DNA from: a phage | Length of the DNA stretch: 64,000 bases | Sequence record: PZ445436.1 | Reading direction: 5' to 3' (one strand) | In this document: piece by piece, positions 1 to 64,000 of the stretch | Numbering within the stretch: position 1 is the stretch's first letter | How the letters are laid out: each line of letters opens with the position of its first letter | Made by a program: the position numbers and the translations under genes | Notes under the pieces: model-generated | The model's input: only the letters and a program-made list of their open reading frames with translations | Database searches by the model: none | Told to the model about the DNA's origin: nothing

Positions 1-165
1 ACGGAATGAATTCTGATTTAATTTTCTACCTTCATGCGTTACTCCAATCTCATTCAGAAATGCAATAAAATTAGCACGATTTTCAACAATATCTTCTCTG
101 GAAAATTTAATCAAAATAGACGCAACAGTAATAATTTCACGCACAACTTCAACAGCATTATTCAT
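1..165 (-). CDS. asiA: Anti-sigma70 factor AsiA, N-terminal 55 codons (3' end lies beyond the window edge)
   Basis: Minus-strand translation from ATG at 163-165 gives MNNAVEVVREIITVASILIKFSREDIVENRANFIAFLNEIGVTHEGRKLNQNSFR, matching recalled T4 AsiA; ORF runs off the window. Confidence 0.88.
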   Translation of the reverse strand, partial: MNNAVEVVREIITVASILIKFSREDIVENRANFIAFLNEIGVTHEGRKLNQNSFR

Positions 166-204
166 AATATTCCAACTCAATAAGATTAGCCATTTATTCA
201 ATAA

Positions 205-240
205 GTTTATTATAACAAACCTATTCTTCTTGTAAACTAC
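205..240 (-). promoter_or_regulatory. Early promoter upstream of asiA
   Basis: Minus strand GTTTAC (232-237), 17-bp spacer, TATAAT (209-214). Confidence 0.55.
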
Positions 241-345
241 TTTGTACAACTTTTTCTGGATTTGTATAACCTTGTCCCAAGAATTCTGCAGCTGTCTGGG
301 CTTCTCTAAGACGTTCTGACTCAACTACTTGCTCAAGATTATGAC

Positions 346-660
346 TCATAGGAGTTCCTCTATGCAACTATCATTATCCTTATAGCTATCAATATAGTCC
401 TGTAGGTCAAAGAAAGCCATTTCATATTCTAGAGCTTTAAGAGCTCGTTCTTCGGTGTAGTCAGAACCGAAGACAATAATGATTTCACCAGGCCAGTTGC
501 GGTCGAAGTCGACACTAAAAGGAATACGAGAACATACTTCGTCTGCCATATCTGCAATAACATTGCGATACACATTCTTGTTAACACGATAGAGCTCTGC
601 GAGTTCTTCACAGCGAATAACCAGTTCAGTGGCAGGAGTTTCTTTTATTTTAGTAAGCAT
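346..660 (-). CDS. Hypothetical small protein (104 aa)
   Basis: ORF in the six-frame track, same strand and packing as neighbours. Confidence 0.5.
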   Translation of the reverse strand: MLTKIKETPATELVIRCEELAELYRVNKNVYRNVIADMADEVCSRIPFSVDFDRNWPGEIIIVFGSDYTEERALKALEYEMAFFDLQDYIDSYKDNDSCIEELL

Positions 661-761
661 AATCTTTACCCTTATGTTTCTGTTTGCGTTTAGATTGAAG
701 TTCTACTTTCTTCTTGTCTTTATGGACAGAAGCCTTATTAAAATCATGCTTTGCTACGAGA

Positions 762-1037
762 TTATTCATCTTCCAATTTCCTTAATTGATATTGCAAAGA
801 GCTAATAATTTCTTCGTTCATTTTAGTATACATATCACGTAAGAAAGGTTTTAGTCCATCACGAATAATAGCTAATGTATCGCCTTTAGCTAAATTAATC
901 AGATAAGGATGGTCCAAAGCATCCCAACCAGGTTGATTAGCATACATCCCGTAATCCTTTTCCATCATATGGTTAAGACGTTTAATTTCTTGAATACGAT
1001 TTTCAATAGCGTCTTTCTGGAGTTGTTTATTATTCAT
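762..1037 (-). CDS. Hypothetical protein (91 aa); size and position compatible with an Arn-type anti-restriction protein, not verified
   Basis: ORF track; lies between asiA and motA as in T4. Confidence 0.45.
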   Translation of the reverse strand: MNNKQLQKDAIENRIQEIKRLNHMMEKDYGMYANQPGWDALDHPYLINLAKGDTLAIIRDGLKPFLRDMYTKMNEEIISSLQYQLRKLEDE

Positions 1038-1498
1038 TAGTAAAGGTCCTCAGAGTAAAGTTCTTTTTCACTACCACCACGTTCAATACGTACTTGTCCA
1101 GCGTAAGTTGCAATAATCATTGCTTCTTCACGTGTCCAATAATTACTATATTGGTCAATAAACCCTTGGTCATCATCACAAACTTGTTGAGTAACTAATT
1201 GAGGTTTAACTACATCTAAAACTTCGGCCATATCTTTAGAATAATGACGAGCACCTGGAATAATAAGAGTTCGTCCATCTTTTAATTTAAACCGATTAGC
1301 AGCACATACAATTCGTCGTTGATACTTTTGGTTTTCATCCCAGTACGCAGTCTGCCAACAGATTTCAGGAACTTCTTTCAGAATATCTTCTTCTGTGCAT
1401 TTATAACCATGCGCTTTAAATTTTTCAACAAGACTTTCTGGAGTTTCACGAGATAAAGGAACATTTAACATTTTTAAACGATTAATAAATGGGTTCAT
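1037..1498 (-). CDS. Hypothetical protein (153 aa)
   Basis: ORF track; start/stop overlap with neighbours. Confidence 0.5.
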
Positions 1499-1824
1499 TT
1501 AAACCATCCTTTAATACGTTGCCACAAAGTTTTCTGCTGAGCTTTGTTAACACCAATTGAACGAATAACTGGTTGAGATTCCTGGAATTCTTTATAATCA
1601 GCAAGGTAAATTTCGTAAGCTGCATCCGTAAATGAACTTATCGCTGCCATAAAATTATTGCGAATACCTACTGGAGCATCTTTACTTTCACGAATAATCA
1701 TGTATTTACCAGTCTTAATCTTTACGATAGTTCCAAGATAAGCTCCATGATACCAGATGTCCCAACCCTCTTGAGTGGGTTCTGCGCAACGACGAAGTTC
1801 ATTAATAATTTCTAACTTGTTCAT
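1495..1824 (-). CDS. Hypothetical protein (109 aa), motA-adjacent
   Basis: ORF track; 4-nt overlap with upstream ORF. Confidence 0.5.
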
Positions 1825-1834
1825 TATTTATTCC

Positions 1835-2470
1835 TCACAGTTCAGATGCTACAGTGATTACTGCTTCAATGTTTTCTGCCGAACGTTTAATGTCAAGATA
1901 CACATTACCGTTTTTAGCGATTTTACATGACATTCCGATGTCAGTAAATTTCTGAATATGATGTTCCATCATTTTGTATCCAAAAATTCGCATGTTTCCA
2001 TTGTTGTTAATTTCAAAATTACGAATTCCGTGAGTGCGTTTTTCTAAAATAGCGAGATAGTTACTGCGATAAGTTTCAACCTTTTTAAGAACAAATCCAT
2101 TTTCATCTAAAAGTTTTAACATGAGGTCTTTATCTTCTTCCATATCGGAAGTAATCTCACGAGCTTTACGAGTTGCTCGTTTTTTCAGCAGTTCCGGAGC
2201 ATTTTCTTGTGCGTATAAAGTTGCTGCATTTGAAATAATATCCTGAGCTTCACCTGTAATGATTAATCCATCACCAGATTTCTCCACCAAGCCTTTTTTA
2301 ATCAATACCCCAATATTACTATTAACTACTGCGTTACCTAAATCTGGATGCACCTCACGAACTTCTGCAGCTGTAATGAAATCTTTCTTAGCAATAGTAA
2401 TTAAAATCGCAGCAGTTTTTTCATTCAGAACATCGTTAGAAGCTTTGATGATGTAAGTTACTTTAGACAT
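1835..2470 (-). CDS. motA: Middle-transcription activator MotA
   Basis: 211 aa, sequence matches recalled T4 MotA (MSKVTYIIKASNDVLNEKTAAIL...). Confidence 0.88.
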   Translation of the reverse strand: MSKVTYIIKASNDVLNEKTAAILITIAKKDFITAAEVREVHPDLGNAVVNSNIGVLIKKGLVEKSGDGLIITGEAQDIISNAATLYAQENAPELLKKRATRKAREITSDMEEDKDLMLKLLDENGFVLKKVETYRSNYLAILEKRTHGIRNFEINNNGNMRIFGYKMMEHHIQKFTDIGMSCKIAKNGNVYLDIKRSAENIEAVITVASEL

Positions 2471-2507
2471 TTTCTAATCTCCGTAATTCTGTATCAGTAG
2501 TTGATAG

Positions 2508-2545
2508 TTGTATAGTACCACAGTATGCTTTGGTTGTAAACCGTT
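2508..2545 (-). promoter_or_regulatory. Early promoter for motA
   Basis: Minus strand GTTTAC (2536-2541), 18-bp spacer, TGG-TACTAT (2512-2517), conserved leader ACAACTATCAACTAC. Confidence 0.55.
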
Positions 2546-2569
2546 TTGTGAAATTTTTTTTTTTTTGAA

Positions 2570-2598
2570 ATAAAAAAGGGAGAGCCGAGGCTCTCCCT
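2570..2598 (-). terminator. Intrinsic terminator-like hairpin
   Basis: GGGAGAGCC-GAGG-CTCTCCC stem (2578-2597) followed on the minus strand by a U-run. Confidence 0.55.
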
Positions 2599-2602
2599 AA
2601 AA

Positions 2603-2752
2603 TTACTGCATGACTGTGATAACTGTCATGATAACACGTTGAATTCCGAACGCAAGAAGACCTCCTGCTACGGCTGGAACAACACCTAAACCCGCCAGTA
2701 AAATGCTACCAGATACTAATGCAGCGCTTGTAATACCAATGAATGGACTCAT
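2603..2752 (-). CDS. Small hydrophobic protein (49 aa), translationally coupled to gene 52 (ATGA overlap); absent from the ORF track because under 60 aa
   Basis: Hand translation: MSPFIGITSAALVSGSILLAGLGVVPAVAGGLLAFGIQRVIMTVITVMQ. Confidence 0.45.
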   Translation of the reverse strand: MSPFIGITSAALVSGSILLAGLGVVPAVAGGLLAFGIQRVIMTVITVMQ

Positions 2753-4077
2753 TTGATTTCCTCTAAATCTTTGGTGTATTCGGTAACTACATCAGTAGTT
2801 TTCCAATATTCATTTTCTTCTTTTTTAGCTTTAGCTTCTTCAGCAAGTTTCTTTGCTTCGTCGGAAGTCATATGAAAAATATTCATTCCAACTAATTTAT
2901 CAACATAAGAAGAATACATCTCAATTTTAGAAAGTTCTTCGGTCAGTTCTTTACGAGTTTTACCCTGTACAACAATTTCACCTGAAATTACTTTCTTAAT
3001 GAAATGCGCCTTGGCAAAGGCTAAACGAAAAGCTGACTCAGTTTCTTTAATTTTGTTATCAATTCGTTTTTGGACATAAGTTTTACGAACTTCGACGAAG
3101 TCTTTGATTAAATCAACTACGTTATCGTAAACTTGCAGTTTTCCTTTCTCATTAATAACCGTAATATTCTGAGAACGACGCTCAATCAACCCAAAGTCTT
3201 TCATAATTTTTGCATGGCGTTCTTCTTCGTTATCGCTCAAAGAATATTCTTTACGGAATTTAACTTTGAAGCCAAAGCCATGCTCACCACAAGCATCATC
3301 CCATGTAATGAAGCCTTTATCTTCAAGTGGGTCTAAGATTTTACTCACATAAGTTTCACGATCATACTTATACGGAATCTCAGTGATATTCATTTGAGTT
3401 CGTGAAGTAAACTTGTACGTTCCACGAATTTCATATTGACCGTCAATCTCAACGACTTCACCACGAAATTCTGGGAATTCTACCTTCGGTTTAGTTACTT
3501 TCTTTCCTTGAATAGCTTGCAGTACAGCTTTCTTGACAGAAGAAACACTATGAGGAAGAATGTAAGTTGCATAACCAGTTGCAATACCGGAAACGCCATT
3601 AAGAAGAACAGTAGGAATAATAGGCAAATAGAAAGCAGGCGGAATGTGTTCTTTATCTTGATGTACCGGAGCATATTCAGTATCTTTATACACGTTATAG
3701 AAATTTTTACTTATACGAGCAAAAATATAACGACTCGCCGCTGCCTTTTGAACGGTACGAGAACCAAAGTTTCCTTGACCATCTAACAGAGGAAAGTTAT
3801 TATTCCAAGTGTTAGCCATCAAAGCTCCCGCATCTTGCGCAGAGTTTTCGCCATGGTGATATCCAAGGTCCGCTACACCACCTGCGATAGAAGCGAGCTT
3901 ATGAAACTTATCTTTATTTCCTCGTGCCAAATCAAGAGCTCGAGCAATAACAAATCGTTGAACTGGCTTAAATCCATCAATCATATTTGGGATAGCACGA
4001 TTTTCAACCGTGTACATAGCATAAGCCAATGCTTCATTATCAATGATACTTTTTAAATCGCGATTATTCAGTTGCAT
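2749..4077 (-). CDS. 52: DNA topoisomerase II medium subunit (gp52)
   Basis: 442 aa as in T4 gp52; GyrA-like cleavage/rejoining region. Confidence 0.88.
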   Translation of the reverse strand: MQLNNRDLKSIIDNEALAYAMYTVENRAIPNMIDGFKPVQRFVIARALDLARGNKDKFHKLASIAGGVADLGYHHGENSAQDAGALMANTWNNNFPLLDGQGNFGSRTVQKAAASRYIFARISKNFYNVYKDTEYAPVHQDKEHIPPAFYLPIIPTVLLNGVSGIATGYATYILPHSVSSVKKAVLQAIQGKKVTKPKVEFPEFRGEVVEIDGQYEIRGTYKFTSRTQMNITEIPYKYDRETYVSKILDPLEDKGFITWDDACGEHGFGFKVKFRKEYSLSDNEEERHAKIMKDFGLIERRSQNITVINEKGKLQVYDNVVDLIKDFVEVRKTYVQKRIDNKIKETESAFRLAFAKAHFIKKVISGEIVVQGKTRKELTEELSKIEMYSSYVDKLVGMNIFHMTSDEAKKLAEEAKAKKEENEYWKTTDVVTEYTKDLEEIK

Positions 4078-4214
4078 AAATTTACCATACTAGTGAATGT
4101 AGTGCCATAATAACATCAGAAATGAAAAGCACGACTTGAATTAATCCGAACATTATTCCGTAATATAACGCTATCAATAAAATAGCAAGGGCTAATGAAT
4201 AGCCCAAGATTTTC

Positions 4215-4370
4215 TTAATCATTAGATAACAACACAAATGTTAAATATGCACACATACCCTGAGCTAAAGCTTGCGAAAACACACTGCTGGCATCGATAC
4301 AGATAGTTAAAACACATGCTACTATCCAACAAATAAATGAAATAACTCCTAATAATTTTGCGATATTCAT
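4215..4370 (-). CDS. ac: Ac-like small membrane protein (51 aa)
   Basis: Hand translation MNIAKLLGVISFICWIVACVLTICIDASSVFSQALAQGMCAYLTFVLLSND; SD GAGGAAAAT before ATG; size and position match T4 ac. Confidence 0.55.
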   Translation of the reverse strand: MNIAKLLGVISFICWIVACVLTICIDASSVFSQALAQGMCAYLTFVLLSND

Positions 4371-4457
4371 ATTTTCCTCACTGGCGTCCGAAGACGCCTT
4401 TAGTTTTAAGATTATTACGATAGAACTGCATCACGTGTTCGTTGTGGAAATTACTCA

Positions 4458-4916
4458 TTAATATGCCTGCAAAACGAATTTAAAATTATCAGCCAACATA
4501 CGGTTCATTTCTTCAAGTGTTTGATACTCAGAATGATGATTACGAGTAAACGCCAAAGCTAACTGACCTTTTCCAAATCCCGTCGTCAGAGGTTTCATCT
4601 TAGAAGCAGGCAGATAAAATACTGTGTATGGAACATTGTTATTTGCAATAGTACGTGCAAGCTGAGACCGACGTTGACGAATATGACTTAGAACTGCACT
4701 GAATCCTTGCTTAGAACGCTGATTACCTACATAAAATCGTGCAGACACACATGGATTACTAAATGGACGACCATCTAATTTACTTACTAAAAAGTAAAAT
4801 CCAGGTTTAGACAAAATGTCTTTGTGCGGAGTTCCCAAAAACCATTCACCGCCCTTGATTGTACCAATAACAGTTGCGCCTGCATTGTTCAGATCAGTAA
4901 CAGTCATGTATTTCAT
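4458..4916 (-). CDS. ndd: Nucleoid disruption protein Ndd (start refined to MKYMTV...; the track ORF carries a 16-codon upstream extension)
   Basis: 152 aa from ATG at 4914-4916 with SD GAGGAAA; sequence recalled as T4 Ndd. Confidence 0.75.
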
Positions 4917-4976
4917 ATTAATTTCCTCTAAATTATTTTCTACTCCAAGGCCGCATGAATACACGCGGCCATTAAA

Positions 4977-5192
4977 TTAATCGTCGCAGTCGACGCTCAA
5001 TTCCCAAAACTCTTCTACGGTATAAGTTTCAGTATCATTTTCAATACAGAAACGTTCATTACTATTGTTTGCTAAAGTAGCATTAACTGTCATTTTTTCG
5101 CTAGTGCTCTTAAGAGGTGAAATGCGAATTAACTGATCACCATTATCTAAACAAAAAATTTCACCAACTTTTACATCTTTAAAAATTTTCAT
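4977..5192 (-). CDS. Hypothetical protein (71 aa)
   Basis: ORF track. Confidence 0.45.
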   Translation of the reverse strand: MKIFKDVKVGEIFCLDNGDQLIRISPLKSTSEKMTVNATLANNSNERFCIENDTETYTVEEFWELSVDCDD

Positions 5193-5307
5193 AATTCACC
5201 TCAAGGAGTATAAAATCCGAATGCAGTTGTTGACCATCCCATCCAATATGGAAAATTTGCACCAATGTAAAACATAAGAATATAAAACCAAATGTTTAGT
5301 AAATTCA

Positions 5308-5526
5308 TTATTTTACACCATTCCAAATTGTTTCAACCACAGATTTTAAACCATTTTGATGAATATCAATTCCGACTACTGTCATCAAATAGATTCCAAC
5401 TACAACTGAACCCAAGGCAAAAATCAGCATGAAAATGAATAAAGCCGGAAAAATATTATCGAAAAACCATTCAATAAATGTAAAAGCACTGCGTTTACGC
5501 TTCATATTTTCCTCACATAAATCCAA
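5308..5526 (-). CDS. Small membrane protein (72 aa)
   Basis: ORF track; hydrophobic. Confidence 0.45.
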   Translation of the reverse strand: MDLCEENMKRKRSAFTFIEWFFDNIFPALFIFMLIFALGSVVVGIYLMTVVGIDIHQNGLKSVVETIWNGVK

Positions 5527-5626
5527 AGTAAACGTTTAATACATCAATCATTAAAACGATTGGGAATATACTCAAAACTATTAGTATTATAACTACATTC
5601 CATATAGCTTTAACAATCTTTTTCAT
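5513..5626 (-). CDS. Small membrane protein (37 aa); the track ORF 5513..5761 is extended by read-through of the promoter/leader
   Basis: ATG at 5624-5626 preceded by leader GGAGGAACAGAAA; upstream codons translate the conserved promoter element. Confidence 0.4.
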   Translation of the reverse strand: MKKIVKAIWNVVIILIVLSIFPIVLMIDVLNVYFGFM

Positions 5627-5651
5627 TTTCTGTTCCTCCGTAGTTGATAGG

Positions 5652-5686
5652 GTAATAGTACCACGGAAGAACAGTCTTGTAAACAA
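5652..5686 (-). promoter_or_regulatory. Early promoter
   Basis: GTTTAC (5679-5684), 18 bp, TACTAT (5655-5660). Confidence 0.5.
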
Positions 5687-5869
5687 CTTTTTTAAAAATA
5701 TTCGTAATAAATGTGAATACCAACTACTACCGCTGAAACCTGTGCAACCCACCACGCACAAGCAATAAGTACAGAATTCAAAATTTTCATAATAACCTCA
5801 TCACAAAAGTAAATGTTAAACAAATTAATGGAATACTAATTAACCAAACAAAACACCACCATAATGAAC

Positions 5870-6133
5870 TCATAGTTCAATCTCAATGATTTCCAGGTGT
5901 TTTTGTTTTATTGCCTTTTTAACACAATCATGGACTAAATATGACCATGAATCATTATATTCTCCATTAACTAATCGTTGGAGATCTTCACGTGATGATA
6001 AGTAAGGTTGATCTGATTCCCATTTTGATAAAAATACTGCAGTAAAAATATCTCCTTCACCTGTAGTTGAAGTCGTAAATGCAATAAATTCACCGGTAAT
6101 TTTATGTTTAGCGTAATAAAATTTAAATTTCAT
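5870..6133 (-). CDS. Hypothetical protein (87 aa; start refined to MKFKFYY...)
   Basis: ATG at 6131-6133 directly after GGAGGAGTAAAA leader; track extension is promoter read-through. Confidence 0.5.
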   Translation of the reverse strand: MKFKFYYAKHKITGEFIAFTTSTTGEGDIFTAVFLSKWESDQPYLSSREDLQRLVNGEYNDSWSYLVHDCVKKAIKQKHLEIIEIEL

Positions 6134-6157
6134 TTTTACTCCTCCGTAGCTGATAGT

Positions 6158-6192
6158 TGTATAGTACCACGGTCCTTGTGGTATGTAAACCA
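6158..6192 (-). promoter_or_regulatory. Early promoter
   Basis: GTTTAC (6185-6190), 18 bp, TACTAT (6161-6166). Confidence 0.5.
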
Positions 6193-6207
6193 TTTTGTGA
6201 AATTTTT

Positions 6208-6765
6208 TTAAATGGAAAGATACCATCCGTTGTAGTTGCTTTTTCTTACAACCTTACGAAGGTCTTCTCTGTCACCGATGAACTTCGGAGTGTACTGGAT
6301 GACACCTGGATGAATTTCTTTAGTGTTGAATATAATTATACAGTCAGCGACTTGATGATTTAGAATGGGCCCTAGATTTATTCCAGAACCGTATGGATAC
6401 TCTCCGCTGCATCCTGTTGTTACAGAAATCCAACGTGAGTCAGTTTGGTGTGTCTTAACTTCTACACGAAGCCCGCAGTATCTTGGATGCGCCAATACAT
6501 CCCATGCGTATGTATACGGGTCATTAACATCCTCTTGGCCTTTATTAACATACCCGCTTAACCAATCTGCTACAAAAAATTCTGCGTACACAGCGATACG
6601 ACATCTTTCAATAACTTCTGCTTTATCCTGGTTCGGGTTTTGTTTTAAAGAGTATCTTGCTGTATCAGCAATTTTGACCTTCATTTCACTAGTCAAGTCA
6701 CTGTTCGATAGGGTAAATGTCGGAATCTGAAATAGTCTCTGTAAACCCGGATTCGTTTTCTGCAT
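6208..6765 (-). CDS. denB: Endonuclease IV (DenB)
   Basis: 185 aa as in T4 DenB; SD AAGGAAAG before ATG at 6763-6765; lies between ndd and rIIB. Confidence 0.65.
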   Translation of the reverse strand: MQKTNPGLQRLFQIPTFTLSNSDLTSEMKVKIADTARYSLKQNPNQDKAEVIERCRIAVYAEFFVADWLSGYVNKGQEDVNDPYTYAWDVLAHPRYCGLRVEVKTHQTDSRWISVTTGCSGEYPYGSGINLGPILNHQVADCIIIFNTKEIHPGVIQYTPKFIGDREDLRKVVRKSNYNGWYLSI

Positions 6766-7027
6766 TTAGACTTTCCTTTTTACCACTGAGATAGGCGTTA
6801 TATACTTTAAGAGTGCCATAATAAATTCGGTCATTTTCATCTAAAGACTCGCGGTCAAGTTCATCGAGCTCCTTTTTATCCATGACTATAACATCATTAC
6901 AGTAAAGAAACCCAAGTTTTTCGTGACCAAACTCAAATTTATTACAGTACACAATATTAGCGTGATGATTTCCGTGCAGTTTAATCTCTTTTATGTCGGA
7001 ATCACCGATATTCATACAATAAATCAT
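6698..7027 (-). CDS. Hypothetical protein (109 aa); 3' end overlaps denB start by 68 nt
   Basis: ORF track; ATG 7025-7027 with SD AAGGAAAAA. Confidence 0.45.
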   Translation of the reverse strand: MIYCMNIGDSDIKEIKLHGNHHANIVYCNKFEFGHEKLGFLYCNDVIVMDKKELDELDRESLDENDRIYYGTLKVYNAYLSGKKESLNAENESGFTETISDSDIYPIEQ

Positions 7028-7043
7028 AATTTTTCCTTAAAAC

Positions 7044-7066
7044 AAAAGGGCCGAAGCCCTTTTGTT
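7044..7066 (-). terminator. UUCG-type hairpin (terminator/processing site)
   Basis: AAGGGC-CGAA-GCCCTT palindrome followed on minus strand by UUUUGUUUU. Confidence 0.45.
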
Positions 7067-7261
7067 TTACTTGAATTGTGCAATTCTTTTCTCTAGACAT
7101 TCAGCATAAGATTTCATTGAGATGAACTGTGAAAGTAGCAGTTCTTGCTCAACTGCACTAACTGTTAGAAACTTTGCGCTTTCTAAAAATTTACTCAGTG
7201 CATTAATTTTGAGCATTAATTGATCGTATTCTTCTTTTACTCGTGCTTGATAACCTAACAT
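7067..7261 (-). CDS. Hypothetical protein (64 aa)
   Basis: ORF track. Confidence 0.4.
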   Translation of the reverse strand: MLGYQARVKEEYDQLMLKINALSKFLESAKFLTVSAVEQELLLSQFISMKSYAECLEKRIAQFK

Positions 7262-7273
7262 AATTTTCCTTAG

Positions 7274-7293
7274 TTAAGGGCCGAAGCCCTTAT
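7274..7293 (-). other. GC-rich hairpin overlapping the rIIB stop codon
   Basis: AAGGGCCGAAGCCCTT at 7276-7291. Confidence 0.4.
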
Positions 7294-8228
7294 TTAAATT
7301 GTTCAGTAACGTCTTCAACTACTTCGTATTGGCAGGTACGCATTTTAGCATCGTTGTAATCAATCGGAATTGATACTACATCACGCGGATGTACTTTAAC
7401 TTTTACGACTCGGCTGGTTGAACTGCCAAAGTGACGAATATAAGATTTAGAACACACATGCAGACCACGAGAACAAGTTTGTGTATCATCGTCATTCACA
7501 CGAGTACGCGGCATTTTAACTACTTTACCAGGACTGTTATCAAAGGTGTTTGAGTGACAGTCAAAGTAGTTGTCACGAACTACTTTCCAAGCATAGAAGT
7601 AACCATCTTCTGTAATTTCAATATCGTTTGCTACCAAGAAATCAAAGAGTCGAGATACCGCTTTTTGGCTTGGGTTTTCCAACAGATTTTCCAAGAACGG
7701 AAAATAAAATTCAAAGTTTTCGCCTTTTTCCATCGAGTCAAGAATACGATCAACCAAACCAGACCGCAATTCAATATTTTGATAGAACAAGCTTCCACCT
7801 TCAATTCGAACATCGCCGGAAATATATTTTTCAACAGCACGACGAACATTAATTTTTTGTGCCGCTTCTTCCAGCTTATCTGCTACAAGCAGATTAAGAA
7901 TTTCCTGGAAGTTTGAATGAGTATTAGGAGTTGCGTTATAAGTTACACCGTCAACAGTAATTGAAATGAATTTTTTAGATGCATTCCAAATAATGTCAGA
8001 TTTAGCAACTGGAGCAATAACTGCATCGCTATTAACTTTAATTGTAATATCACCGCTAATAGTAACTTTAGAGCGTTTAGCTTCTTCAGCATTTTTCAAA
8101 ACACGACGAATTGTGTCAACCGATACACCTTGCCAATCAGCCAATTCCTGTTGGGTGTAATTACCACTTGAATACAGCTTAACAATTTCAGCTTGTTCGT
8201 TTTTGGTCAGGCATTTAATATTGTACAT
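7290..8228 (-). CDS. rIIB: rIIB protein
   Basis: 312 aa as in T4 rIIB; directly downstream of rIIA. Confidence 0.88.
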   Translation of the reverse strand: MYNIKCLTKNEQAEIVKLYSSGNYTQQELADWQGVSVDTIRRVLKNAEEAKRSKVTISGDITIKVNSDAVIAPVAKSDIIWNASKKFISITVDGVTYNATPNTHSNFQEILNLLVADKLEEAAQKINVRRAVEKYISGDVRIEGGSLFYQNIELRSGLVDRILDSMEKGENFEFYFPFLENLLENPSQKAVSRLFDFLVANDIEITEDGYFYAWKVVRDNYFDCHSNTFDNSPGKVVKMPRTRVNDDDTQTCSRGLHVCSKSYIRHFGSSTSRVVKVKVHPRDVVSIPIDYNDAKMRTCQYEVVEDVTEQFK

Positions 8229-8239
8229 AATTTTCCTTA

Positions 8240-10417
8240 TTAGGCCGCAAGGGCCTTCATAGTTTTAGCGATTTGGGAAACTTCATCATCACTTAAAGAG
8301 TTGCGATAACCGATGAAGTCGGAAACAATACGGAATTTCTTGGTAAACTCAGCAACCATTTTATCACTGTTTTTTGAAGCATTATTTGATAGTACATCAA
8401 AAAGATTAGTTACTGTCCAGATGTCATGACCGATGGTATCTTTTCCACCATTAAAATATACGCCGCGCAATGAACTAACTATATTAGCGAGTCGTGTATA
8501 TTCTTCAGAAACTTCATCTGTACTGAAGTACTTCATCATAAAATCTAGTTCAGGATACTTAATAATTTTATCAATATATCGTTGAGCTGAACTTGAATAA
8601 CCTACATACTTATCATAATCTACATCATCAAAAGCATCTACATATAAATCACGCAAAGCTTCAAAAATACATTGGCACTGACCGAGTTCTTTTACCTTTT
8701 TCTGTAAAAGCGGACGAATAACATAAAATTCATTAATGCCAATAAGATTAGCCATACGAATCAAAATATTCATAGATGGATGACAAAGCGATGTAGTACC
8801 ATCCATAGAGAAAATATCAGAACGATGCATATACGCTACATAACCAGTAATTTCATCTGCTTCTGACGTGAGTGTAAATAGTTCCTCTTTTTCCCATCGC
8901 CCATCTTTAATTTCAAATTTAAATGCTGTAGCAGCTTTAGGACGAGGAGCTTTACTTTTAACTACCTTTGGAATATAGCTTTTAACTAAAGCTTCAATTT
9001 CTGACAAATAATGAATGTTAACTTCATCACTTTCAAACATTGCCATAATATCAGGTAGTAAATCAATCTGCGATTCTACTTCCGGATTAATAAACAGAAG
9101 ACGCTCATTGTGATGAATATTTAAGGTGTTATTAAATTCACTATCATCTAATGCACGTGCTAATCCACGGACAATATTAACACGATTTTTAATATTATCA
9201 ATAACAATATTAATTTTTGTCGTATTAATACCAAACAGACGATAACTTGATGCAACGGCTGAAGTTTCATGACTTTGCTTAATACGCTTCAGTCGAGGGT
9301 CAAGATTTACTTCATACACCACGCCTGCATTACATAACTTACTGTCAGGTTCAAACATGCTCTGCATTTTCTTATATGACAGATTTTTAGTCGTGAATTT
9401 GACTGAATTACTAATCATATAATCTCGAGCAGAATACCCCATCTTCATCAATTCACGATATGTATGACGAGGAGATGTAGATTCTTTAAATCGTTTTACA
9501 TCTTCATTAAATGCTTTCTCACTGAGTTCTTTAACTCGTTCAATAATATTTTTACGAGTACGATCATCTAGTGAAAGAGCCTCACGAGATGGAGCAATAT
9601 CAAGTGAACCCATTGGAAACTTAATGTAATTCACTTCATTGCGGATGCTTAGCCAGTTACGGTCTCTAATAACACCATCGATAGGATAAACAATACCGCC
9701 ATAGATAGCATATAATCCACCACGATCTGGCCAGTATCTTTCTGGATTTACGCCATAATAATCATCAAAATCCGGAAAATAATCAATTTCGCGGTCAAGA
9801 CCATTAATGATAGCCAAATCTTTGAACGGTCGCATGATATAAGAAACTTCATAAGCAAAGTTTCTAAAGTCTTTTTCTTCAACTGGAACTACGATTTCAA
9901 TACCAGTTTTATCATCTGGACCCATTTCTTTTACGAATGTAGGTTTAATCTGTGGGCCATCACCATCCATGTAAGCTACATAACCACGAATTTCACCTTT
10001 ATGATACGAAGTAATACTAAACGTATCAGTATAACTAAACGGAGATTTAGAACCTAAACCAAATCCGCCAATGAAATCGTTAGATTCAGCCTTAGATGAA
10101 CTGAAGTATGAATTATACAGTCCAGGAGAATTATCATCACCCTGAATATCAAAATCACTCATACCCGGACCAAAATCTCGGCAAACAAATCGCGGGTCTA
10201 ATCGTCCTGGAACTTGAATGATAAATTTTTCAGGATTTCCATTGAGAGCATGGGCATCAATCATGTTAGTAATCAATTCACGAACTACTGCGCGAATCTT
10301 GTTTGTATACAAATCAGATGACAGAATTTTAAATACTTTAGGAGACGCTGTGATGCTAAATGCTTTTGATTTAGAACCATTACCAAGAATTGTTTCTTTT
10401 TCAGTGGTGATAATCAT
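8240..10417 (-). CDS. rIIA: rIIA protein
   Basis: 725 aa as in T4 rIIA; GHKL-like ATPase region. Confidence 0.88.
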
Positions 10418-10427
10418 AATTTCCTCA

Positions 10428-10631
10428 TTAATTCATATTACGCTTAATAACTTCAGCAACTTCTAGTAGTTCATCTTTAGTTGCGGTGTCGGATTGAATT
10501 TTATCTCTAATATCTTTAAAGCGGTTTTTAAATTCTTCGGCTTCTCCCATATCGAAAAAGCGTTGAATGATTCTATATTCTCGATGAACTGCTTTATCAA
10601 AAAGCTCTAAATTTACTTTATATGATTTCAT
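10428..10631 (-). CDS. Hypothetical protein (67 aa), rIIA.1 position
   Basis: ORF track; between gene 39 and rIIA. Confidence 0.5.
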
Positions 10632-10654
10632 TTCAATATCCTCATTTGCCCAAT

Positions 10655-10688
10655 TAATTATACCACATCCTTGTGGTAAAGTAAACTA
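10655..10688 (-). promoter_or_regulatory. Early promoter (rIIA.1/rIIA), overlapping the 3' end of gene 39
   Basis: GTTTAC (10681-10686), 18 bp, TATAAT (10657-10662). Confidence 0.55.
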
Positions 10689-12506
10689 CTGGCTCATCCA
10701 TTCTTTACGAAGGTCAGCATTATCTCCCATGAGCATTTCAAAAAGCTCTTTCCAGTTCTCAGGAAGTTTAACAACATCATATACTGGGTTTTGAATCATC
10801 TCACGATATTCAGATTTTTCCAAAGAGCCAAGTCCCTTAATATAACGGATGCTATGTTTAGGTAGAGCATCTTTGGCACTCTCATATTCAGCGACTGTAT
10901 AAAACCATTCTTGTTTTTTACCGACCTGAGCGATGATTACAGGAGTTTTGACAAAGCGAATTCGTCCTTGCTCAAACAATTCTGGCCAATTACTAAAAAA
11001 CCCGAGCAGAGAAGGATAAATGCTTCCTAGACCATCATGGTCAGCATCAGTCATAATAGCAATATTATGATAATTCAAGTTTTCAGCTTTTTCACCAAGA
11101 ACTAATCCAGTGATTGCGCAAATATCAAATAGTTCTTTATTTTTAAGCATATCAGCATATGACATACCCCAACTGTTGAGAACTTTACCACGCAATGGAT
11201 AACCACCATGAAGTTCTTTATCACGAACATCAATAAGATATCCGATAGCAGAATCACCCTCAGTCAAGAAAAGAGTAGTATCAGCATCTTTACCGCAAAG
11301 ATTCGCTTTGATATGTTTATGAACCTTAGCTTTAGAAGCCTTTTTAGCTGCTTTAGTTTCTGCTGCTTTTTCTGCCGCCAATTTACGAGCCAAAGCAGCT
11401 TCAATAATCGGCATTAGAATTGCTTCATTATTTAGAATAGCACGTGAAATCTTTTTAGCATCAAGTTGAATATGACTACGGATTTCACCAAATGGAGAAG
11501 TCAAACGCTCTTTAGTTTGAGAATCAAATCGCATGTTTTTCATATCACGGACAAACATAACGATAGTCAAACATTCTTTGACACGTGCTTTAGTTACATC
11601 AATTTTGAACTTACGTTTGATTTGTGGAATAAGGTCTTCACAAATATCATCCATAACACAGTCAATGTGATGGCCACCATTCTTAGTATGAATGTTATTG
11701 ACGTATGTTAATTGACGAAAACCATCTGGTGAACGACCAACCGCAATAGAACAATTTTCTTGTTCTTGAACGATAGCATGTTCATCATACTGTCGTGCGT
11801 ATTTCTTAAAATTACCCTGAACCTTTTTACCATTAAAGGTAAATTGAATATCAGGATAAACAACAGCAAGTGTCTGGAGACGATCCAGTGTAATGTCAAG
11901 ATAAACTTGGGACAGCTCATTAGTTTCAAATGACATAAAATCTGGAATGAAAGTAACACGAGTTCCTTTCCATTTTCCAGGAATAGTTTCCCAGGATTTA
12001 TTTTCCATGCCATTTGAACAACGAACTACAATATTATTTTGACCATCGCCAGTTTCACCGACAAACATCACAGAAAAAATGTTAGTTAAACTAGAACCAA
12101 CACCATTCATACCACCGGTGACACGTTCTTTATCATCACCAAAGTTACCACCCGCTTTTGGAATAGTCCAAGCAGCAACTGGACCAGGAATTTCTTCACC
12201 GGTAGGTGTTTTAACCATCGCTTGTGGAATACCACGACCGTTATCTTCAACTGTTACTTGATTGTTTTTGATAGTAACATTAATTTTATTTGCGAATTTA
12301 AACTTAGTACGAATACCTTCATCTACTGAGTTATCGATAATTTCATCAATAAGCTTAACAAGACCAGGTACATACTGAACACTTTCCCATTTACCAAACA
12401 GAAAGCGCTCATGCATTTCATTAGCAGAAGAGCCAATATACATGCCGCTACGCTTTTTGATATGTTCAATATCGCTCAGAATTTTAATTTCATTCTTAAT
12501 CATCAC
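10686..12506 (-). CDS. 39: DNA topoisomerase II large subunit (ATPase + TOPRIM), unsplit 606-aa form
   Basis: GyrB-like motifs; one continuous ORF, unlike the T4 split into genes 39 and 60. Confidence 0.88.
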   Translation of the reverse strand: MMIKNEIKILSDIEHIKKRSGMYIGSSANEMHERFLFGKWESVQYVPGLVKLIDEIIDNSVDEGIRTKFKFANKINVTIKNNQVTVEDNGRGIPQAMVKTPTGEEIPGPVAAWTIPKAGGNFGDDKERVTGGMNGVGSSLTNIFSVMFVGETGDGQNNIVVRCSNGMENKSWETIPGKWKGTRVTFIPDFMSFETNELSQVYLDITLDRLQTLAVVYPDIQFTFNGKKVQGNFKKYARQYDEHAIVQEQENCSIAVGRSPDGFRQLTYVNNIHTKNGGHHIDCVMDDICEDLIPQIKRKFKIDVTKARVKECLTIVMFVRDMKNMRFDSQTKERLTSPFGEIRSHIQLDAKKISRAILNNEAILMPIIEAALARKLAAEKAAETKAAKKASKAKVHKHIKANLCGKDADTTLFLTEGDSAIGYLIDVRDKELHGGYPLRGKVLNSWGMSYADMLKNKELFDICAITGLVLGEKAENLNYHNIAIMTDADHDGLGSIYPSLLGFFSNWPELFEQGRIRFVKTPVIIAQVGKKQEWFYTVAEYESAKDALPKHSIRYIKGLGSLEKSEYREMIQNPVYDVVKLPENWKELFEMLMGDNADLRKEWMSQ

Positions 12507-12528
12507 TTATCCTCGTTTGGTTTCGGGA

Positions 12529-12557
12529 ATATTATACTCCGGTAATCATAAAGCTAA
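12529..12557 (-). promoter_or_regulatory. Candidate MotA-dependent middle promoter for gene 39
   Basis: Minus strand AGCTTTA (MotA-box-like), 12 bp, TATAAT (12531-12536). Confidence 0.4.
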
Positions 12558-12576
12558 AGGCCCGAAGGCCTTTTAT
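12556..12576 (-). other. GC-rich UUCG-type hairpin
   Basis: AAAGGCC-CGAA-GGCCTTT palindrome. Confidence 0.4.
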
Positions 12577-12842
12577 TTAAAACGAATAGTTGAATCCTTA
12601 AAGAACAGCCCAGAACATACTGTTCCTTCTACTTTCTGCCCAGTAGGTCCAACAGCACGAAATCCAGTATGTTGGAAATCATTTTCAGAGCAACCGAACC
12701 AGTTATATCCAGTGATTTCAATATTCGTAAAACCACTTGATGATAAAATTTTAGTTGCATTATCAGCATCAGTGCATCCTACTAAAGATACTGCTAATAC
12801 TAATGCTGCGATAGAACGATTAACATATTTCATAATTTTCAC
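12573..12842 (-). CDS. Putative lipoprotein (89 aa)
   Basis: N-terminal signal peptide with lipobox LVGC (MKIMKYVNRSIAALVLAVSLVGCTD...). Confidence 0.5.
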   Translation of the reverse strand: MKIMKYVNRSIAALVLAVSLVGCTDADNATKILSSSGFTNIEITGYNWFGCSENDFQHTGFRAVGPTGQKVEGTVCSGLFFKDSTIRFK

Positions 12843-13210
12843 TTAAATTTAATGGCTTGAAGGAGACTAATAATTCTTAAACGGCTTCTTTCATCTTTAA
12901 CTGTAAAAGAAAGAGGGTCGCCAGATTTCATAGTAATAGTGCATTCAAAATCAAAATCTTCTGTGACTTCTTCGAAGAAGTCAAATTCTTCATCATAAAT
13001 TAGAACACTACTTTGCAGACTGTGGAGAGTTTTTCCAGCATTTCCAGATGCTGTACCAATCATTGTAACATTATGACCTTTCATATCTTCAACGATAAAT
13101 TCGTTTGTCAATATTACAGCATTAATAGAACTATTCCTATTACTAACAGAAAGTAGAAATTTCTGTTCTTCACCTTCACGAATACGATATTTCTTACCAA
13201 TTTTAAACAT
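12839..13210 (-). CDS. Hypothetical protein (123 aa)
   Basis: ORF track. Confidence 0.5.
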   Translation of the reverse strand: MFKIGKKYRIREGEEQKFLLSVSNRNSSINAVILTNEFIVEDMKGHNVTMIGTASGNAGKTLHSLQSSVLIYDEEFDFFEEVTEDFDFECTITMKSGDPLSFTVKDERSRLRIISLLQAIKFK

Positions 13211-13212
13211 AA

Positions 13213-13389
13213 TTACCCTTTAAGTAAGTCGTAAAAACCACCATTCACATGCTTAGGAGCAGAAGGCCGACGAGTAGACAGACGATGACATTTAGGGCAA
13301 ACATCATTTTCTCGTTCAGAAATCTTTTTAATTTTTTCATATTCATGCCCGCAATCTTCGGATTGGCATTTATAATCATACATTGGCAT
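13213..13389 (-). CDS. Small zinc-ribbon protein (58 aa, two CxxC pairs); absent from the ORF track
   Basis: Hand translation MPMYDYKCQSEDCGHEYEKIKKISERENDVCPKCHRLSTRRPSAPKHVNGGFYDLLKG; SD AAGGA; fills the gap between flanking ORFs exactly. Confidence 0.5.
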   Translation of the reverse strand: MPMYDYKCQSEDCGHEYEKIKKISERENDVCPKCHRLSTRRPSAPKHVNGGFYDLLKG

Positions 13390-13391
13390 AA

Positions 13392-13817
13392 TTATTCCTT
13401 AAAATGTGCTTTCAACATCTGATACAAGGACCATGCATGTTCATTATTTTCAATAGTAACTTTCATGACCGGGAATTCTGTGAAATCTTCTATTTGTTCT
13501 TGCTCTTTCTCTTCCTGCTCTTGCTCTTCGGCTGCCTGGTATGGATTTTCCACTTCATCAAAGAACACAGCTTCGCTCGTTGAAAGCCAGATAAAATCTT
13601 CATCCAAAATATCTTTACCAGAAGATAACGCCAATTTTCCACTAGATGTCACAAGTTTAGTAGGACGACCAAGATAGTCAATATCTGTAACTCTAAAAGG
13701 TTCCATACCAAGACGACGTGCATAAATTCCGTTTTCAGTATGGTCCTTGATAAAATCTTCTTGAGCTTGTTTATTTTTAAATTGATACCATTTATTAACT
13801 TCAAATTTAATAGCCAT
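13392..13817 (-). CDS. Hypothetical acidic protein (141 aa); size and position suggest goF, not verified
   Basis: ORF track; acidic [11 protein letters not shown] stretch. Confidence 0.5.
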
Positions 13818-14032
13818 TAATAAGTTTCCTTCCAGTAAGTTGTGCCATCTTCAGTAATTTCACGAAATACACCGTAAATTGGTTGTTTATCACCAACCTT
13901 TTCATACACATAAACCGAAGTCAAGTGAGTAAACTTAACGGTATGTTCTTTTTGAACTACTACCAAATCTGGATCGAATAGTACATCTTCAAATTCGTCA
14001 TTAGTGCAATTCTGAACAATTTTACGTTTCAT
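13817..14032 (-). CDS. Hypothetical protein (71 aa)
   Basis: ORF track. Confidence 0.45.
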
Positions 14033-14045
14033 TACAATTTCCTCA

Positions 14046-14327
14046 TTAATTGAACAGTGGAGCGATGCGTTTCAGAAGAGTAGCAGCACCTTTAGCGAAT
14101 TTTACATCATGAAAAACAGTTTCTTCTTCCGTTACAACACGAGCTTTAATGTTTTCACAATCCCAATTTTTGCGAACAATCTTCAAAAGCTGCAGTAAAT
14201 CTTTACATTCAGCAATATCGATAACACATCCACGAGAATCTTCCATTATCGCACGATAACCGTAAGCCATACCATAATCATTGAAAGATTGCTCGATGAT
14301 AATTAAATTTTCCATTTTATTCTCCAA
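14046..14327 (-). CDS. Hypothetical protein (93 aa)
   Basis: ORF track. Confidence 0.45.
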   Translation of the reverse strand: MENKMENLIIIEQSFNDYGMAYGYRAIMEDSRGCVIDIAECKDLLQLLKIVRKNWDCENIKARVVTEEETVFHDVKFAKGAATLLKRIAPLFN

Positions 14328-14337
14328 GTTGTTTTCT

Positions 14338-14390
14338 GTATCAGTAGTTGATATTGATATAGTACCATAATCAACTACTGATGTATATAG
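14338..14390 (-). promoter_or_regulatory. Promoter-like element with a perfect 12-bp inverted repeat flanking the -10
   Basis: TCAGTAGTTGAT (14341-14352) and ATCAACTACTGA (14370-14381) flank TACTAT; -35 diverged from GTTTAC. Confidence 0.4.
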
Positions 14391-14412
14391 TTTTATGAAA
14401 AAATTTTAAACT

Positions 14413-14904
14413 TTATGCATAGCGAGCTTTGCTATAGTGTTTAATCCAACTTTCAGGAATGACTTTGTATGTTCCTAAAAATACCGCGTTGTATAACTTA
14501 ACGCCATCTTCTACCCATTGATCAGTAATGTATGCACACATAGCGCGAGTACGGTTAACAACACCTTCCTCACCTTCAGTAAATTCAAACTCATAAGGAG
14601 CAACGAACTTAATAGCCTGACCGAGTTTCCACTTAAAGTCTACACCTACATGCGAAGTATCAATCGTTTCAATTCCTTTAGCAGGAACAGCTTTCAAAAA
14701 CGCAGATTCAAGAAATTTCGCACGAACATAGCCAAACTGAGGTTTAGACTTTCCATCTTTAGGAATGATACGCACTTTTACTTCAGAATCTTCATCTTTA
14801 ACACCGTGTTTAAGCTGAATGCTTACAACTTCGACCAATTTTCCTGCCGCTTTAGAGCGGGATTTATCAGATACACGAGCTAATTCACCAATATTAATAA
14901 TCAT
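14413..14904 (-). CDS. Hypothetical protein (163 aa), paralog of the next ORF
   Basis: ORF track; C-terminal TDQWVEDGVKLYNAV motif shared with 14978..15415. Confidence 0.5.
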   Translation of the reverse strand: MIINIGELARVSDKSRSKAAGKLVEVVSIQLKHGVKDEDSEVKVRIIPKDGKSKPQFGYVRAKFLESAFLKAVPAKGIETIDTSHVGVDFKWKLGQAIKFVAPYEFEFTEGEEGVVNRTRAMCAYITDQWVEDGVKLYNAVFLGTYKVIPESWIKHYSKARYA

Positions 14905-14946
14905 AGTTATCTCTCACTTGTTAAAAAGATTTTATACTCCACGGGA

Positions 14947-14980
14947 CCATTATACTCTGGTCCCAAGAGTTTGTAAACTA
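14947..14980 (-). promoter_or_regulatory. Early promoter
   Basis: GTTTAC (14973-14978), 18 bp, TATAAT (14949-14954); GGGACC/GGTCCC inverted repeat around the -10. Confidence 0.5.
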
Positions 14981-15415
14981 GCTTACACGAACATTAATCA
15001 CTGCGCTGCGAGGAACTACAGAGTACTCTCCAGCATGAACTACGTTCAGAAGTTCAACACCATCTTCAATCCACTGATCAGTCACCCATCCACCCACAGG
15101 ATTCGCGAATGGACGACGAATATAAACTGCCTTACACAGTAGATCAGTTGGATCTTCAGGTTTTTCAATTTCTGTCAATAGACTAAAATCTTTTTCATAA
15201 ATAATAAGCGGTGATACCATTCCATAATAGTTTCTAATTTCAATATACATCATACCGATAAGAATTCCGCTATTAACACTAATAACAGTAAAAGGATATC
15301 CGCCAGTTAAAGCAAGAAGTTCACAAAACTTATTATGAGCTGTATTAGACAGTACCGGAAAATTCTTAATTTCATCAAATTTTTTCAATTGATAAACAGC
15401 ATTATTTTTAATCAT
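14978..15415 (-). CDS. Hypothetical protein (145 aa), paralog of 14413..14904
   Basis: ORF track; shared C-terminal motif VTDQWIEDGVELLNVV. Confidence 0.5.
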   Translation of the reverse strand: MIKNNAVYQLKKFDEIKNFPVLSNTAHNKFCELLALTGGYPFTVISVNSGILIGMMYIEIRNYYGMVSPLIIYEKDFSLLTEIEKPEDPTDLLCKAVYIRRPFANPVGGWVTDQWIEDGVELLNVVHAGEYSVVPRSAVINVRVS

Positions 15416-15425
15416 AATTTTCTCT

Positions 15426-15938
15426 TTAATCTAAGGTAATAAAGCCTTTTAATTCGGCATGCGATTTGCGGAACATTACTTGATGTCCGCCAATGATAAC
15501 TTGGTCATCTGGCACTTCATAAATCGCAATGTACATTCCACGTTCTTTTAAGTCTTCACGCTCTTCTCGAGTGAACCATCTCATCATATCATATTCACTA
15601 GCGAAAGCAAAATGATATAATGCAATAAACCATAATGGAATATAATTTTCAATTCGTGAATAATCTTTATTCCATTTAGTTTTAATAACATCATTAGCAT
15701 TTTCAACTAATAACTTATCATCGTGTGGAATAGGAATACTTTCATGGCTTTCATAATTATCGCTATGATGATGAAATGATGATGAATTAATACCACAAAA
15801 TTTTAACCAAGTTCGAGTTTTCATAGAATCAAATCCACGATAAGGAGTTGATTGAACGCATAACTCTTGCCTAATTTTCATTATACCACTATCATCATTT
15901 AATGCACTAAACGATGATTCAACACGATAAATTTTCAT
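15426..15938 (-). CDS. Hypothetical protein (170 aa; start refined to MKIYRV...)
   Basis: ATG 15936-15938 after GAGGATAATAAA; track extension is promoter read-through. Confidence 0.5.
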   Translation of the reverse strand: MKIYRVESSFSALNDDSGIMKIRQELCVQSTPYRGFDSMKTRTWLKFCGINSSSFHHHSDNYESHESIPIPHDDKLLVENANDVIKTKWNKDYSRIENYIPLWFIALYHFAFASEYDMMRWFTREEREDLKERGMYIAIYEVPDDQVIIGGHQVMFRKSHAELKGFITLD

Positions 15939-15963
15939 TTTATTATCCTCAGTAGCTATGGTG

Positions 15964-15997
15964 TTATAATACCACAACTAACCGAGGAAGTAAACAA
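15964..15997 (-). promoter_or_regulatory. Early promoter
   Basis: GTTTAC (15990-15995), 18 bp, TATTAT (15966-15971). Confidence 0.5.
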
Positions 15998-16001
15998 CTT
16001 T

Positions 16002-16685
16002 TTATCGTTTTGTTGGAAGAGATAGAGGATCGCATTCTTCCTCTGATGGAGCATCTTCAAGACCCATAGCATATCGCAAAGCATACTTCATCATCAGGAT
16101 GTCTTTCGCACAGTCATGAATAGAATCATGCGCAACGAATCCATCTAAAGTTCCTTTTGGAAGAGGACACGTGGTCATATCACGAACAAGCAGAAGTGCT
16201 TCAATTCTGGTACGAATATCACGCTGATTCCAGAATTTACAAGGTTCTAACTTAAATGTGTCAAGCTCATTCTCGGAAACGCCGTTAAGACGTTGAATAT
16301 CGCGAATGAGATCGACTAAAATTGGAAAATCAAACGACATTCCACGGCACCAACCTTGAGATTTCCAAGGATCGATATTATGTGCATTGATGTAATCATT
16401 AAATTTTGCAATACCATCGATAGTGCTTACATCTTCATCGGATGGTGCAATATTTTTTCGAGCTTCAGGAGACTGATTTTTCCACCATTCGATAGTGCTT
16501 TTAGTAAAAAGACGATGTCCTTTTTGGCTTTTTAAATCAAATTTGATTTTAATGCCACGTGAAACTAATTCATCAAATGTTTCAACTACTTCTGGGTTAG
16601 GGTCAAAAGCAATTACAGCCAAATCAATAACAGCTGCTTTTTCACCGCTTCCCATTGTTTCAAAATCTATAATAAAATCAAACAT
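16002..16685 (-). CDS. dexA: Exonuclease A (DexA)
   Basis: 227 aa as in T4 DexA; DEDD-type exonuclease residues; adjacent to dda. Confidence 0.75.
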   Translation of the reverse strand: MFDFIIDFETMGSGEKAAVIDLAVIAFDPNPEVVETFDELVSRGIKIKFDLKSQKGHRLFTKSTIEWWKNQSPEARKNIAPSDEDVSTIDGIAKFNDYINAHNIDPWKSQGWCRGMSFDFPILVDLIRDIQRLNGVSENELDTFKLEPCKFWNQRDIRTRIEALLLVRDMTTCPLPKGTLDGFVAHDSIHDCAKDILMMKYALRYAMGLEDAPSEEECDPLSLPTKR

Positions 16686-16942
16686 TAAATTTTCCTCGCT
16701 AAATCACGAATTTGACCTACAGTATAGTCTTGAATATAAACTTTATTGATAGGCTCATCAATAAATTTTGCCATAGATTCAATGTCTTTTTGTATTTCTT
16801 CAAGACTGTATACTATCTTTAAAGCTTTTTCGCGAATAGTAATATTTTCAGGACCCTGATTTTCTTCAATGACAGCTTTAACATTTGTCATAAGAGATTT
16901 AAACTGGTACCAACTCAACTCAATCATTAATAATCGCCTCAT
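16685..16942 (-). CDS. Hypothetical small protein (85 aa), member of a tandem triplet
   Basis: ORF track. Confidence 0.45.
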   Translation of the reverse strand: MRRLLMIELSWYQFKSLMTNVKAVIEENQGPENITIREKALKIVYSLEEIQKDIESMAKFIDEPINKVYIQDYTVGQIRDLARKI

Positions 16943-17180
16943 AAAGATAGCTAATTTCGCCTAAAACGTAATCACTGATTGTAACAGTTTTCACTTCACC
17001 GCAAAAGAATTCTAACGCAATTAAATCTCGTTCAATTTCTTCTAATTGAAGCATCAACTTATTAGATTCAATTTTTACAGTTTCACGATTTTTACCATGA
17101 GCAATTTCATAAATTTCGCTCACTTTATCTTGAAGCAGATAAAACTGATCTTTAGTTATTTCCACGAATAGCTTCCTCAA
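16920..17180 (-). CDS. Hypothetical small protein (86 aa), member of a tandem triplet
   Basis: ORF track. Confidence 0.45.
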   Translation of the reverse strand: MRKLFVEITKDQFYLLQDKVSEIYEIAHGKNRETVKIESNKLMLQLEEIERDLIALEFFCGEVKTVTISDYVLGEISYLYEAIIND

Positions 17181-17412
17181 ATTTAATTAGTAATTTACAG
17201 ACACTTTCATCTAGTGTAATTACCGTATCTGTATTACTGTGATATGATTGTTTTTCAATTCGTTTAATTGCTAATATAGTATCACTTATAAGATAAAGCT
17301 TATGAAGGAGCTCAGCTCCTGTTACCATAACATCGAGATTATCTTGCTTATTAGTATGCTTCCTTATACCATCTATTAGACGATTTAAATATTTTGAATT
17401 GATGTTAATCAT
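17152..17412 (-). CDS. Hypothetical small protein (86 aa), member of a tandem triplet
   Basis: ORF track. Confidence 0.45.
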   Translation of the reverse strand: MININSKYLNRLIDGIRKHTNKQDNLDVMVTGAELLHKLYLISDTILAIKRIEKQSYHSNTDTVITLDESVCKLLIKFEEAIRGNN

Positions 17413-17418
17413 ATAGCC

Positions 17419-18738
17419 TCACACATAAAATACATCATAACGACCACGAGTTACACCAACATAAAGAAGTTGTTGGGCCAATTCAGCATCTGCATAATGA
17501 ATACAAGGCGTATAAATGAAAGCACGGTCTACAGACATACCCTGAGCTTTATGGAATGTTGATGCAGGAAGTGCTTTCACTTTACTAAACTGTGATTTAG
17601 CATCCCAAAAATCACTCCATGGAGCTTTTCCGCCTTTGTTCCAATTTTTATAAGTTTCTGCCGTTTTACCTAAAAATAGGTTAAACTTATACAATTCTTC
17701 ATCAGATGAAATTATTTTAATCTTTTCACGATAATATTCATCATCGCCGTAAGTTTCTACTGTTAAATCCCAATGACGAATTAAGTATTCTCCAGGAACA
17801 CCACGGGCTTTAACAAACGTTGATGTATACTCTGCTTCTATAATACGAACTAATTGTCCGTTATTAAAAATAATTTCTGACACAGGCTTTCCATCAATTT
17901 TATATGTTTTAATTAATGGTTCCTGCATTACAATAATTTCACCTACAATAAAATCTTTATCAGTTTCAAAAATCTTTTTACGAATAATGCTATTTAACTT
18001 GTCAACAGATTTATTCGTAAATGCCATTACGCGATTTTCAAACAAATCATCTAGAGATTTGACGATTGAAAAATAATTTACCATAAAATCGCGTAAAGCG
18101 GTATCACCTGTAAATCCACGTACTCCATGCCCGTCAACAACTTTATCATAAATCCACTTACCGTTGCGAACATCAGTAGCTACATCAATAATAGGAGCAT
18201 TACTGCGTTTAACTTCAGTAAGTTCACACTGATAAAAATCTTTGTGTGTAAAGAATGGACTGATATAAGCAGTATTTTCTCCTGGATCAACAGGTCTAAT
18301 TTGCTTATTATCCCCTATTCCAATTATAGTACACCAAGGTGGAATAGTTGAAAGCAGAATTTTAAATAGCTTTCTATCATACATTGACACTTCGTCGCAG
18401 ATTAATACCCTGCATTTAGCTAAATCTGGTACTTCCTTCTGTTCAAAAAGAACGTTTTCTTCATACGTAACTGGGTTAATTTTAAGAATACTGTGAATAG
18501 TACTCGCTTCTTTCCCCGACAGTTTTGAAAGAATCTTTTTAGCTGCATGTGTAGGAGCTGCCAAAATGATACCAGTTTCGCCTGTTGATATTAAAGCTTC
18601 AATGATGAACTTAGTAAGAGTAGTCTTACCGGTACCAGCAGGTCCATTAATAGTTACATGATGTTTCTTTTCTTTAATAGCCTTCATAACAATGTTAAAG
18701 GCATTTTTCTGGCCTTCGGTCAAATCATCAAATGTCAT
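17419..18738 (-). CDS. dda: DNA helicase Dda (SF1B)
   Basis: 439 aa; Walker A GPAGTGKT; sequence matches recalled T4 Dda. Confidence 0.88.
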   Translation of the reverse strand: MTFDDLTEGQKNAFNIVMKAIKEKKHHVTINGPAGTGKTTLTKFIIEALISTGETGIILAAPTHAAKKILSKLSGKEASTIHSILKINPVTYEENVLFEQKEVPDLAKCRVLICDEVSMYDRKLFKILLSTIPPWCTIIGIGDNKQIRPVDPGENTAYISPFFTHKDFYQCELTEVKRSNAPIIDVATDVRNGKWIYDKVVDGHGVRGFTGDTALRDFMVNYFSIVKSLDDLFENRVMAFTNKSVDKLNSIIRKKIFETDKDFIVGEIIVMQEPLIKTYKIDGKPVSEIIFNNGQLVRIIEAEYTSTFVKARGVPGEYLIRHWDLTVETYGDDEYYREKIKIISSDEELYKFNLFLGKTAETYKNWNKGGKAPWSDFWDAKSQFSKVKALPASTFHKAQGMSVDRAFIYTPCIHYADAELAQQLLYVGVTRGRYDVFYV

Positions 18739-19046
18739 CGGAAAGTCCCTGCAATTGGAATACTAACAATACGCCCAGTATCTAGAATTCGTTGATATAA
18801 TCTTTGTGTATCTACATCAGGCTTAACATGTTTAACTTCTATTTTATTAAACCAAAATTTACGTGGAGTCTCAACTAATCTTGGAATTCCCTTACCTAAA
18901 GCTAGTTGATACTGCTCTTTAAGAGTGGTAAATACTTTGTCAGCAATATTCCATTCAAAAAATACAGCAGGACGATGTTCATCAAGCGGAACTGGCGCCG
19001 TAAATCCGTCTTTGTCTCGGTAAACTATCGCATATACATAAACCAT
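18735..19046 (-). CDS. Hypothetical protein (103 aa)
   Basis: ORF track. Confidence 0.45.
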   Translation of the reverse strand: MVYVYAIVYRDKDGFTAPVPLDEHRPAVFFEWNIADKVFTTLKEQYQLALGKGIPRLVETPRKFWFNKIEVKHVKPDVDTQRLYQRILDTGRIVSIPIAGTFR

Positions 19047-19047
19047 A

Positions 19048-19794
19048 TTATCCTCGGATAAGTTTAAAAATTGAACAATTTAGCGGGTATCCTCTTTTTA
19101 ATTTGAGTTTATCAATAAATGATAAGTTTTGAAACCGCTCTACACCTTGAATAATTTTATCACACATATCATATTGCATTTCTGCTTCTGACAACTTTTT
19201 CACAGTTTTCCAATCCGAGCCTTTAAGAAGAACGTTCAATTTAACAACTTCAGCGCCTTCTGCTATACGAGAACCATCAATACGAGCTTTAAGTGCTATA
19301 ATTCTTAGCTTAATGTCAGAGGTCTGTTTTGATTTAGAAAGCTGAGAAATGTGTTCAATTCGGTTTTCACGTTTTTTCTGTATAGCTTTAATTTGATTAT
19401 AAGTCTTTTTGATTTTAGCCCATTTCTTTTCATCTAAATTTAGTTTATGAACTTTTTTCGCAGATGAACGACCAATTCGCAAAGCAAATAAATCACGCTT
19501 TTCAATCAACTCTTCTAAAGTATAATCAGAACGAAATGTATTATACTTTTTCTTTACTGCAATAACATTCCCTTTAATGTATCCAACGTTATTATCAAAA
19601 CGTTCTAATGATAATTTCTCTCCTTCAATACGATTATCAAAAGGTTCTCCCGAGTAAGCGCAAACTTTTTGATCTAAAATGTTCTTAATGTAATTGAAGT
19701 CTAAGTTAAAATCTTTAGAACGTCTTTTTGCAGATGCCTGGGTATGCTCTAGACGACGTTTAATTTTACGAATTTGGTTATTAGACAGCTTCAT
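19048..19794 (-). CDS. Hypothetical basic protein (248 aa); occupies the srd position of T4, not verified
   Basis: ORF track; own early promoter upstream. Confidence 0.5.
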   Translation of the reverse strand: MKLSNNQIRKIKRRLEHTQASAKRRSKDFNLDFNYIKNILDQKVCAYSGEPFDNRIEGEKLSLERFDNNVGYIKGNVIAVKKKYNTFRSDYTLEELIEKRDLFALRIGRSSAKKVHKLNLDEKKWAKIKKTYNQIKAIQKKRENRIEHISQLSKSKQTSDIKLRIIALKARIDGSRIAEGAEVVKLNVLLKGSDWKTVKKLSEAEMQYDMCDKIIQGVERFQNLSFIDKLKLKRGYPLNCSIFKLIRG

Positions 19795-19828
19795 ATTTTT
19801 CTCACATCTTACGGACGGTTAACTACTT

Positions 19829-19862
19829 ATACTATAACATTTTTACTTTAACTTGTAAACAA
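19829..19862 (-). promoter_or_regulatory. Early promoter
   Basis: GTTTAC (19855-19860), 18 bp, TATAGT (19831-19836). Confidence 0.5.
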
Positions 19863-19916
19863 CTTTATGAAAAATGCTTTAAAACTTTCATGGTATAATG
19901 AATCTAAGTCCTTCCA

Positions 19917-20519
19917 TTATAGATTAAATCCTTCAAAATCAAGAGTATAGATAGTGTATGTTGAATACTTTTTATACTCATATCTATCCGCAATTCTAAA
20001 TACACTTCCAGCTGGTATCATTACTTCCTGTTCATCTGAAACTAATTCCATATTACGATAACGATGACTATCCGGAAACTTAAAGTTTGGATTGTATTCT
20101 TTACAGCGTAGAGCTTTTATAGCATACTCCTGGAAATTGAATACCATAGGAGCTTTGAATTCAAAAATAACTTGTGTGTTATATTCTAAACCAGAAGCAA
20201 AATGTAGAGCTATATTTTTATCATATGAAGCTGATACTACTTTATCAAATGTAATAATATCAATTCCTTGATTTAATACTTGTTTAGTCTCAGCTGGAAC
20301 ACCTCTCCAAAGAGGTTTATCGTTTGGTTCCAAACGAGATTTGATTATTTCATTTAACCAAGTATGGTCATCTGGTTTATTAGTAATACAATGAATTAAA
20401 AGTTCAATTTCAGATAAATTAAACCCTTCAGAAAGTAATTCTTCACGAATAGAAGCACGCACCGATGCATCCATTGATTTTATTTTAAAATCTTTTAGTT
20501 GCATTACTGAGTATTTCAT
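19917..20519 (-). CDS. modA: ADP-ribosyltransferase ModA (assigned by size, 200 aa)
   Basis: Adjacent 200-aa and 207-aa paralogous ORFs match T4 ModA/ModB lengths and position. Confidence 0.55.
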   Translation of the reverse strand: MKYSVMQLKDFKIKSMDASVRASIREELLSEGFNLSEIELLIHCITNKPDDHTWLNEIIKSRLEPNDKPLWRGVPAETKQVLNQGIDIITFDKVVSASYDKNIALHFASGLEYNTQVIFEFKAPMVFNFQEYAIKALRCKEYNPNFKFPDSHRYRNMELVSDEQEVMIPAGSVFRIADRYEYKKYSTYTIYTLDFEGFNL

Positions 20520-21139
20520 TCAACTACCTCAATATCATAAACTTTAAATGTTCCAAATGAATCGTGTAATTTTTCTTTTGAAATAGAAGTTATTCTATAC
20601 TTTCCAATTGGAATCATCCATTCCTGTTCACGCACAATCATCATTAAGTTATCAGTACGCTCTGAATCTAATCCATCAGTATCTTCATACGTGTACTTAA
20701 ACTCAGTATTAGGAGAAGAAAGTATAATATCGCTGATATGGTCAGAATAATTAAAAGCTTTATTAGTTTTTAAGCGAAGTATTATTTTAGTAAAATATTC
20801 AGCGTAAGAAAAAGAACATGCTGTGAGCAAACTAGTAGTAAATGAATCTACTCTATTCGTTGAAAACACTTCTCCAACTTGTAAATCTTTAATAAGTTCT
20901 TCTGTTGATTTTGATATACCACGATATAACTGATAAGGCGATTTAGTTAAATGCTTTTTAATGATTTTATTCAATTGCCGATGAAGAGCTTCATTCTTTT
21001 TAGCTTCCATACATTGCCAAAGAACAGACTGCTCAAAATCAGTAAATTTTTCACAGACCTTTTTATACATATCATATTGAAAATCGACGCTTTCAGCTTT
21101 TATAGATAACTGTTCAACATCTGCAAGATTAATAATCAT
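20516..21139 (-). CDS. modB: ADP-ribosyltransferase ModB (assigned by size, 207 aa)
   Basis: As above; 4-nt overlap with modA. Confidence 0.55.
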   Translation of the reverse strand: MIINLADVEQLSIKAESVDFQYDMYKKVCEKFTDFEQSVLWQCMEAKKNEALHRQLNKIIKKHLTKSPYQLYRGISKSTEELIKDLQVGEVFSTNRVDSFTTSLLTACSFSYAEYFTKIILRLKTNKAFNYSDHISDIILSSPNTEFKYTYEDTDGLDSERTDNLMMIVREQEWMIPIGKYRITSISKEKLHDSFGTFKVYDIEVVE

Positions 21140-21163
21140 GATAGCCTCCGTATACTTCAGAAG

Positions 21164-21197
21164 CTATCATATCATCGTTAGAAAGGAAAGTAAACAA
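21164..21197 (-). promoter_or_regulatory. Early promoter for modB/modA
   Basis: GTTTAC (21190-21195), 18 bp, TATGAT (21166-21171). Confidence 0.5.
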
Positions 21198-21206
21198 CTT
21201 TTTGAA

Positions 21207-21389
21207 TTATTTTGCCCAGGGAGCCCAAGGCGGAGGGTCAAGATGGTATGAAGCTAGTTCTTCTAGAAGAGCATCTGGGGCTTCAATTCCATAATTCTGT
21301 AATACTATACGGTATTCTTTCTTATAATCACTAGAATCATTCTGGATATTCGTAGAATGATTATCTTCTAACATCTCAAATAAATCCAT
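21207..21389 (-). CDS. Hypothetical protein (60 aa)
   Basis: ORF track. Confidence 0.4.
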   Translation of the reverse strand: MDLFEMLEDNHSTNIQNDSSDYKKEYRIVLQNYGIEAPDALLEELASYHLDPPPWAPWAK

Positions 21390-21397
21390 ACTAATTC

Positions 21398-21868
21398 CTA
21401 GCGATAAAAACCAAATTGACGATTAGCTTCAATAATCTTTCTTTCTTCTTCGGACATTCTCCAACGTAGTCCAACATCAAAATGAGCCCAGACCATCTTA
21501 ACAAATGCATTTATATCTTTAATATCTTCAATAATGAATGTTTTACTTTTAGAAGGTTGACTCGCTAATTTAACTTTATCGTCTTCAAACATGTCAAAAA
21601 GACCATATTCATGAGCTCTTTTATAGCCTTTAATAGTTAAAGCTTCGGAAGAAGAAAACGGTGAATCAGTATTCTGTAAAATATCTTCAGTATGCTTTAT
21701 AATTAGAATAACATTTTCTGGATATTTTCTTTCTTTTATATCTTTAATTAAAAAATCCGGATTTTCTGCTAAAGGAATAATTAATGAGCATTTTTTATCA
21801 AGTGTATTTACTGATTTACCTTCTTTGGACATAAATTCTATTGAATATAATTTTGCTACTTCAATCAT
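21398..21868 (-). CDS. Hypothetical protein (156 aa)
   Basis: ORF track. Confidence 0.5.
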
Positions 21869-22021
21869 GTGATTTCCTTTTGCCTACTAATGGACCGTCA
21901 GGAATTTTATTTTCCTGGATATACTTCTCATTTTCTTCCATCATTTTACTGCCAATTTTAAGAAGCAAATCCAAGGCTTCATTTGCTTTAGCCTTTGCCT
22001 CTTCTAACGTCATATCTTTGC

Positions 22022-22225
22022 TCATGATTTATCACCATAGATGTCTCTCATCAATTTAAGCGCTGAGAGTTCTAATTTCTTTTCTTTCTCAGCACTAATC
22101 ATTGATTTCATCCATTCTTCCGATTCGTTCTGCATTTCTTTATTTGCTTGTTCAACCCAACCATCATCAATATACATTGAGTTTGGTCTATTGAACCATT
22201 CAAGAATCTTCTTGAGAGCTTTCAT
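22022..22225 (-). CDS. Hypothetical protein (67 aa)
   Basis: ORF track. Confidence 0.4.
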
Positions 22226-22685
22226 TTATTTTACCTAAAACGATAGTATGGACACCGTCAAATTCATGAATTTTTAGCAAATTTGGATTTAAATTATTCC
22301 ATAAAGAGGTAATAAAATATGATAGCGCACTTTCGTCCGTAATTATAAATTTATTTCCCTTATCAATTTTCCAGTCATATATTGAATCATATGAATAGAA
22401 GGATAACGGTTTATTATTATAGTATGCTTCAGCAACATCAATATAGTTAGATTTAGTAAATGCTTGAATTGCCATAAATGGAGAATTTTGTACAGTTTCA
22501 ATAATTCCGATCTTTTTAAGTTTTATTTCAACATCTTCTGGAACTGGCATTGAAATAAAATCTTCTACTAGATACATGTCATTGTCATATCTTTTATCAA
22601 TCATTACTGCTACTGTAATTGGAACATCCTTGACAAACGCCATATTAATACTATTGATAGACATTTCAAACAAAATCGCTTCCAT
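22200..22685 (-). CDS. Hypothetical protein (161 aa; start refined to MEAILFEMS...)
   Basis: ATG 22683-22685 with SD GAGGAAAATT. Confidence 0.5.
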
Positions 22686-22693
22686 AATTTTCC

Positions 22694-23035
22694 TCAATCG
22701 CAAGATGTAGATGAACAACTAGAATCACAAGAACTTCCACATGAATCGCCCGTCCATACATGAACAGGAACATTGGTGTCATATGAATCAGAACTAGACT
22801 GTGTATTCTGTGCATTAGATGATGTAGTAGGTACTGACCAGCGCCAAGGATTTTTATAATATTCTTGGGCTTCTTCATAAGTCATAGTAACTGCTTCTAC
22901 TGTTCCATCTCCCATATAAACATATTCAACTACAGTTAAAGGAAGATAGTCATTTGAAATAGGAACTACACCTTCTCCCGGAGTTGTAGAGAAAAAATCT
23001 GTAAAGAAATTTTTAAACAAATTAAAGATAAACAT
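22694..23035 (-). CDS. Hypothetical protein (113 aa) with Cys/Ser-rich C-terminal tail
   Basis: ORF track; tail [16 protein letters not shown]. Confidence 0.45.
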
Positions 23036-23241
23036 TACAAAAAGCCTCTTTTGAATTCGACTTGCTTCTCACCATAATCATATCGAATCTCTGCGTTAAA
23101 TTCAACAGAACCATCTGCGTACATCATAAATGAATGCACAACAACTTCTGTAGACCATGGTTGCAATTCATATTTCTTCATTACATGCCGTGAAATGATA
23201 ATATCTAAATCTTCATTTGGTTTAATCCAACGATTTAACAT
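23035..23241 (-). CDS. Hypothetical protein (68 aa)
   Basis: ORF track. Confidence 0.45.
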   Translation of the reverse strand: MLNRWIKPNEDLDIIISRHVMKKYELQPWSTEVVVHSFMMYADGSVEFNAEIRYDYGEKQVEFKRGFL

Positions 23242-23265
23242 AGTGCTCTCCTCTATAAGATAATT

Positions 23266-23299
23266 CTATTATACCATACTCATTTTGATATGTAAACTG
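23266..23299 (-). promoter_or_regulatory. Early promoter
   Basis: GTTTAC (23292-23297), 18 bp, TATAAT (23268-23273), SD GGAG. Confidence 0.5.
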
Positions 23300-23302
23300 C
23301 AA

Positions 23303-23334
23303 AAACGAAAAAAGGAACCCCGAAGGATTCCTTA
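23303..23334 (-). terminator. Terminator-like hairpin
   Basis: GGAACCCCGAAGGATTCC imperfect stem followed on the minus strand by a U-rich run. Confidence 0.4.
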
Positions 23335-23338
23335 AATT

Positions 23339-23596
23339 TTAACCACCAATACCTGGAGTTGGCGTAACAGTCCAAAGACCTTCATTAGCAGTGATCCATT
23401 CAGTACGCTGATTTTCTTCATATACTGTAGAATATGCTGCTTTTTCAGAAGGGAATGTCTGATAATGAGCACCAGAAATTTTGTGAACATCAGAATAAAG
23501 AGGGAAAGCTACAGAAATTTCTTTACCCTGAATTGTACCACCATCAACTGCTTGGTCAAATGTTTTGATATTAACATAACCGCGAGTACTAGCCAT
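23339..23596 (-). CDS. Hypothetical protein (85 aa)
   Basis: ORF track. Confidence 0.45.
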   Translation of the reverse strand: MASTRGYVNIKTFDQAVDGGTIQGKEISVAFPLYSDVHKISGAHYQTFPSEKAAYSTVYEENQRTEWITANEGLWTVTPTPGIGG

Positions 23597-23612
23597 GTAA
23601 TTCTCCTTTTAT

Positions 23613-23822
23613 TTAAATTACATGATTATTTATAATAAATTCTCGCGGAACGTTAAAATACCCGATTTTAGTTAATATAACAACATCACCGTTAATAATT
23701 ACCGGAGAATAATCTTCTGGAGCATTAAATTTCCAATGGGCTCTAATATTATATCCATCAGAACCAAATGCTCGAGTAGCCGGTCTCCCGGCTTTTTGCC
23801 ACGCGTAGAAATCAAATTTCAT
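23613..23822 (-). CDS. Hypothetical protein (69 aa)
   Basis: ORF track. Confidence 0.45.
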   Translation of the reverse strand: MKFDFYAWQKAGRPATRAFGSDGYNIRAHWKFNAPEDYSPVIINGDVVILTKIGYFNVPREFIINNHVI

Positions 23823-24013
23823 TTTGAATGATCTATAATTAATTTTAAATCTTCTTCACTGACAAAAATTTCGTCAGGACCTTCTATAACTTCAACCATA
23901 CGAAGTTGATTAGTTAAGAGCTCACATACGAGCTCCTTGTTATAATCTTTAAATAGCTGGTCAATACGTTTCTTATGGGCTTTCTTAAGCTGACGCTTAT
24001 TTAAACGAGCCAT
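23819..24013 (-). CDS. Hypothetical protein (64 aa)
   Basis: ORF track. Confidence 0.45.
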   Translation of the reverse strand: MARLNKRQLKKAHKKRIDQLFKDYNKELVCELLTNQLRMVEVIEGPDEIFVSEEDLKLIIDHSK

Positions 24014-24531
24014 TAATAACCTCGGTCTTGACGAGCGAAGTTTTCAGCATTTTTCAGGTAATAAAGTTTAAAGATTTCTTCAGCTGACATTCCAAGAGCA
24101 ATAAATTTATTCATGAAAAAGTGAAATTGATCAATCAGTTCAAATTTAATTTCAAGTTGATCTTCAGGAGATAAGTCTTGAATTTTCTTGGATTGCATTT
24201 CAGAATAACGTTTCTTCCAAGGTTTCCATACAGCAGAAGCTTCTTTTTCACCATTACTCATACCACCAAGAGAAGTATATAGCTCGCGAGTTTCGTCTGC
24301 AATATAATCGTCTTGGTTTCGCAACCAAGCAAGAACTTCTCCTGCAGTTTCAAGTGAATCAGGATGACGATTTGTTTCTGGTTTATCATTAGCCAAACGA
24401 ATCTGTAAATGCCGCTGCATATCAAGCATAACCTGCAGTGGGTCAATATTGTGCATAATATTCTCAGCATATGCACGATTTGCTTTATCAACACCTTCGA
24501 TCAAATGAGCACATTCATTAAAGTGAGCCAT
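24013..24531 (-). CDS. Hypothetical protein (172 aa; start refined to MAHFNECAHL...); possible all-alpha NTP pyrophosphohydrolase (MazG-like) fold
   Basis: ATG 24529-24531 with SD AAAGGA; acidic E..GE...DE stretch; fold assignment is a guess. Confidence 0.5.
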   Translation of the reverse strand: MAHFNECAHLIEGVDKANRAYAENIMHNIDPLQVMLDMQRHLQIRLANDKPETNRHPDSLETAGEVLAWLRNQDDYIADETRELYTSLGGMSNGEKEASAVWKPWKKRYSEMQSKKIQDLSPEDQLEIKFELIDQFHFFMNKFIALGMSAEEIFKLYYLKNAENFARQDRGY

Positions 24532-24602
24532 TATTTTTCCTTTCAATTCATGGGTTAGTAGATTAATTATACAATAAATATATAAAGCAATAAGGAGGAC
24601 AT

Positions 24603-24803
24603 ATGGTACAAAAATTAATGGCACTTGTTAATGCCATCAAAGGTAATAAAAAGCGTATAGCTTTTACTATTTCTGCTATGGTAGGAATTTTACTCTGGAA
24701 CTTTATTTTATCACCTGTTGCAATTGCACATGGTATTAATATTCCAGTAGTTACTCTTGATACATTCGTAGATTTAGCATTTGCTTTAGTTGGGTTAATT
24801 TAA
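24603..24803 (+). CDS. Small hydrophobic protein (66 aa) on the plus strand, convergent with gene 61
   Basis: Strong SD AAGGAGG 4 nt before ATG; stop shares the TTAA tetranucleotide with the gene 61 stop; predicted TM helix. Confidence 0.45.
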   Translation: MVQKLMALVNAIKGNKKRIAFTISAMVGILLWNFILSPVAIAHGINIPVVTLDTFVDLAFALVGLI

Positions 24804-25828
24804 ATCTTGGCATATTTAGATAGCCGCATTTTAGCCATCAACCCCTGCGCAATATTATTTTTCATATATTCCATAATTTGTTCAGGGGTTGCACCTTCCT
24901 TTCTAATCATATCATTAACATCTTTTGATTTCCAGGGAGATTTATCCCAAAACATAACCCTTTCTCCTGCATCAACTAATTTAGTCATTCGCTTAATAGT
25001 GTCAGGATGACGAGGTTCATTATCTAAAACCCACACTCGTCTATCTTTAAATGGAACAACTTCTAGGTCTAATTGACCACCTGTAATAGCTATACCATTT
25101 TCAATAAAAAGTGAATCTATAGGTCCTTCTAGAACATATACATCACCATCTTTAACTCGTTCAACACCGTAAATTTTTGTTGCCTCAGGATAAGCTTTAA
25201 TGGTGATATATTTTTGAGGAGCATCTTTCTTTAATGCACGTCCTTGAAAAGACTCAGCTTTTCCATTAGCATTATAAATTGGAATAACAAGACGAGGCTC
25301 AGAAATTTCCTTTTTGTATGTTCCCGGTGCTATGCTATTAACTAATTTAGGCCATTCGGTTGTAAACCAAAGATATTTCCATTTATCCTTTGGAATACAA
25401 CGAGCTTTTACATATTTTATAATTGGATGGTCTTCCGCCAGTTTATCTAATCTAACACATGACGGAAGAGATTTAATTATTTTCTTCTCAGGTTGCTTAG
25501 GAAGTTCTTTAGGTTTTTCTACTGGACGACTTTTACCTTTTTCTTTTCTTATTTCAAAGATATACTCACGATATAAATCAGGTTCAAACTCCTTTAAATA
25601 TATTCCTATCGGTGCATGATAGTTACAGTTATAACAATGAATATTTCCTTCATTATTATCACCATAATACCATCCACGAGCTTTATTCTGGTCGGTTTTT
25701 GAATCTCCACAAACAGGGCATCTAAACCGCAATTTAAAAGTTGAACTATTATTTACTTGTGTGAATTTAGGTAAATGAGCTAATGCACGGTATGCAAACT
25801 CATTATCAATCCAAGGTATTGATGACAT
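24800..25828 (-). CDS. 61: DNA primase (gp61)
   Basis: 342 aa as in T4 gp61; N-terminal zinc ribbon (CPVCGDS...CYNC) and TOPRIM region. Confidence 0.88.
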   Translation of the reverse strand: MSSIPWIDNEFAYRALAHLPKFTQVNNSSTFKLRFRCPVCGDSKTDQNKARGWYYGDNNEGNIHCYNCNYHAPIGIYLKEFEPDLYREYIFEIRKEKGKSRPVEKPKELPKQPEKKIIKSLPSCVRLDKLAEDHPIIKYVKARCIPKDKWKYLWFTTEWPKLVNSIAPGTYKKEISEPRLVIPIYNANGKAESFQGRALKKDAPQKYITIKAYPEATKIYGVERVKDGDVYVLEGPIDSLFIENGIAITGGQLDLEVVPFKDRRVWVLDNEPRHPDTIKRMTKLVDAGERVMFWDKSPWKSKDVNDMIRKEGATPEQIMEYMKNNIAQGLMAKMRLSKYAKI

Positions 25829-25830
25829 TT

Positions 25831-25995
25831 TTACTCTTCTTTTTCTTTAGATTCCTCTTTTTTCTTTTTAGGAATCTGTTCAGGACCTTTATTTACTACA
25901 GCACCTGATGTTGTTCCAGTAGAGATATTTTCAGGATTACCACCTGAATCTCCAGCAACCATATCTTCTTTGATAAATTCTTTATATGTTTTCAT
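25831..25995 (-). CDS. Small hydrophilic protein (54 aa), tightly coupled upstream of gene 61; absent from the ORF track
   Basis: Hand translation MKTYKEFIKEDMVAGDSGGNPENISTGTTSGAVVNKGPEQIPKKKKEESKEKEE; stop lies 2 nt before the gp61 ATG. Confidence 0.4.
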   Translation of the reverse strand: MKTYKEFIKEDMVAGDSGGNPENISTGTTSGAVVNKGPEQIPKKKKEESKEKEE

Positions 25996-25996
25996 A

Positions 25997-26623
25997 TTAA
26001 CCTCTATTCATAAAAGCATTAAAAATTTGGTCATCAATAGAAACATTTACTTTAGACTGTTTTTCTGATGGTAATTCATATCCACATATTACAATTTTGT
26101 GATCAATATCAAAATACACAGAAGCAATATGATTAATGATGTTTTCAGTAAAGTCTAAATCAACATCAATATCTTTTTGACCACAGCCCAAAGGATAAAT
26201 AATGCGAGTAATTCGATTATCTTTAACAAATATTCCACCGACATACTCTGTGCTGCGTTTAAAGTCTACACGCCGACGAAATGAAAAATATTCAGGCTCT
26301 CTATGAGCTCGGCTCATAGGACACAACGAGTAACTAGAATAAGAGATGTCAAATCCTACGCCTTCAATATGAGCCAAAGTGTCATGATTAAACCAATTAT
26401 AATCGTACGCCAAATCCATTAGATTATAATATGTAAAAGGCACCGGATTAACATCATTAGTCACAAGCATGTAATTAGCAACTGCTATAATTTCATTGTT
26501 TTTAACGAATACAAACCGTGATTGATGCGAATGACCTGGACCCGCGTTTTCACGATTAATGATATAACACTGGGCACCTTTATATTTGTATGTATCTTTG
26601 CATTTGTGCATTTGATAGAGCAT
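25997..26623 (-). CDS. Hypothetical protein (208 aa) in the 41-61 intergenic insert
   Basis: ORF track. Confidence 0.5.
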   Translation of the reverse strand: MLYQMHKCKDTYKYKGAQCYIINRENAGPGHSHQSRFVFVKNNEIIAVANYMLVTNDVNPVPFTYYNLMDLAYDYNWFNHDTLAHIEGVGFDISYSSYSLCPMSRAHREPEYFSFRRRVDFKRSTEYVGGIFVKDNRITRIIYPLGCGQKDIDVDLDFTENIINHIASVYFDIDHKIVICGYELPSEKQSKVNVSIDDQIFNAFMNRG

Positions 26624-26916
26624 TATTCACCTACCACTTCAGCGATGATATTTTTATTATTAAAGTTTTTATCGCAATACAGAACATAATTATACTGCAT
26701 TACACCACCAGACTTAAGCTGTTTTTGCACTTCGGCTTTCATTTCAGGACGATCGCGCTCAACGATATTCATAATATCTGCTTCAATTTGGGTTTCAACT
26801 TCAGTCTGATCCGCAATCATAGACCATTCGCACAAATCTTTATCATAGCCTGCCATAGCAGGCTGAGCAGCACAAGAAGCTAAAGCAAAAATTGTAGCAA
26901 AGATAAATTTTTTCAT
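26623..26916 (-). CDS. Putative lipoprotein (97 aa)
   Basis: Signal peptide with lipobox LASC (MKKFIFATIFALASCAAQ...). Confidence 0.5.
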   Translation of the reverse strand: MKKFIFATIFALASCAAQPAMAGYDKDLCEWSMIADQTEVETQIEADIMNIVERDRPEMKAEVQKQLKSGGVMQYNYVLYCDKNFNNKNIIAEVVGE

Positions 26917-26976
26917 GATAATCTCCTCAGTAGTTTATGTTTATATAGTATCTCAATTTCCAATAAAAGTAAACAG

Positions 26977-27276
26977 TTATTTTAAAATTTTTGCATAATC
27001 ACATGTTACAAACTGTTTCTCTAGCTTGACGATTTTACGAAAGTATCTTTTGCATTGGCGAATCTGTCGCTTCGTAGGACGTACAGCAAACTTAATAAAT
27101 TCCACTCGACCAAATGGAGGGCTTTCTTCTGCTGGAATATCTAACACCAATTCCCACGTATCTGCAATAAGTGCTTTGAATTGCGTATTTTTCCTGACGT
27201 TATACGGAGTAGGTTTAAATAAAACAATATGCATATTATCCTCGGCAATCCACTTCACATACTTTCTTGTCATCAA
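26977..27276 (-). CDS. Hypothetical basic protein (99 aa)
   Basis: ORF track. Confidence 0.45.
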   Translation of the reverse strand: MMTRKYVKWIAEDNMHIVLFKPTPYNVRKNTQFKALIADTWELVLDIPAEESPPFGRVEFIKFAVRPTKRQIRQCKRYFRKIVKLEKQFVTCDYAKILK

Positions 27277-27418
27277 TGAAAGCTTTAACTAATGCTTTAT
27301 TAACTTCAGCATACTGAGTAGTAGCCCATTGAACGTCATCTTTCATCATTGTGGTTTCTTTAGTAAACATGCTTTCATTCTTAAACCACCCCATAAAAAC
27401 TACCTTTACCAATTCCAT
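27236..27418 (-). CDS. Hypothetical protein (60 aa)
   Basis: ORF track. Confidence 0.4.
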   Translation of the reverse strand: MELVKVVFMGWFKNESMFTKETTMMKDDVQWATTQYAEVNKALVKAFIDDKKVCEVDCRG

Positions 27419-27445
27419 AACAATCTCCTCATTTAACCAACAAGA

Positions 27446-27479
27446 CTACTATACCATAGTCTCGTTAGCTTGTAAACTA
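27446..27479 (-). promoter_or_regulatory. Early promoter overlapping the 3' end of gene 41
   Basis: GTTTAC (27472-27477), 18 bp, TATAGT (27448-27453). Confidence 0.5.
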
Positions 27480-28904
27480 AAATTTTAATTCATTCGCCAA
27501 AGCATCTAACTGAGCTCGGGTGGATTCATTTCTTTGATAGCGATTCTGTTCAGCCTGAATCTGCTGTGAACCTGCTACTTCACTCACTTCAGTTGGAGTA
27601 GAATCTTGTTCAATTTCTACCCATTTCTGATTTCCCTTTTGAACACCCATCAAAAACTTATTCCACTTATTCTTATCGCCATATCGTGATTTAATTTGCT
27701 TAATGAGTTGTTGTTCAGCAGCTGCTAGCTCCTCGGTTTCAATGACCGCAAGCATAAAATCAGCTGTTGCTGGAAGACCAGCAGATTCTGCAATATCGCT
27801 CATGTTAACATCAGAAGAATCCCAAGCCTGTTTACCAACCTGTGCTGCAGTCCAAAGAACAGTTTCGGTTTCAACAGCTAGAGCACGCAATTCCTCTGCA
27901 ATAGCTTTAACAGTTGTGTAACTATTTTCTGAATAAACTCGGATGCGACAAGATTTACAAATACCTAGATAGTCGACAATAATGATTGTTGGAACAAAAT
28001 TCTTTTTGAGCTTCAATTCATTCAATAGAGACCTGAATGTGTTAGCATCTGCCCCACCAGTAGGATACTGTTTAACGATTAAACGGCCGAGAGTAGATTT
28101 CTCACGCCATTTTTCCATTTTTCCTTTATACTCAGCGTAAGAAATATGCCCATCATCAATGTCATCAAGAGAAACATCAAGCATATTAGCATCAATACGT
28201 TTAGCACAGACTTCTTCTGCCATTTCCATGGAAATGTAAAGAACATTATGTCCGAGCTGTAAATAATCTGCTGCCAATGAACACAATCCTAATGACTTAC
28301 CAACGTTAACGCCAGCCATTAAAACGTTCAGTGTTCCAGTCTCAGCTCCGCCTTTCGTAATTTTGTTTAGAATTCTGAGTTTAAATGGAACCTTACGAGC
28401 TTTATTCATATAAGATAGCCAACGTGCTTCGTAGTCATCCATCCAATCATGACCAACGTAACTATCAAATGAAATTGATAATGCTTGGCGCATGATGTCA
28501 GGAATAGCACCAACATCCGGCATTTTCTTATTTCGTTTTTCCGGAGGAAGTTCAGCATTAGTTTGAATTTCGATTATTTTAGACGTAGCATTAAACATCG
28601 CCCTTTGCTGAACATATTTTTCTGTTTCTTTTATTAACCAACTGTGGTCTTCCGGAGAATCAGCCAGTTTTGAAATAAGTGTTTTTACACCAGAATATTC
28701 TGTTTCAGTAAATGAACTATTTTCTAATGCAACATTTAACGCATTAATAGATGGAACGCTATGATACTCATTGACATGAGATTTAATTAATTTGAATGTA
28801 TTTTTAGCTGGACCACTTTCAAAATATTCTGAATCCATATATGGCCAAACTTTTGAAAAATAAGCTTGATCAAATATGAGATGAGAAAGAATAATTTCTA
28901 CCAC
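27477..28904 (-). CDS. 41: Replicative DNA helicase (gp41, DnaB family)
   Basis: 475 aa as in T4 gp41; Walker A GVNVGKS. Confidence 0.88.
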   Translation of the reverse strand: MVEIILSHLIFDQAYFSKVWPYMDSEYFESGPAKNTFKLIKSHVNEYHSVPSINALNVALENSSFTETEYSGVKTLISKLADSPEDHSWLIKETEKYVQQRAMFNATSKIIEIQTNAELPPEKRNKKMPDVGAIPDIMRQALSISFDSYVGHDWMDDYEARWLSYMNKARKVPFKLRILNKITKGGAETGTLNVLMAGVNVGKSLGLCSLAADYLQLGHNVLYISMEMAEEVCAKRIDANMLDVSLDDIDDGHISYAEYKGKMEKWREKSTLGRLIVKQYPTGGADANTFRSLLNELKLKKNFVPTIIIVDYLGICKSCRIRVYSENSYTTVKAIAEELRALAVETETVLWTAAQVGKQAWDSSDVNMSDIAESAGLPATADFMLAVIETEELAAAEQQLIKQIKSRYGDKNKWNKFLMGVQKGNQKWVEIEQDSTPTEVSEVAGSQQIQAEQNRYQRNESTRAQLDALANELKF

Positions 28905-28913
28905 ACTTACTCC

Positions 28914-29276
28914 TTAAAAGAATTTAAATTTTTTCTTTGACCTTTTATTAAATGCATCTTGCAGTTGCATTGTAATACATTTTTCTACATGAGGAGCTAA
29001 CTCAGCTTTTCTTTCTTGGTCAAGAACAGCAAAGTCCATTACAACCTTTCCATCAACCCAATCCAGTTTAGTTACATACACTATATGCGTAGAACCATCT
29101 TCTAGTTTAATGACAATCTCCTGGATAACATTTTCCATAGCAGATTTAATTATCTTAAGAGACTCATTAAAAAGACGTTCTTTTCTTTCTTCTTCCCCCT
29201 CCGAAGAGGGGGATTCATCGATAATTTCCAGATCTAAATCTAAATCATCTTTATTCATTAAATTCTTCCATATCAC
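28914..29276 (-). CDS. Hypothetical acidic protein (120 aa) in the gene 40 position
   Basis: ORF track; lies between uvsX and 41. Confidence 0.5.
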   Translation of the reverse strand: MIWKNLMNKDDLDLDLEIIDESPSSEGEEERKERLFNESLKIIKSAMENVIQEIVIKLEDGSTHIVYVTKLDWVDGKVVMDFAVLDQERKAELAPHVEKCITMQLQDAFNKRSKKKFKFF

Positions 29277-30432
29277 TTAACTGTTCGAGGTCAGTTTCTA
29301 AATCAGCAGCTGATTTACTTTTACTTTCTGGAGATTTAAATTTTTCAACCTTTGAGTTAATCAATTCATCAACTTCAGCTTCAACAATTTCATTGCTATC
29401 AATAGCACCTAACTGATAAGCACGTTTAATAGCATCTCGGAATGGTTGATGCTTAAATAAAGGACCCCAGAATGTAGTGCAGTTGGTATCTTTTGCACGC
29501 CAAGATTTTTCTTCGCGAATCATCTCACCGGTTTCTTCATCAAGAAATTCACGGGCATACCAGCCATTTTTAGGTTTTACTACAAATCCTAATTCTAGAG
29601 CCATATCTAACAATCCAGAATAAGGATCGATACCACCGTCAAATTTAACATCAATAAAGAATTTACTTTTTTCTTTAACGGTACGAGATTTTTCTACATT
29701 TAGAACAAATTGATACCCCTGAAGATCAGAACCATCTTTAATCTGGCGTTTACCGATAATGAATACGGTATCAGCCGAATACATTACGCCTGTACCACCT
29801 GTCATCACGGTTTTACTAAACATTTCAATTGTTTCAATTGTATGGTTAACCGCAACGCACGGAATATTTTTAATGCTAAAATAAGGAGTAACAATACGGA
29901 ATAATGACTTCAGTGATTTAGCACGAGTCATATCTGCCACAGATTTTTCATTCAAGGCATCTTCCGTTTCTTTCTTAGAAGCCATATTACCGATTGAGTC
30001 GATGAATACAATAACCTTTTCACCACGCTCAATAGCTTCAAGCTGGTTCACCATATCAATTTTCAGCTGTTCAACTGACTGGATTGGCGTATGAATTACT
30101 CGTTCCGGGTCAACTCCCATGGATCGCAAATAAGCTGGAGTAATACCAAATTCGCTATCATAGAATAGACAAACCGCGTCAGGATATTTGTTCAAATATG
30201 CCGCAACCATAGTCAAAGACATATTTGATTTAAAGTGTTTAGAAGGCCCTGCGAAAATAGTTAAACCAGACTGCATACCGCCATCAATCGCACCAGAAAT
30301 AGCAATATTAAGCATTGGGATTTTTGTACGGATTACATCCTTTTCATTAAAGAATTTAGATGTAGTCAGTTCAGCAGTCATTTTAGAAGTGGAAGCTTTA
30401 ATCAAACGGGATTTTAAATCTGCAATAGACAT
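29251..30432 (-). CDS. uvsX: Recombinase UvsX (RecA-like)
   Basis: 393 aa; sequence matches recalled T4 UvsX. Confidence 0.88.
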   Translation of the reverse strand: MSIADLKSRLIKASTSKMTAELTTSKFFNEKDVIRTKIPMLNIAISGAIDGGMQSGLTIFAGPSKHFKSNMSLTMVAAYLNKYPDAVCLFYDSEFGITPAYLRSMGVDPERVIHTPIQSVEQLKIDMVNQLEAIERGEKVIVFIDSIGNMASKKETEDALNEKSVADMTRAKSLKSLFRIVTPYFSIKNIPCVAVNHTIETIEMFSKTVMTGGTGVMYSADTVFIIGKRQIKDGSDLQGYQFVLNVEKSRTVKEKSKFFIDVKFDGGIDPYSGLLDMALELGFVVKPKNGWYAREFLDEETGEMIREEKSWRAKDTNCTTFWGPLFKHQPFRDAIKRAYQLGAIDSNEIVEAEVDELINSKVEKFKSPESKSKSAADLETDLEQLSDMEEFNE

Positions 30433-30509
30433 TCATTTTTTCCATAGGCATCATTATATTTTCCTCACTGGTTAAAGATAGAGTAATTATAACACAATAA
30501 ATTTAGGCA

Positions 30510-31358
30510 TTAATCAACTGCTATTGGATGAATAGCATTAAACTTATGAAATGCTTCTGATTTTTCTTTACGCGAAACACACATGCGAAGAACCTTTAGT
30601 GGTTCGTCTTCTTCACCCAACGATTTTCGTTTTTCAATATTAGAAGTTTTCCAACGAGCTTGCTCTGGAAACTCTCTATTGATTTGCTCAAGCGCTCTAT
30701 TATGTTTAGAATTACTACGAATTGAGCTGCACCCGCCAGGAGCTTGTGCTTTTCCAGATACAACCAGATATTTGAACAAGGCCAAATGCGGATAACCTTG
30801 ATTAATTAAATTGAGAAATGCATACATATCTTCGCATAAATCAATTTTTCCATACCCAATTTGTTCTGTCGTAAGTTTTCCGAGGTCATACCATGTATTC
30901 GTGAATCCGTATGAATTTTCACGATAATTACCCCAAGATGAAGTAATTTTAAAAATAGGTAGACGAGCATGGCCATGATAATACCCGCAATCCATGGCAT
31001 CTTCAACGTATTGAATCAATTCATAGAACTGTTCACGAGTTAATTGATTAACTTTATCTACGCAGCGACGATCATCTCTCTTTCGCATTGAACTCATACG
31101 AATAGTAGTATCATCGTCAATCATCCAGATTCGTTGACCTGCATACATATCAGTAATTGCTTTACGAGTACCGGCAATTCCGTTTACATCATCAGGAATA
31201 GTTATAATTTTAGCTCTAGACCCATAAGCATCATAATAAGCTTTTTCTTCGTGTTCACGCACTACAATATGCGGTTCATAATCAGTCGGAAACATATCAA
31301 GGGCAGAAACTGCCCCGACACGTTGATAACTTGGAATTACGAATTGAATCATTTCCAC
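30510..31358 (-). CDS. Glycosyltransferase, GT-A-like (DxD motif), in the slot occupied by beta-gt in T4
   Basis: 282 aa with IDDD motif; T4 beta-gt is recalled as 351 aa and GT-B; consistent with a T2/T6-type second glucosyltransferase. Confidence 0.55.
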   Translation of the reverse strand: MEMIQFVIPSYQRVGAVSALDMFPTDYEPHIVVREHEEKAYYDAYGSRAKIITIPDDVNGIAGTRKAITDMYAGQRIWMIDDDTTIRMSSMRKRDDRRCVDKVNQLTREQFYELIQYVEDAMDCGYYHGHARLPIFKITSSWGNYRENSYGFTNTWYDLGKLTTEQIGYGKIDLCEDMYAFLNLINQGYPHLALFKYLVVSGKAQAPGGCSSIRSNSKHNRALEQINREFPEQARWKTSNIEKRKSLGEEDEPLKVLRMCVSRKEKSEAFHKFNAIHPIAVD

Positions 31359-32089
31359 TCACCTTTATAGTCTTTTTTCACAATATGAGTTTCGCCAGTA
31401 TTCCACCAATGATCAACCAAATAAAAATGACGAGAATATACATGAAGACTTCCAACATTCCATATAATAGAACCTGCTTTATACTGACGAGTTGAATCGC
31501 CTGCATTCAAATCAGATACTAATTTATCTAATACGTATTTTTGCCATGCATAATCATTACGGAATCCGAAGACCACGTCATTTGAGCGCATGTTAACAAC
31601 TGCATTAATTTTCTTGTCACGAATCAGATACTGTACGGTATTCGTACACATGAAATCTGACATGCCATCTTTATTGTAGTCAAACTGCATAGATGGACGA
31701 GTATAAATCATGATACCACGTCGAGAATCAGGATTTTGACCAAGTTCAGCTAAACACATATCATACTGGGCATAGTTATCTTCTGACCAAATAGCCCAGC
31801 CATAATTCGAGTTAATTTCGCCTTTAGAAGATGCTACCTGCTGCCAAATCTTTGGTGTTTCACCCGGAATATCTTTAACGAACAAACTCTTAGATTTATA
31901 CCATTCAAGTTCACGCTGAATGTATTCATCATTAAGAGCGCCAAAAATAAACGGTTCATCTGCTACAAATGATGCGCCAATAATTTCAATAGTTTTAACG
32001 CCAGTTTTATCAACTACGAAATCTTTTTCCTTTAATGCAGTTCCCAAATAAAAACGGATTTCTTCAACTGTCATAGAGTCATTAATCAT
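31349..32089 (-). CDS. 42: dCMP hydroxymethylase (gp42)
   Basis: 246 aa as in T4 gp42; thymidylate-synthase-like. Confidence 0.8.
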   Translation of the reverse strand: MINDSMTVEEIRFYLGTALKEKDFVVDKTGVKTIEIIGASFVADEPFIFGALNDEYIQRELEWYKSKSLFVKDIPGETPKIWQQVASSKGEINSNYGWAIWSEDNYAQYDMCLAELGQNPDSRRGIMIYTRPSMQFDYNKDGMSDFMCTNTVQYLIRDKKINAVVNMRSNDVVFGFRNDYAWQKYVLDKLVSDLNAGDSTRQYKAGSIIWNVGSLHVYSRHFYLVDHWWNTGETHIVKKDYKGEWK

Positions 32090-32242
32090 TTAAACCTCAA
32101 TTGATGCATTCATATTTAAATTGTAACAGTAATAAACCCCACCCTATGATAAGAGTTGGAATCATAGCAGGAACTGTTACGCTATAGTATATACTTATTA
32201 TAACCATCAAGATTAAAAGCAACACTGCTATAATTTTGCTTT

Positions 32243-32494
32243 TCATTCCTTTTCTCTGATGATAATTACCTGATTTGGCTGTGTAGACTTTTTAGTTTCA
32301 CCCGCAATTGACCAAATAAATGTAATAAACCAACCAATAATTGACCAGTTAAACAGTAAAGATGTGAAAAAGATTCCTACTGTCGATTTTGACCCACGCA
32401 TCAAGGCGATAAACCATGGAAGCATGTATATAATAATAGCCAACACGCCTGAAACTAAAACCATAAAAATTGAACCTGCTACTAAAGTTTCCAT
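32243..32494 (-). CDS. imm: Superinfection immunity protein Imm
   Basis: 83 aa membrane protein in the T4 imm position. Confidence 0.65.
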   Translation of the reverse strand: METLVAGSIFMVLVSGVLAIIIYMLPWFIALMRGSKSTVGIFFTSLLFNWSIIGWFITFIWSIAGETKKSTQPNQVIIIREKE

Positions 32495-32501
32495 GTTTTC
32501 C

Positions 32502-32882
32502 TCACTTAGTCAAATTTTTTACACATGAATTATAAGAATTCACTACATACTCCATCGGAGCATTTTTACCGGTACGCCATTGGTAATTATTAGCCCAATT
32601 AGCCCAAAGCTCGGCGCAGTAGTTTTCAATTTTTTCTTCGCGTGTAATTACATCCGAATTACGATATGCTTGAGCAGATTCATCTGGACGAATAGCTTCG
32701 TCAAAATTCGCCTGCATTTGTTCGACTGTTTGCTTTGGAGCTTCTTTATAACACTTGACATTAGGATTATAAAATTTGCTTGAACAGTTTACAATTTTTC
32801 CTACATCAGACTGATTTACTACCGGTCCTTGAGCTACACAACCAGTAAGACCTAATGCAATAACCAAAATAGCGATTTTCAT
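32502..32882 (-). CDS. Putative lipoprotein (126 aa)
   Basis: Signal peptide with lipobox LTGC. Confidence 0.5.
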   Translation of the reverse strand: MKIAILVIALGLTGCVAQGPVVNQSDVGKIVNCSSKFYNPNVKCYKEAPKQTVEQMQANFDEAIRPDESAQAYRNSDVITREEKIENYCAELWANWANNYQWRTGKNAPMEYVVNSYNSCVKNLTK

Positions 32883-32892
32883 AATAATTTCC

Positions 32893-33141
32893 TCAAATGC
32901 AAGTAGTAATTACTCCAGTAGTGCTTATGCAGGTATTACCCATTTGCACACCTAGCGTTCCATTAGTATTCATATGAAGATTATCATCAATTTTAACTGA
33001 TATTTTACCATTAGTGTGAATAACGGTGCTAGATTCAATCACAGGTTGAGTATCATTTTCAACACTAACAAATGGAACTGCTGCTAATGCAACTAAACAA
33101 ACTGCTAAGCATCCCATAACAATTTTCATTTTATTCTCCAA
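32893..33141 (-). CDS. Secreted/membrane small protein (82 aa)
   Basis: Hydrophobic N-terminal signal-like segment. Confidence 0.45.
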   Translation of the reverse strand: MENKMKIVMGCLAVCLVALAAVPFVSVENDTQPVIESSTVIHTNGKISVKIDDNLHMNTNGTLGVQMGNTCISTTGVITTCI

Positions 33142-33164
33142 ATCTGTATCAGTAGTTGATAGTT

Positions 33165-33198
33165 GTATAGTACCACAGAGGAACAGTCTTGTAAACAG
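33165..33198 (-). promoter_or_regulatory. Early promoter
   Basis: GTTTAC (33191-33196), 18 bp, TGG-TACTAT (33167-33172), conserved leader. Confidence 0.55.
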
Positions 33199-33277
33199 TT
33201 TTGTGAAAAATTTTTTAGGGAATTCTAAAGGTCCAGAATCATCTGTTTTTCATAAGTATAGATTTATATTACTTGTA

Positions 33278-33302
33278 TGAAAAAGGGACCCGGAGGTCCC
33301 TA
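33278..33302 (-). terminator. Intrinsic terminator after gene 43
   Basis: GGGACC-CGGA-GGTCCC stem (33285-33300) followed on minus strand by UUUUU. Confidence 0.55.
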
Positions 33303-33313
33303 GATTTATTCTA

Positions 33314-36010
33314 TCAGCCAAACAGGAAGTCTAACGAAGCTTTTTCTTCATAGTCCATACCAGCCGATTCACACATGCCTGCAAGCGGTTTAACAAACGA
33401 TTTTTGGAACAAAGTTGAGTAGTCAATCCAAGACAGTACGTCAGAACGAATTTCTTTTGGAAGTTCTGTACCCGACGGCCAAGCAATGCATTTGTCACCA
33501 AATGGATTTCCTTCACGCAATGGAAGAACCATTACTTTATTTCCATCCAAAATTGGAGCTACACCTAAACCGCTAACAGCTCGACGATAAGTTAGCACAC
33601 CACGAATATGGAACGGACATTTAAATCCTGGCCAACCTTTATCATCATATTTCGCTATATCGTTCGCAGTTTTTACTTCAGCAATAACTTTATAGTCAAG
33701 TTGACGATATTCTTTCTCGAAGTTCTTGTAATATTCTTGGACAGACTCTTCACCTTCCTGAAGAATACGACGAATACTTTCTTCGAGAGCTTCTTGGACC
33801 GCTTTAGGCGTTGAACTCTGCTGAGTTTCCATACCCATGATTTTTAGATGCGGTTCAGCAAATCGCTTATCTTCCATATCATATACGTTCAGAGCATAAC
33901 GCTTTTTCGCTTTCCAAAATCCACCAACGCCCTTTGAACCAAGTGGAGGGCAAGAAATAGCTTCACGGTCCATATGCATCAGATGCTCGCGGTTATTCAT
34001 ATAATCACATAACTCACGATATGCAACATCAATCATAGGTTCCATCTTTTTCTTACCGAACTGATTCATGAATTCAACTAAATCGTTCTGCTCTTTGAAT
34101 CGGTCAAGACCAACTTTTTCAATAACTTTATCTACACAAACATATACCGAATCAGTATCACCTGCTGCAATGAAATCTTCGCCATTAGTTCCGCATACTT
34201 TATTCAGATATTCATTAATTTTACGAGCAATCCACTGAATACCGACTTGGCCAAAAATTGTGATAGCAGTAGCATTTCGCAAATCATAGTAACGGAAATG
34301 AATATTACCAAGAGCACCATAAAGACTGTTAATAAGAATTTTACGGTTCAGCTGATTTGTGTTAGCAAGTGTAGCCGCTTTTTCGCATTCCTCAATCAGA
34401 CTATTGAGAACAGATTCAGTATAATTCGATAGTTCATTTAAGAAATCATCACTGAACTTAACATATCGTTCAACTTCTGGTTTAGTTGAACAGGACCCTG
34501 CGCCTTTCATAATAATCTTTTTAATAGCTTCGGCATTCATTTCTTCAGCGAACATTTTCTTTTTCCAATCTTTACGCTGGAAAAATACTTTAGCGATTTC
34601 CTTTGGAATGATACCTTCTTGATGCTTATCATACATCCATCCATTCGGAGAACAAGAATATTCATCACTCGGTTTAGGAGCTGTTCCTGCGATATATTCA
34701 TGAATTGGATGAACTTTAAACTGCCCACGAATAGTCTCAGGACTAATGTTAACCTGACGAATAATGCTCGGATACAGAGACGTCAAGTCAAAACTCATAA
34801 TATATCGACGAGCAATTGGTTTAGGTTCAAATACAAATGCACCCGGAAAACTTTGTTTAACGTGCGAACCTTGTTGAGGAATAACCTTGTGTTCACCTTT
34901 CAATGAGTTAAAAATAATAGCATCCCAAGTTTTAATAGGACTCATTACACCAGAAAAAGGCATTTTAGCGTAATAAGACATACTTAAAACTAGATCGATA
35001 AACCCGCGAATTTTATCAATTGCTTGAACTGATTCTACGTCAATGATGTTATAACTAATGTATCGTTGATGATTAGTCTCACGAAGTTTATTAATAGGAC
35101 CGTCGTATGGTAATTTACCTTTTTTGGTTTCATGTTGAGCAACTGATTCCAAAGAGAATGACGGCAAATTAGTAAAAGCAAATTTCTTGTACAAATCTAA
35201 ATAATCAAGAATAGATACACCATCAATAGAATAAATTTCTTTGCTGCCGTACATATTTTGAATTAGTTTAGATTTTACTCGACCGATTGGAGAGAAGCGT
35301 TTCATACTGCGTTCACCGAGAACCATTTTAACACGGTTCATGATATACGGAACGTCAAATCCCTCAATATTCCAACCAGTAAAAATAGCAGGTCGTTTCT
35401 GTTCCCAGAGATTGATATATTCCATGAGCATATCACGCTCATTATCGAATGGCATATAAATTACTCGGTCAAGAATTTCTTGAGGAACTTCATCACCACC
35501 TTCACAGTCAAGCTTAGCAGCTAACTTTGCATCCCATTTTGATACTGAACCATACATTGAATTCAAAAGGTCGAAAACATAAAAACGATCATCAATTGAA
35601 TCGTAATGAGTGATAGCATCAATTTCATATTCAGCTTTCATTGGGTCAGGAAATTTATCACCAGTAACCTCAATGTCACAGTTAGCTACACGAACAAATT
35701 TTCGGTCATAAACAATTTCTGAACCGTATGTATCACTGATATAAGCGAGTTTAAAATCGTTCATACCGAGAGCTTCGAGACCGATGTCTTCCATTCGTTT
35801 CATCCAATCTCGAGCATCTTTCATTGATGGAAATTTTTGAGGAGCGCAGTTTTTACCATAGATGTCTTTGTACTTTGACTCTTCCTTACAATGCCTAAAC
35901 ATAGTTGGAAGATATTCTACTTCACGAGTACGTTCCTTTCCATTTTCATCAATATAACGTTCAACAATATTATTTCCGACTGTTTCAATAGAGATATAAA
36001 ATTCTTTCAT
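33314..36010 (-). CDS. 43: DNA polymerase (gp43, family B)
   Basis: 898 aa exactly as T4 gp43; exonuclease and polymerase motifs (DTDS). Confidence 0.93.
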   Translation of the reverse strand: MKEFYISIETVGNNIVERYIDENGKERTREVEYLPTMFRHCKEESKYKDIYGKNCAPQKFPSMKDARDWMKRMEDIGLEALGMNDFKLAYISDTYGSEIVYDRKFVRVANCDIEVTGDKFPDPMKAEYEIDAITHYDSIDDRFYVFDLLNSMYGSVSKWDAKLAAKLDCEGGDEVPQEILDRVIYMPFDNERDMLMEYINLWEQKRPAIFTGWNIEGFDVPYIMNRVKMVLGERSMKRFSPIGRVKSKLIQNMYGSKEIYSIDGVSILDYLDLYKKFAFTNLPSFSLESVAQHETKKGKLPYDGPINKLRETNHQRYISYNIIDVESVQAIDKIRGFIDLVLSMSYYAKMPFSGVMSPIKTWDAIIFNSLKGEHKVIPQQGSHVKQSFPGAFVFEPKPIARRYIMSFDLTSLYPSIIRQVNISPETIRGQFKVHPIHEYIAGTAPKPSDEYSCSPNGWMYDKHQEGIIPKEIAKVFFQRKDWKKKMFAEEMNAEAIKKIIMKGAGSCSTKPEVERYVKFSDDFLNELSNYTESVLNSLIEECEKAATLANTNQLNRKILINSLYGALGNIHFRYYDLRNATAITIFGQVGIQWIARKINEYLNKVCGTNGEDFIAAGDTDSVYVCVDKVIEKVGLDRFKEQNDLVEFMNQFGKKKMEPMIDVAYRELCDYMNNREHLMHMDREAISCPPLGSKGVGGFWKAKKRYALNVYDMEDKRFAEPHLKIMGMETQQSSTPKAVQEALEESIRRILQEGEESVQEYYKNFEKEYRQLDYKVIAEVKTANDIAKYDDKGWPGFKCPFHIRGVLTYRRAVSGLGVAPILDGNKVMVLPLREGNPFGDKCIAWPSGTELPKEIRSDVLSWIDYSTLFQKSFVKPLAGMCESAGMDYEEKASLDFLFG

Positions 36011-36013
36011 AGA

Positions 36014-36048
36014 TATTCCTTAGTTTATAGCCCGAGTTATTAGGCTCT
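36014..36048 (-). promoter_or_regulatory. gp43 translational operator hairpin plus SD
   Basis: mRNA GAGCCUAAUAACUCGGGCU hairpin just 5' of the SD and AUG, as recalled for the T4 gp43 autoregulatory operator. Confidence 0.45.
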
Positions 36049-36065
36049 TGATATATTATACTCCA

Positions 36066-36090
36066 AATAAGGGGCCGAAGCCCCTTTGCT
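36066..36090 (-). terminator. UUCG-type hairpin terminator
   Basis: AGGGGC-CGAA-GCCCCT stem followed by a U-rich run. Confidence 0.5.
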
Positions 36091-36327
36091 TTAAATTTCT
36101 ATTGTACGACGCGATATAACGGACTTGCCATCTTTATTTGTGGTTTTGATAATCGCATGAAATGCGCGTTGGTGTGGGTAAACTAATCGTTGGAATTCTT
36201 TTTGGAATTCTATTTGTTTATCTTCCGGGAGGTCAAAAACCAGTTGGGTAGAAGACAGACCATATGTTTGTTTTAGATTTTCGAATATTAGAAAAGCTTC
36301 GGTAAACTGAATCTCTGATTGTGTCAT
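36091..36327 (-). CDS. Hypothetical protein (78 aa; start refined to MTQSEIQ...)
   Basis: ATG 36325-36327; lies between regA and gene 43. Confidence 0.45.
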   Translation of the reverse strand: MTQSEIQFTEAFLIFENLKQTYGLSSTQLVFDLPEDKQIEFQKEFQRLVYPHQRAFHAIIKTTNKDGKSVISRRTIEI

Positions 36328-36337
36328 ATAATTTACC

Positions 36338-36706
36338 TTAATTACCAATCGTATATTTAGGAACGAGTTTCCATTCATGTTTTTGTTTAAAAGAAATAAC
36401 TCGGAAGTTATTAGTTAAATCTTTCATAAAAGTTCTTTGACCAGGAACGATTTCAATCAGTCCCCAATCTTCTAATAGCCATGCAATCGAATCACGACGA
36501 ACTTCATCTTCTTCTGTCATTTCAACTTGACGGCCATCCATACGAAGCATTTCTTTAAAATGAACGATATAGTATAGTCCTTTTTTCTGAAGAATATGAC
36601 AGGACTGATACAGAACTTTATCTTTATTATTAGCAATTCCCATACGAGTCAAAGTTTCTTTTACTTTCAGAAAATCTTCAGGTTTTTTAAGAGTAATTTC
36701 AATCAT
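36338..36706 (-). CDS. regA: Translational repressor RegA
   Basis: 122 aa as in T4 RegA; position between 62 and 43. Confidence 0.8.
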   Translation of the reverse strand: MIEITLKKPEDFLKVKETLTRMGIANNKDKVLYQSCHILQKKGLYYIVHFKEMLRMDGRQVEMTEEDEVRRDSIAWLLEDWGLIEIVPGQRTFMKDLTNNFRVISFKQKHEWKLVPKYTIGN

Positions 36707-36707
36707 T

Positions 36708-37271
36708 TTACCATTCCAATGCTAGTTTTTTGAGTTGTTTCTGTTCTTTTACGTTCTTAGTCACTTCTTTCAAAAAATCATCCGTGACTAATCCTTTAAG
36801 TTCTTTTAATACTAAAGGTAGTTTTCCATTTTTAGTAAGAATTGATTTATAGTTAATTGCATCATTTGTATTAACTTGATACCGCTTAGCAAGTAACTTA
36901 ATAATCAATACTTCGGTGGAATCTTCAACCAGTTTTGCCCATTTACCATATCTTTTACCACGAGGAACTGCAGCCATCAGATAATTAAAATGGGCTTCAT
37001 CACTTAAACCTGATCCAATTAAATTCATAGCATATACAGCTGGCATGCACTCTGGAAATTGTGATAATGCATTTTCGACCATGAATTTTGAATAATCTTT
37101 TTGAGCAATAGAGCATTTAGTTTTATTATTGATAGCTCCAATTATTTCAAAAAATTCATTTTCAGCTTTTTCTTTAAAAGAATCAGCAGCGGATTGGACA
37201 GCTGTCCAATCTTTTGAATACCAAGCAACTTGATGCTCGTTTAATTGAATATCATCTTCAAATAAGCTCAT
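36708..37271 (-). CDS. 62: Clamp-loader subunit gp62 (start refined to MSLFEDD...)
   Basis: 187 aa from ATG 37269-37271; matches recalled T4 gp62. Confidence 0.82.
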
Positions 37272-37272
37272 A

Positions 37273-38232
37273 TCACTTCCACTGCATTTCACATGCTAAT
37301 TGAATGAAAAGATAAACTAAATGCAATTCAGTATTAGCTGCAATACCATGATACTGATTATTTTCACCAACAATTTCGTACATACGAATAATACTCTGTG
37401 GAGTTACACGTGAATAGATTTCTTCGGCAAGTTTACCCACGAACCACGAATAATCAGCCGCATATTTTGGTGCTAAAGCTCTGAGTTGTTTAACATCTTT
37501 ATTTTTGAGAGACTCAAGAACATCATCAATAGCACCACGATCGTTAGTAACCAGTGATAAAATACCAGCATCCAAAACACCTTTAGATGAATAACTATCG
37601 AGCTCGCCAATAGTTTTACGAAAATCAGGAAAATTCTTTTTAACCAAAGCTGCTACAACTTTCATATCAGCTATAGCAATTCCTTCATGCTTACAGATTT
37701 CAGTCAATCGACGAATCATCTGCTTCATCATTTCAATTTTATCTTCATCGGTCGGTTGACCGAATGTAATAACTCGACAGCGTGACTGAAGTGGTTTAAT
37801 AATACCATCAATGTTGTTAGCAGTAATAATAATACTACAGTTTGAACTATAAGCTTCCATAAATGAACGAAGATGTCGCTGAGACTCTGCTAACCCTGAG
37901 CGGTCAAATTCATCAATAACGATTACTTTTTGACGACCATCAAATGAAGCTGCACTGGCAAAATTAGTCAAAGGACCACGAACGAAATCAATTTTACAAT
38001 CTGATCCATTCACAAACATCATATCAGCATTTACATCATGACACAATGCTTTTGCTACAGTTGTTTTACCTGTTCCTGGAGAAGGAGAATGAAGAATAAT
38101 ATGTGGAATCTTACCTTTACTTGTAATAGATTTAAAGGTTTCTTTATCAAAGGCGGGAAGAATACATTCATCGATAGTAGATGGACGATATTTTTGTTCA
38201 AGAATGTGTTCTTTTTCATTTACAGTAATCAT
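37273..38232 (-). CDS. 44: Clamp-loader ATPase gp44 (start refined to MITVNEK...)
   Basis: 319 aa; Walker [11 protein letters not shown]; matches recalled T4 gp44. Confidence 0.85.
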
Positions 38233-38259
38233 AATTTCCTCATTCAAGTTTTAGTGTAA

Positions 38260-38281
38260 ATTTAAGGGCCGAAGCCCTTTA
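38260..38281 (-). other. GC-rich hairpin between genes 45 and 44
   Basis: AAGGGCCGAAGCCCTT at 38264-38279. Confidence 0.45.
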
Positions 38282-38968
38282 TTAAAAATCGTGGGTAGAA
38301 TCAGCTTCAAGAGCTACTACATAATTCGCGTGTTCACCTTCAAATTTAGCAGCACCTTGTTTACCTTTTGCCCAGAGCAGAAGTTTATAATTTCCTGGTT
38401 GCATTTTCATATTTGCCATATTGATAATGAAATTAAATGTATTTTCACCATCATAATCACCAAGAGTCAAAGAATATTTAACGCGGGTCAAAGCAGAATC
38501 TTCTACTTTATTAAAACCGTTAATTACGATTTTACCTTCTTTTACTGTGATAGCAATTGTATCAATCTGCAGACCGCGAGATACACGCAACAGCTGCTGA
38601 AGGTCTTCAGCTTTAATTTCAGTAACAACAGATGCTACCGGGAATGGAATTGGTTTATTAGGAGCAACTACTGTACTCGGATCGGCTGCTGGCCAAAAAA
38701 TTGTTGAACGGGCATCAGCAATTTTAATATTTCCATCTTCTGACTGGGAAATTTCTGCATCATCATTAACTAGAGACAGAATACCAAGAAAACCGTTTAA
38801 ATCGTAAATTGCTACATCAAAATCAATAACGTCAGAAATATTTGCTTCCGCATAAGTTGTACCATTAACTGCGCGAGTCATAATAAATTGACCGGATTTA
38901 AGCATAATACCGGAGTTAATAGTAGCGAAATTTTTAAGCAGAGCAGTAGTATCTTTAGACAGTTTCAT
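38282..38968 (-). CDS. 45: Sliding clamp gp45
   Basis: 228 aa as in T4 gp45. Confidence 0.88.
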   Translation of the reverse strand: MKLSKDTTALLKNFATINSGIMLKSGQFIMTRAVNGTTYAEANISDVIDFDVAIYDLNGFLGILSLVNDDAEISQSEDGNIKIADARSTIFWPAADPSTVVAPNKPIPFPVASVVTEIKAEDLQQLLRVSRGLQIDTIAITVKEGKIVINGFNKVEDSALTRVKYSLTLGDYDGENTFNFIINMANMKMQPGNYKLLLWAKGKQGAAKFEGEHANYVVALEADSTHDF

Positions 38969-38984
38969 GTAATTTCCTTCAATT

Positions 38985-39012
38985 CAAATGAGATTTAATT
39001 TTATAACTAATT
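38985..39012 (-). promoter_or_regulatory. Candidate MotA-dependent middle promoter for gene 45
   Basis: Exact MotA-box TGCTTTA (minus; plus 39005-39011), 12 bp, TAAAAT (38987-38992). Confidence 0.5.
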
Positions 39013-39023
39013 TAATAAAGCAA

Positions 39024-39413
39024 TTAACGATTAAAATCAGCCGCAATTGTTTCCGCAACAATTTGAGCAGCAACAATTAGACGTTCATCTGCATTACCAC
39101 AATAATCATCTTCAAGGCGTTCACCACATGAAGTCATAATAAATTTAGCACCGGCGTTTAGGGATTCTGTAGTATGTTTGCGCATTAGTTCAATCCATTT
39201 ATTACTTACTTCACGATCGATAGCTTCATAATACGCATGACGAGCAGGTGCAGATTTAATTTTGTTCTGAATAACTTCCATTGCGTTATCAGAAAGAGAC
39301 AAAACCCATGCTCGACGAATTTTATTTTGGTTTTGCGGATTTGAGTCAGAACGCACGTGTTTTGGCTGAATATCTTTTACGTCAACAGTATAATTCACAG
39401 TAATTTTAGTCAT
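39024..39413 (-). CDS. rpbA: RNA polymerase-binding protein RpbA
   Basis: 129 aa as in T4 RpbA; between 46 and 45. Confidence 0.65.
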
Positions 39414-39422
39414 AATACACCT

Positions 39423-39611
39423 TTAGTCATAATAATCAGTAACAGTCCAAGCTTCATTTCTATTGGACATTATTTTTGTATATTCTGCTTTAAATGCATT
39501 CCTAAGCATAGATTCAGTAACTATATGCTCTTCATTAGAAAAATTATTTCTCAGAATATATCGTTTTATTTCAGGAAAAGTTAATAGATGCTGTCCAGTT
39601 GAATATTCCAT
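39423..39611 (-). CDS. Hypothetical protein (62 aa)
   Basis: ORF track. Confidence 0.4.
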   Translation of the reverse strand: MEYSTGQHLLTFPEIKRYILRNNFSNEEHIVTESMLRNAFKAEYTKIMSNRNEAWTVTDYYD

Positions 39612-39666
39612 GTTTTTCCTCCATAGAGATTATACTCTAATAAATTAAAGCATAATCTCTTATAAA

Positions 39667-41349
39667 TTAAACCATTACAGTAAATCGACCAACTTTCTTC
39701 ATTTGAAGATGCTGACCATATGCTTGTGGGTCATGGTCTCTATGCGAGATAACAAAAACATTAGTATTTTTTAAACTATCTAAAATAGTTGAAATAGCTT
39801 TTACACCTTCAACATCGGTCGCTGAATCAAAAACTTCATCAAGAATTAACGTGTTTATTTTAACACCTGAAACTTTTTCAGCAATATCACGCCAAGTAAA
39901 TAAAAGAGCAATATCAATTCGTGCTTTTTCACCTTGACTGAATGAAGCATAACTAAAATCTTCACGACCACGGGATTTAATTGTCTCATTAAATTCTTCA
40001 TCTAATGTAAACACATAATCCGCTTCCATTATTTTAAGATAATGGTTAATCTGTTTATTAAATAATGGAATGTACTTTTTAATAATAGCACCTTTAATAC
40101 CAGAATCTTTGAGCATATCAGTCAAAATTCCTCGGTGGTATTTTTCCATTACTAAATTAGTTTTTGTCTTAACAATTTTATCAAGTTCTTCTTGAAGCAG
40201 TGCTATTTCATCAGCATGGTCAATAAACTCAGAAGATGCTTTTTCTATAGCTGCTTTAACTTTTTTAGCTTTATCTACTGTCGTGATTAGAGATTGCTTT
40301 TTATTGCGAATATCATTTGCCAACGACTGCTGGGTTTTAATATTATCTCGGTATTCATCAACAAGAACTTTTAAATTATCACGATGTGTTGAAAGCTGTT
40401 CAAACGAATGCGTACATTCAGAAACTTTATCTTTAATTTTAGAAACAACTTTATCACCGGAACTTAATTGTGACAAGCAGGTTGGACATAATCCACCTTC
40501 GTGATACATATTAATGACTTTATTATACGAGTCAATTTTTGATTTAATTAAAACTGCTTCTTGACCGATTTTATTAAATGCATCAGTCGGGTCTTCATCC
40601 AAAACAATATTAACTAATCTTTCATTAGCTTCTTCTATTTCCGATTTTAACGTTCTAGCTTCTTTTGCCAAATCATCATACATATTCTGTAGACGAGTGA
40701 GGTTATCACCAGTTAATTTTTTCTGGCGTTCAACGTTATCATTATATATTTTAATTTGTTGGATAATACTATCTTTTTTAACATCAAGCACTTGGTTTTG
40801 TGAATTTAATTCACGTATTAGTGCTTTATTAAGCTTATCCATTTCAGCTAATGTTCCTACCTCGAGCAGGTCTTCCACAAGCTTTCTTCGCGCAGGGGTC
40901 GACAAACCCATGAAAGGGGTATACCCTGCTGTACCAAGGACAACAATCTGCTTGAAACTGGCATATGACATTCCGATAAGCTGTTCAAATTCTGCTTGGA
41001 AATCTTTACTGCTGGCAGATTCATTAAGACGTGTACCGTTAACGGTGATTTCGAAAACGTTTGGTTTTTGTCCTCTTTTGATATAGTACTTTTTCTCATC
41101 ATATTCCATCCACAGTTCAACTAAAAGTTCTTTCTTATTTGTGCTGTTTATTAATTGACCTTTCTTTACATCACGAAATGGCTTGCCAAAAAGCCCAAAT
41201 GTGATGGCTTCTAACATAGTAGACTTACCACCGCCATTTCGTCCAGTAATAAGAGTTTTTTGAACCTTATCTAATTGAATGTCAATAGGATTTCCACCTA
41301 CTGACATTATATTTTGATACCTAACTCGGTTTAGTTTAAAATTCTTCAC
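39667..41349 (-). CDS. 46: Recombination nuclease subunit gp46 (Rad50/SbcC-like ATPase)
   Basis: 560 aa as in T4 gp46; Walker A GRNGGGKST, coiled-coil, zinc hook CPTC. Confidence 0.88.
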   Translation of the reverse strand: MKNFKLNRVRYQNIMSVGGNPIDIQLDKVQKTLITGRNGGGKSTMLEAITFGLFGKPFRDVKKGQLINSTNKKELLVELWMEYDEKKYYIKRGQKPNVFEITVNGTRLNESASSKDFQAEFEQLIGMSYASFKQIVVLGTAGYTPFMGLSTPARRKLVEDLLEVGTLAEMDKLNKALIRELNSQNQVLDVKKDSIIQQIKIYNDNVERQKKLTGDNLTRLQNMYDDLAKEARTLKSEIEEANERLVNIVLDEDPTDAFNKIGQEAVLIKSKIDSYNKVINMYHEGGLCPTCLSQLSSGDKVVSKIKDKVSECTHSFEQLSTHRDNLKVLVDEYRDNIKTQQSLANDIRNKKQSLITTVDKAKKVKAAIEKASSEFIDHADEIALLQEELDKIVKTKTNLVMEKYHRGILTDMLKDSGIKGAIIKKYIPLFNKQINHYLKIMEADYVFTLDEEFNETIKSRGREDFSYASFSQGEKARIDIALLFTWRDIAEKVSGVKINTLILDEVFDSATDVEGVKAISTILDSLKNTNVFVISHRDHDPQAYGQHLQMKKVGRFTVMV

Positions 41350-41609
41350 AAAAGATTCCTTTTAATGTATCTTTTAGACCATTCTATCATATCATCATAA
41401 TCTAAAAAGTATTCATCAAATTCAGCCATGCAAACAACACCTTGTGCTGCTTTTGATGTGATATAAATTATTCCAACATATCTAGAATCTTCTTCGGTAT
41501 AATCAATATTTGCTATGAATTCATCCTTAATGTCAAATGTCGAAAACTTCACAGTATGCATCCTTAATACAAGATACAGCCATATCTTGTAATGATTTAG
41601 GTGTGTCAT
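41346..41609 (-). CDS. Hypothetical protein (87 aa)
   Basis: ORF track; overlaps next ORF in another frame. Confidence 0.45.
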   Translation of the reverse strand: MTHLNHYKIWLYLVLRMHTVKFSTFDIKDEFIANIDYTEEDSRYVGIIYITSKAAQGVVCMAEFDEYFLDYDDMIEWSKRYIKRNLL

Positions 41610-41796
41610 TATCTAAAATGTTGAAGTTAAAAGATACAGCCCAGTCAGTGCAGACTGTAACCTTTTTAATACAATTATCTTCAACCTCTAACGGTTCAAA
41701 CCAATATTCAATAATTTCTTTATGCCCAATATCATCTTTTACTTCGCATTCAAAATGCTGACTCATCATAACATTTTTAAATTCATCAAAAGTCAT
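41533..41796 (-). CDS. Hypothetical protein (87 aa)
   Basis: ORF track. Confidence 0.45.
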   Translation of the reverse strand: MTFDEFKNVMMSQHFECEVKDDIGHKEIIEYWFEPLEVEDNCIKKVTVCTDWAVSFNFNILDNDTPKSLQDMAVSCIKDAYCEVFDI

Positions 41797-42812
41797 TGTG
41801 TTGCCTCTACATATAGCTGATTCGCATATTGAATAAGTGCTTCACGGTCAGAATCAGTGATGTCTGGAATTGCATTAATGTATTCTTCCATCAACGTCTG
41901 AAGAGATTGAACTTCAACTTCTTCACTGTCATCTGACTCGACAGAGTTATCAATCTTTGACACAACTCGTAATGAATGCACAACTTTTTCTAGTTCAGAT
42001 TCGAACTTCGTTAGATTTTTGTCTACTTCAGTTACTATAACACGTACTGATAGATTTGTAAAATCTTTATAGTCAATTTTTCCTTTAAATGGATAATGAA
42101 TTCTACGATGCCAGGTAGTATTGTTTGGAATAAATTCCATTCGTTCTGTTTCTGTATCAAACATCCAGAACCCGCGAGGGTCATTCTCGTCACCTGCAGT
42201 TAGTGTCCATGGTGTCCCAATATATCTGACGTTTGCAGCCTCAGAAATAGTATGGAAGTGACCAGACCACACTTCTTTATAAGTCTTAAGGAAATCAGGT
42301 TCAAGACCGTGAGATTTCATTCCTTTATAAAAATAAAATCCATTCAGTTCCCAGTGACCAACGCAAAAAGAAGCAGATGAAGTTTTGATGTGTTCAAGAA
42401 TTTCACCAGTATTTTCTTCACACATCCAAGGAATTAAATCAATTAAACATCCGTCAAAATCTACTGTAGTAGGCTTATCATATACTTTAACATTGGGATA
42501 TTTAGCCAAAAGCTCAGTAGAAGCATTTGGATGCATTACATTTTTGTAGTGGAGATCGTGATTTCCTACAATAGTATGTAATGTGATTCCAGCGTCATCA
42601 AGCATTTGAACTATTTCACGGGCAAACTCCATAGTTTTATGTGTGATTGCTTTTCGCACATCAAAAATATCACCATATTGAATCCATACAGTAATTCCAT
42701 TTTTCTTAGAATATTCTATCGCTTGCTTAATTCCATCAATTTGAATACCGCGAATCCACTCATCATCAGCTTTAACGCCTAAATGCCAATCACCCAAGTT
42801 TAGTATTTTCAT
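41793..42812 (-). CDS. 47: Recombination nuclease subunit gp47 (Mre11/SbcD-like)
   Basis: 339 aa as in T4 gp47; calcineurin-like phosphoesterase motifs (GDWH, GNHD). Confidence 0.88.
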   Translation of the reverse strand: MKILNLGDWHLGVKADDEWIRGIQIDGIKQAIEYSKKNGITVWIQYGDIFDVRKAITHKTMEFAREIVQMLDDAGITLHTIVGNHDLHYKNVMHPNASTELLAKYPNVKVYDKPTTVDFDGCLIDLIPWMCEENTGEILEHIKTSSASFCVGHWELNGFYFYKGMKSHGLEPDFLKTYKEVWSGHFHTISEAANVRYIGTPWTLTAGDENDPRGFWMFDTETERMEFIPNNTTWHRRIHYPFKGKIDYKDFTNLSVRVIVTEVDKNLTKFESELEKVVHSLRVVSKIDNSVESDDSEEVEVQSLQTLMEEYINAIPDITDSDREALIQYANQLYVEATQ

Positions 42813-43440
42813 GGTGTCTTTTCCATCCTAATTTAGCTGCTTTTGAAACCAGTTCTTTAATTTTTCCTTTTGTCCATTCAGGACCAGGAGGTTCATGACA
42901 TAACATTTGCCTAACTCCGTTATTATACCATTTTTTACCTTTATTATGTGATGAAGCTTTAAATTTATTTGACCTTCCTTTTACATAACCTTCTGGAATA
43001 TAAGGCAAAAAGGCAGATTTTCCTGTTAATGGATCATGCGAATGTATATTTCCTTTACAATTATGAGAACCATATAATGGATGATTTTGTCCTTTATTAT
43101 CTCTTCCAAATGAACCTTTTGGAGCAGCATATGACATATTAAAGAATAATGGATTTTTAACTGCATCATGCAATCGTTGATAATATAACTCGCATTTAAT
43201 AGCTTCTTCACGCGTATCAAATTCAGCTAAAATGCATGAATCAAATAAGTGAGGATTATCTGAAAGCTCTTTATTATAAATTTTCTTATACTTTTTAGAT
43301 AAAACTGAACCATGATATCCAGCTAAATGCCTATCTAAAGACGTAGATCCAATATAAAAAGGAGGAAGTTTATCTCCACTATATATTGTTAAATAAGTTA
43401 TATATTTTTTCATATACCAAGAACCGTCATTGAAATGCAA
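42790..43440 (-). mobile_element. Putative GIY-YIG-type (Seg-like) homing endonuclease ORF
   Basis: N-terminal IYSG...(10 aa)...YIGST spacing typical of GIY-YIG; basic K/G/N-rich C-terminal half; weak translation signals; start uncertain (TTG 43440 or ATG 43413). Confidence 0.45.
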
Positions 43441-43548
43441 AATAAAATTATTGAAATAAATCCATCTGGAGTGCTAAAGAACCCAATCCAACATGCTTTA
43501 GTGAATAGATAAAATGCAAGAAAAAGTATCACATATTCAAGAAATATC

Positions 43549-43592
43549 ATTATATCAAACTCCGTATAAAGCTAAAGGGCCGAAGCCCTTTA
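43549..43592 (-). promoter_or_regulatory. Hairpin at the alpha-gt stop plus candidate middle promoter
   Basis: AAAGGGCCGAAGCCCTTT (43575-43592) then minus AGCTTTA, 12 bp, TATAAT (43549-43554). Confidence 0.4.
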
Positions 43593-44792
43593 TTTTGTAA
43601 TAATGTCAAACTGTTCTTTAAAGCAGAAGCTTGAATCTTGATGCTGATACAAAAATTCATAAGCTTTTTCGCGTTCGCGGTCATAAAGAGTTCGGTCAGA
43701 TGACAGTTCTTTAATACGTTCAAATGTTGATTCCATGTCATTTTCATCAAACCAAATGATACCGCTATCATGCGAGGTCAAAGGAGTATTATCAACACGG
43801 AATTTTAAATTTTCGCCAGTAGATTTCCAAAATACCGGAATTGTTCCACATGCACCAAGCTCGAGATGAGTATATTCTAAAGAACGTTGTAGATATTTTT
43901 TATCCAACTTACTCAACTGATAACCAAAACCGGATTTACTCATACGTTCAAGCATTTCGCTATTTACATAACGGTCAAGAATTTGCGTTGGCAAATTAGG
44001 AGCAATTTTAATTTGGTCTACTTGATGAAGACGATAATACTCGTATGGAATTCCTTTTTCTTTAATAGGAATGAACGCTGGAGAACGTTCCAGACCTTCC
44101 ATAATAGTACTTAGTCCTGCAGGTTTAAGATGTTTTTCGTGAAAATCAAACATCTGATAAAAACCTTTCCATGTAGTCGTACGACCAATCCAACGATTGA
44201 TATTCATGTTAATTTCAGAAACATCTTTCCAGTAGGTTGACCGAACCTTCGCAATATCCATAGGAGGCTGAAAGTTATATACTGTCGGTGCTTCTTCAAT
44301 ATCATCAAACAGAGAAACTGTTTCAGGATACCATTCTTTCATCAGAACTTTATTAAAATCACCATTATCAGAATGGCTAAAAATAACATCAGCTCGACGA
44401 ACAGTTTCTTCTAATCCCAAATTTCGGCGCAAAGAAAGAGAAGAATGGTCATGTTGATAAACTACAACACGAACAGAAGGTTTAATGTTATCAATAATTT
44501 TTTTATAGTTATTAATAGTGTCTTCTTCAACCGAAGTAGCAGGAACTGAATTGATAATTAGAATATCACAATCATTTACCAGCTTAAGTGTTTTATCATA
44601 TTCTTTTGCCAATAAAACCGGAATTGAAAATGATTTATAATCATGCGCGCAATTACGAGTAAATGATTTATCTTTAGCATAAACCAAAGTTACTTCATGA
44701 CCATTCTTAATAAACCAATCACGTTGCTCAAGAGAAAATTTAGTTACACCACAACCTTCAAGACCTCGAGCCATAAAAATACATACTTTCAT
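43590..44792 (-). CDS. agt: DNA alpha-glucosyltransferase
   Basis: 400 aa as in T4 alpha-gt; between 55 and 47. Confidence 0.8.
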   Translation of the reverse strand: MKVCIFMARGLEGCGVTKFSLEQRDWFIKNGHEVTLVYAKDKSFTRNCAHDYKSFSIPVLLAKEYDKTLKLVNDCDILIINSVPATSVEEDTINNYKKIIDNIKPSVRVVVYQHDHSSLSLRRNLGLEETVRRADVIFSHSDNGDFNKVLMKEWYPETVSLFDDIEEAPTVYNFQPPMDIAKVRSTYWKDVSEINMNINRWIGRTTTWKGFYQMFDFHEKHLKPAGLSTIMEGLERSPAFIPIKEKGIPYEYYRLHQVDQIKIAPNLPTQILDRYVNSEMLERMSKSGFGYQLSKLDKKYLQRSLEYTHLELGACGTIPVFWKSTGENLKFRVDNTPLTSHDSGIIWFDENDMESTFERIKELSSDRTLYDREREKAYEFLYQHQDSSFCFKEQFDIITK

Positions 44793-44813
44793 TTAATATC
44801 CTCTTTGTTTTGG

Positions 44814-44842
44814 TTTATTTTACCAAAAATTTATAAAGCAAT
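44814..44842 (-). promoter_or_regulatory. Candidate middle promoter for alpha-gt
   Basis: Minus TGCTTTA (plus 44834-44840), 11-12 bp, TAAAAT. Confidence 0.35.
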
Positions 44843-44858
44843 ATAGGAGCCGAAGCTC

Positions 44859-44975
44859 CTATCCACATAATACGCCATACAGAGGCTCGTTAGAACTTTT
44901 AAATTTTATGCGCTTATATTTTATAGTTCCTTCTGCTTTAGCTTTATCATGAGACGCTTTAAAGAGTCTCATCAT
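44859..44975 (-). CDS. Possible small basic protein (38 aa); absent from the ORF track
   Basis: Tandem ATG ATG with SD AAAGAGGAAA; 3' end runs into a GGAGCCGAAGCTCC hairpin. Confidence 0.3.
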   Translation of the reverse strand: MMRLFKASHDKAKAEGTIKYKRIKFKSSNEPLYGVLCG

Positions 44976-45035
44976 TTCCTCTTTAGAGGAACGAATTTTA
45001 TTATAATCTATTTCAGAAGTCTGGGTGTTCATCTT

Positions 45036-45242
45036 TCATAACTGCCACCATTTTTTGACTTGATAAGAATCAACCCACACTTTCATATTAGGGTCTGCTC
45101 TTACAATAGGAGGATTAACTTCTTTAATTGAACTATCATGGTATTCTTTTTCAGAAATTTTCACACAAAGATGACCATTCAAAGATTCAGTAAATCCTGC
45201 ATTAATTTTAAGACGCTTGAATTTTACGTGTGTAAGCATCAA
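45036..45242 (-). CDS. Hypothetical protein (68 aa)
   Basis: ORF track. Confidence 0.4.
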   Translation of the reverse strand: MMLTHVKFKRLKINAGFTESLNGHLCVKISEKEYHDSSIKEVNPPIVRADPNMKVWVDSYQVKKWWQL

Positions 45243-45525
45243 TCATATCCTCAATTTGCGATCTAGTAGTCTTCCAAAGAATACTGATGAGTTCATCGTT
45301 ATATGGCTGTTTTAGAATATCCCGACTTTTCTTGATAGCATATTCGTATTGAGCAAAATTATTGTTTTCAGCTGCAATCTGAGCGTGCTTATAAAGACGA
45401 TTCAGTTCGCGTTTGTTTTTAGACAATAACTTATTTGCTTTTCTTTCTGCTTCAAGACGGTTCTTTTCTTCAATAGAAGAAATAAGCTTTTCCACTTCAT
45501 CATTAATTTCGGGTTTATCAGTCAT
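45208..45525 (-). CDS. Hypothetical protein (105 aa)
   Basis: ORF track. Confidence 0.45.
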   Translation of the reverse strand: MTDKPEINDEVEKLISSIEEKNRLEAERKANKLLSKNKRELNRLYKHAQIAAENNNFAQYEYAIKKSRDILKQPYNDELISILWKTTRSQIEDMIDAYTRKIQAS

Positions 45526-45526
45526 A

Positions 45527-45745
45527 TTATTTCTCTAATATAAAATAAAAATCATCATCTGTTAAATGATACCTGTAATTTAATTCTACACCATTAGATT
45601 TAAAAGCGGTATCATACGGATTTTCTGGATCAATATCAATGTCAAGAGCTAAAACTTCCCTGAGATACATTTTAAGTAAATAGGGAATAGCTTCAACTTC
45701 AGGTATTTCTTCCAAGAATCCGGAGAGGTTAATCGTTAGCCTCAT
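45527..45745 (-). CDS. Hypothetical protein (72 aa)
   Basis: ORF track. Confidence 0.45.
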
Positions 45746-46286
45746 ATAAAAAATCCAAACTAGGAGAATCGTCTACAACACTTTTCTTTTCAGCCCCCGG
45801 TGTTCTATAGGTTGATTCTTCGTAATGCGTCATTTTATCGTAGATGTCTTGAATAAAAGTTTCATCTACTAACGCAACCATATCGTCGTCACGACTGTCA
45901 TAGACATTGTGAACGAAGTAACTATATTTCTTTGCAACTTCCTTACGTTCTTTTTTAATACGCTGGACGAATGCATTAAAACAAGCTTGAGTTATATACG
46001 CATGTGGGTTTTTATATTTCGTTTCATCAAAATTATGAAGCCCCTTAATAGAAGCTTCTATACCATCTGCAATCATTTCTTGTTTCCAAGACTGGGTGTA
46101 TCCTGAAAAGTTGAAACGTTTAGATAAGCCTTCTGCAATAAGCATAATGGCTAATCCAATAGTATCATTTTGACGAACTACTTTATTTGGGTCTTTATTA
46201 TTTGCTAATTCTGTTTTCCAATCAATAATAGCTTGTAAAAGCTCTTTATTGTTTACGTAATTATATTTAGGCTTAGTTTCTGACAT
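45729..46286 (-). CDS. 55: Late-transcription sigma factor gp55 (start refined to MSETKPKY...)
   Basis: 185 aa; matches recalled T4 gp55. Confidence 0.85.
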
Positions 46287-46364
46287 TTTCACCTCTTAGC
46301 TCAATTTATAGATCTATTATATCATAATATTTGAAGATCTATCTTAAAGCATAGAGGATATCAG

Positions 46365-46634
46365 TTATCTAAGTAAACAGTATGCTTGGAATACTTTTTC
46401 CATCATCTTTTTAAATTCATGAATATCTATATAATGACTAGTTAAATCAGCATGATATAAAAAGTCTAAAAACTTTTCATGTGTACTAACATATTCACTT
46501 TCATTTAATTCAGAAACATGACTTTCCCAATATCCAACACCAGTTTTATTTGGGAAAAATGAAATTTTCATGTATTGGTCAACATAGAAAATGCCATAAT
46601 TTTCAATAGTAATAGAAATATTAATAAATTTCAT
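46365..46634 (-). CDS. Hypothetical protein (89 aa)
   Basis: ORF track. Confidence 0.45.
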   Translation of the reverse strand: MKFINISITIENYGIFYVDQYMKISFFPNKTGVGYWESHVSELNESEYVSTHEKFLDFLYHADLTSHYIDIHEFKKMMEKVFQAYCLLR

Positions 46635-46846
46635 ACATTCATCAACTTAGCCGCTTCAAGAGCTGCATCTAGTGAATCAAATTGGTCAACATATTCAATC
46701 AATTCGCCATAATTGGCATATAACCACCATTGGCTAAATTCATACTCAAGGATGAATCCATTTCCTTCAATTTGAGTTAAACCATTGCCGTTTGTATTTA
46801 CTTCATATCCGGCAAGACGCAAATCGTTAATAAGAGCTTCGTTCAT
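46631..46846 (-). CDS. Hypothetical protein (71 aa)
   Basis: ORF track. Confidence 0.45.
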   Translation of the reverse strand: MNEALINDLRLAGYEVNTNGNGLTQIEGNGFILEYEFSQWWLYANYGELIEYVDQFDSLDAALEAAKLMNV

Positions 46847-46848
46847 AA

Positions 46849-47175
46849 TTATACCTTAGTAATTTTCAGGTCTGCAAATTTTTTCTTGCGTTGATTTTTC
46901 ATGCGACGAATAGTTTTATCGGAAATTTCATGCTTTTGATAAGCTTTAGATTCTACACCAAAAGCTTTAACATCAAATTCTGACAAGATATATTGAACCA
47001 ACAATTCACGGACAGTATTGCGTCCAATCTTCTGATCATTCTGTTTCATCGTCTGATGAAGCTCTTTTTCCCATTTATCCAAAATTTGAGGAGTTACAAT
47101 ATCGCCTTTTTCTAGCAAAGAAACTACTTTATCATATGCGTAAGAATTAATGACGTTTTTAATTTGAATAGTCAT
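46849..47175 (-). CDS. Hypothetical protein (108 aa)
   Basis: ORF track. Confidence 0.45.
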   Translation of the reverse strand: MTIQIKNVINSYAYDKVVSLLEKGDIVTPQILDKWEKELHQTMKQNDQKIGRNTVRELLVQYILSEFDVKAFGVESKAYQKHEISDKTIRRMKNQRKKKFADLKITKV

Positions 47176-47204
47176 ACATTATCCTCAATTACGTTAAAAT
47201 TTTA

Positions 47205-47230
47205 TTATCCAAAAAGGGCCGAAGCCCTTA
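47205..47230 (-). terminator. UUCG-type hairpin terminator
   Basis: AAGGGCCGAAGCCCTT followed on minus strand by a U-run. Confidence 0.5.
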
Positions 47231-47428
47231 GCTAAACTTTTTGGCACCCTTCCAGCCTTCATACATCATTGCGGCTGATATTAATATTGCTCCTGAGCAA
47301 CTTGAATATTTGTGATTCCAAAACCAGTTTAGAAAAACTTCATCATCAATACCTTGGGCTATCATATTTTCAAAGAACTGACGACGAGATTCGGCAATTC
47401 GTTGTGATAATTTAGATTCAGGATTCAT
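47228..47428 (-). CDS. Hypothetical protein (66 aa)
   Basis: ORF track. Confidence 0.4.
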   Translation of the reverse strand: MNPESKLSQRIAESRRQFFENMIAQGIDDEVFLNWFWNHKYSSCSGAILISAAMMYEGWKGAKKFS

Positions 47429-47644
47429 TTAAATTTTCCAGTTACCGTTTTCATCAATAAATTTAATCCAGTCATTTACTGACCACTTAGTTGTATCACC
47501 TTTTGGAGTAACATTTAAAGTGTATAACCCCTGCTTAAAAAGCATTCGTTTGATATTCATAATTTCCTCAGCTGTAACGATAACACTCGTTTGATTTACG
47601 TTTAGCAACTCGTTGAGAAGTATTATAATCAAAATCATCGTCAA
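47429..47644 (-). CDS. Hypothetical protein (71 aa)
   Basis: ORF track. Confidence 0.4.
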   Translation of the reverse strand: MTMILIIILLNELLNVNQTSVIVTAEEIMNIKRMLFKQGLYTLNVTPKGDTTKWSVNDWIKFIDENGNWKI

Positions 47645-47861
47645 TGTAAACTGATTTTTTCAACTTTCTTACTTCACCACGTAATTGGCGATTTAGCTCA
47701 TCTTTAACTTCTGAATCAATACCTTTCATTCTACGCCATTTATCTGAGCGAAAAATGTTTTCAACCATATCTTTATGACTTACCCCATCAGGAGCTTTAC
47801 GCTTTCCGAAATAGTCATAATCACGCACTTTTAAGTCTTTACGACGATACGTTTTACCCAT
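47568..47861 (-). CDS. Hypothetical basic protein (97 aa; start at MGKTYRR...)
   Basis: ORF track with internal ATG; overlaps previous ORF in another frame. Confidence 0.4.
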   Translation of the reverse strand: MGKTYRRKDLKVRDYDYFGKRKAPDGVSHKDMVENIFRSDKWRRMKGIDSEVKDELNRQLRGEVRKLKKSVYIDDDFDYNTSQRVAKRKSNECYRYS

Positions 47862-48036
47862 GGAGTTTAATTTCCTTAGCAACTGAACTAAATGCAGCAC
47901 GATCGCAAATCATGCGTTTATGTAACTTGAGTATAATATAGCAAACTTCAAAACTATTTACATGAGTAACACGAACAGCATTACCATTAATGAGATAATA
48001 CTGTCCCTTTTTAATTTCTTTATCAACCATAATCAT
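47854..48036 (-). CDS. Hypothetical protein (60 aa)
   Basis: ORF track; early promoter upstream. Confidence 0.4.
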   Translation of the reverse strand: MIMVDKEIKKGQYYLINGNAVRVTHVNSFEVCYIILKLHKRMICDRAAFSSVAKEIKLHG

Positions 48037-48064
48037 ATCAATTCCTCAAAGGTAATTCATATGT

Positions 48065-48098
48065 TAATAATACCATGGTTTGAACTTGTTGTAAACAA
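48065..48098 (-). promoter_or_regulatory. Early promoter
   Basis: GTTTAC (48091-48096), 18 bp, TATTAT (48067-48072). Confidence 0.5.
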
Positions 48099-48167
48099 CT
48101 TTATGAAAAATATTTTAGGGAATGATAAGAAAGGAACGATAGCTTAGAATGGTAATATACAGAATGT

Positions 48168-48195
48168 GAGAAAGAAAGGCCCAGAGGGCCCGTCT
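48168..48195 (-). terminator. Terminator-like hairpin
   Basis: GGCCC-AGAG-GGCC stem followed on minus strand by UUUCUUU. Confidence 0.45.
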
Positions 48196-48518
48196 TAATC
48201 TTCTATGATATCTCTATCATATCCAAGTGAAATGAGAGTTTCTTTGAAGTGTTTAATGTTCTTTTGTCTGGAATCATTAATGAAAATGACTGGATAACGA
48301 ATGTTAAGAGATGTGAATCCAGCGCGTTTAGCAAGAGATACAATCAGTTGACGATCATACTCAATCTTACCATTATTAGTAAGAACTTTATAAAAAGTAA
48401 AAGGAGCATTAAGCTCCTTTAGAAGTTTTGTAACTGATTGACATCCAGGACAACGACCTACTTCATCTGGAATTCCATAGACTTCAATCTTATTCTTTAA
48501 GTTCGAGTTTTGTTCCAC
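48195..48518 (-). CDS. Thioredoxin-fold redoxin (glutaredoxin/NrdH-like, CPGC motif); start uncertain (possible GTG at 48516-48518)
   Basis: KIEVYG...CPGCQ motif; position next to nrdG as T4 nrdH; no in-frame ATG downstream of the preceding ORF. Confidence 0.45.
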   Translation of the reverse strand: MEQNSNLKNKIEVYGIPDEVGRCPGCQSVTKLLKELNAPFTFYKVLTNNGKIEYDRQLIVSLAKRAGFTSLNIRYPVIFINDSRQKNIKHFKETLISLGYDRDIIED

Positions 48519-48801
48519 GAGAAATAATTCCTTGGTAAGCCCAATAAGGAGGATTAACAGAATCCTCACCAGAGTTTTCTTCAGGAAAATAAACCTGGAT
48601 AACGAAGCCGGATTCATCAAAGGTAAAATAAACCGTAGGCAGTTCACCTAACAAATCGGCACGAGCGTTGATTTCTTCGAGGTCTTGTTCACGTCCAGCC
48701 CAGAAGCTTGGGTTCAGACTACATTCATAGAAATAATAGTCATTACCGAACATATCAAAACCATTCCAACTCTCTACTACATACCGCTCAAAACTAATCA
48801 T
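48490..48801 (-). CDS. Hypothetical protein (103 aa)
   Basis: ORF track. Confidence 0.45.
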   Translation of the reverse strand: MISFERYVVESWNGFDMFGNDYYFYECSLNPSFWAGREQDLEEINARADLLGELPTVYFTFDESGFVIQVYFPEENSGEDSVNPPYWAYQGIISRGTKLELKE

Positions 48802-48803
48802 AA

Positions 48804-49019
48804 TTATTCCTTTTTATCAAGAACCGCATTCAGCTTGTTAGTAATTTTATCCAGACGCTCATTGAACTCACTAGAAGATAAGCCCTTTTCTGGAGAAATT
48901 AAACTAATCACGAAAAATATAGCAATAAAAGGAATAAGGAAAATAGCTCCAACTGCCATAAACAAAAAGAATGTTACAGTTGTAAGAAAATCAGCTAAAC
49001 CTTTACGAAATTTATACAT
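48804..49019 (-). CDS. Small membrane protein (71 aa)
   Basis: ORF track; two hydrophobic segments. Confidence 0.45.
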   Translation of the reverse strand: MYKFRKGLADFLTTVTFFLFMAVGAIFLIPFIAIFFVISLISPEKGLSSSEFNERLDKITNKLNAVLDKKE

Positions 49020-49134
49020 ATTTTACCCTTAATTGATTAACCAAGCATTGATAAGCACTAAACTATACTGCGAATAAAATTCTGGACCAAAATGAAAAAT
49101 CATATCATTTATAGTATCCATAATGTAATTCAAT

Positions 49135-49605
49135 TTAATCATGTTTCCACACCCCATCGGTATTTGACCAAAGCCGCTGATTATCTGATCCTCTCCACAG
49201 CTTTTTGGTCGGAAGATTTTTCTCATACTTCCCATCAATAATAACATCAACATATTTAAGCATTTCTAGTTGTTTAATATCTTCAAACTTATATCCTGTC
49301 CACAACCAAATGCTTTTATTGGGATAAAGATTTTTTACTGTTTGAACAATGCAATGAATACCATCTCGATTATCAGGATAGAGAGGGTCTCCTCCAGTTA
49401 TAGTTAATCCTTCTATATAATCATTATTCAAACATTCAATTAATTGTTCTAGTGTTTCACCAGTGAATGGAATACCATTTCTAGCATTCCATGTTGATTT
49501 ATTATAACACCCTTCGCATTTATGCAAACAACCTGTAACGAAAAGAACGGTCCTGCATCCAGGGCCATTCACAAAGCAGCACGGGTATATTCTGTCATAA
49601 TTCAT
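49135..49605 (-). CDS. nrdG: Anaerobic ribonucleotide reductase activating protein NrdG (radical SAM)
   Basis: 156 aa as in T4 NrdG; Cys cluster CCFVNGPGC...CLHKCEGC. Confidence 0.85.
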   Translation of the reverse strand: MNYDRIYPCCFVNGPGCRTVLFVTGCLHKCEGCYNKSTWNARNGIPFTGETLEQLIECLNNDYIEGLTITGGDPLYPDNRDGIHCIVQTVKNLYPNKSIWLWTGYKFEDIKQLEMLKYVDVIIDGKYEKNLPTKKLWRGSDNQRLWSNTDGVWKHD

Positions 49606-50434
49606 TTATATATTTCCAATTATAGCCTTCAACACTTTTACGTTCGCCATTTAAACATTTTAAAATATTTCCTTTGCTAGAAATATTAAAATATTTTGCT
49701 GCGTCTGGTATATAATTAAATGTTTTTAAAAGAACACCATCTTTATATGCGCCAAATAAATCAAGAGTATATTTTTCTCGAAGACGCTGATGTTTCCTTT
49801 TCATAACCTCAGGATTTGCATACGCCAACTTCAATGAATTTCTATGTTTTTCTTTTACTTCAGGTTTTTGCATTGCTAACTTAGTTAGCCTGGAAATTTT
49901 ATTTCTAACTTCATCAGTTTTCATTGCATTTGACAAATTTAATAAAGTTTTATTTCTAACTTCAGGTTTTTGCATTGCTAACTTAGTTAGTTCTCTATGT
50001 CTTTTTCTAAAATCGTCATCCTTCCATATATTTTTCGATAATTTTGACATAGAGCGGTGAAATAATTCCTTTTCACTGGAATACAATTTAAAAATTTCAT
50101 CCAATTCATCCGCATTAAATCTATCGGTATTCGAGTTTATCATTCTATGAAAGGCATAACACATTTTACTATTACTTGTTTTAGCTAAATAGTAATGAGC
50201 TAACGCATGGTCATAATATGACAAATTAACAATATTCCATTTATCTGTTTTATATTCAGGAAATATAGATTTGGGAAGCACGTGATGTGCTTCCGTTTTT
50301 CCTTTTATTTTAGGATTATTATAATTTTTTGTTATCAAATCAACATATGACAATAGTAAATCATTATTTTCTTCAAATATTAAAGCTAATTTATCATTCA
50401 CAAAATCGCAAGGATAAAATCTATCATAATTCAT
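49595..50434 (-). mobile_element. HNH homing endonuclease ORF (Mob-like) inserted between nrdD and nrdG
   Basis: 279 aa; HNH region AHHVLPKS...WNIVNLSYYDHALAH; repeated KLAMQKPEV modules; first about 40 nt duplicate the nrdG 5' end. Confidence 0.65.
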
Positions 50435-52248
50435 TGGTGTTTAACCCTATGCATGATTTCTTTATTTTTACCGAGATTAAATCCGCGTTCGTTCGGATTT
50501 CCCAAATAACCACATGTTCTTCTTATTGTGTTCATCTTTTTAGGATCAGTTTCTCCACAAATAGAACAAACAAATCCGTTTTCAGTAGGAGTCATTTCAT
50601 GGGTACTTCCGCATGTAAAACATTTATCTACCGGCATGTTAACACCAAAATAATCTAAATGTTGTGCAGCATAATCCCATACAGCCTCAAGACCTTTTAG
50701 GTTATTTTTCATATCAGGAAGTTCAACATAAGAAATGTGACCACCTGTCGCAATGAAATGATATGGCGCTTCACGAGAAATCTTTTCAAACGGAGTAATA
50801 TTTTCTTCTACTGAAACATGGAAACTGTTAGTGTACCAGCCTTTATCGGTAACATCTTTTACACTTCCATATTTTTCTGTATCAAGTTTACAGAAGCGAT
50901 AACAAAGGTTTTCAGCAGGAGTCGAATATAAACTAAAAGCAAATCCGGTTCTTTCAGTCCACTGTTTAAGATGGGCATTCATTTTAGTTAAAATTTCTTG
51001 TCCAATATCACGACCGACAAGAATATTCAATTCGTGAATACCAATGTATCCTAAAGACACTGAACTTCTACCGTTTTTAAATAACTCAATTATGTCGTCA
51101 TCAGGTTTAAGACGAACCCCAAATGCACCTTCTTGGTAAAGAATAGGAGCAACAGTCGCTTTAACTCCTTTTAAGGAACTAATTCTACACATCAAAGCTT
51201 CAAAACACAAATCCATTCGTTCATTGAACAATTCGATAAATTTCTGTTCATTGAACTGTGTTCCAATATAAGAATCTAATGCGATACGAGGAAGATTCAG
51301 TGTTACAACACCAAGATTATTACGTCCATCAAGAATTTCATTACCAGTCGAATCTTTCCATACGCTCAAGAAACTACGGCAACCCATCGGAGAAACAGGA
51401 ACAGATGAACCAGTGATAGCTTTATTGTTCTTAGCTGAAATAATATCAGGATACATCCTTTTGCTTGCGCACTCTAGAGCAAGCTGTTTAATATCATAGT
51501 TCGGATCGTCTTTATAAAGATTAACACCTTCTTCAACAAACATAACAAGCTTAGGGAAAATAGGAGTTATCCCATCACGACCAAGACCTTTAATACGATT
51601 TTTCAGAATTGCTTTCTGAATCATTCGTTCAGTCCAGTCAGTTCCCGTACCAAATGTAATTGTTACAAAAGGCGTTTGTCCGTTTGAACTAAAGAGAGTA
51701 TTTACTTCATATTCATAAGCTTGGAATGCATCGTATACATCTTTTTCTGTTTTAGATTGAGCATAATTCAGTGCATCGGCGATTTGCCATTTTTCTGCAT
51801 CCTCAATATGTTTTGCATAGGTGCGTTTAACATAAGGAGAAAGTACTTTATCTACATTAGCAAAAGTCGTTCCGCCGTATTGATGGGAAGCAACCTGTGC
51901 AGTAATTTGTGCCATAATTGCAGTAGCAACTCCAATTGATTTAGGAGTTTCAATCTGCGCATTACCAAGCTTAAATCCGTTCTCAAGCATTCCTTTTAAA
52001 TCTACTAAACAACAATTAGTAAATGGAAGAGCAGGGGAATAATCAATATCGTGGAAATGGATAATTCCGCTTTCATGCGCTTTCATAATAAAAGACGGGA
52101 CCATATTTTTGGCAATGTGTTTAGACACAATACCAGCCATAAGGTCCCGTTGAGTTGGAAAAACACGAGAATCTTTATTAGCATTCTCGTTTAAAAGGTC
52201 TTTATTAGTTTTATGAATCAATCCTTCAATTTCTTTTTCAATTGTCAT
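50431..52248 (-). CDS. nrdD: Anaerobic ribonucleotide reductase NrdD, uninterrupted
   Basis: 605 aa continuous ORF; C-terminal glycyl-radical motif (RRTCGYLG) and Zn-ribbon cysteines. Confidence 0.88.
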   Translation of the reverse strand: MTIEKEIEGLIHKTNKDLLNENANKDSRVFPTQRDLMAGIVSKHIAKNMVPSFIMKAHESGIIHFHDIDYSPALPFTNCCLVDLKGMLENGFKLGNAQIETPKSIGVATAIMAQITAQVASHQYGGTTFANVDKVLSPYVKRTYAKHIEDAEKWQIADALNYAQSKTEKDVYDAFQAYEYEVNTLFSSNGQTPFVTITFGTGTDWTERMIQKAILKNRIKGLGRDGITPIFPKLVMFVEEGVNLYKDDPNYDIKQLALECASKRMYPDIISAKNNKAITGSSVPVSPMGCRSFLSVWKDSTGNEILDGRNNLGVVTLNLPRIALDSYIGTQFNEQKFIELFNERMDLCFEALMCRISSLKGVKATVAPILYQEGAFGVRLKPDDDIIELFKNGRSSVSLGYIGIHELNILVGRDIGQEILTKMNAHLKQWTERTGFAFSLYSTPAENLCYRFCKLDTEKYGSVKDVTDKGWYTNSFHVSVEENITPFEKISREAPYHFIATGGHISYVELPDMKNNLKGLEAVWDYAAQHLDYFGVNMPVDKCFTCGSTHEMTPTENGFVCSICGETDPKKMNTIRRTCGYLGNPNERGFNLGKNKEIMHRVKHQ

Positions 52249-52718
52249 TTTAAACTCTTTCTAAGCTGCTTCTTGAATGAAGCTATTAATTGTGTTTTGG
52301 TGTCAGATTCATTATATTCAAATCCTCTTTGAAGCATCTCAGCCATCATTTCCTCTTTTCCTAAACGAGAAAATTCCTTTGATTTATCTCCAACAAAGTT
52401 AGGGTGAATATTATTTTGGGTGTAATCGGATTTTAAATAAGTAAGTAAATTTTCTAACCATTCAAGATAATCAACACCTTGCCCCTTTAAGCCAGAACGA
52501 TTAAATTTATGTTTCATTTGACCTTCTGCGGCATTGCAGAGATTACAAAGCAATCCACGTACCTTTCCTGCTTTTGGTCCATTTAATTCATGGTCATGGT
52601 CGAGGTGATTAGCTTGAACGTCAGGATTTAGTTCTCGTTGGCAAATTAAGCATTTACCATTTTGTGCATCATAAAATTTCTGTTTTTCTTCTTTATATAA
52701 TTTGCCAGTCAATAACAT
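52245..52718 (-). CDS. 49: Endonuclease VII (gp49, Holliday junction resolvase)
   Basis: 157 aa as in T4 endo VII; Cys-rich zinc site and H-N-H-like residues. Confidence 0.82.
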   Translation of the reverse strand: MLLTGKLYKEEKQKFYDAQNGKCLICQRELNPDVQANHLDHDHELNGPKAGKVRGLLCNLCNAAEGQMKHKFNRSGLKGQGVDYLEWLENLLTYLKSDYTQNNIHPNFVGDKSKEFSRLGKEEMMAEMLQRGFEYNESDTKTQLIASFKKQLRKSLK

Positions 52719-52760
52719 AATAAAACCCTTACCTTAAATAGATAAGGGTATTTATTATTT

Positions 52761-53246
52761 TCAAGTATTGTAAAACATTTGATTCAATCGCTTATATTGC
52801 CGAATCTTTTGGTCAGAAAAAGAAATTTGGGTTTCAAGCCATTCAATATATTCTGCCGCAGCTTGCATCAAATTTCCTTCATAGCCATCGTTATTTTCTT
52901 GTGCAGCTAATTTAGCTAATGCGTATGAAATACGTTCACCCTGAAAATCGGCTTTAGGCTTCTGAACAACTTGATTAGTTCGCTCTACAACTTCTTCAAT
53001 TTCGCCATTTTCTACTGATTCAGTATTCCACAAGCACCAATACGTAATTGGCTTATCGTAGATGTTAATAATCTTTCCATCAGAAAGTTCAATTTCAATA
53101 ATTCCAGTATCAGGCTCTATATCATCTTCACATTCTTTTGCAAGTTCACGAACTTTAAAGACAGTACCTGCACTAAGTTCCGGCCAGTAATTACACAGCC
53201 CTGTATCAGCACGATTAATTCTAAACCACTTATCCACTGTAATCAT
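52761..53246 (-). CDS. pin: Pin-like protease inhibitor (start refined to MITVDKW...; track start is a TTG)
   Basis: 161 aa from ATG 53244-53246, matching T4 Pin length; adjacent to gene 49. Confidence 0.6.
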   Translation of the reverse strand: MITVDKWFRINRADTGLCNYWPELSAGTVFKVRELAKECEDDIEPDTGIIEIELSDGKIINIYDKPITYWCLWNTESVENGEIEEVVERTNQVVQKPKADFQGERISYALAKLAAQENNDGYEGNLMQAAAEYIEWLETQISFSDQKIRQYKRLNQMFYNT

Positions 53247-53369
53247 GTCCCATCTCCATATCAATTAAGTCATTTATCGTTGGTTCATTATATACTGTTT
53301 CTTCATCAGTGTAAACCGGTTCTTCCGGCTCTGGCTCTACAGTTTCCCATCTAGCCGCCCACCAAGGTT

Positions 53370-53690
53370 TTATAGCGTAATCCATTCTCGTACTGTCTGA
53401 GTTACTACACGTTCATGGGGCTCGACTAGTTCAACAGTCGGAACTGCATAATACCAGTCAGAATGATAAGAACCTGACCGAGATTCATTTACAGCCACAT
53501 GTACATTATGTTTTGGACTAAAGTAAACACACTGACGATATTGACATTTACCATCTTGCACCCAGTCTTCTATTTCGACAGGTTTAAGATAATCGGAAAA
53601 ATCGAAATCATAGTTTTCCGAAAATGCATCATGGTCTTCAATGATTTCGCTCAGAACTGCATCAACATCTAATTTATTTTCAATAGTCAT
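53370..53690 (-). CDS. Hypothetical acidic protein (106 aa)
   Basis: ORF track. Confidence 0.45.
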   Translation of the reverse strand: MTIENKLDVDAVLSEIIEDHDAFSENYDFDFSDYLKPVEIEDWVQDGKCQYRQCVYFSPKHNVHVAVNESRSGSYHSDWYYAVPTVELVEPHERVVTQTVREWITL

Positions 53691-53700
53691 TTTTCACCAA

Positions 53701-53871
53701 TTAATTTCGCAATTTATTAAGTTCTTCATCATCAATCCAGGATTCTAGTCCTGATGGCAGGTCACATTCAATTTCCCAAAGAAGTTCTTCAATTTTCTGA
53801 AGACGATCTAGTTCTTCGGCTGGAATAGTAACCATTGACGGAGCTCGTGATACATTAATATCGTAAATCAT
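53701..53871 (-). CDS. Small acidic protein (56 aa); absent from the ORF track
   Basis: Hand translation MIYDINVSRAPSMVTIPAEELDRLQKIEELLWEIECDLPSGLESWIDDEELNKLRN; ATG 2 nt after the upstream stop. Confidence 0.4.
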   Translation of the reverse strand: MIYDINVSRAPSMVTIPAEELDRLQKIEELLWEIECDLPSGLESWIDDEELNKLRN

Positions 53872-53873
53872 AT

Positions 53874-54089
53874 TTACCCCAATTTAACCATACAATCGCC
53901 GTATTTCCACTTAGAAATAGACTTTTCACCATTAGAATAATAAACTTCGAGTTTAGCACGATTATTTTTAATTTGAATAACCTTGGCTGTCATCAAAGTT
54001 CCATACCCATAATAAACTGCAACTTCATCACCTACATATACCGCGCTTCCGCGGTAATCATGAATATAGTCATTTCCTTCGAGCATCAT
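53874..54089 (-). CDS. Hypothetical protein (71 aa)
   Basis: ORF track. Confidence 0.45.
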   Translation of the reverse strand: MMLEGNDYIHDYRGSAVYVGDEVAVYYGYGTLMTAKVIQIKNNRAKLEVYYSNGEKSISKWKYGDCMVKLG

Positions 54090-54349
54090 TTAAAATATTC
54101 TCGCAGCTGGTCAAATCCACCAATATGACTTCCATCAGAAGCAAATACCTGGGGCATTGTCAAGCCGATTTGAGTATCACGACCTAGTTTAGTCAGAAGC
54201 TCAGCGATTTTCTCATCATCAAAAACACCTTTTTCCGGCATAATGTTGATAAATTCAAACGGCTGTTTCTTCACGGTCAAAAGACGTTTTGCATTATCGC
54301 AATACACACATTTATGAATGTTGCTATCATAACCATATACTTTAAACAT
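54086..54349 (-). CDS. nrdC: Glutaredoxin/thioredoxin NrdC
   Basis: 87 aa with CVYC active site; matches recalled T4 NrdC. Confidence 0.75.
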   Translation of the reverse strand: MFKVYGYDSNIHKCVYCDNAKRLLTVKKQPFEFINIMPEKGVFDDEKIAELLTKLGRDTQIGLTMPQVFASDGSHIGGFDQLREYFK

Positions 54350-54350
54350 A

Positions 54351-54593
54351 TTATTCCTTAATTCCTAGTACTTGTTTAAAAGTCTCGTCGTAATCAAGAC
54401 TTTGGCCCGTTTGTTCTTTATGTTTGTATATAATATCACTTACTTCTGATAGCATATTTTTATATGAACGAGTTAAAGCAGATTTAAGCACGCTGTATCT
54501 ATCAGGAAATTTACCATGTTCATTATAATAAGCTATTGCTAATTCACGGACTGCCTTTTCAGCAGCCTCCATATATTCTTTACGCTTGGTCAT
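54351..54593 (-). CDS. Hypothetical protein (80 aa)
   Basis: ORF track. Confidence 0.45.
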
Positions 54594-54595
54594 TT

Positions 54596-54985
54596 TTAAT
54601 CCAAAATATTATTAGGCATTGGTTGAACACTCACAAGTTCTTTAAAGAACTCAGTAGAGTCAGGCAATTTAACCATTTCCGGAGCATGCTTACTGAATTT
54701 ATGTTTACATTGACGGCATTTATATTCAAGCTCTGGTTTACGCCAGTTAATCAATTGAACTTGTTCAGTACCGCATTCAGGGCAATTAGGAACGTTTTTA
54801 GAAGCTCTTTCACGTCGTTCAACCATAGCCATAATAGCATCCCATGCTGGAGGTTTAAAATCTAAATCGTCGCAGCCGTGAATCTTTCCACGCATTTCCA
54901 TATCATCTTCCTCACCAGCCATAATAATTTTAATTAAACTGGAATTACTTGAAGCTGCAATGTCTTCTAATAAACGCTTTTTCAT
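54596..54985 (-). CDS. Hypothetical protein (129 aa) with a C4 zinc-ribbon-like motif
   Basis: CPECGTE...CRQCKHKF. Confidence 0.45.
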
Positions 54986-55911
54986 TTCAATACCTCAATA
55001 GCATTACGTAAACCATTTGCTTTTGCATTAAGAGCTTTTAACAATTTGGTGTGTTCTGCAATTTGGGCTTCAACTTCAGTCAAACGGACATTGAGATATT
55101 CACGTTCTTCACTCAGATTATCAACCTTTTCTACTTTAGGCTCTTTTACAACTGTCTTATATGTATTAGGGTTCTTCAGTTTAATTAGAATGCGTGAACT
55201 GTATAACATTGAACCATTATCTTCGGTTTCGTCATACATTTCCACTACGTCCATAATTTTTAACATCATGCGGAGTTTATAAGACAACGAACGAATAGTT
55301 TTGTTGTGCTTATTAATTTCTTTAGCTGTCATGGTGCCAAGATTACGTGAGTAATAATAAGGAACCTGGATATTAATTAATACTGGTGAACCACCTGGCT
55401 TGTGTGTTACTTCATCAGCAATAACCCAGTCCTTAACATGAACTGTATTTGTACGGTCATCGCCCGCGGTAAATAGTTTGCGAGCATGCTTAAAAAGCAT
55501 ATTCACTTGGTCATTGAATTGACAAGCAAATTTATCAGCAAATTTAGTTTCAGGAATGGTAGAAAACCAATCAGCCAAATGAGTCTTTTTAACATCATTA
55601 ACAATAGTAAATTCAACCAAATCGGTTATAGATGTCTCAGATTTAATGAAGCTCGGCTTCATAAAGTTTTTAATGTTCTCATGAGCTACAGTAGAAGATA
55701 ACATACGAGAACGTTTAAACCATTCAAGCAAATTGCCTAACGAATGAGAATAAGCGTTTTGAGTATCTTTACAGATATGATTTTCCTGACCAACATATTG
55801 AAGGAAATCACGAAGAATATTATTGATTACTGCTCTGTGCCCGATCTGATAATTACGGTGTTTAGTAATAAGACTGTCAAAATAATCAATATAATGTTTA
55901 CGAGTTTTCAT
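54982..55911 (-). CDS. Hypothetical protein (309 aa) with C-terminal coiled coil
   Basis: ORF track; C-terminal heptad-like K/E/L-rich segment. Confidence 0.5.
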   Translation of the reverse strand: MKTRKHYIDYFDSLITKHRNYQIGHRAVINNILRDFLQYVGQENHICKDTQNAYSHSLGNLLEWFKRSRMLSSTVAHENIKNFMKPSFIKSETSITDLVEFTIVNDVKKTHLADWFSTIPETKFADKFACQFNDQVNMLFKHARKLFTAGDDRTNTVHVKDWVIADEVTHKPGGSPVLINIQVPYYYSRNLGTMTAKEINKHNKTIRSLSYKLRMMLKIMDVVEMYDETEDNGSMLYSSRILIKLKNPNTYKTVVKEPKVEKVDNLSEEREYLNVRLTEVEAQIAEHTKLLKALNAKANGLRNAIEVLK

Positions 55912-55963
55912 ATTCTTCTCACTTGGTTAATGGTTTATACTCCGAGCCATCCTTGGCTTTAAA

Positions 55964-56965
55964 TTACTTAATTAACTGTAAAGCTTGTTCAAGACGATCA
56001 AGACGATTAACGGATTCTTCCCAAATCTTTTTAGCCTGCTCATATTCTTTCTGCGCTTTATTAGAAATTTCTAGAACTTCTTTATAAGCTTTTTCTAATG
56101 CAATAACTTCTGGACGAATTTCTACCGGTTCAGGTGAATCATCAAGACATTCCATTAGTTCCTCAAGGGTAGTTTCTTCTTTAGGAGTATTCACAATTTC
56201 ATCACATTTTTGTTGGTAAATTTCTTTACTAGTAGGTGAATAAGTACATTTCACTTCACGAAGACTAACTACAATTTTATATCCTTCCCAACCGCATATA
56301 TTCTTAAAAGGATATGTATGAATATTTTCTACTGTTTCCATACAGCCCAAAACCGCCTCTAATTGATAAGTTATAGTGCTAGCAATTGAGAAAAATTTAT
56401 TAATATTCTTTTGGTTAGCGTTTGGTGTAAAAAATCCATAATTCACAAAAATAGCTACTTTATTTTCATCAAGCTCATATTCTTTTACGATAATCATATC
56501 AGAAGCCAAAGGATGAATTTGACGATAATCGCCATAACATAATTTAGAAGCTGATTTTAGAATTTGTCCTTTGAAAAGTCTGAAATTACTAATCCAACGA
56601 CGAGTAAAAATATTCTCAGGGTCTTCTTTATTATTAAGATGATAAGAATTAACATCACCGAACCAATTATATCCTACTACATCTTTAGTTCGTTTAATTT
56701 CTTTCCCAAAATTACCAAGAATATCCCGATTAACCAAATATGAAAGAAGACGAGATCCTTTAAAGGTTTTCTTAATGGCATCTTTATCTGTACGACTAGA
56801 AATTTCACGAACTTCATGAATAAATTTGCCGGAAGAAACAATACTTGCATCAATATTATTGAGCCATTGATTGATAATAGAAAGAACACTATTTTGGCCA
56901 AACAGCGGTATAACTTTATCATCAATAACGCTATTGAATGATTTGATATATTCGTTACGAGTCAT
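55964..56965 (-). CDS. Hypothetical protein (333 aa; start refined to MTRNEY...) with C-terminal coiled coil
   Basis: ATG 56963-56965 after SD GAGGAGATTAAT; track extension is leader read-through. Confidence 0.5.
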   Translation of the reverse strand: MTRNEYIKSFNSVIDDKVIPLFGQNSVLSIINQWLNNIDASIVSSGKFIHEVREISSRTDKDAIKKTFKGSRLLSYLVNRDILGNFGKEIKRTKDVVGYNWFGDVNSYHLNNKEDPENIFTRRWISNFRLFKGQILKSASKLCYGDYRQIHPLASDMIIVKEYELDENKVAIFVNYGFFTPNANQKNINKFFSIASTITYQLEAVLGCMETVENIHTYPFKNICGWEGYKIVVSLREVKCTYSPTSKEIYQQKCDEIVNTPKEETTLEELMECLDDSPEPVEIRPEVIALEKAYKEVLEISNKAQKEYEQAKKIWEESVNRLDRLEQALQLIK

Positions 56966-56991
56966 ATTAATCTCCTCAGTAGAAAGTAAGA

Positions 56992-57025
56992 ACATTATAC
57001 CACATCCTTGTGGCGAAGTAAACTA
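56992..57025 (-). promoter_or_regulatory. Early promoter
   Basis: GTTTAC (57018-57023), 18 bp, TATAAT (56994-56999). Confidence 0.55.
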
Positions 57026-58042
57026 GTTCAGTGCATTTAGTGCGTTGTTCAGTTTAGAACGTTGCTTCGTGAGATTTTTGACTTTTTCTTGAGCTTTTTC
57101 TAGCATCTTTTCAGCTTCTAGCACTTCATTGGTCGCTTTAACGAGTTCATCATCTACTGCCTTGATAGACTTCTCAATCGCATCCGCGTGCCATTTTTCA
57201 ACAGGTTTAAGACTCGGATTTTCAATAGGAAGAAAATTCACTTTATTGAATTTCCATGCATCTTTATTGCCTGAACTATACATCCAAAATTTAGGATCGT
57301 TTGATGAGTAATTAGATAAATTTAAGTTATCTTGCACTTCTTGCTTTTTCTCTTGCGGGACTTCATCCTTTCTCAAAAAATCGTATTTAAATGAAACGAT
57401 CATATCAAGTTCATATGTTGTTGTATGTTCCCAATTTCGCTCAAAACGAGGTAAAATCTTAGAATGAACAGCGGCAACAACATCCATATACTTAAATGCT
57501 TCTGTCAACTGCGATTTAAGGCATTCGCAAATTGAAAGAGAATTTTTTGTATTAGGTTTAAAGCTAATTCGTGCAGTTCTATTATTTTCTTTTAATGGTC
57601 TTACTTCCATCTGAAGAGTATAACCATCAAATTTCAGGTTCTTTAAGTTAATGTCAGAACCTTTTAATCGACTAGCCGTCGACAAAATTTGATTTAATTG
57701 TTTACGGAATAGAGCAATAAATCTCCATTCAATACGATAATGATTTGGATTGAAAAATCCAGATGATAAATCGACCTTACTCTGACCAACACCTTGAACA
57801 AATAGAGGATTTTTATAATCAATAGTTTTACAGAAATCGGTGAGCTGCTCACGAGCAGTCATTTGTGTAATATACCCTGCTTCGTTAAAATGACGTAACC
57901 ATTCACTGCTATTCATATACTTAAAGTGAATGGAACTATTAACTCTATCAGGGTCTAAATTATTTTGACACAAAAATGTCATAACATCACGAGTATAGCT
58001 GGCATTACGAACCATATCTTCAATTTGAGAACGAGTTTTCAT
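57023..58042 (-). CDS. Hypothetical protein (339 aa) with C-terminal coiled coil
   Basis: ORF track. Confidence 0.5.
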   Translation of the reverse strand: MKTRSQIEDMVRNASYTRDVMTFLCQNNLDPDRVNSSIHFKYMNSSEWLRHFNEAGYITQMTAREQLTDFCKTIDYKNPLFVQGVGQSKVDLSSGFFNPNHYRIEWRFIALFRKQLNQILSTASRLKGSDINLKNLKFDGYTLQMEVRPLKENNRTARISFKPNTKNSLSICECLKSQLTEAFKYMDVVAAVHSKILPRFERNWEHTTTYELDMIVSFKYDFLRKDEVPQEKKQEVQDNLNLSNYSSNDPKFWMYSSGNKDAWKFNKVNFLPIENPSLKPVEKWHADAIEKSIKAVDDELVKATNEVLEAEKMLEKAQEKVKNLTKQRSKLNNALNALN

Positions 58043-58050
58043 GGTGTTCC

Positions 58051-58959
58051 TTAAGATTTAAGTAAATCAACAATTTTAATTAACTTTTCACGCTCAGATT
58101 TAGCTTTACTACTCAATCCAGATAGTCTGAAAATTTCATCATCATATTGTTGAATAGAAATATTCAGCTCTTCAATCTGCTTATTAAAATAATCAATTTG
58201 CTCAGAATGTTTTTCGTTACTACGAACTGGCGCAGGTTTTGTAGGCAATTTAGTTGAACTGGATTCATCCGGGCGATAAATTAAAATACAACTTGAACCA
58301 ATCGGACATTTTGCCCCAGATGAATATTCTAATGTTCCAGCTTCTTTTAAAACTTCAAAAGCTAAACAGAGATGATGCCCCATATTAACATAATCTGTAG
58401 AGCGAGCTCTGACGTAATAATCATCTCCACGAGTGCTAAATTTAAAGCATTTAAGGTCTTCTGTATTATTAGTTTTAAAAATCATTTGTTTATCTAGACC
58501 TTTAGCTAATCGAGCGCCTAATGCTAATAATCGTCGTTGATTTTCCCACAAATCTGCGATCATTTGGTCAAATGATAATTTCGGCATTAGTCGACCGTAA
58601 AGGTCATATCCTTTATTATAATTACGAAGGATTTCACTCGCGTTAATACGAGACAATGCTCCAATTTTATTAAGGGCTTTCATAATGCGATTAGATAAAC
58701 CCATTCCAGACCCGTTTGTTCGCTGCAAATGTTTTTCTAATCCAAATCCAATATCAACTTTAAACTTATCTAAAATTTCTGCATGAACATCTCTGTCAAT
58801 AACATTCAAATCCAAAGTTGGGTTAAATCTATGAAAAAATTTATCTGGCTCTCCACGACGAAGTACAGTCCATTCATTCATTTTTTTATTAACTAAAGAT
58901 TTAATTACTGTATTGACATTATTAATTACTACTGACATATTTTCCTCACTCAATTTCAA
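58051..58959 (-). CDS. Hypothetical protein (302 aa) with C-terminal coiled coil
   Basis: ORF track. Confidence 0.5.
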   Translation of the reverse strand: MKLSEENMSVVINNVNTVIKSLVNKKMNEWTVLRRGEPDKFFHRFNPTLDLNVIDRDVHAEILDKFKVDIGFGLEKHLQRTNGSGMGLSNRIMKALNKIGALSRINASEILRNYNKGYDLYGRLMPKLSFDQMIADLWENQRRLLALGARLAKGLDKQMIFKTNNTEDLKCFKFSTRGDDYYVRARSTDYVNMGHHLCLAFEVLKEAGTLEYSSGAKCPIGSSCILIYRPDESSSTKLPTKPAPVRSNEKHSEQIDYFNKQIEELNISIQQYDDEIFRLSGLSSKAKSEREKLIKIVDLLKS

Positions 58960-59353
58960 TTTTACTAAATATACAGAATATGATGGAAAAGACTATATAA
59001 GCACCACACACAGATTGAACTAATACCATTCCAAAGAACCAAACAATATTATCAAACAATGTCTGTTTTACGTCGAAAGGACGTAAACTTACAGTAATAT
59101 TATCGCCTTTTTCTATTGATGAATACATCTCTGGTGAAATATATTCACTAAATCTATAACCGTCTTTGAGTTCATATACGGCAATAAACGATAAACTAGA
59201 CCCCTTTCCTTGAGTTCCTGTAAGGGTATTAACTACAGTAACATCATAATCTTTATAATGCATATAATCATTAATTGCATAATAACCATATGCAACTACT
59301 ACACATAAACAACATATCAATAAATTCAATCTTTTAATTATCAACTGTTTCAT
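58946..59353 (-). CDS. Membrane protein (135 aa)
   Basis: ORF track; N- and C-terminal hydrophobic helices. Confidence 0.45.
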   Translation of the reverse strand: MKQLIIKRLNLLICCLCVVVAYGYYAINDYMHYKDYDVTVVNTLTGTQGKGSSLSFIAVYELKDGYRFSEYISPEMYSSIEKGDNITVSLRPFDVKQTLFDNIVWFFGMVLVQSVCGAYIVFSIIFCIFSKIEIE

Positions 59354-59380
59354 AATAATCTCAGTTAAAAGGGCTTAGAA

Positions 59381-59408
59381 CCATTATACCATCCTTGGTA
59401 TAAAGCGG
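59381..59408 (-). promoter_or_regulatory. Candidate MotA-dependent middle promoter
   Basis: Minus CGCTTTA (plus 59401-59407), 12 bp, TATAAT (59383-59388). Confidence 0.4.
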
Positions 59409-59936
59409 TTATGCGAGTACCGTCTTTAACCGTTCTTCAAACTTCCGAAGAGTATTTTGGCGTTCAGCTCTTTGCTTTTTGTAAGTTTCAATACGCTCTG
59501 AAATGAGAGTGTATCGTTCATTTACTGATTCTTTCATAAAATCAGGAATTTCACGAGAAGCTTTAATCTCATCAAATTTATCAATAACAGCTTGCTCTTC
59601 AGCAATTAAGTTATCATACATCAAAATATCTTTCTTGATGAACTCAATATCTTCTTGAGTTACACGAGATAATTTAGATGCTTTATCCTTTTTGTACTGT
59701 TCGTTAGTATCACGAGACCAGTGTAATGTACGATTTTTATTCGTATTCTTGTAAATTTCTACAATACCAATCTCATCGATAATAACGATCCAATTCCAAT
59801 GAGATTTGTAAATTTGTCCTCCGTCAACCGTGATTTCACCTCCGATTGAGATGTCATTAAAGAACTTGCTTTGTGCTTCAGATTTAAATTTACCATCGTT
59901 GTAATTTACCAGGTTGAAAATATCTTTAGCGTTCAT
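59409..59936 (-). CDS. Hypothetical protein (175 aa; start refined to MNAKDIF...)
   Basis: ATG 59934-59936 after GGAGGAACACAAA; track extension is promoter read-through. Confidence 0.5.
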   Translation of the reverse strand: MNAKDIFNLVNYNDGKFKSEAQSKFFNDISIGGEITVDGGQIYKSHWNWIVIIDEIGIVEIYKNTNKNRTLHWSRDTNEQYKKDKASKLSRVTQEDIEFIKKDILMYDNLIAEEQAVIDKFDEIKASREIPDFMKESVNERYTLISERIETYKKQRAERQNTLRKFEERLKTVLA

Positions 59937-59962
59937 TTTGTGTTCCTCCGTAGTTGATAGTT

Positions 59963-59996
59963 GTATAGTACCACAGAGGAACGGTCTTGTAAACAA
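59963..59996 (-). promoter_or_regulatory. Early promoter
   Basis: GTTTAC (59989-59994), 18 bp, TGG-TACTAT (59965-59970), conserved leader. Confidence 0.55.
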
Positions 59997-60311
59997 CTAA
60001 AAGAAACTTCTTTCACAATTTTTTCCACTGAACCACGCACTCACTGCTTTCTTAGTCTCAGGAGCAGTGTTATCCATAAACCATTCAAAGGCAGCCTTTT
60101 TATGATTCTGGAGGGCTTCTCGGGCTTTAATCTGCTCACGGTCTATTAACACTAACATATGAGCCTTTCTTGTCACCAGGGGCTTCTTATGATTTTTTGA
60201 ATACTCCCAATCATTTGTCCATCGCATCGTTGTTGCGAATTGAAGTACAGCTTCCTTAATCTTAGTTTCGTAAATTTCACGAGCCTTTGAGTATAACATC
60301 ACTACCTCCAT
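59997..60311 (-). CDS. Hypothetical protein (104 aa)
   Basis: ORF track. Confidence 0.45.
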   Translation of the reverse strand: MEVVMLYSKAREIYETKIKEAVLQFATTMRWTNDWEYSKNHKKPLVTRKAHMLVLIDREQIKAREALQNHKKAAFEWFMDNTAPETKKAVSAWFSGKNCERSFF

Positions 60312-60400
60312 TTACCAGTTTAATTCTAATCATCTTTTTGATGGCAGTCCATATAATCTATTTCTGAACTGCCTTTTTGTCATAGAAGGCCTCTTATGAA

Positions 60401-61369
60401 TTATTTCAGAAGAGTAACCTCAGCAATTTCTTCCCAACCGTTTTTGTCGGTCATAATAAAGTCAGCAAGATAAAGTGCAGTACGCAGTGAAACATTGCGT
60501 AAACGATTAACATTGACTTTCATCCATGATAATGCTTTATAAGTTTCTTCATCAGAAAGACCGCGTTTTTGCATCATGTCAGTTGAAAGAATAACATCTT
60601 CAACCCTGACCATAATTTCTTCATTAGTGTGAACACCCAAATCTAAATAAACTGAGCGGGAAACTAATGCTTGTAAATGTGGAGCAAGTTTAGTACCACG
60701 ATCTAATTCGCGGTCAATGTCAACGTTTGTGATAAAAACAATCGTTCCTTTAAATTCAAACTCACGCTCAATGCCTTTTTCTTCTAAGTAAGAAGATGCG
60801 GTGCTCCAGCAGACTTTACGGGTCTCTCCGGTGTCAAGAGCAGCTTTCAGAAGATTAAGAATGTCCATATCAGAGAAAACATCCACATCATCAATCAAAA
60901 GGACAGAATTCTCTTCACGATTATTCCAAAGCTGTTCATAAAGACCGATACCGGAGATTTTACCGTTAATGCTTTTATATTCAATGTATCCAATATCATT
61001 TGCTTTATTTAAAGCTTTATCTAAAGAATACGTTTTACCAATACCCGCCGCACCAGAGATAATTAATGAACGAATATTTCCATTAATAATACCATTCGTC
61101 ATCATTCCCATAACATTAAATCTTTTATTAATGCGGGTTTTCATATCTTCATACGATTCTTTAACTTCTTCAACTTTTACACCATCATATGAAATGTCTG
61201 ATTTGTAAACCCAAACACCGCGACGCTTACCGTCAATTTCAACAAAAACTTTACCATCTCCTTGTGCATCTACCGGAGCATTATCTGGAAACCATTCGCC
61301 TAAGAGCTCAAAAGTTCCAGAGATTTCTTTACCGAAGTAGATACCCTTATTGATAGTTACAGTTTTCAT
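60401..61369 (-). CDS. P-loop NTPase (AAA-like ATPase), 322 aa
   Basis: Walker A GAAGIGKT and Walker B-like LLIDDVD. Confidence 0.55.
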   Translation of the reverse strand: MKTVTINKGIYFGKEISGTFELLGEWFPDNAPVDAQGDGKVFVEIDGKRRGVWVYKSDISYDGVKVEEVKESYEDMKTRINKRFNVMGMMTNGIINGNIRSLIISGAAGIGKTYSLDKALNKANDIGYIEYKSINGKISGIGLYEQLWNNREENSVLLIDDVDVFSDMDILNLLKAALDTGETRKVCWSTASSYLEEKGIEREFEFKGTIVFITNVDIDRELDRGTKLAPHLQALVSRSVYLDLGVHTNEEIMVRVEDVILSTDMMQKRGLSDEETYKALSWMKVNVNRLRNVSLRTALYLADFIMTDKNGWEEIAEVTLLK

Positions 61370-61426
61370 TTTATTCTCCTTTGATTTGATAGGACTACTA
61401 TAACATAGTCCTATCAGTTTGTATAC

Positions 61427-61627
61427 TTATTTTGACATTTCTTCGATGTCACGACGATACCCGTCACGAACTTCACGAAGAGCTTCAAGGCCACACATAG
61501 GCTCGATACCTGTAATGTGAACTTGATTAATCTGATACTCTACATCTTCTAACTGAGCGAAAACATAACGACGTTCAGCTGCACAACCAGATTTAGCTTT
61601 ACCGAAACGTTTATTCAAAGTAGTCAT
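61427..61627 (-). CDS. Hypothetical protein (66 aa)
   Basis: ORF track; early promoter upstream. Confidence 0.4.
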   Translation of the reverse strand: MTTLNKRFGKAKSGCAAERRYVFAQLEDVEYQINQVHITGIEPMCGLEALREVRDGYRRDIEEMSK

Positions 61628-61663
61628 TTTGTATCTCCAATTTACTCATTTGTTTTGATAGGT

Positions 61664-61697
61664 CTATAGTATCAACAACTACAGACCATGTAAACCG
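61664..61697 (-). promoter_or_regulatory. Early promoter
   Basis: GTTTAC (61690-61695), 18 bp, TACTAT (61666-61671). Confidence 0.55.
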
Positions 61698-61714
61698 TTT
61701 TGTGAAAAATTTTT

Positions 61715-61745
61715 GAAATAAAAAAGGGAGCCCGAAGGCTCCCTA
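61715..61745 (-). terminator. Intrinsic terminator
   Basis: GGGAGCC-CGAA-GGCTCCC stem (61726-61743) followed on minus strand by UUUUUU. Confidence 0.55.
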
Positions 61746-62759
61746 TCATTTATAATAACTTCGGTGGTTTTCAAGATAGACCTTCTCAAGGAAGTCATCC
61801 CAGAAACTCATGTCTACTGTTTTAGGCATACCGTTCTTAGAAGCTTCAGTAGATGCTGCTTCTACTTGATCGACCACATCTTCCAAAAACTCTTGAACTG
61901 TTTTAAATGGATGTTTACCCAACTTCACGTCGAGAATAAATGGAGCATCTTGAAGTGGATAGACTAAGTCACCAGTTTTGTAAATTTCCAATAGTTGGAG
62001 TCCACCACGACAAGCATGACTCAAAGCTTTCCAGTCAATACCTTCATTGGCTTCAGCCTTACGAGCACGTTCACCGTATTCAGCATCTAATTTGTTCAGT
62101 GACTGCTTAAGCTCAATAAGAGAAAGCGTTGTCTGATATTTACGACCCAACACTGTGTAAAACGTCTGTGGGCCTGTTTTCTCATGATTATGGAACACCC
62201 ATTCACAGAATTCGTTTTCTGGAAGACGATGCTTAATATCTTCAACTTTAGTACGACGCTGCTTAATGGAACCGTCTTCTTGGTAATCAACCCATTGCTC
62301 AGGGATTTGATTAACTACTTTCAATACATCGCGTAATGCAGCCAAACGAGAACCCTTGACACCGTATTTAGAAGCTTGCTTGCGGACATATCCTAAATAG
62401 GATTTCATGTTAGTCGTATAAAAACGAGAACGGTTGTCTTGAATAAACTTCCACACATCAGGCAAATCAGATTTAACCACTAGTTCAGGTGGAGTATGAA
62501 GCATATCCAATGCTACAGTTTCACCATCTGCTGCTAATTTAAAGAAATATTTAAGACTGTATAGTTCATGGTCAATATCATCTTTAGTGTTTTTAGATGA
62601 TGTGTTGTTAGTGTTTTTACTCATGTGCTCTTTGACATTTCCGATAAGAATATCACGAGCAGGAGGAACAAAAATTTCTTTAAAATCTACATCAGATTCT
62701 GGGGTAGAAGTTCCATAAAGATGACTACCAAAATAGCTTTTCATTACTGTTTTCATCAT
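61746..62759 (-). CDS. Putative nucleotidyltransferase-fold protein (Pol-beta superfamily-like), 337 aa
   Basis: N-terminal GS-x10-DVD motif (GSHLYGTSTPESDVDF) with a later acidic residue; fold assignment by motif only. Confidence 0.45.
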   Translation of the reverse strand: MMKTVMKSYFGSHLYGTSTPESDVDFKEIFVPPARDILIGNVKEHMSKNTNNTSSKNTKDDIDHELYSLKYFFKLAADGETVALDMLHTPPELVVKSDLPDVWKFIQDNRSRFYTTNMKSYLGYVRKQASKYGVKGSRLAALRDVLKVVNQIPEQWVDYQEDGSIKQRRTKVEDIKHRLPENEFCEWVFHNHEKTGPQTFYTVLGRKYQTTLSLIELKQSLNKLDAEYGERARKAEANEGIDWKALSHACRGGLQLLEIYKTGDLVYPLQDAPFILDVKLGKHPFKTVQEFLEDVVDQVEAASTEASKNGMPKTVDMSFWDDFLEKVYLENHRSYYK

Positions 62760-63217
62760 TCAGCCTTATATTCAATAACAGGACATACTTTAGCTTTACG
62801 AGCTTTTAAAAATTCAACGATAATCGATTTCTTGGGTTGAATAGGAGGTAAACCTTTATACGCCCTATCAATATTTTCTATGTGTAAAGCATAATCCTTT
62901 TTCCATTTATAATCTTTATATTTTTCATGCAAATGTGCAGGAATAACAAATGAACCGATAATAAGTAAAACAACCAAAAGCGCAAGTATAAATGCTGATG
63001 GAAGAAGAGTCCATAAACTACCGAAAATAAGCCAACGTTGTAGGCTTTCTGCACAAATAATTGTTAGCCCTACGAGTATAGCACATCCAAAAATAGAAAC
63101 GAAAAATGTAGGAATGGCAATAGACCAAAAATATGCGCATAGTGTCTTAGGTCGTTGCCATTCATCGTTAAACAATTTGAATAATTTATAGTGCCAAGCG
63201 TTTTCATTAATAATCAT
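62756..63217 (-). CDS. Membrane protein (153 aa)
   Basis: ORF track; several hydrophobic segments. Confidence 0.45.
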   Translation of the reverse strand: MIINENAWHYKLFKLFNDEWQRPKTLCAYFWSIAIPTFFVSIFGCAILVGLTIICAESLQRWLIFGSLWTLLPSAFILALLVVLLIIGSFVIPAHLHEKYKDYKWKKDYALHIENIDRAYKGLPPIQPKKSIIVEFLKARKAKVCPVIEYKAE

Positions 63218-63219
63218 AA

Positions 63220-63741
63220 TTATCCTTTCATTGAAGGCGTAACAGTTGTTAAATACTTAATCATAGCTTCAGCTTCTGATTTTGATAATGAAATTTCTCC
63301 ATTGTTTTGACGAATAGAAATAAAATCCGGATGACGGTCACCACCAGCTTTTAAAACACACATATAAGTATCAACTTCATCTTCAATATTTGAAATGATT
63401 GAAGCAGTTCCACATGAATGCGGTTTTTGATAAATCAATGCAGCTTTTCTTCCGCCATTTGACTGTTCATAAACTTTTAATACATCAAACAAATCACTTC
63501 TTTTATCAATAGCTAAAATGTTATTTTCATCTTCAATGTTAAATCCTTCGGATACTTCATAAAGTGTCACCCATAAATCGCCAATATCAATAACAGCGTT
63601 CACTTTTCCATGACTTTCAAGAGCATGACAAATTTTCTTGATTTCGTCATAACTCATTTTAATAATATCATCTCCTTGAATAAGAAAGATGTCATTTTTA
63701 AATTCAACACGAATTAAACCACTTCCACTTGAAATAAACAT
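63220..63741 (-). CDS. Hypothetical protein (173 aa)
   Basis: ORF track; SD GTGAGGAAAT. Confidence 0.45.
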   Translation of the reverse strand: MFISSGSGLIRVEFKNDIFLIQGDDIIKMSYDEIKKICHALESHGKVNAVIDIGDLWVTLYEVSEGFNIEDENNILAIDKRSDLFDVLKVYEQSNGGRKAALIYQKPHSCGTASIISNIEDEVDTYMCVLKAGGDRHPDFISIRQNNGEISLSKSEAEAMIKYLTTVTPSMKG

Positions 63742-63747
63742 ATTTCC

Positions 63748-64000
63748 TCACTTTGAAATCATAGTTGGAATGACAGAATCAAGATAAGTCTTTAGCGCAA
63801 TAGCTTCGTCTTTGGTAAATGTGACAATATGTGCTCGAGAATCATCATTTTGGCGAACAAGTACGACATCGCCATCTTCATAAGAAGTCTTGACATCCAA
63901 AGTCGTAGTATAGTTTGCAGCTACTGGATTAATAATGTTAGCACCGCGATCTTTAGCCCATTGAAGTTTAGCCTTTTCGGGTGTTTCGACTGTTTCAGAT
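63748..64000 (-). CDS. Hypothetical protein, C-terminal 84 codons (5' end lies beyond the window)
   Basis: Open minus-strand frame from the window edge to TGA at 63748-63750. Confidence 0.4.
   Translation of the reverse strand, partial: SETVETPEKAKLQWAKDRGANIINPVAANYTTTLDVKTSYEDGDVVLVRQNDDSRAHIVTFTKDEAIALKTYLDSVIPTMISK

Follow-up and report, generated by a model that had tools for sequence, protein, structure and literature searches.

The DNA analysed here (PZ445436.1) is from a Tequatrovirus and is referred to as the window, meaning the whole stretch of 64,000 nucleotides. A minus-strand frame open without interruption from a TTG at 43440 to 42790 had been picked out by a first-pass annotation, which gave its extent correctly and placed it between gene 47 and a-gt. 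It does lie inside that interval, but the small gene 47.1 intervenes before a-gt. The gene in this frame, called ORF-X here, is listed with its parts and neighbours in Table 1. Related records carry an annotated terminator at the position of the hairpin.

Table 1. Features at and around the 47.1/47 junction (positions in the window).
Feature	Position	Strand	Description
Gene 47	41793..42812	-	SbcD/Mre11-like recombination nuclease subunit; downstream neighbour in every lineage; presumed target gene
ORF-X	42790..43413	-	207 aa; ATG at 43413, stop TGA at 42790-42792; probable free-standing Seg-type GIY-YIG homing endonuclease gene
ORF-X/gene 47 overlap	42790..42812	-	23 nt; ORF-X 3' end and gene 47 start in different frames
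Basic C-terminal half	42793..43116	-	aa 100-207; presumed DNA-binding and target-specificity module
Linked sites	42795..42804	-	Gene 47 nt 9, 10, 15 and 18 (window 42804, 42803, 42798 and 42795)
Inserted segment	42813..43413	-	601 bp missing in T4, T2 and sampled RB phages; ATGAAAA at both ends
GIY-YIG catalytic domain (predicted)	43117..43413	-	aa 1-99; Y20-I21-G22; family-invariant Y33, G35, E75 and N92
Gene 47.1	43410..43550	-	46-aa predicted membrane protein; TGA overlaps ORF-X ATG
Hairpin	43573..43592	-	GC-rich, terminator-like; after a-gt, upstream of 47.1

Comparison of the 47/a-gt interval across T-even phages, by alignment with T4, T2, RB14, RB27 and RB33, revealed a precise insertion between the stop codon of gene 47.1 and the ATG of gene 47. 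It was exactly 601 bp long and at this one site in all seven carriers sampled, junction sequences being compared in 17 genomes. The site is empty in T4, T2, RB14, RB27, RB33, wV7, AR1, PST, DalCa and IME340. Among the approximately 557 database Tequatrovirus records with the locus, 68 carry the insertion (~12%, about one in eight). In IMG/VR, a scan with the carrier-type gene 47 start pattern returned no contigs, while the empty-site pattern returned eight, all without the insertion, which is a small sample.

The ATG at 43413, rather than the TTG at 43440, is supported as the start of ORF-X, since its homologues all begin at a methionine matching this ATG (MKKY, MKY or MF) and GenBank records of the closest relatives annotate a 624-nt CDS. 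The nine extra codons that the TTG would add are 47.1 coding sequence in phages lacking the insertion, and this start was rejected. Translation signals had been described as poor. That holds in so far as no Shine-Dalgarno sequence precedes the ATG, but the TTG start had to be dropped in favour of an ATG overlapping the TGA of 47.1 (ATGA), the same coupled layout as that of gene 47 itself in T4. ORF-X matched 173 phage records by tblastn and 170 database protein clusters, and dN/dS between its alleles is 0.05 to 0.08 (at dS 0.13 to 0.18). From these sequence comparisons it is a real gene and not a chance ORF, and is under strong purifying selection.

Seven promoter-like sites were found, against 8.1 expected from shuffles, none of them prominent inside the inserted cassette, and a scan for late promoters gave nothing above shuffled expectation within it. 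Thus ORF-X looks like a promoter-less cassette of the 47.1-47-46 transcription unit. At its other end, an overlap of ORF-X with gene 47 of a like kind (...C ATG AAA AT, read as His-Glu-Asn) is seen in Klebsiella phage SmallBear and Dhakavirus QL01.

ORF-X has the GIY-YIG fold and belongs to the T4 Seg type, as the first-pass annotation had proposed. The α/β fold of the superfamily, a three-stranded antiparallel sheet (a β1-β2 hairpin plus β3) packed on helices, is present in an AF2 model with a mean pLDDT of 83.7 (93 to 98 across most of the N-terminal domain). In the PDB, Foldseek ranked I-TevI (chains or entries) in the first three places, the upper two at a probability of 1.00, and the fold matches include the GIY-YIG domains of I-TevI, UvrC, Eco29kI and SLX1. 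In BFVD there were 65 matches at E ≤ 1e-3, and among the best 50 of these 65 those that are named were almost all GIY-YIG, NUMOD, Seg-like or intron endonucleases. When the ORF-X family profile was aligned with that of T4 SegA-G by hhalign, the probability was 97.3% (E = 2e-11, 88 columns).

Searches on sequence alone gave less. The sole Pfam match of ORF-X was GIY-YIG (PF01541, E = 3e-4), at 21.4 to 21.6 bits against a gathering cut-off of 22.6, a shortfall for which the profile-profile and fold evidence compensate. Within the family, PF01541 was matched by 16 of 50 members (E ≤ 0.01) and NUMOD3 by 25 of 50. NCBIfam returned nothing for ORF-X, and neither phmmer of ORF-X against PDB sequences nor hmmsearch of the family profile gave a significant match. 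The only hits, neither of them significant, were bL32 (E = 0.23) and, through the family members bearing NUMOD3, the I-TevI DNA-binding domain (E = 0.069). As hhalign matched the family profile to I-TevI, taken as a single sequence, over no more than 19 columns (15% probability), the link between ORF-X and I-TevI comes from the fold and the Seg profile.

In the GIY-YIG superfamily, 'GIY' and 'YIG' lie on β1 and β2, about 10 to 11 aa apart. The motif residues noted earlier for ORF-X as IYSG-(10 aa)-YIGST are present, but with a spacing of 6 aa (IYSG from residue 10 and YIGST from residue 20). Its first half-motif is degenerate and may be read as I5-T6-Y7, the hhalign register against SegA-G, or as I10-Y11-S12; Y7 and Y11 are both nearly invariant across the family. 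The gap between half-motifs is 12 aa from Y7 to Y20 in the first reading and 7 aa in the second (6 aa when counted from the end of IYSG). Y20-I21-G22 is at least 90% conserved in the family alignment, the Seg-specific signature 'YIG...GY.GS' is common to the family and T4 SegA-G, and Y33 and G35 are invariant in the family, matching Seg Y37, S40 and G41. E75 and N92 do not vary among the 50 aligned sequences and line up with the invariant E74 and N90 of T4 Seg proteins and with the Glu and Asn of I-TevI. All these elements (E75, N92, Y20-I21-G22 and GY.GS) are kept over 50 homologues down to 33% identity.

GIY-YIG nucleases have a conserved catalytic arginine after YIG (R27 in I-TevI). In the family alignment, R28 of ORF-X falls in a column of K, R, N, S or E, and the equivalent of R27 could not be placed with confidence. 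No invariant arginine was present in the alignment of T4 SegA-G either, six of which are proven nucleases. K40 of ORF-X is at least 90% conserved in its family and may stand in for the catalytic arginine.

The C-terminal half had been described as basic, rich in G, K and N and reminiscent of Seg DNA-binding modules. Residues 100-207 have a pI of 10.0 and a net charge (K+R minus D+E) of +13, with 16 K, 14 G and 9 N and, in addition, 8 H. Two β-hairpin motifs, IHSHDPLTGKSAFLPYIPEGYVKGR and KKWYNNGVRQMLCHEPPGPEWTKGK, are followed by a helix; the strands are predicted at 123-126/133-136 and 161-164/169-172 and the helix at 186-196. The hairpin motifs 'P(E/D)G(F/Y/W).KG' and 'W.NNG' recur in the C-termini of SegE and SegB, in line with a protein of the Seg type. 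This half also contains a NUMOD3-like remnant, NHPLYGSHN; no DNA-binding domain was detected in ORF-X by Pfam. Homologues with a C-terminal half of the ORF-X type are all located at gene 47. In paralogues at other loci, NUMOD3 repeats replace it, one such paralogue being upstream of the gene for the large subunit of topoisomerase II.

Five other Straboviridae lineages, represented by Klebsiella phage SmallBear, Winklervirus LC53, Dhakavirus QL01, Mosigvirus AV116 and Aeromonas Biquartavirus L9-6, have full-length homologues (50 to 70% identity, C-terminal module included) directly upstream of gene 47. The neighbours on their upstream side vary among lineages. With Tequatrovirus included, adjacency to gene 47 is kept in six lineages, as read from genome sequence. 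The earlier suggestion of a lineage-specific insertion therefore needs qualification: the insertion is missing from T4, T2, RB14, RB27, RB33 and most Tequatroviruses, but orthologues precede gene 47 in these five other lineages.

Within Tequatrovirus, copies of ORF-X are approximately 95.6 to 99.7% identical despite different a-gt alleles, which are of the T4/PST type in fPS-90 and of the T2 type in other carriers. The flanks of carriers are mosaic haplotypes. Beyond nucleotide 18 of gene 47 the carrier haplotype is T4/T2-type, with mosaic flanks further out. A long co-conversion tract was rejected, as the flanks contain no extended diagnostic tract.

The start of gene 47 differs between phages with and without the insertion. 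Codons 3-6 read ATA CTA AAC TTG in carriers and ATT TTA AAT TTA in non-carriers, and the changes (nt 9, 10, 15 and 18) are all synonymous for gp47. When seven carriers were compared with nine non-carriers, nt 9, 15 and 18 of gene 47 were the only fixed differences in 2.7 kb of flanks. Position 10 is nearly fixed, the exceptions being RB14 (C, no insertion) and P922 (T, a carrier). This comparison covered 17 genomes plus aggregate BLAST counts, and the database counts agree with the linkage. The linked changes adjoin the invariant GGTGATTGGCAT, the coding sequence of phosphoesterase motif I (G-D-W-H), and are candidates for changes that confer immunity on the target site. All four also fall inside the 23-nt overlap, with the ORF-X tail going from FKFR to TKLG, and may instead be part of the cassette and tightly linked to it rather than selected for immunity. 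On the other side of the insertion, an A>G change in 47.1 at 43417 (relative to T4) was considered as a target-side change and rejected, being private to the window and not linked to the insertion. The cut made by a free-standing endonuclease can lie hundreds to thousands of bp away from where its gene is inserted (PMC2988022), so the target of ORF-X could be elsewhere.

Taken together, ORF-X is probably (at roughly 80%) a free-standing Seg (GIY-YIG) homing endonuclease gene that invaded the 47.1/47 junction. We infer, by analogy with SegA, B, C, E, F and G, that its product is a nuclease, where this nuclease cuts, that carriers are immune to it and that homing takes place. Of the seven Seg proteins of T4, six have been demonstrated to be site-specific nucleases, directed at the neighbouring gene (PMC2988022). 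By this analogy, ORF-X would be co-transcribed with 47.1-47-46 and its translation coupled to the 47.1 stop codon. In a mixed infection with a phage lacking the insertion, the basic C-terminal module would bind a site that lies at the 5' end of gene 47 or close to it, and the N-terminal GIY-YIG domain would then break both strands. Repair by recombination with the carrier genome as template would give the recipient the 601-bp cassette together with flanking sequence of varying length. The site in the carrier, disrupted by the insertion and the four silent changes in codons 3-6 of gene 47, would be protected from self-cleavage.

Alternatively, ORF-X may be a former homing endonuclease, now a domesticated and non-mobile GIY-YIG protein kept for the benefit of the phage and inherited mainly vertically with losses, although this is unlikely. 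Possible benefits are, for example, exclusion of competitors' markers, provision of the gene 47 translation initiation region via the overlap or partnership with the gp46/47 nuclease. Domestication would account for the long-standing adjacency to gene 47 over six lineages, for frames that overlap at the gene 47 ATG in three of the six and for the strong purifying selection, and a recent report on SegB describes it as benefiting its phage by amplifying anti-defence loci (PMC13096335). However, carriage by ~12% of Tequatroviruses, with near-identical copies on different flanking haplotypes, is better explained by horizontal spread than by vertical inheritance with losses. Furthermore, gene 47 in phages lacking ORF-X has the same coupled ATGA layout, so gene 47 does not need ORF-X. 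Some copies of ORF-X are frameshifted or deleted (1-nt indels or a deletion), as is expected in the life cycle of a homing endonuclease.

A related proposal, about as improbable, is that the ORF-X line is an ancient, partly domesticated Seg lineage, stably associated with gene 47 and functionally tied to the gp46/47 (Mre11/Rad50-like) nuclease. The double-strand breaks on which homing depends are resected by gp46/47. The tie, if real, would consist in co-expressing a cutter with the resection machinery or in excluding competitors' 46/47 alleles.

It is less probable still that ORF-X is a decaying or inactive relic, which arrived through a single illegitimate recombination event, has lost the ability to cleave DNA and owes its distribution to ordinary recombination among co-infecting Tequatroviruses. 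A protein with dN/dS of 0.05 to 0.08 is being maintained, and all seven sampled copies are intact, even though indels occur in others. While the first half-motif is degenerate, no arginine can be securely aligned and the Pfam score is under threshold, as a relic might show, the conservation of E75, N92, Y20-I21-G22 and GY.GS over 50 homologues argues against loss of function.

The assignment as an HNH endonuclease, the product name in many NC_ records of RefSeq and the label of the best PHROG (phrog_10820, E = 1e-94), is rejected as an annotation-transfer error with next to no chance of being right, since Pfam matched only GIY-YIG, with no HNH family up to E = 10, the matched folds are those of GIY-YIG domains and the family profile matches SegA-G.

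As a Seg-type gene, ORF-X is a real but ordinary kind of element that changes no concept; in T4-like phages, free-standing GIY-YIG endonucleases are to be expected beside essential genes of DNA metabolism. It is a new, uncharacterised member of a known family, and a literature search found no name or characterization for the gene. With it the T-even repertoire gains a predicted, unnamed homing endonuclease of the Seg family, at a locus outside the described seg and mob sites of T4. The gene also supplies a target hypothesis, namely the first ~20 to 30 bp of gene 47 by the sequence for phosphoesterase motif I, with the four silent changes as a candidate immunity determinant. Tequatrovirus genomes are used for phage therapy and phylogenetics, and ORF-X accounts for a presence/absence polymorphism and for local mosaicism among them; it also exposes a systematic 'HNH endonuclease' misannotation in RefSeq and PHROGs.

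The closest relatives of ORF-X are the unnamed homologues in other Straboviridae (Klebsiella phages KP185 and SmallBear, Serratia LC53, QL01, AV116 and L9-6; 50 to 70% identity), which are uncharacterised and labelled hypothetical protein, HNH endonuclease or homing endonuclease. Some differ from ORF-X in having longer C-terminal extensions (AV116, 267 aa; L9-6, 249 aa). Of the T4 proteins, the best pairwise matches are SegG, encoded between genes 32 and 59 (27% over 109 aa), and SegE, encoded between inh and uvsW (28% over 164 aa). All three have the YIG...GY.GS...E...N signature and are approximately 200 to 220 aa long, the nuclease domain coming first and being followed by a basic C-terminal half that binds DNA (presumed in ORF-X). 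The gap between half-motifs, however, is 6 aa (IYSG-YIG) or 12 aa (Y7-Y20) in ORF-X compared with 10 in SegA-E. ORF-X is missing from T4 and, as stated in the first-pass annotation, the T4 seg genes sit at other loci, 47.1/47 not being among them (PMC2988022). Like segC, segF and segG, it is intergenic, co-oriented with its neighbours and has no evident promoter of its own (PMC2988022). The structural archetype is I-TevI, the td intron endonuclease. In contrast to I-TevI, ORF-X is not intron-encoded, and no zinc finger or helix-turn-helix (NUMOD1) was detected in it. The two share a layout of nuclease, linker and DNA-binding module (the last presumed in ORF-X), with the Glu and Asn at nearly the same positions (E75 and N92 in ORF-X, E75 and N90 in I-TevI).

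ORF-X, a 207-aa gene, is in all likelihood (probability about 0.9) a Seg-type GIY-YIG homing endonuclease gene, inserted into the Tequatrovirus genome segment that makes up the window. Over the surrounding 3.2 kb, identity is 99.1% with Escherichia phage PaulHMueller (Bas45) and 98-99% with many other T4-like coliphages. The first-pass annotation placed the gene between gene 47 and a-gt, which is correct for the interval, but its immediate neighbours are gene 47 and 47.1, not a-gt.

Genes around ORF-X in the window
Feature	Coordinates	Strand	Remarks
gene 46	39667-41349	minus	
46.1, 46.2		minus	between gene 46 and gene 47
gene 47	41793-42812	minus	
ORF-X	42790-43413	minus	207 aa; between gene 47 and 47.1
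47.1	43410-43550	minus	
a-gt	43590-44792	minus	

The mechanical ORF, from TTG 43440 to the stop codon at 42790-42792 (216 aa), is present as first described, but homologues and GenBank annotations start at ATG 43413 and support this codon as the likely start. The bases 5' of it are 47.1 coding sequence in phages without ORF-X. The ATG and the stop codon of 47.1 share bases (ATGA), an arrangement also seen at the start of T4 gene 47, and, as already recognized, no Shine-Dalgarno sequence precedes it. At the other end, the ORF-X stop codon falls 20 nt past the gene 47 start, with overlapping frames. At 43417, five bases ahead of the ORF-X start codon, the window has a private minus-strand G (A in 16/16 other genomes sampled) that replaces Asp45 of gp47.1 by Gly (TVLDI* to TVLGI*); across these 17 genomes it shows no linkage to the insertion.

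T4 has no ORF between 47.1 and gene 47, which adjoin through an ATGA overlap, and alignment with T4 reveals a clean extra segment in the window. This cassette is exactly 601 bp in all seven sampled carriers (phages with the cassette), spans the ORF-X ATG to the last base before the gene 47 ATG (42813-43413), and has ATGAAAA at each end. The site is empty in T4, T2, RB14, RB27, RB33, wV7, AR1, PST, DalCa and IME340, so that the suspected insertion is borne out, as is the point that T4 seg genes lie elsewhere: the published list of T4 seg and mob genes has none at the 47.1/47 locus (PMC2988022). Sixty-eight phage records, all Tequatrovirus-like, contain ORF-X DNA (95.6-99.7% identity), always as a single copy per genome, while the T4 junction region is present in 557; carriers therefore make up about 12% of the records. 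One carrier record, PV654520 (Pseudomonas phage vB_PSGBLB0006, 142 kb, labelled as a P. aeruginosa phage), is 98.2% identical in this region, and its host label or sample purity looks doubtful. Two IMG/VR viral contigs (about 171 kb) show a third junction arrangement, with a T4-type gene 47 start, different upstream sequence including a GAGGAG Shine-Dalgarno, and no 47.1. Beyond a-gt, T4 has the HNH homing endonuclease gene mobB before a-gt.2; the corresponding interval of the window (44793-44858, before the 57-aa a-gt.2 ORF at 44859-45032) holds no gene, as in T2, RB27 and others, and thus reciprocal endonuclease insertions flank a-gt in the two phage types.

Assignment to the GIY-YIG family rests on profiles and fold. 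As a single sequence, ORF-X matched Pfam GIY-YIG (PF01541) at E = 3e-4 (21.4 bits, just missing the gathering score of 22.6 bits) and no other family even at E ≤ 10. In PHROGs it matched phrog_10820 ('HNH endonuclease', 1e-94) and phrog_314 ('homing endonuclease', 7e-18). The label 'HNH endonuclease', systematic for this family in RefSeq Tequatrovirus records (for example, NC_054916 and NC_054933) and in PHROG 10820, is ruled out for ORF-X, which has no detectable HNH signature or fold, and is an annotation-transfer error. A large-database search returned 170 matching protein clusters, in which the first ~110 aa are widely shared and the C-terminal halves vary; many homologues contain NUMOD3 repeats (NUMOD3 in 25 and GIY-YIG in 16 of 50 aligned homologues). 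An AlphaFold2 model built from the homologue alignment has a mean pLDDT of 83.7, with 93-98 across most of the N-terminal domain. Its three best Foldseek matches in the PDB are to I-TevI (the first two with probability 1.00), followed by the GIY-YIG nucleases PD-T4-3, UvrC, R.Eco29kI, T4 EndoII and SLX1. Predicted viral structures gave 65 matches at E ≤ 1e-3, and among the best 50 those with names are almost all GIY-YIG, Seg-like, NUMOD or intron endonucleases.

Profile-profile comparison (hhalign) of the ORF-X family with T4 SegA-G gave 97.3% probability (E = 2e-11, 88 columns) and a common pattern of YIG, GY.GS, (N/L)F, E and N. E75 and N92, counterparts of I-TevI E75 and N90, are invariant in the ORF-X family. 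Two features depart from the canonical pattern. No Arg aligns securely with I-TevI R27, as the column of R28 is K/R/N/S/E across the family; the T4 Seg proteins, most of which are proven nucleases (PMC2988022), have no invariant Arg in their alignment either. The first half-motif is degenerate, with two candidates, ITY at 5-7 as aligned by hhalign and IYS at 10-12. Both motifs first noticed, IYSG and YIGST, are present at residues 10 and 20, but they are 6 aa apart and not 10. The predicted endonuclease is probably active at present.

The C-terminal half is basic and G/K/N-rich, as the first reading had it (pI 10.0; 16 K, 14 G, 9 N and 8 H in 108 residues). Within residues 100-207, NHPLYGSHN resembles a remnant of NUMOD3, β-hairpins are predicted at 123-136 and at 161-172 (pLDDT ~86-91), and a terminal helix follows. 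The hairpin motifs, '...LPYIPEGYVKGR' and 'KKWYNNG...PGPEWTKGK', have counterparts in the C-termini of SegE ('VPEGFVKG' and 'FWVNNG...IPDGFIKGR') and SegB ('IPEGWFKGRKM'). No Pfam DNA-binding family was detected in ORF-X itself; composition, the SegE and SegB motifs and genomic context suggest that this half may bind DNA.

Full-length homologues lie directly 5' of gene 47 in Klebsiella phage SmallBear and Serratia Winklervirus LC53 (both ~70% identity), Mosigvirus AV116 (~65%), Dhakavirus QL01 (~61%) and Aeromonas Biquartavirus L9-6 (~50%), with varying upstream neighbours (47.1, a-gt.2 or unrelated small ORFs). In Yersinia phage TG1 a paralogue (44%) has the same nuclease domain with a NUMOD3 C-terminus and precedes the gene for the topoisomerase II large subunit rather than gene 47, so the C-terminal module appears tied to the gene 47 locus. 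The endonucleases of Tequatrovirus, SmallBear and QL01 end in His-Glu-Asn, read from '...C ATG AAA AT', where gene 47 starts in a different frame. It is this association with gene 47, conserved across six Straboviridae lineages and with reading frames that overlap, that is mildly interesting.

In its genomic behaviour ORF-X resembles a homing element: within Tequatrovirus its presence is sporadic and at a single precise site. The a-gt gene (~43590-44760) has two deeply diverged alleles, each found with and without ORF-X: mismatches to the window number 129-142 of 1350 nt in T4, PST and fPS-90, mostly in two blocks, and just 27-50 in T2, RB27 and others sampled. The carrier fPS-90 has the T4/PST type (142 mismatches) and the remaining carriers the T2 type (10-50), yet the cassette is ~96-99.7% identical throughout carriers despite the differing flanks. 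A sharp recombination patch, independent of ORF-X presence, lies in gene 47 at nt 200-300 (~42510-42610), where IME340, DalCa, PST, RB33 and AR1 have ~20 mismatches and others 0-5. Between the two ORF-X allele groups dS is 0.13-0.18 and dN 0.008-0.014; the dN/dS of 0.05-0.08 indicates purifying selection. All seven sampled copies are intact. A minority elsewhere are odd, with a length 1 nt off in ZCEC15 (PQ871103) and KMB22 (OR539217), split tblastn matches in ESh36 (ON528746) and ERS-1 (PP337211), and ~63% coverage in KNP1/KNP5 (KX452694/KX452698), where ~37% of the gene is missing; decay is possible, as are sequencing errors.

Seven carriers and nine non-carriers were compared over 1350 nt per side. 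Fixed differences are confined to three positions in gene 47, nt 9 (T>A), nt 15 (T>C) and nt 18 (A>G), and a fourth change, T>C at nt 10, is almost fixed in carriers: RB14, without the insertion, has the nt-10 change alone, and the carrier P922 lacks it. Non-carriers begin gene 47 with ATG AAA ATT TTA AAT TTA GGT GAT TGG and carriers with ATG AAA ATA CTA AAC TTG GGT GAT TGG, both encoding MKILNLGDW. Past nt 18 the carrier haplotype is of T4/T2 type, so the four changes are clustered tightly in 10 nt, compared with a few percent as the local background. Numbers from the whole database fit this: the carrier-type 60-mer occurs in 61 records at ≥ 99% and 17 at 95-99% (among them carriers with one or two base differences and at least one RB14-like non-carrier), versus 68 carriers.

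The cluster adjoins GGTGATTGGCAT, which is invariant and encodes the G-D-W-H of phosphoesterase motif I; homing endonucleases typically recognize such conserved catalytic-site coding sequence (PMC2988022). The candidate recognition or cleavage site would span the start of gene 47. Because of the ATGAAAA duplication, the insertion would leave the downstream half-site intact, and the silent changes would then protect the carrier. The four positions also fall within the 23-nt overlap of ORF-X and gene 47, where they alter the ORF-X tail (FKFR to TKLG), and may merely be part of the cassette that recombination cannot separate; free-standing endonucleases can, besides, cut far from their own genes (PMC2988022). 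It is slightly favoured that ORF-X targets gene 47 at its 5' end and that the silent changes confer immunity.

Seven promoter-like sites occur in the cassette (8.1 expected) and none stands out; no TATAAATA was found near it. A terminator-like hairpin (43573-43592) follows a-gt. ORF-X therefore looks promoter-less and part of the 47.1-47-46 unit, where it has taken over the original coupled start of gene 47. The T4 genes segC, segF and segG are likewise promoter-less cassettes in their neighbours' transcription units (PMC2988022).

No paper naming or characterizing ORF-X was found in the literature, and GenBank products are 'hypothetical protein', 'HNH endonuclease' or 'putative homing endonuclease'. 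In pairwise comparison its closest T4 relatives are SegG (27% over 109 aa) and SegE (28% over 164 aa). By profile, fold and genomic behaviour ORF-X belongs with the T4 Seg family, but it is none of SegA-G (≤ 28% identity) and its locus is undescribed for T4 (PMC2988022); it is a new, uncharacterized member of that family.

Follow-up and report, generated by a model that had tools for sequence, protein, structure and literature searches.

The 279-aa open reading frame (ORF) between nrdD and nrdG of a Tequatrovirus, here called HNH-279, is probably a free-standing HNH homing-endonuclease cassette that lies within the coding sequence of the essential-pathway gene nrdG, after nt 40, and carries a replacement for nrdG nt 1-40. 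The window, i.e. the whole stretch of DNA analysed (64,000 nucleotides of sequence record PZ445436.1), holds all three genes on the minus strand. Its nrdD is uninterrupted, without the I-TevII intron, and has a 3' end of the resident type (...ATCATGCATAGGGTTAAACACCA). The locus is composed of the following features:

50431..52248, minus strand: nrdD, anaerobic ribonucleotide reductase large subunit, 605 aa (ORF list; Pfam NRDD 1.5e-171, Gly_radical 1.2e-25)
49595..50434, minus strand: HNH-279, 279-aa free-standing HNH homing-endonuclease ORF (ORF list, PHROG matches)
49135..49605, minus strand: nrdG, anaerobic RNR activase, 156 aa (Pfam Fer4_12 7.2e-48, Radical_SAM 4.3e-7)
50395..50434, minus strand: R1, resident nrdG nt 1-40 (codons 1-13 + 1 nt), now the HNH-279 start codon and first 13 codons
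49566..50394, minus strand: inserted unit, 829 nt, endonuclease body from codon 14 on, followed by R2 (two-piece alignment gap; repeat spacing)
49566..49605, minus strand: R2, replacement nrdG nt 1-40 behind the endonuclease body, now the functional nrdG 5' end
49576..49594, minus strand: variant patch, nrdG nt 12-30, 8 substitutions versus the resident allele

The HNH-279 start codon overlaps the nrdD stop as ATGA (50431..50434), and the nrdG start lies inside the HNH-279 3' end with an 11-nt overlap (49595..49605); both overlaps had been pointed out in a previous sequence-only reading of this DNA and were confirmed by the coordinates. That reading described the ORF as wedged between nrdD and nrdG, which holds for its present position, while the insertion point itself was found inside nrdG. 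A scan for sigma-70 promoters, with T4 middle and late promoters outside its scope, showed no enrichment (8 found versus 11 expected).

HNH-279 is flanked by a 41-nt direct repeat (49566-49606 and 50395-50435, spacing 829 nt) with 33/41 identical positions (80%), exceeding the best of 100 shuffles of the region (30/41). The duplication of about 40 nt noted before is thus real, and the peptides given there for the ORF (MNYDRFYPCDFVN) and for nrdG (MNYDRIYPCCFVN) are correct; "near-identical" was an overstatement, since 8 of the 40 coding bases differ between R1 and R2, all of them in nt 12-30. In a comparison of the junction with those of relatives, which had been named beforehand as a possible refutation, the 41-nt duplication was seen only where the insert is present. 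Insert-free relatives aligned in two pieces with a gap of exactly 829 nt (1801-nt query versus 972-nt span) and possess a single nrdG 5' end, which is identical to R1 (0/40 differences for QOTSP). The proposal that the first codons of the ORF are a diverged copy of the nrdG start consequently has to be turned around: R1 is the resident sequence and R2 the divergent one.

The insertion boundary was nrdG nt 40|41 in both Tequatrovirus and Jiaodavirus. Insert-free Jiaodavirus genomes start nrdG with MNFDRIYPSDFVNG; the same 40 nt head the endonuclease in the carriers of this genus, with MNYDRIYPCCFVNG downstream. In parallel, the endonuclease of Tequatrovirus carriers is headed by that genus's own MNYDRFYPCDFVNG. 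The downstream copy encodes the same peptide, MNYDRIYPCCFVN, in both genera and was found in every insert-bearing genome sampled (Tequatrovirus 8/8, Jiaodavirus 2/2); between the genera it differs at 6/40 positions, all synonymous, which is comparable to the divergence of about 15% of the endonuclease body. Since R1 is each genus's own nrdG and R2 specifies one peptide in both, R2 moves together with the element and replaces the nrdG 5' end, and because the upstream copy matches the nrdG of its own genus in Jiaodavirus too, the mobile unit consists of the endonuclease body plus the replacement nrdG 5' end (829 nt). Of the suggested footprint of a homing event that copied its target site, the tie between duplication and insertion stands; R2, however, was carried in by the element and not copied at insertion. 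A transposon-like target-site duplication was rejected on the same grounds, as R1 goes with the resident allele of the respective genus and R2 with the element.

Relatives' records label HNH-279 as "mobC" or "homing endonuclease". In Klebsiella phage UTI-K1 it is labelled "activating protein", and in phage Mexia a late nrdG start is annotated; both misannotations are attributable to the 13 captured codons. HNH-279 is not an nrdG paralogue, as the UTI-K1 annotation would have it, for the likeness is confined to 13 residues.

The sequence-only assignment of the ORF to the HNH homing endonucleases was supported by profile matches (PHROG 655 "homing endonuclease", 5.3e-37; PHROG 12434 "HNH endonuclease", 7.1e-15) and by the residues H50, H51, N67, H76 and H80 of the HNH signature, which were invariant in an alignment with 9 relatives. 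Three regions were distinguished in the protein:

50183..50302, minus strand: HNH catalytic core, residues 45-84 (GKTEAHHVLPKSIFPEY...WNIVNLSYYDHALAHYYLA) (invariant residues, AF2 model, BLASTP to T4 MobC)
49766..50071, minus strand: six tandem 17-residue helical modules, NUMOD3-like, residues 122-223 (AF2 helices H122-136 to H208-221; DNA repeats)
49619..49735, minus strand: C-terminal NUMOD1 / I-HmuI-like helix-turn-helix DNA-binding domain, residues 234-272 (Pfam)

In the AF2 domain model (pLDDT 89.6; core 92-95) the core has the order strand-strand-helix (E47-51, E68-72, H73-84), and alignment and model together place the catalytic residues in the layout of the HNH (beta-beta-alpha-metal) superfamily, with a catalytic His closing strand 1, an Asn before or in strand 2 and a metal-binding His on the next helix. 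The core is a divergent "SIFPE...WN" variant which is missed by the Pfam HNH models: HNH-279 gave no match to them at E<=1, and its relatives stayed sub-threshold (E 0.0025-0.01). BLASTP of the ORF, a check that had been advised earlier, returned the HNH core of T4 MobC (E=2e-7), and the aligned MobC segment passes Pfam PF01844 (27.6 bits versus a cut-off of 21.4). Three fold searches with HNH-279 returned helical-repeat noise alone, sequence and profile searches of PDB chains gave neither relatives nor a match to any solved structure, and an NCBIfam search yielded nothing meaningful. The repeated KLAMQKPEV modules that had been reported correspond to TKLAMQKPEV, present twice (residues 149-158 and 183-192) within the six-module helical array and encoded on a 42-nt DNA repeat (49847-49888 and 49949-49990). 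Pfam NUMOD3 was matched above threshold by relatives of HNH-279. The C-terminal domain was sub-threshold in HNH-279 itself (PF22083 2.4e-4, PF07453 4.5e-3) and reached 1.9e-7 and 6.2e-7 in relatives. The family with the architecture HNH + NUMOD3 + NUMOD1 comprises 3,561 cluster representatives (E<=1e-10), and relatives of HNH-279 at other loci do not have the 13 N-terminal residues supplied by R1. A search of IMG/VR for the endonuclease gave insert-free nrdG starts and one weak match in the repeat region, nothing else; these matches served as insert-free controls. Between Tequatrovirus and Jiaodavirus, HNH-279 is under strong purifying selection (dN/dS = 0.085); judging from this ratio, the invariant catalytic residues and the domain architecture, the protein is functional. 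The copy in one carrier, BF15, is frameshifted, hence not all copies are active.

The insert was found in 21 Tequatrovirus and 10 Jiaodavirus (Klebsiella) records among roughly 800. Carriers include the phages PST, UFV-AREG1 and Ozark, while T2 is an insert-free phage of the resident type. Homing genes are recognised by a presence/absence polymorphism confined to one exact position in closely related genomes, by occupation of the same site in diverged genomes and by an element younger than its flanks, and all of this was observed for HNH-279. Mean pairwise divergence was 1.68% for the endonuclease body versus 3.88% for nrdD and 3.61% for nrdG, and dS between the genera was 0.86 for the endonuclease versus 1.85 for nrdG. 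Measured by these values, the insert is younger than its surroundings, and at the level of sequence comparison its transfer across the two genera is demonstrated. HNH-279 could instead be an old gene of vertical descent, perhaps domesticated, often lost and not now mobile, with R1 and R2 as an ancient tandem duplication that has since diverged. The strong purifying selection would also fit a host-beneficial function, and the overlaps with nrdD and nrdG are operon-like; yet the body is half as diverged as the flanks within Tequatrovirus, the endonuclease dS is half that of nrdG between genera, and the gene is patchily present, in only about 3-4% of the records of a search dominated by Tequatrovirus and in 10 Jiaodavirus records. 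In each genus R1 is an exact match to the resident allele, a pattern that could not result from a single ancient duplication followed by simple divergence. Vertical descent is accordingly regarded as very unlikely.

For a mobile cassette the following course is proposed. During mixed infection, the putative nuclease would cut or nick insert-free genomes within the nrdG 5' region or close to it, and the break would then be repaired from an insert-bearing genome, with the nrdD 3' end plus R1 serving as the left homology arm and nrdG from nt 41 as the right arm, so that the endonuclease body and R2 would be copied in. The resident nrdG 5' end would thereby be displaced upstream and become the start of HNH-279, by which the endonuclease inherits the ATGA overlap of nrdG with nrdD; nrdG would be rebuilt from the replacement 5' end, its start now lying within the end of the endonuclease ORF. 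Since nrdG is made contiguous again by the cassette, a target within this gene would survive mere insertion, which leaves the 8-nt variant patch (nt 12-30) as the only available difference in cis. The patch, including Asp10->Cys, may shield carriers from re-cleavage, and it may also reduce recombination between R1 and R2 that would delete the endonuclease gene.

The substitutions of the patch are located at nrdG nt 12, 16, 18, 21, 24, 28, 29 and 30, and the coding changes include TTT->ATA (F6I) and GAT->TGC (D10C). The patch is sharply bounded, with 8/40 differences versus 6/431 in the rest of nrdG in Tequatrovirus (Fisher p=2.8e-6) and 11/40 versus 5/431 in Jiaodavirus (p=1.3e-9). In a blind sample the variant 5' end was present in 10/10 insert-bearing and 0/14 insert-free loci (p=5e-7). 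In the insert-free phages U5, ESh24 and ERS-1, an R2-type variant nrdG start comes after an nrdD end of the resident type, a state that would be the expected product of R1/R2 recombination in the shared ATGAATTATGA, or of patch-only repair. The same variant start was also found behind the unrelated GIY-YIG gene segH in T6, RB3, F26, G3F7 and PD112, which refutes the assumption that R2 is private to the HNH-279 cassette; in TH58, segH adjoins the resident nrdG allele.

Because the patch also stands behind segH, it could have hitch-hiked as a tract of common ancestry and not be a determinant of immunity. The anatomy would then be the same with a functionless patch, a co-conversion remnant of the original donor flank that could not be removed as it lies at most 30 nt from the insert, and the enzyme might cut carriers and non-carriers alike, or cut elsewhere (deeper in nrdG, or in nrdD). 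Such tracts do occur at the nrdD/nrdG slot, given that T4 mobC brings a far longer foreign tract of about 0.8 kb at 86% identity, and the segH-resident combination of TH58 points in the same direction. SegH and Hef are reported by Sandegren et al. (2005) to cleave their own genomes too, in which case self-immunity would not be obligatory for free-standing phage endonucleases. What a passive remnant explains poorly is the three-base change to Cys of an otherwise invariant Asp10 (found in 27/27 nrdG genes without the insert, drawn from several genera), retained in both genera, along with the exclusively synonymous nature of the six R2 differences between them. A native nrdG lineage with the Cys-Cys allele received no support either: none was detected in IMG/VR, versus 17 resident-type matches with the control pattern, and the sole match in the metagenome scan was segH-linked, so that no donor lineage is visible. 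The tract, moreover, stops at most 10 nt from the insertion point in two genera, tighter than random whittling usually leaves. We consider a functionless patch possible, but on balance improbable.

The variant 5' end may alternatively have arisen with or for segH, HNH-279 having later formed in, or recombined with, a genome of the variant type; R2 would in this case tell more of SegH than of HNH-279. The agreement of T6 with the R2 of the window at all 8 diagnostic positions would fit this order of events, as would the frequency of segH, about 3 times that of HNH-279 in Tequatrovirus (71 versus 21 records). However, segH was absent from the Jiaodavirus matches, in which insert-bearing genomes nevertheless carry the variant, at a degree of divergence similar to that of the HNH gene. 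The U5-type phages, too, have the resident nrdD 3' end and not the recoded one associated with segH, which points to descent from HNH-279 carriers. An origin with segH is therefore judged unlikely, and an nrdG replacement that belongs to the HNH-279 cassette is preferred.

A broader reading takes the nrdD/nrdG junction of T-even phages as a contested site, at which at least three unrelated endonuclease genes (T4 MobC, SegH and HNH-279) would compete for a single conserved target within the nrdG 5' end. The Asp10->Cys 5' end would act as a resistance allele that can be transferred, made by one element and adopted by another, and its occurrence alone in U5-type phages a scar that blocks re-invasion. 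With the nrdG start lying inside the endonuclease ORF, NrdG would fall if the endonuclease were no longer translated, and translational coupling could act as a retention ("addiction") device. Taken jointly, these propositions are rather speculative, and the whole is doubtful.

Free-standing homing endonuclease genes are usually described between genes, and they lack the splicing of introns or inteins. Placement inside genes is barred for them, because they cannot splice out. HNH-279 would represent a third solution, in a phage, as it enters a coding sequence, keeps the host start codon and supplies a spare host-gene 5' end. The four junction states (resident, HNH-279, segH and insert-free variant), to which the T4 mobC junction adds a fifth, provide a natural experiment on how an endonuclease is targeted, resisted and lost. 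With the candidate target narrowed to about 40 bp and the candidate resistance changes to 8 bases, the "mob" class of T-even endonucleases becomes directly approachable.

A general search of the literature for free-standing endonucleases that are in frame or duplicated yielded nothing relevant. Among known systems, the nrdD-nrdG location of HNH-279 is the T4 mobC/segH slot. T4 mobC is likewise a free-standing HNH gene, for which a 2010 review states that the activity was not determined and the target not known (PMC2988022). Both overlaps recur there, ATGA at the nrdD stop and 11 nt at the nrdG start; the first residues of MobC (MNYDRIY) are those of nrdG codons 1-7, the match of insert-free phages extends exactly 21 nt into mobC, and nrdG restarts within the last mobC codons (..WKYKDEL* versus ..WKYINEL*). 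It differs in that MobC has 210 aa versus 279 aa and no NUMOD3-like repeat array, that 21 nt instead of 40 are captured, that about 0.8 kb of diverged DNA lie downstream versus 40 nt, and that T4 nrdG keeps Asp10. DNA searches gave no cross-match between the two genes. Orthology was rejected, since full-length similarity is missing and the HNH core alone aligns (BLASTP identity 38%, 23/60 residues).

SegH, which replaces mobC in T6, RB3 and others, occupies the same slot with presence/absence polymorphism (71 records), and the variant nrdG 5' end follows it in 5/6 sampled carriers. It belongs to another nuclease family (GIY-YIG), ends at the nrdG ATG (TTATGA) without duplication of the nrdG 5' end, and adjoins a recoded nrdD 3' end. 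SegH activity was reportedly demonstrated experimentally by Sandegren, Nord and Sjoberg in 2005. With the modular phage HNH endonucleases of the I-HmuI type, HNH-279 has in common the N-terminal HNH core, the NUMOD3-type helical repeats and the C-terminal NUMOD1/I-HmuI-like helix-turn-helix; I-HmuI is intron-encoded, whereas HNH-279 is free-standing.

In the mobile ORF elements of fungal mitochondria (Allomyces macrogynus atp6; Glomus atp6, atp9, cox2 and nad3), an endonuclease ORF is combined with a foreign host-gene terminus; these elements insert in frame, the displaced native part adjoins them and matches insert-free relatives, and the inserted part is divergent (PMC3630166). HNH-279 has the same constituents, namely an endonuclease ORF, a divergent host-gene terminus and a retained native end of the insert-free type. 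In the fungal elements it is the 3' (C-terminal) end that is replaced, and the native end persists downstream as an unused remnant; their enzymes are of the LAGLIDADG or GIY-YIG type, and they reside in an organelle. HNH-279, an HNH gene of a phage, is their mirror image in that it supplies a new 5' end, and the native end which it displaced is reused as the start of the endonuclease. HNH-279 is thus a novel variation on an established type of mobile element.

The three genes concerned are arranged in the window as follows:

50431..52248, minus strand: nrdD, 605 aa, uninterrupted (Pfam NRDD, 1.5e-171)
49595..50434, minus strand: HNH-279, a putative homing-endonuclease ORF, 279 aa
49135..49605, minus strand: nrdG, 156 aa (Pfam Fer4_12, 7.2e-48)

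The ATG of HNH-279 overlaps the nrdD stop codon as ATGA, and the final 11 nt of the ORF overlap the nrdG start. A repeat search returned a 41-nt direct repeat (49566-49606 and 50395-50435) with 80% identity and a spacing of 829 nt, whose score of 33/41 matches exceeded the best of 100 shuffles (30). Layout, overlaps and a duplicated nrdG 5′ end, as described in the sequence-only reading, were thereby confirmed; its wording "near-identical" was wrong at 80% identity. The nrdD of the window (50431-52248) has no intron; PST and 235Ecol030PP carry an nrdD group I intron with I-TevII plus HNH-279, so that the two neighbouring mobile elements, found together or apart, assort independently.

In the insert-free Tequatrovirus QOTSP, nrdD is directly followed by ATGAATTATGATAGATTTTATCCTTGCGATTTTGTGAATG and then GCCC. 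The window's HNH-279 ORF opens with 40 nt identical to this nrdG 5′ end; R1, the upstream copy, accordingly represents the resident nrdG start, and the downstream copy now heading nrdG (R2, ATGAATTATGACAGAATATACCCGTGCTGCTTTGTGAATG) is the deviating one, which reverses the earlier view of the ORF's first codons as the diverged copy. The same endonuclease gene was found in ten Klebsiella Jiaodavirus phages at about 85% DNA identity. Insert-free Jiaodaviruses start nrdG with MNFDRIYPSDFVNG; in insert-bearing ones the endonuclease opens with the genus's own 40 nt, and the nrdG behind it starts with MNYDRIYPCCFVNG, like the window. The junction lies at nrdG nt 40/41 in both genera. R2 differs between them at six positions, all synonymous, and this divergence (15%) is in line with that of the endonuclease body. 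Comparison of the nrdD-nrdG junction with relatives, as had been suggested from the sequence, thus showed R1 to be resident, tracking the host genus, and R2 to be linked to the element.

The variant patch is sharply bounded. Window and QOTSP nrdG differ at 8/40 positions in nt 1-40 (all within positions 12-30) and at 6/431 in nt 41-471 (Fisher p 2.8e-6); for the insert-bearing Jiaodavirus UTI-K1 and insert-free TNG87, the values are 11/40 and 5/431 (Fisher p 1.3e-9). The variant 5′ end was present in 10/10 sampled insert-bearing and 0/14 blindly sampled insert-free genomes of both genera (p=5e-7). It includes GAT→TGC, exchanging Asp10 for Cys; in several T4-like genera, 27/27 nrdG genes without the insert keep Asp10. 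Searched with a degenerate pattern for the resulting Cys-Cys type, IMG/VR gave zero matches, with 17 contigs for the Asp control pattern, and the sole metagenome match sits behind segH; these pattern searches revealed no lineage whose native nrdG is of the Cys-Cys type.

An 829-nt unit, consisting of the endonuclease body and a replacement for nrdG nt 1-40, sits within nrdG. From the displaced 5′ end of the resident gene, the endonuclease takes its start codon, its initial 13 codons and the ATGA overlap with nrdD; nrdG restarts within the last endonuclease codons. During homing, the enzyme would break insert-free genomes close to the nrdG 5′ end, and repair from a carrier would use the nrdD end plus R1 as left arm and nrdG from nt 41 onward as right arm, copying the endonuclease body and R2 into the recipient. 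With such arms, R1 would be homogenised to each recipient and R2 always co-inherited. Since the cassette restores a contiguous nrdG, insertion by itself would not destroy a target within nrdG, which leaves the 8-base patch as the sole cis difference by which carriers could be protected; it may also lower R1/R2 recombination. Of the homing footprint proposed earlier, the insertion of an endonuclease gene and the tie of the duplicated nrdG end to the element hold; R2 is an element-borne replacement and R1 the resident sequence.

HNH-279 matched the PHROGs "homing endonuclease" (5.3e-37) and "HNH endonuclease" (7.1e-15), and H50, H51, N67, H76 and H80 are unchanged across relatives, which bears out the homing-endonuclease ORF with HNH motif read from the sequence. 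In a confident predicted domain model (pLDDT 89.6), these residues would sit on a strand-strand-helix unit. Residues 122-223 form six 17-residue helices, including the TKLAMQKPEV repeats; the C-terminus resembles NUMOD1/I-HmuI-like domains (Pfam), and relatives match NUMOD3 above threshold. An exhaustive profile search gave 3,561 cluster representatives at E<=1e-10, with matches beginning past about profile position 8-23, i.e. beyond the first 13 residues. HNH-279 itself reached no Pfam HNH model, and nothing informative came from three fold searches or from two sequence searches of the PDB; T4 MobC exceeds the Pfam HNH threshold in precisely the segment aligning to HNH-279. The HNH assignment rests on the motif and on transitive sequence evidence, not on fold. 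A perfect 8-9 bp inverted repeat (50274-50294; GGAAGCAC...GTGCTTCC) coincides precisely with the codons of the catalytic EAHHVLP motif, followed by a T-run on the antisense strand; it is the sole terminator-like match in the region (1 found, 0.5 expected) and is probably due to chance, although hairpins within mobE are reported to limit mobE expression.

The window belongs to a Tequatrovirus, with Escherichia phage OMNI12 as the closest record (99.1% over 1.8 kb). The region matched 826 phage records; the insert is present in 21 of them, and the others align in two pieces that omit exactly 829 nt. In T4 the slot is occupied by mobC with the same two overlaps, and Yersinia phage PST has the HNH-279 gene annotated as "mobC"; as their similarity is limited to 23/60 identities near the HNH motif, the two are, by sequence comparison, different endonuclease genes sharing one slot. 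The GIY-YIG gene segH is a third occupant (T6, RB3; 71 records altogether). A paralogue of HNH-279 (36% aa identity, about 75% nt over the HNH core) occurs in T2, T6 and many other Tequatroviruses, flanked by a DUF5487 gene on one side and gene 46 on the other (in T6: NC_054907.1, L055 1870-2724), with an ordinary intergenic gap and without captured N-terminus; no second copy was found in the window.

In U5, ESh24 and ERS-1, three phages without the insert, R2 comes straight after an nrdD end of the resident type, the junction expected from R1/R2 recombination within the shared first 11 nt or from patch-only repair. As their nrdD 3′ end differs from the recoded type accompanying segH, they look like descendants of HNH-279 carriers. 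The same patch follows segH in T6, RB3, F26, G3F7 and PD112, which rules out its being exclusive to the HNH-279 cassette; in TH58, segH is accompanied by the resident allele, so the patch is not required by segH either. The patch could have passed from segH-bearing genomes to HNH-279, but because no segH was seen among the Jiaodavirus matches, it more likely belongs to HNH-279 and reached segH genomes through recombination. Beside segH, the last nine nrdD codons of T6 (L056, AY262137.2, 1460-1560) are heavily recoded (..KEMVKRVKHA* vs resident ..KEIMHRVKHQ*), and the SegH start ATGCATAGG equals the 9-10 nt coding Met-His-Arg in resident nrdD, register shifted; here nrdD codons may have been captured, much as nrdG codons were by HNH-279.

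Among eight insert-bearing Tequatroviruses, mean divergence was 1.68% for the endonuclease body, 3.88% for adjacent nrdD and 3.61% for nrdG. Between genera, dS was lower for the endonuclease (0.86) than for nrdG (1.85), so the element moved across genera later than their split, and a dN/dS of 0.085 indicates that the protein is kept by selection. The slot also shows signs of decay: HNH-279 is frameshifted by a 1-nt insertion in BF15 (L047; annotated CDS truncated), a 242-aa variant (P0002) lacks exactly one repeat module, segH is an internally deleted remnant in PD112 (L061), and nrdG behind segH is annotated as two pieces in G3F7 (L057). The slot architecture accounts for annotation errors: the endonuclease of UTI-K1 (L002 3003-3839) is mislabelled "ribonucleotide reductase activating protein", and nrdG has a late internal start in Mexia (L007 2508-2900) and RB3 (L058 798-1532), whose segH is labelled segD. 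Some IMG/VR T4-like contigs have a 177-187 aa ORF (MIQLKLDT...LFPEAKG) 5′ of nrdG, others a 20-aa ORF (after the first Met) in which the same two ends meet at a repeated LFPE motif, apparently after repeat-mediated internal deletion (L036, L039, L044 vs L037, L038, L042).

According to a 2010 review of T4 mobile elements, mobC activity was not determined and its target not known; any nrdG duplication goes unmentioned there (PMC2988022). For the mob endonucleases, the question of target and resistance comes down to a candidate stretch of about 40 bp and to 8 candidate bases. In the literature covered on the mobC slot, which does not extend to the key 2005 paper, no account of such nrdG-end replacement was found. 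T4 mobC is the closest phage relative in design, taking nrdG codons 1-7 and rebuilding nrdG likewise; unlike HNH-279, it brings about 0.8 kb of foreign DNA (86% identical). Compared with an insert-free Tequatrovirus, T4 (NC_000866 40000-47000, L004) is 96-98% identical in nrdD and 96.5% from nrdH onward; the tract from nrdG nt 1 through 55.8 (roughly 0.8 kb) is at only about 86%, roughly the same level as its identity to Klebsiella Jiaodavirus nrdG. Its upstream boundary falls exactly at mobC, which appears to have come with a long foreign downstream tract. Among published elements, the closest case is the "mobile ORF" of fungal mitochondria, in which the native C-terminal part of atp6, cox2, nad3 or atp9 is displaced by a foreign one that the element brings along (PMC3630166). 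HNH-279 is its mirror image, in that the 5′ end is replaced and the endonuclease uses the displaced piece as its own start; it adds a member to the phage HNH homing-endonuclease genes, and it occupies a coding sequence in a modified form of a known design.

Follow-up and report, generated by a model that had tools for sequence, protein, structure and literature searches.

What relation do four adjoining genes of a T4-like phage bear to each other, and what might their products do in infection? The question arises at 54982–58959 of the window, i.e. the entire 64 000-nucleotide stretch of phage DNA analysed here (PZ445436.1), where the initial annotation noted four consecutive ORFs of 309, 333, 339 and 302 aa (the last read from a TTG) that suggested a family diversified by duplication. 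The ORFs are there as described, all on the minus strand. The source genome is a Tequatrovirus (T4-like), with 98.6% DNA identity to phage AdolfPortmann and matches to 656 T4-like records. The four ORFs are orthologous to T4 nrdC.3, nrdC.4, nrdC.5 and nrdC.6 (Table 1), the identity to the T4T proteins being 60% for nrdC.3, 93% for nrdC.4, 91.5% for nrdC.5 (over 340 columns) and 97.6% for nrdC.6, and annotated relatives use T4-style gene names at this locus (e.g. nrdC.3 in phage KMB39). T4 is the best-studied phage, and yet a literature search found no function for nrdC.3, nrdC.4 or nrdC.6 and, for NrdC.5, a phenotype but no mechanism.

Table 1. The four genes, their C-terminal helices and a promoter-like site (window coordinates).
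Feature	Coordinates	Strand	Details
nrdC.3 orthologue	54982..55911	-	309 aa; phrog_1435, E 3.3e-114; closest to nrdC.4
nrdC.3 heptad helix	54985..55119	-	residues 265-309; a/d hydrophobic 0.85 vs 0.27 elsewhere; period 3.45
nrdC.4 orthologue	55964..56965	-	333 aa; phrog_1435, E 1.2e-167; homologues carry precomputed PF26897
nrdC.4 heptad helix	55967..56113	-	residues 285-333; a/d 0.84 vs 0.27; AF2 helix 285-332; dN/dS 0.04
Promoter-like site	56994..57022	-	between nrdC.5 and nrdC.4; TTTACT, 17 nt spacer, TATAAT, with TG
nrdC.5 orthologue	57023..58042	-	339 aa; Pfam DUF7235 (PF23882), E 1.7e-124
nrdC.5 heptad helix	57026..57205	-	residues 280-339; a/d 0.85 vs 0.22; period 3.50
nrdC.6 orthologue	58051..58938	-	295 aa from ATG (302 aa from TTG at 58959); phrog_2257, E 3e-152
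nrdC.6 heptad helix	58054..58218	-	residues 241-295; a/d 0.72 vs 0.24; period 3.50; dN/dS 0.01

The match of nrdC.5 to DUF7235 covers the full length of the protein with 415.7 bits, against a gathering cut-off of 30 bits, and hence the protein is a member of this family; like its T4T counterpart, the gene sits between nrdC.6 and nrdC.4. All full-length nrdC.3 homologues carry the precomputed PF26897 domain, and the nrdC.6 family is very narrow (11 representatives among 1.84 billion). The ORF of nrdC.4 extends up to an ATG at 56995, which lies within the -10 box of the promoter-like site (10 of 12 consensus matches in a consensus scan, a pattern match only), and the ATG at 56965 is preceded by a GAGGAG ribosome-binding site, so that the 333-aa reading is right. 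For nrdC.6, the ATG at 58938 is more probably the start than the TTG at 58959, given the GAGG upstream, the annotated length of 888–891 nt in relatives and the lack of overlap with nrdC.7. The MKTR start noticed in two of the proteins belongs to nrdC.3 and nrdC.5; nrdC.4 starts with MTR. The dN/dS values of 0.01–0.27 in the domains of the four genes show that these genes are real and under purifying selection.

The four proteins share a C-terminal helix, which the initial annotation had put at 40–60 residues and which spans 45–60 residues in the present analysis. In the family alignments, each helix consists of 6–8 unbroken heptads with a dominant period of 3.45–3.50, and in each family's alignment, 72–85% of the a/d positions are hydrophobic, compared with 22–27% of the other positions. 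All four proteins show unbroken a/d hydrophobic periodicity over at least four heptads in a predicted helix, the criterion adopted for a coiled coil. When the 71 window ORFs of at least 90 aa are ranked by C-terminal heptad contrast, the four genes together with nrdC.8 take ranks 1–5, which puts the pattern beyond chance. In a cruder, single-sequence shuffle test, the best heptad window lies at the C terminus of each of the four proteins and is equalled in 1–6 of 300 shuffles for nrdC.3, nrdC.5 and nrdC.6, and in 35 of 300 for nrdC.4. The helices of all four proteins finish in one common register and carry the same terminal motif, L-x-x-A-[IL]-x-x-L-[KN]; in a set of 58 sequences drawn from the four families, its L325 and A328 show a conservation of 90% or more. 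The helix is the most conserved segment in each orthologue group, and that of nrdC.6 retains many invariant residues among homologues sharing 34–56% identity with the window protein. The cores of the helices depart from canonical leucine zippers, as Ala or Ser fills a number of d positions and Tyr or Trp a number of a positions. Given these atypical core residues, an antiparallel arrangement or contact with a partner might take the place of a parallel zipper. The product of nrdC.8 was considered as a fifth member of the family and rejected as a demonstrated one, since, despite its C-terminal heptad helix, hhalign finds no homology (P 0.055–0.58).

The N-terminal domains are, as the initial annotation had it, divergent: in pairwise BLASTP comparisons, nrdC.3 and nrdC.4 are the sole significant pair (E 7e-8). 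Accordingly, one could hold that only these two are paralogues, nrdC.5 and nrdC.6 being unrelated, with a convergent or coincidental amphipathic helix; the spread of the four proteins over three separate families in Pfam and PHROGs fits this reading, as does the presence of such a helix in nrdC.8. The profile comparisons make it highly improbable. Besides the clear homology of nrdC.3 and nrdC.4 (hhalign 98%), nrdC.5 aligns significantly with the merged nrdC.3 and nrdC.4 profile (94.6%, P 7e-8), and it does so across the N-domain core, i.e. outside the helix. The nrdC.6 protein aligns with the profile merged from the other three families (85.7%, P 5.5e-6), and throughout it is the N-domain core that carries the significant profile alignments; its homology is detected by hhalign with merged profiles only, the single-family alignments being weak and not significant (P 0.01–0.09). 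Reversed-sequence controls score 12–20, compared with 34–104 for the real pairs. Furthermore, two motifs occur in register across all four families, phrog_26858 weakly matches both nrdC.4 and nrdC.5, and a Foldseek search of BFVD ties the nrdC.4 model to the NrdC.6 protein of phage JS10 (E 3.7e-5, probability 1.0, TM 0.43–0.50). That model has 17 matches at E<=1e-3; the 13 with a named source come from T4-like phages and are uncharacterised proteins of ~150–375 aa, among them JS10 NrdC.6 and two adjoining Acj61 proteins. The profile alignments and the predicted structure support the descent of the four genes from one gene by ancient tandem duplication. The membership of nrdC.6, drawn from merged profiles and a single Foldseek match, is the weakest link. 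The two findings that would have spoken against a diversified family, namely dissimilar N-terminal domains and no coiled-coil signal, are thus not what is seen, as both profile matches and heptad helices are present.

The four proteins have a common architecture, in which a small helical bundle at the N terminus is followed by an alpha/beta core, then by a disordered linker and finally by the amphipathic heptad helix. In the AF2 model of nrdC.4 (pLDDT 83.9, pTM 0.68), these correspond to a helical subdomain at residues 3–84, the core at 88–259, the linker at 261–283 and the terminal helix. The model of nrdC.5 is poor (pLDDT 51.5, from a shallow alignment) and was left out of the fold searches; its helix is predicted at residues 280–338 with a pLDDT of 71–90, and its secondary-structure elements come in the same order as those of nrdC.4. 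The N-domains are basic (pI 8.8–9.4, net charge +5 to +9). A Foldseek search of the PDB with the nrdC.4 model gave no match at E<=1e-3, and profile searches of PDB sequences with the nrdC.5 and four-family profiles gave chance-level matches only. No functional or enzymatic domain was found for the four proteins in Pfam, NCBIfam or PADLOC, which is consistent with a role as binding proteins; the weak matches are to coiled-coil families (DUF4164, V-SNARE_C, CENP-F zipper, BrxC tail). The ‘thioredoxin’ label that many GenBank records attach to these proteins is rejected, as none of the four matches a thioredoxin or glutaredoxin profile in Pfam or NCBIfam; the label was carried over from the locus name nrdC.N.

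The number of copies in the tandem slot differs among relatives: there are two in the Acinetobacter phage Acj61, where the pair sits between nrdC and nrdC.10, three in Dhakavirus and Gaprivervirus, and four in Tequatrovirus. The order nrdC.6-nrdC.5-nrdC.4 is kept in three genera. Some otherwise intact phages have a broken nrdC.4, which is split into two ORFs in L006 and reduced to 155–158 aa fragments in T2 and G8, and a natural nrdC.5::nrdC.3 fusion deletes nrdC.4.

The functional lead comes from T4, where nrdC.5, classed as an early gene, restores infection against Dsr1; the evidence is one complementation experiment, which used the T4 allele and the Dsr1 of ECOR17 (Srikant, Guegler and Laub, eLife 2022, PMC9391042). 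By its identity, gene order and DUF7235 domain, the 339-aa window protein is the orthologue of T4 NrdC.5, the other three being its remote paralogues; the window allele differs at ~9% of the residues, and the anti-Dsr1 activity is known for the T4 allele only. The nrdC.3–nrdC.6 stretch is adjoined by gene 49.2, the product of which counters OLD and, according to the report on it, occurs in Straboviridae only (PMC13096335), and by nrdC.1, which counters Septu (bioRxiv 10.1101/2025.11.20.689424). The window copies of these proteins are 96% and 99% identical to those of T4, respectively. With 106 and 80 aa, respectively, gp49.2 and NrdC.1 are small; they consist of a single domain without a coiled-coil tail and show no similarity to the nrdC.3–nrdC.6 family, whose genomic neighbourhood they share. 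T4 transposon data list nrdC.3–nrdC.6 as non-essential, and NrdC.1 likewise; in the HIDEN-SEQ screens, the one comparison considered gives no phenotype for nrdC.3–nrdC.6.

On balance, nrdC.3–nrdC.6 seem somewhat more apt than not to be a diversified family of coiled-coil-tailed defence inhibitors that arose by ancient tandem duplication. Each paralogue would be a stoichiometric protein inhibitor with a target of its own among the host immune proteins and their variants, with NrdC.5 neutralising Dsr1, a SIR2-type NADase, and with nrdC.3, nrdC.4 and nrdC.6 presumably having anti-defence roles of their own. Under this division of labour, the divergent N-terminal domain would provide the target specificity, and the strongly conserved helix would serve a common function; in the simplest case, the proteins would homo-oligomerise as a coiled coil and so gain avidity for oligomeric defence proteins. 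The nearest functional analogue of how NrdC.5 may act is DSAD1 of an SPbeta-type phage, which is reported to bind and block DSR2, a SIR2-domain NAD-depleting defence protein. As for a likeness to DSAD1 itself, no PDB chain meaningfully matches the nrdC.5 or four-family profiles, and DSAD1 is not among the top structural matches.

Two other readings accept the family and differ as to what it does. The proteins could be early host-takeover factors that have nothing to do with immunity, e.g. regulators that bind nucleic acids and form dimers via the coiled coil; NrdC.5 would then counter Dsr1 in an indirect way. The basic N-domains would suit nucleic-acid binding as well, and residues 30–86 of nrdC.3 have a sub-threshold match to the DNA-binding, SAM-like N-terminal domain of tyrosine recombinases (Pfam E 0.13; NCBIfam E 0.003–0.03); the recombinase matches, however, fall far under the curated cut-offs, and the Pfam match appears in only 4 of the 58 family members. 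Together with the dispensability of the genes in the laboratory host and with neighbouring genes that are direct defence inhibitors, this renders a host-takeover role unlikely. Alternatively, the four proteins might be subunits of one hetero-oligomer held together by the related helices and acting jointly. The conserved gene order, the common register and terminal motif, and the strong constraint on the helices would all be expected of such a complex, but the copy number varies from two to four, nrdC.4 is split or truncated in L006, T2 and G8, and the fusion removes it altogether. Moreover, a plasmid with nrdC.5 alone was enough to restore infection in the face of Dsr1, although the deleted phage may have kept other paralogues (PMC9391042). 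Joint action of all four is therefore quite unlikely.

The defence-inhibitor reading has a more specific and decidedly long-shot variant, in which the proteins are modular decoys with a constant coiled-coil handle and a fast-diverging head. The alpha/beta core would mimic the fold of a tail terminator or tail tube protein, and the paralogues would occupy the sensor domains of different pattern-recognition-type defences (Dsr1, possibly Avs-type TPR-sensor proteins) before the late structural proteins appear; tail terminator proteins of the lambda gpU type are counted among the closest known systems. As to Dsr1, its trigger is reported to be the major capsid protein (PMC12803255).

The genes themselves are on record in hundreds of genomes, and the kinship of nrdC.3 and nrdC.4 is recorded in Pfam and PHROGs, so that the gain is incremental, the modest novelty being the link that unites all four. 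If all four indeed descend from one gene, nrdC.3, nrdC.4 and nrdC.6 become candidate new defence inhibitors, like 49.2 and nrdC.1, and the copy numbers of 2, 3 and 4 in Straboviridae would form a natural series for the expansion of counter-defence genes by duplication. The youngest paralogue is nrdC.3, which is missing from the Dhakavirus and Gaprivervirus loci.

A search with the array region recovers 656 phage records, almost exclusively from T4-like phages of E. coli, Shigella or Yersinia, the best match being phage AdolfPortmann (98.6% identity across the whole 4.1 kb). All four ORFs claimed in the initial annotation are present as described and, in records with T4 nomenclature, are nrdC.3, nrdC.4, nrdC.5 and nrdC.6, i.e. 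known, catalogued T4 genes, one with a published phenotype, flanked by nrdC.2 and nrdC.7 and located upstream of the thioredoxin gene nrdC. For nrdC.4, the start giving 333 aa (ATG 56965) is correct, with the ribosome-binding site GAGGAG ahead of it; the upstream ATG at 56995 falls within the -10 element of a promoter-like sequence (TTTACT and TATAAT, 17 nt apart). For nrdC.6, the proposed 302-aa ORF stands, but the ATG at 58938 (295 aa), annotated in relatives, is a more likely start than its TTG. Many GenBank records label nrdC.1 through nrdC.11, including the array genes, ‘thioredoxin’; this label is rejected here because none of the four array proteins matches a thioredoxin family, and the locus name is its apparent source.

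In pairwise sequence comparison, the only BLASTP link is between nrdC.3 and nrdC.4 (E 7e-8), which also share phrog_1435 in PHROGs and, in all their homologues, PF26897, with nrdC.5 assigned to DUF7235 and nrdC.6 to phrog_2257. Profile-profile comparison of family alignments, built from database homologues together with orthologues from 14 viral contigs, links nrdC.3 to nrdC.4 at 98% and nrdC.5 to nrdC.4 at 85% (P 6e-6), rising to 94.6% (P 7e-8) against the merged nrdC.3 and nrdC.4 profile. The nrdC.6 family scores 55% (P 1e-4) against that merged profile and 85.7% (P 5.5e-6) against the merged profile of the other three; its single-family alignments are non-significant, yet contain the same two motifs in register. 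The aligned stretches fall in the N-domain core, outside the C-terminal helix, and reversed-sequence controls score 12-20, compared with 34-104 for the real pairs.

The AlphaFold2 model of nrdC.4 is confident (pLDDT 83.9) and was obtained from a 58-sequence alignment spanning all four families; the nrdC.5 model is poor but has the same order of elements. A Foldseek search of viral predicted structures with the nrdC.4 model yields 17 matches at E<=1e-3, among them two Acj61 proteins whose accessions are adjacent and, at E 3.7e-5, JS10 NrdC.6; the matches with a named source are uncharacterised T4-like phage proteins of roughly 150-375 aa, and four of the 17 lack an organism name. The proposal of a family diversified by duplication is supported by the N-domain profile alignments and the link to JS10 NrdC.6, and we conclude from sequence and model comparisons that nrdC.3-nrdC.6 are all remote paralogues, nrdC.6 being the least secure member.

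Positions of genes in the window and of elements in the nrdC.4 model (residues)
Feature	Position	Strand	Remark
279-aa ORF	49595-50434	-	
gp49.2 orthologue	53370-53690	-	96% identical to T4
71-aa ORF	53874-54089	-	
NrdC.1 orthologue	54351-54593	-	99% identical to T4
nrdC.2	54596-54985	-	129 aa
nrdC.3	54982-55911	-	
nrdC.4	55964-56965	-	
nrdC.5	57023-58042	-	
nrdC.6	58051-58938	-	
nrdC.8	59409-59936	-	175 aa
nrdC.4 model	3-84		helical bundle
nrdC.4 model	88-110		three strands
nrdC.4 model	119-142		helices
nrdC.4 model	158-235		hairpin, helix, hairpin core
nrdC.4 model	246-259		helix after core
nrdC.4 model	261-283		disordered linker
nrdC.4 model	285-332		long helix

The heptad-like C-termini noted initially in all four proteins show a clean pattern, with 72-85% hydrophobic residues at a/d positions and 22-27% elsewhere in each family's alignment, a dominant period of 3.45-3.50 residues, the same register at the end of all four helices, and a single long helix in the AlphaFold2 prediction. 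The array genes and nrdC.8 occupy ranks 1-5 for this feature among the 71 ORFs of the window, so the clustering is not due to chance. Conservation peaks in the helix in every orthologue group, and by dN/dS within Tequatrovirus no other part of nrdC.4 or nrdC.6 is as constrained. The nrdC.8 helix (rank 4) is long, K/E/R-rich and highly conserved across genera, and in Dhakavirus and Gaprivervirus nrdC.8 lies directly upstream of nrdC.6; hhalign detects no homology between nrdC.8 and the four-gene family.

The series nrdC.6-nrdC.5-nrdC.4 occurs without nrdC.3 in Dhakavirus (QL01-like) and Gaprivervirus (VR25). In Acinetobacter phage Acj61 (Twarogvirinae), the same slot, between nrdC and nrdC.10, holds a tandem pair of family members (330 and 304 aa), both ending in a K/E/L-rich helix. 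The family is thus long-established in Straboviridae, as are its location and tandem arrangement, and the number of copies has varied through time. Purifying selection acts on all four genes within Tequatrovirus (dN/dS 0.01-0.27 in domains). In some phages that are otherwise intact, nrdC.4 is split into two ORFs (comparison locus L006, positions 7971-9003) or reduced to fragments of 155-158 aa (BFVD entries of T2 and G8). A 299-aa metagenomic protein (P0056) joins residues 145-271 of NrdC.5 to residues 129-309 of NrdC.3, with nrdC.4 deleted. Identity to T4T is 93% for nrdC.4, 91.5% for nrdC.5 and 97.6% for nrdC.6 (92-98% for these flanking paralogues), and 91-99.7% for 49.2, nrdC, nrdC.1 and nrdC.7-nrdC.10, compared with 60% for nrdC.3, for which values among database homologues span 57-95%; nrdC.3 is thus present as strongly diverged alleles in a single genus, pointing to replacement of alleles or a higher rate of evolution.

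A T4 deletion mutant regains plating on cells with Dsr1 when T4 nrdC.5 is expressed (PMC9391042); Dsr1 is a SIR2-type defence protein whose TPR-type sensor reportedly recognises major capsid proteins. T4 transposon data show all four genes to be non-essential. Less than 2 kb from the array lie orthologues of 49.2, a published OLD inhibitor (PMC13096335), and of nrdC.1, a published Septu inhibitor (bioRxiv 10.1101/2025.11.20.689424), giving the 49.2-nrdC.6 interval the appearance of a counter-defence island. Given the anti-Dsr1 effect, the dispensability and these neighbours, a diversified family of host-defence protein inhibitors is the best-supported reading, in which the variable N-domain would determine target specificity and the conserved helix would have a shared role, for example in oligomerisation. 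Several Ala, Ser, Tyr and Trp residues set the helix cores apart from a classical leucine zipper, and the N-domains are basic, so antiparallel packing or binding to a partner or to nucleic acid is possible as well. Residues 30-86 of nrdC.3 show sub-threshold matches to the SAM-like (core-binding) domain at the N-terminus of tyrosine recombinases (Pfam E 0.13, NCBIfam E 0.003-0.03), with the Pfam match found in only 4 of the 58 family members; in combination with the basic character of the N-domains, this hints faintly at nucleic-acid binding. The four-gene link and the conserved architecture, which appear to be undescribed in the literature searched, provide testable candidates, an incremental advance rather than a surprise.

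Among the neighbours, nrdC.2 is longer than its 104-aa T4T counterpart (78% identity over 100 residues) and weakly resembles a zinc ribbon (E 7e-6, below the cut-off). No 49.3 orthologue is detectable in the window; the position of this gene in T4T is taken by a 71-aa ORF with Pfam DUF7205 (E 4e-11). The 279-aa ORF directly downstream of nrdD, which overlaps the nrdD stop codon, has weak NUMOD1 and I-HmuI-like matches (E 2e-4 to 5e-3, below cut-offs) and probably encodes a free-standing homing endonuclease, variable from phage to phage; two comparison loci (L004 and L006) have 273-aa ORFs between gene 49 and nrdD.
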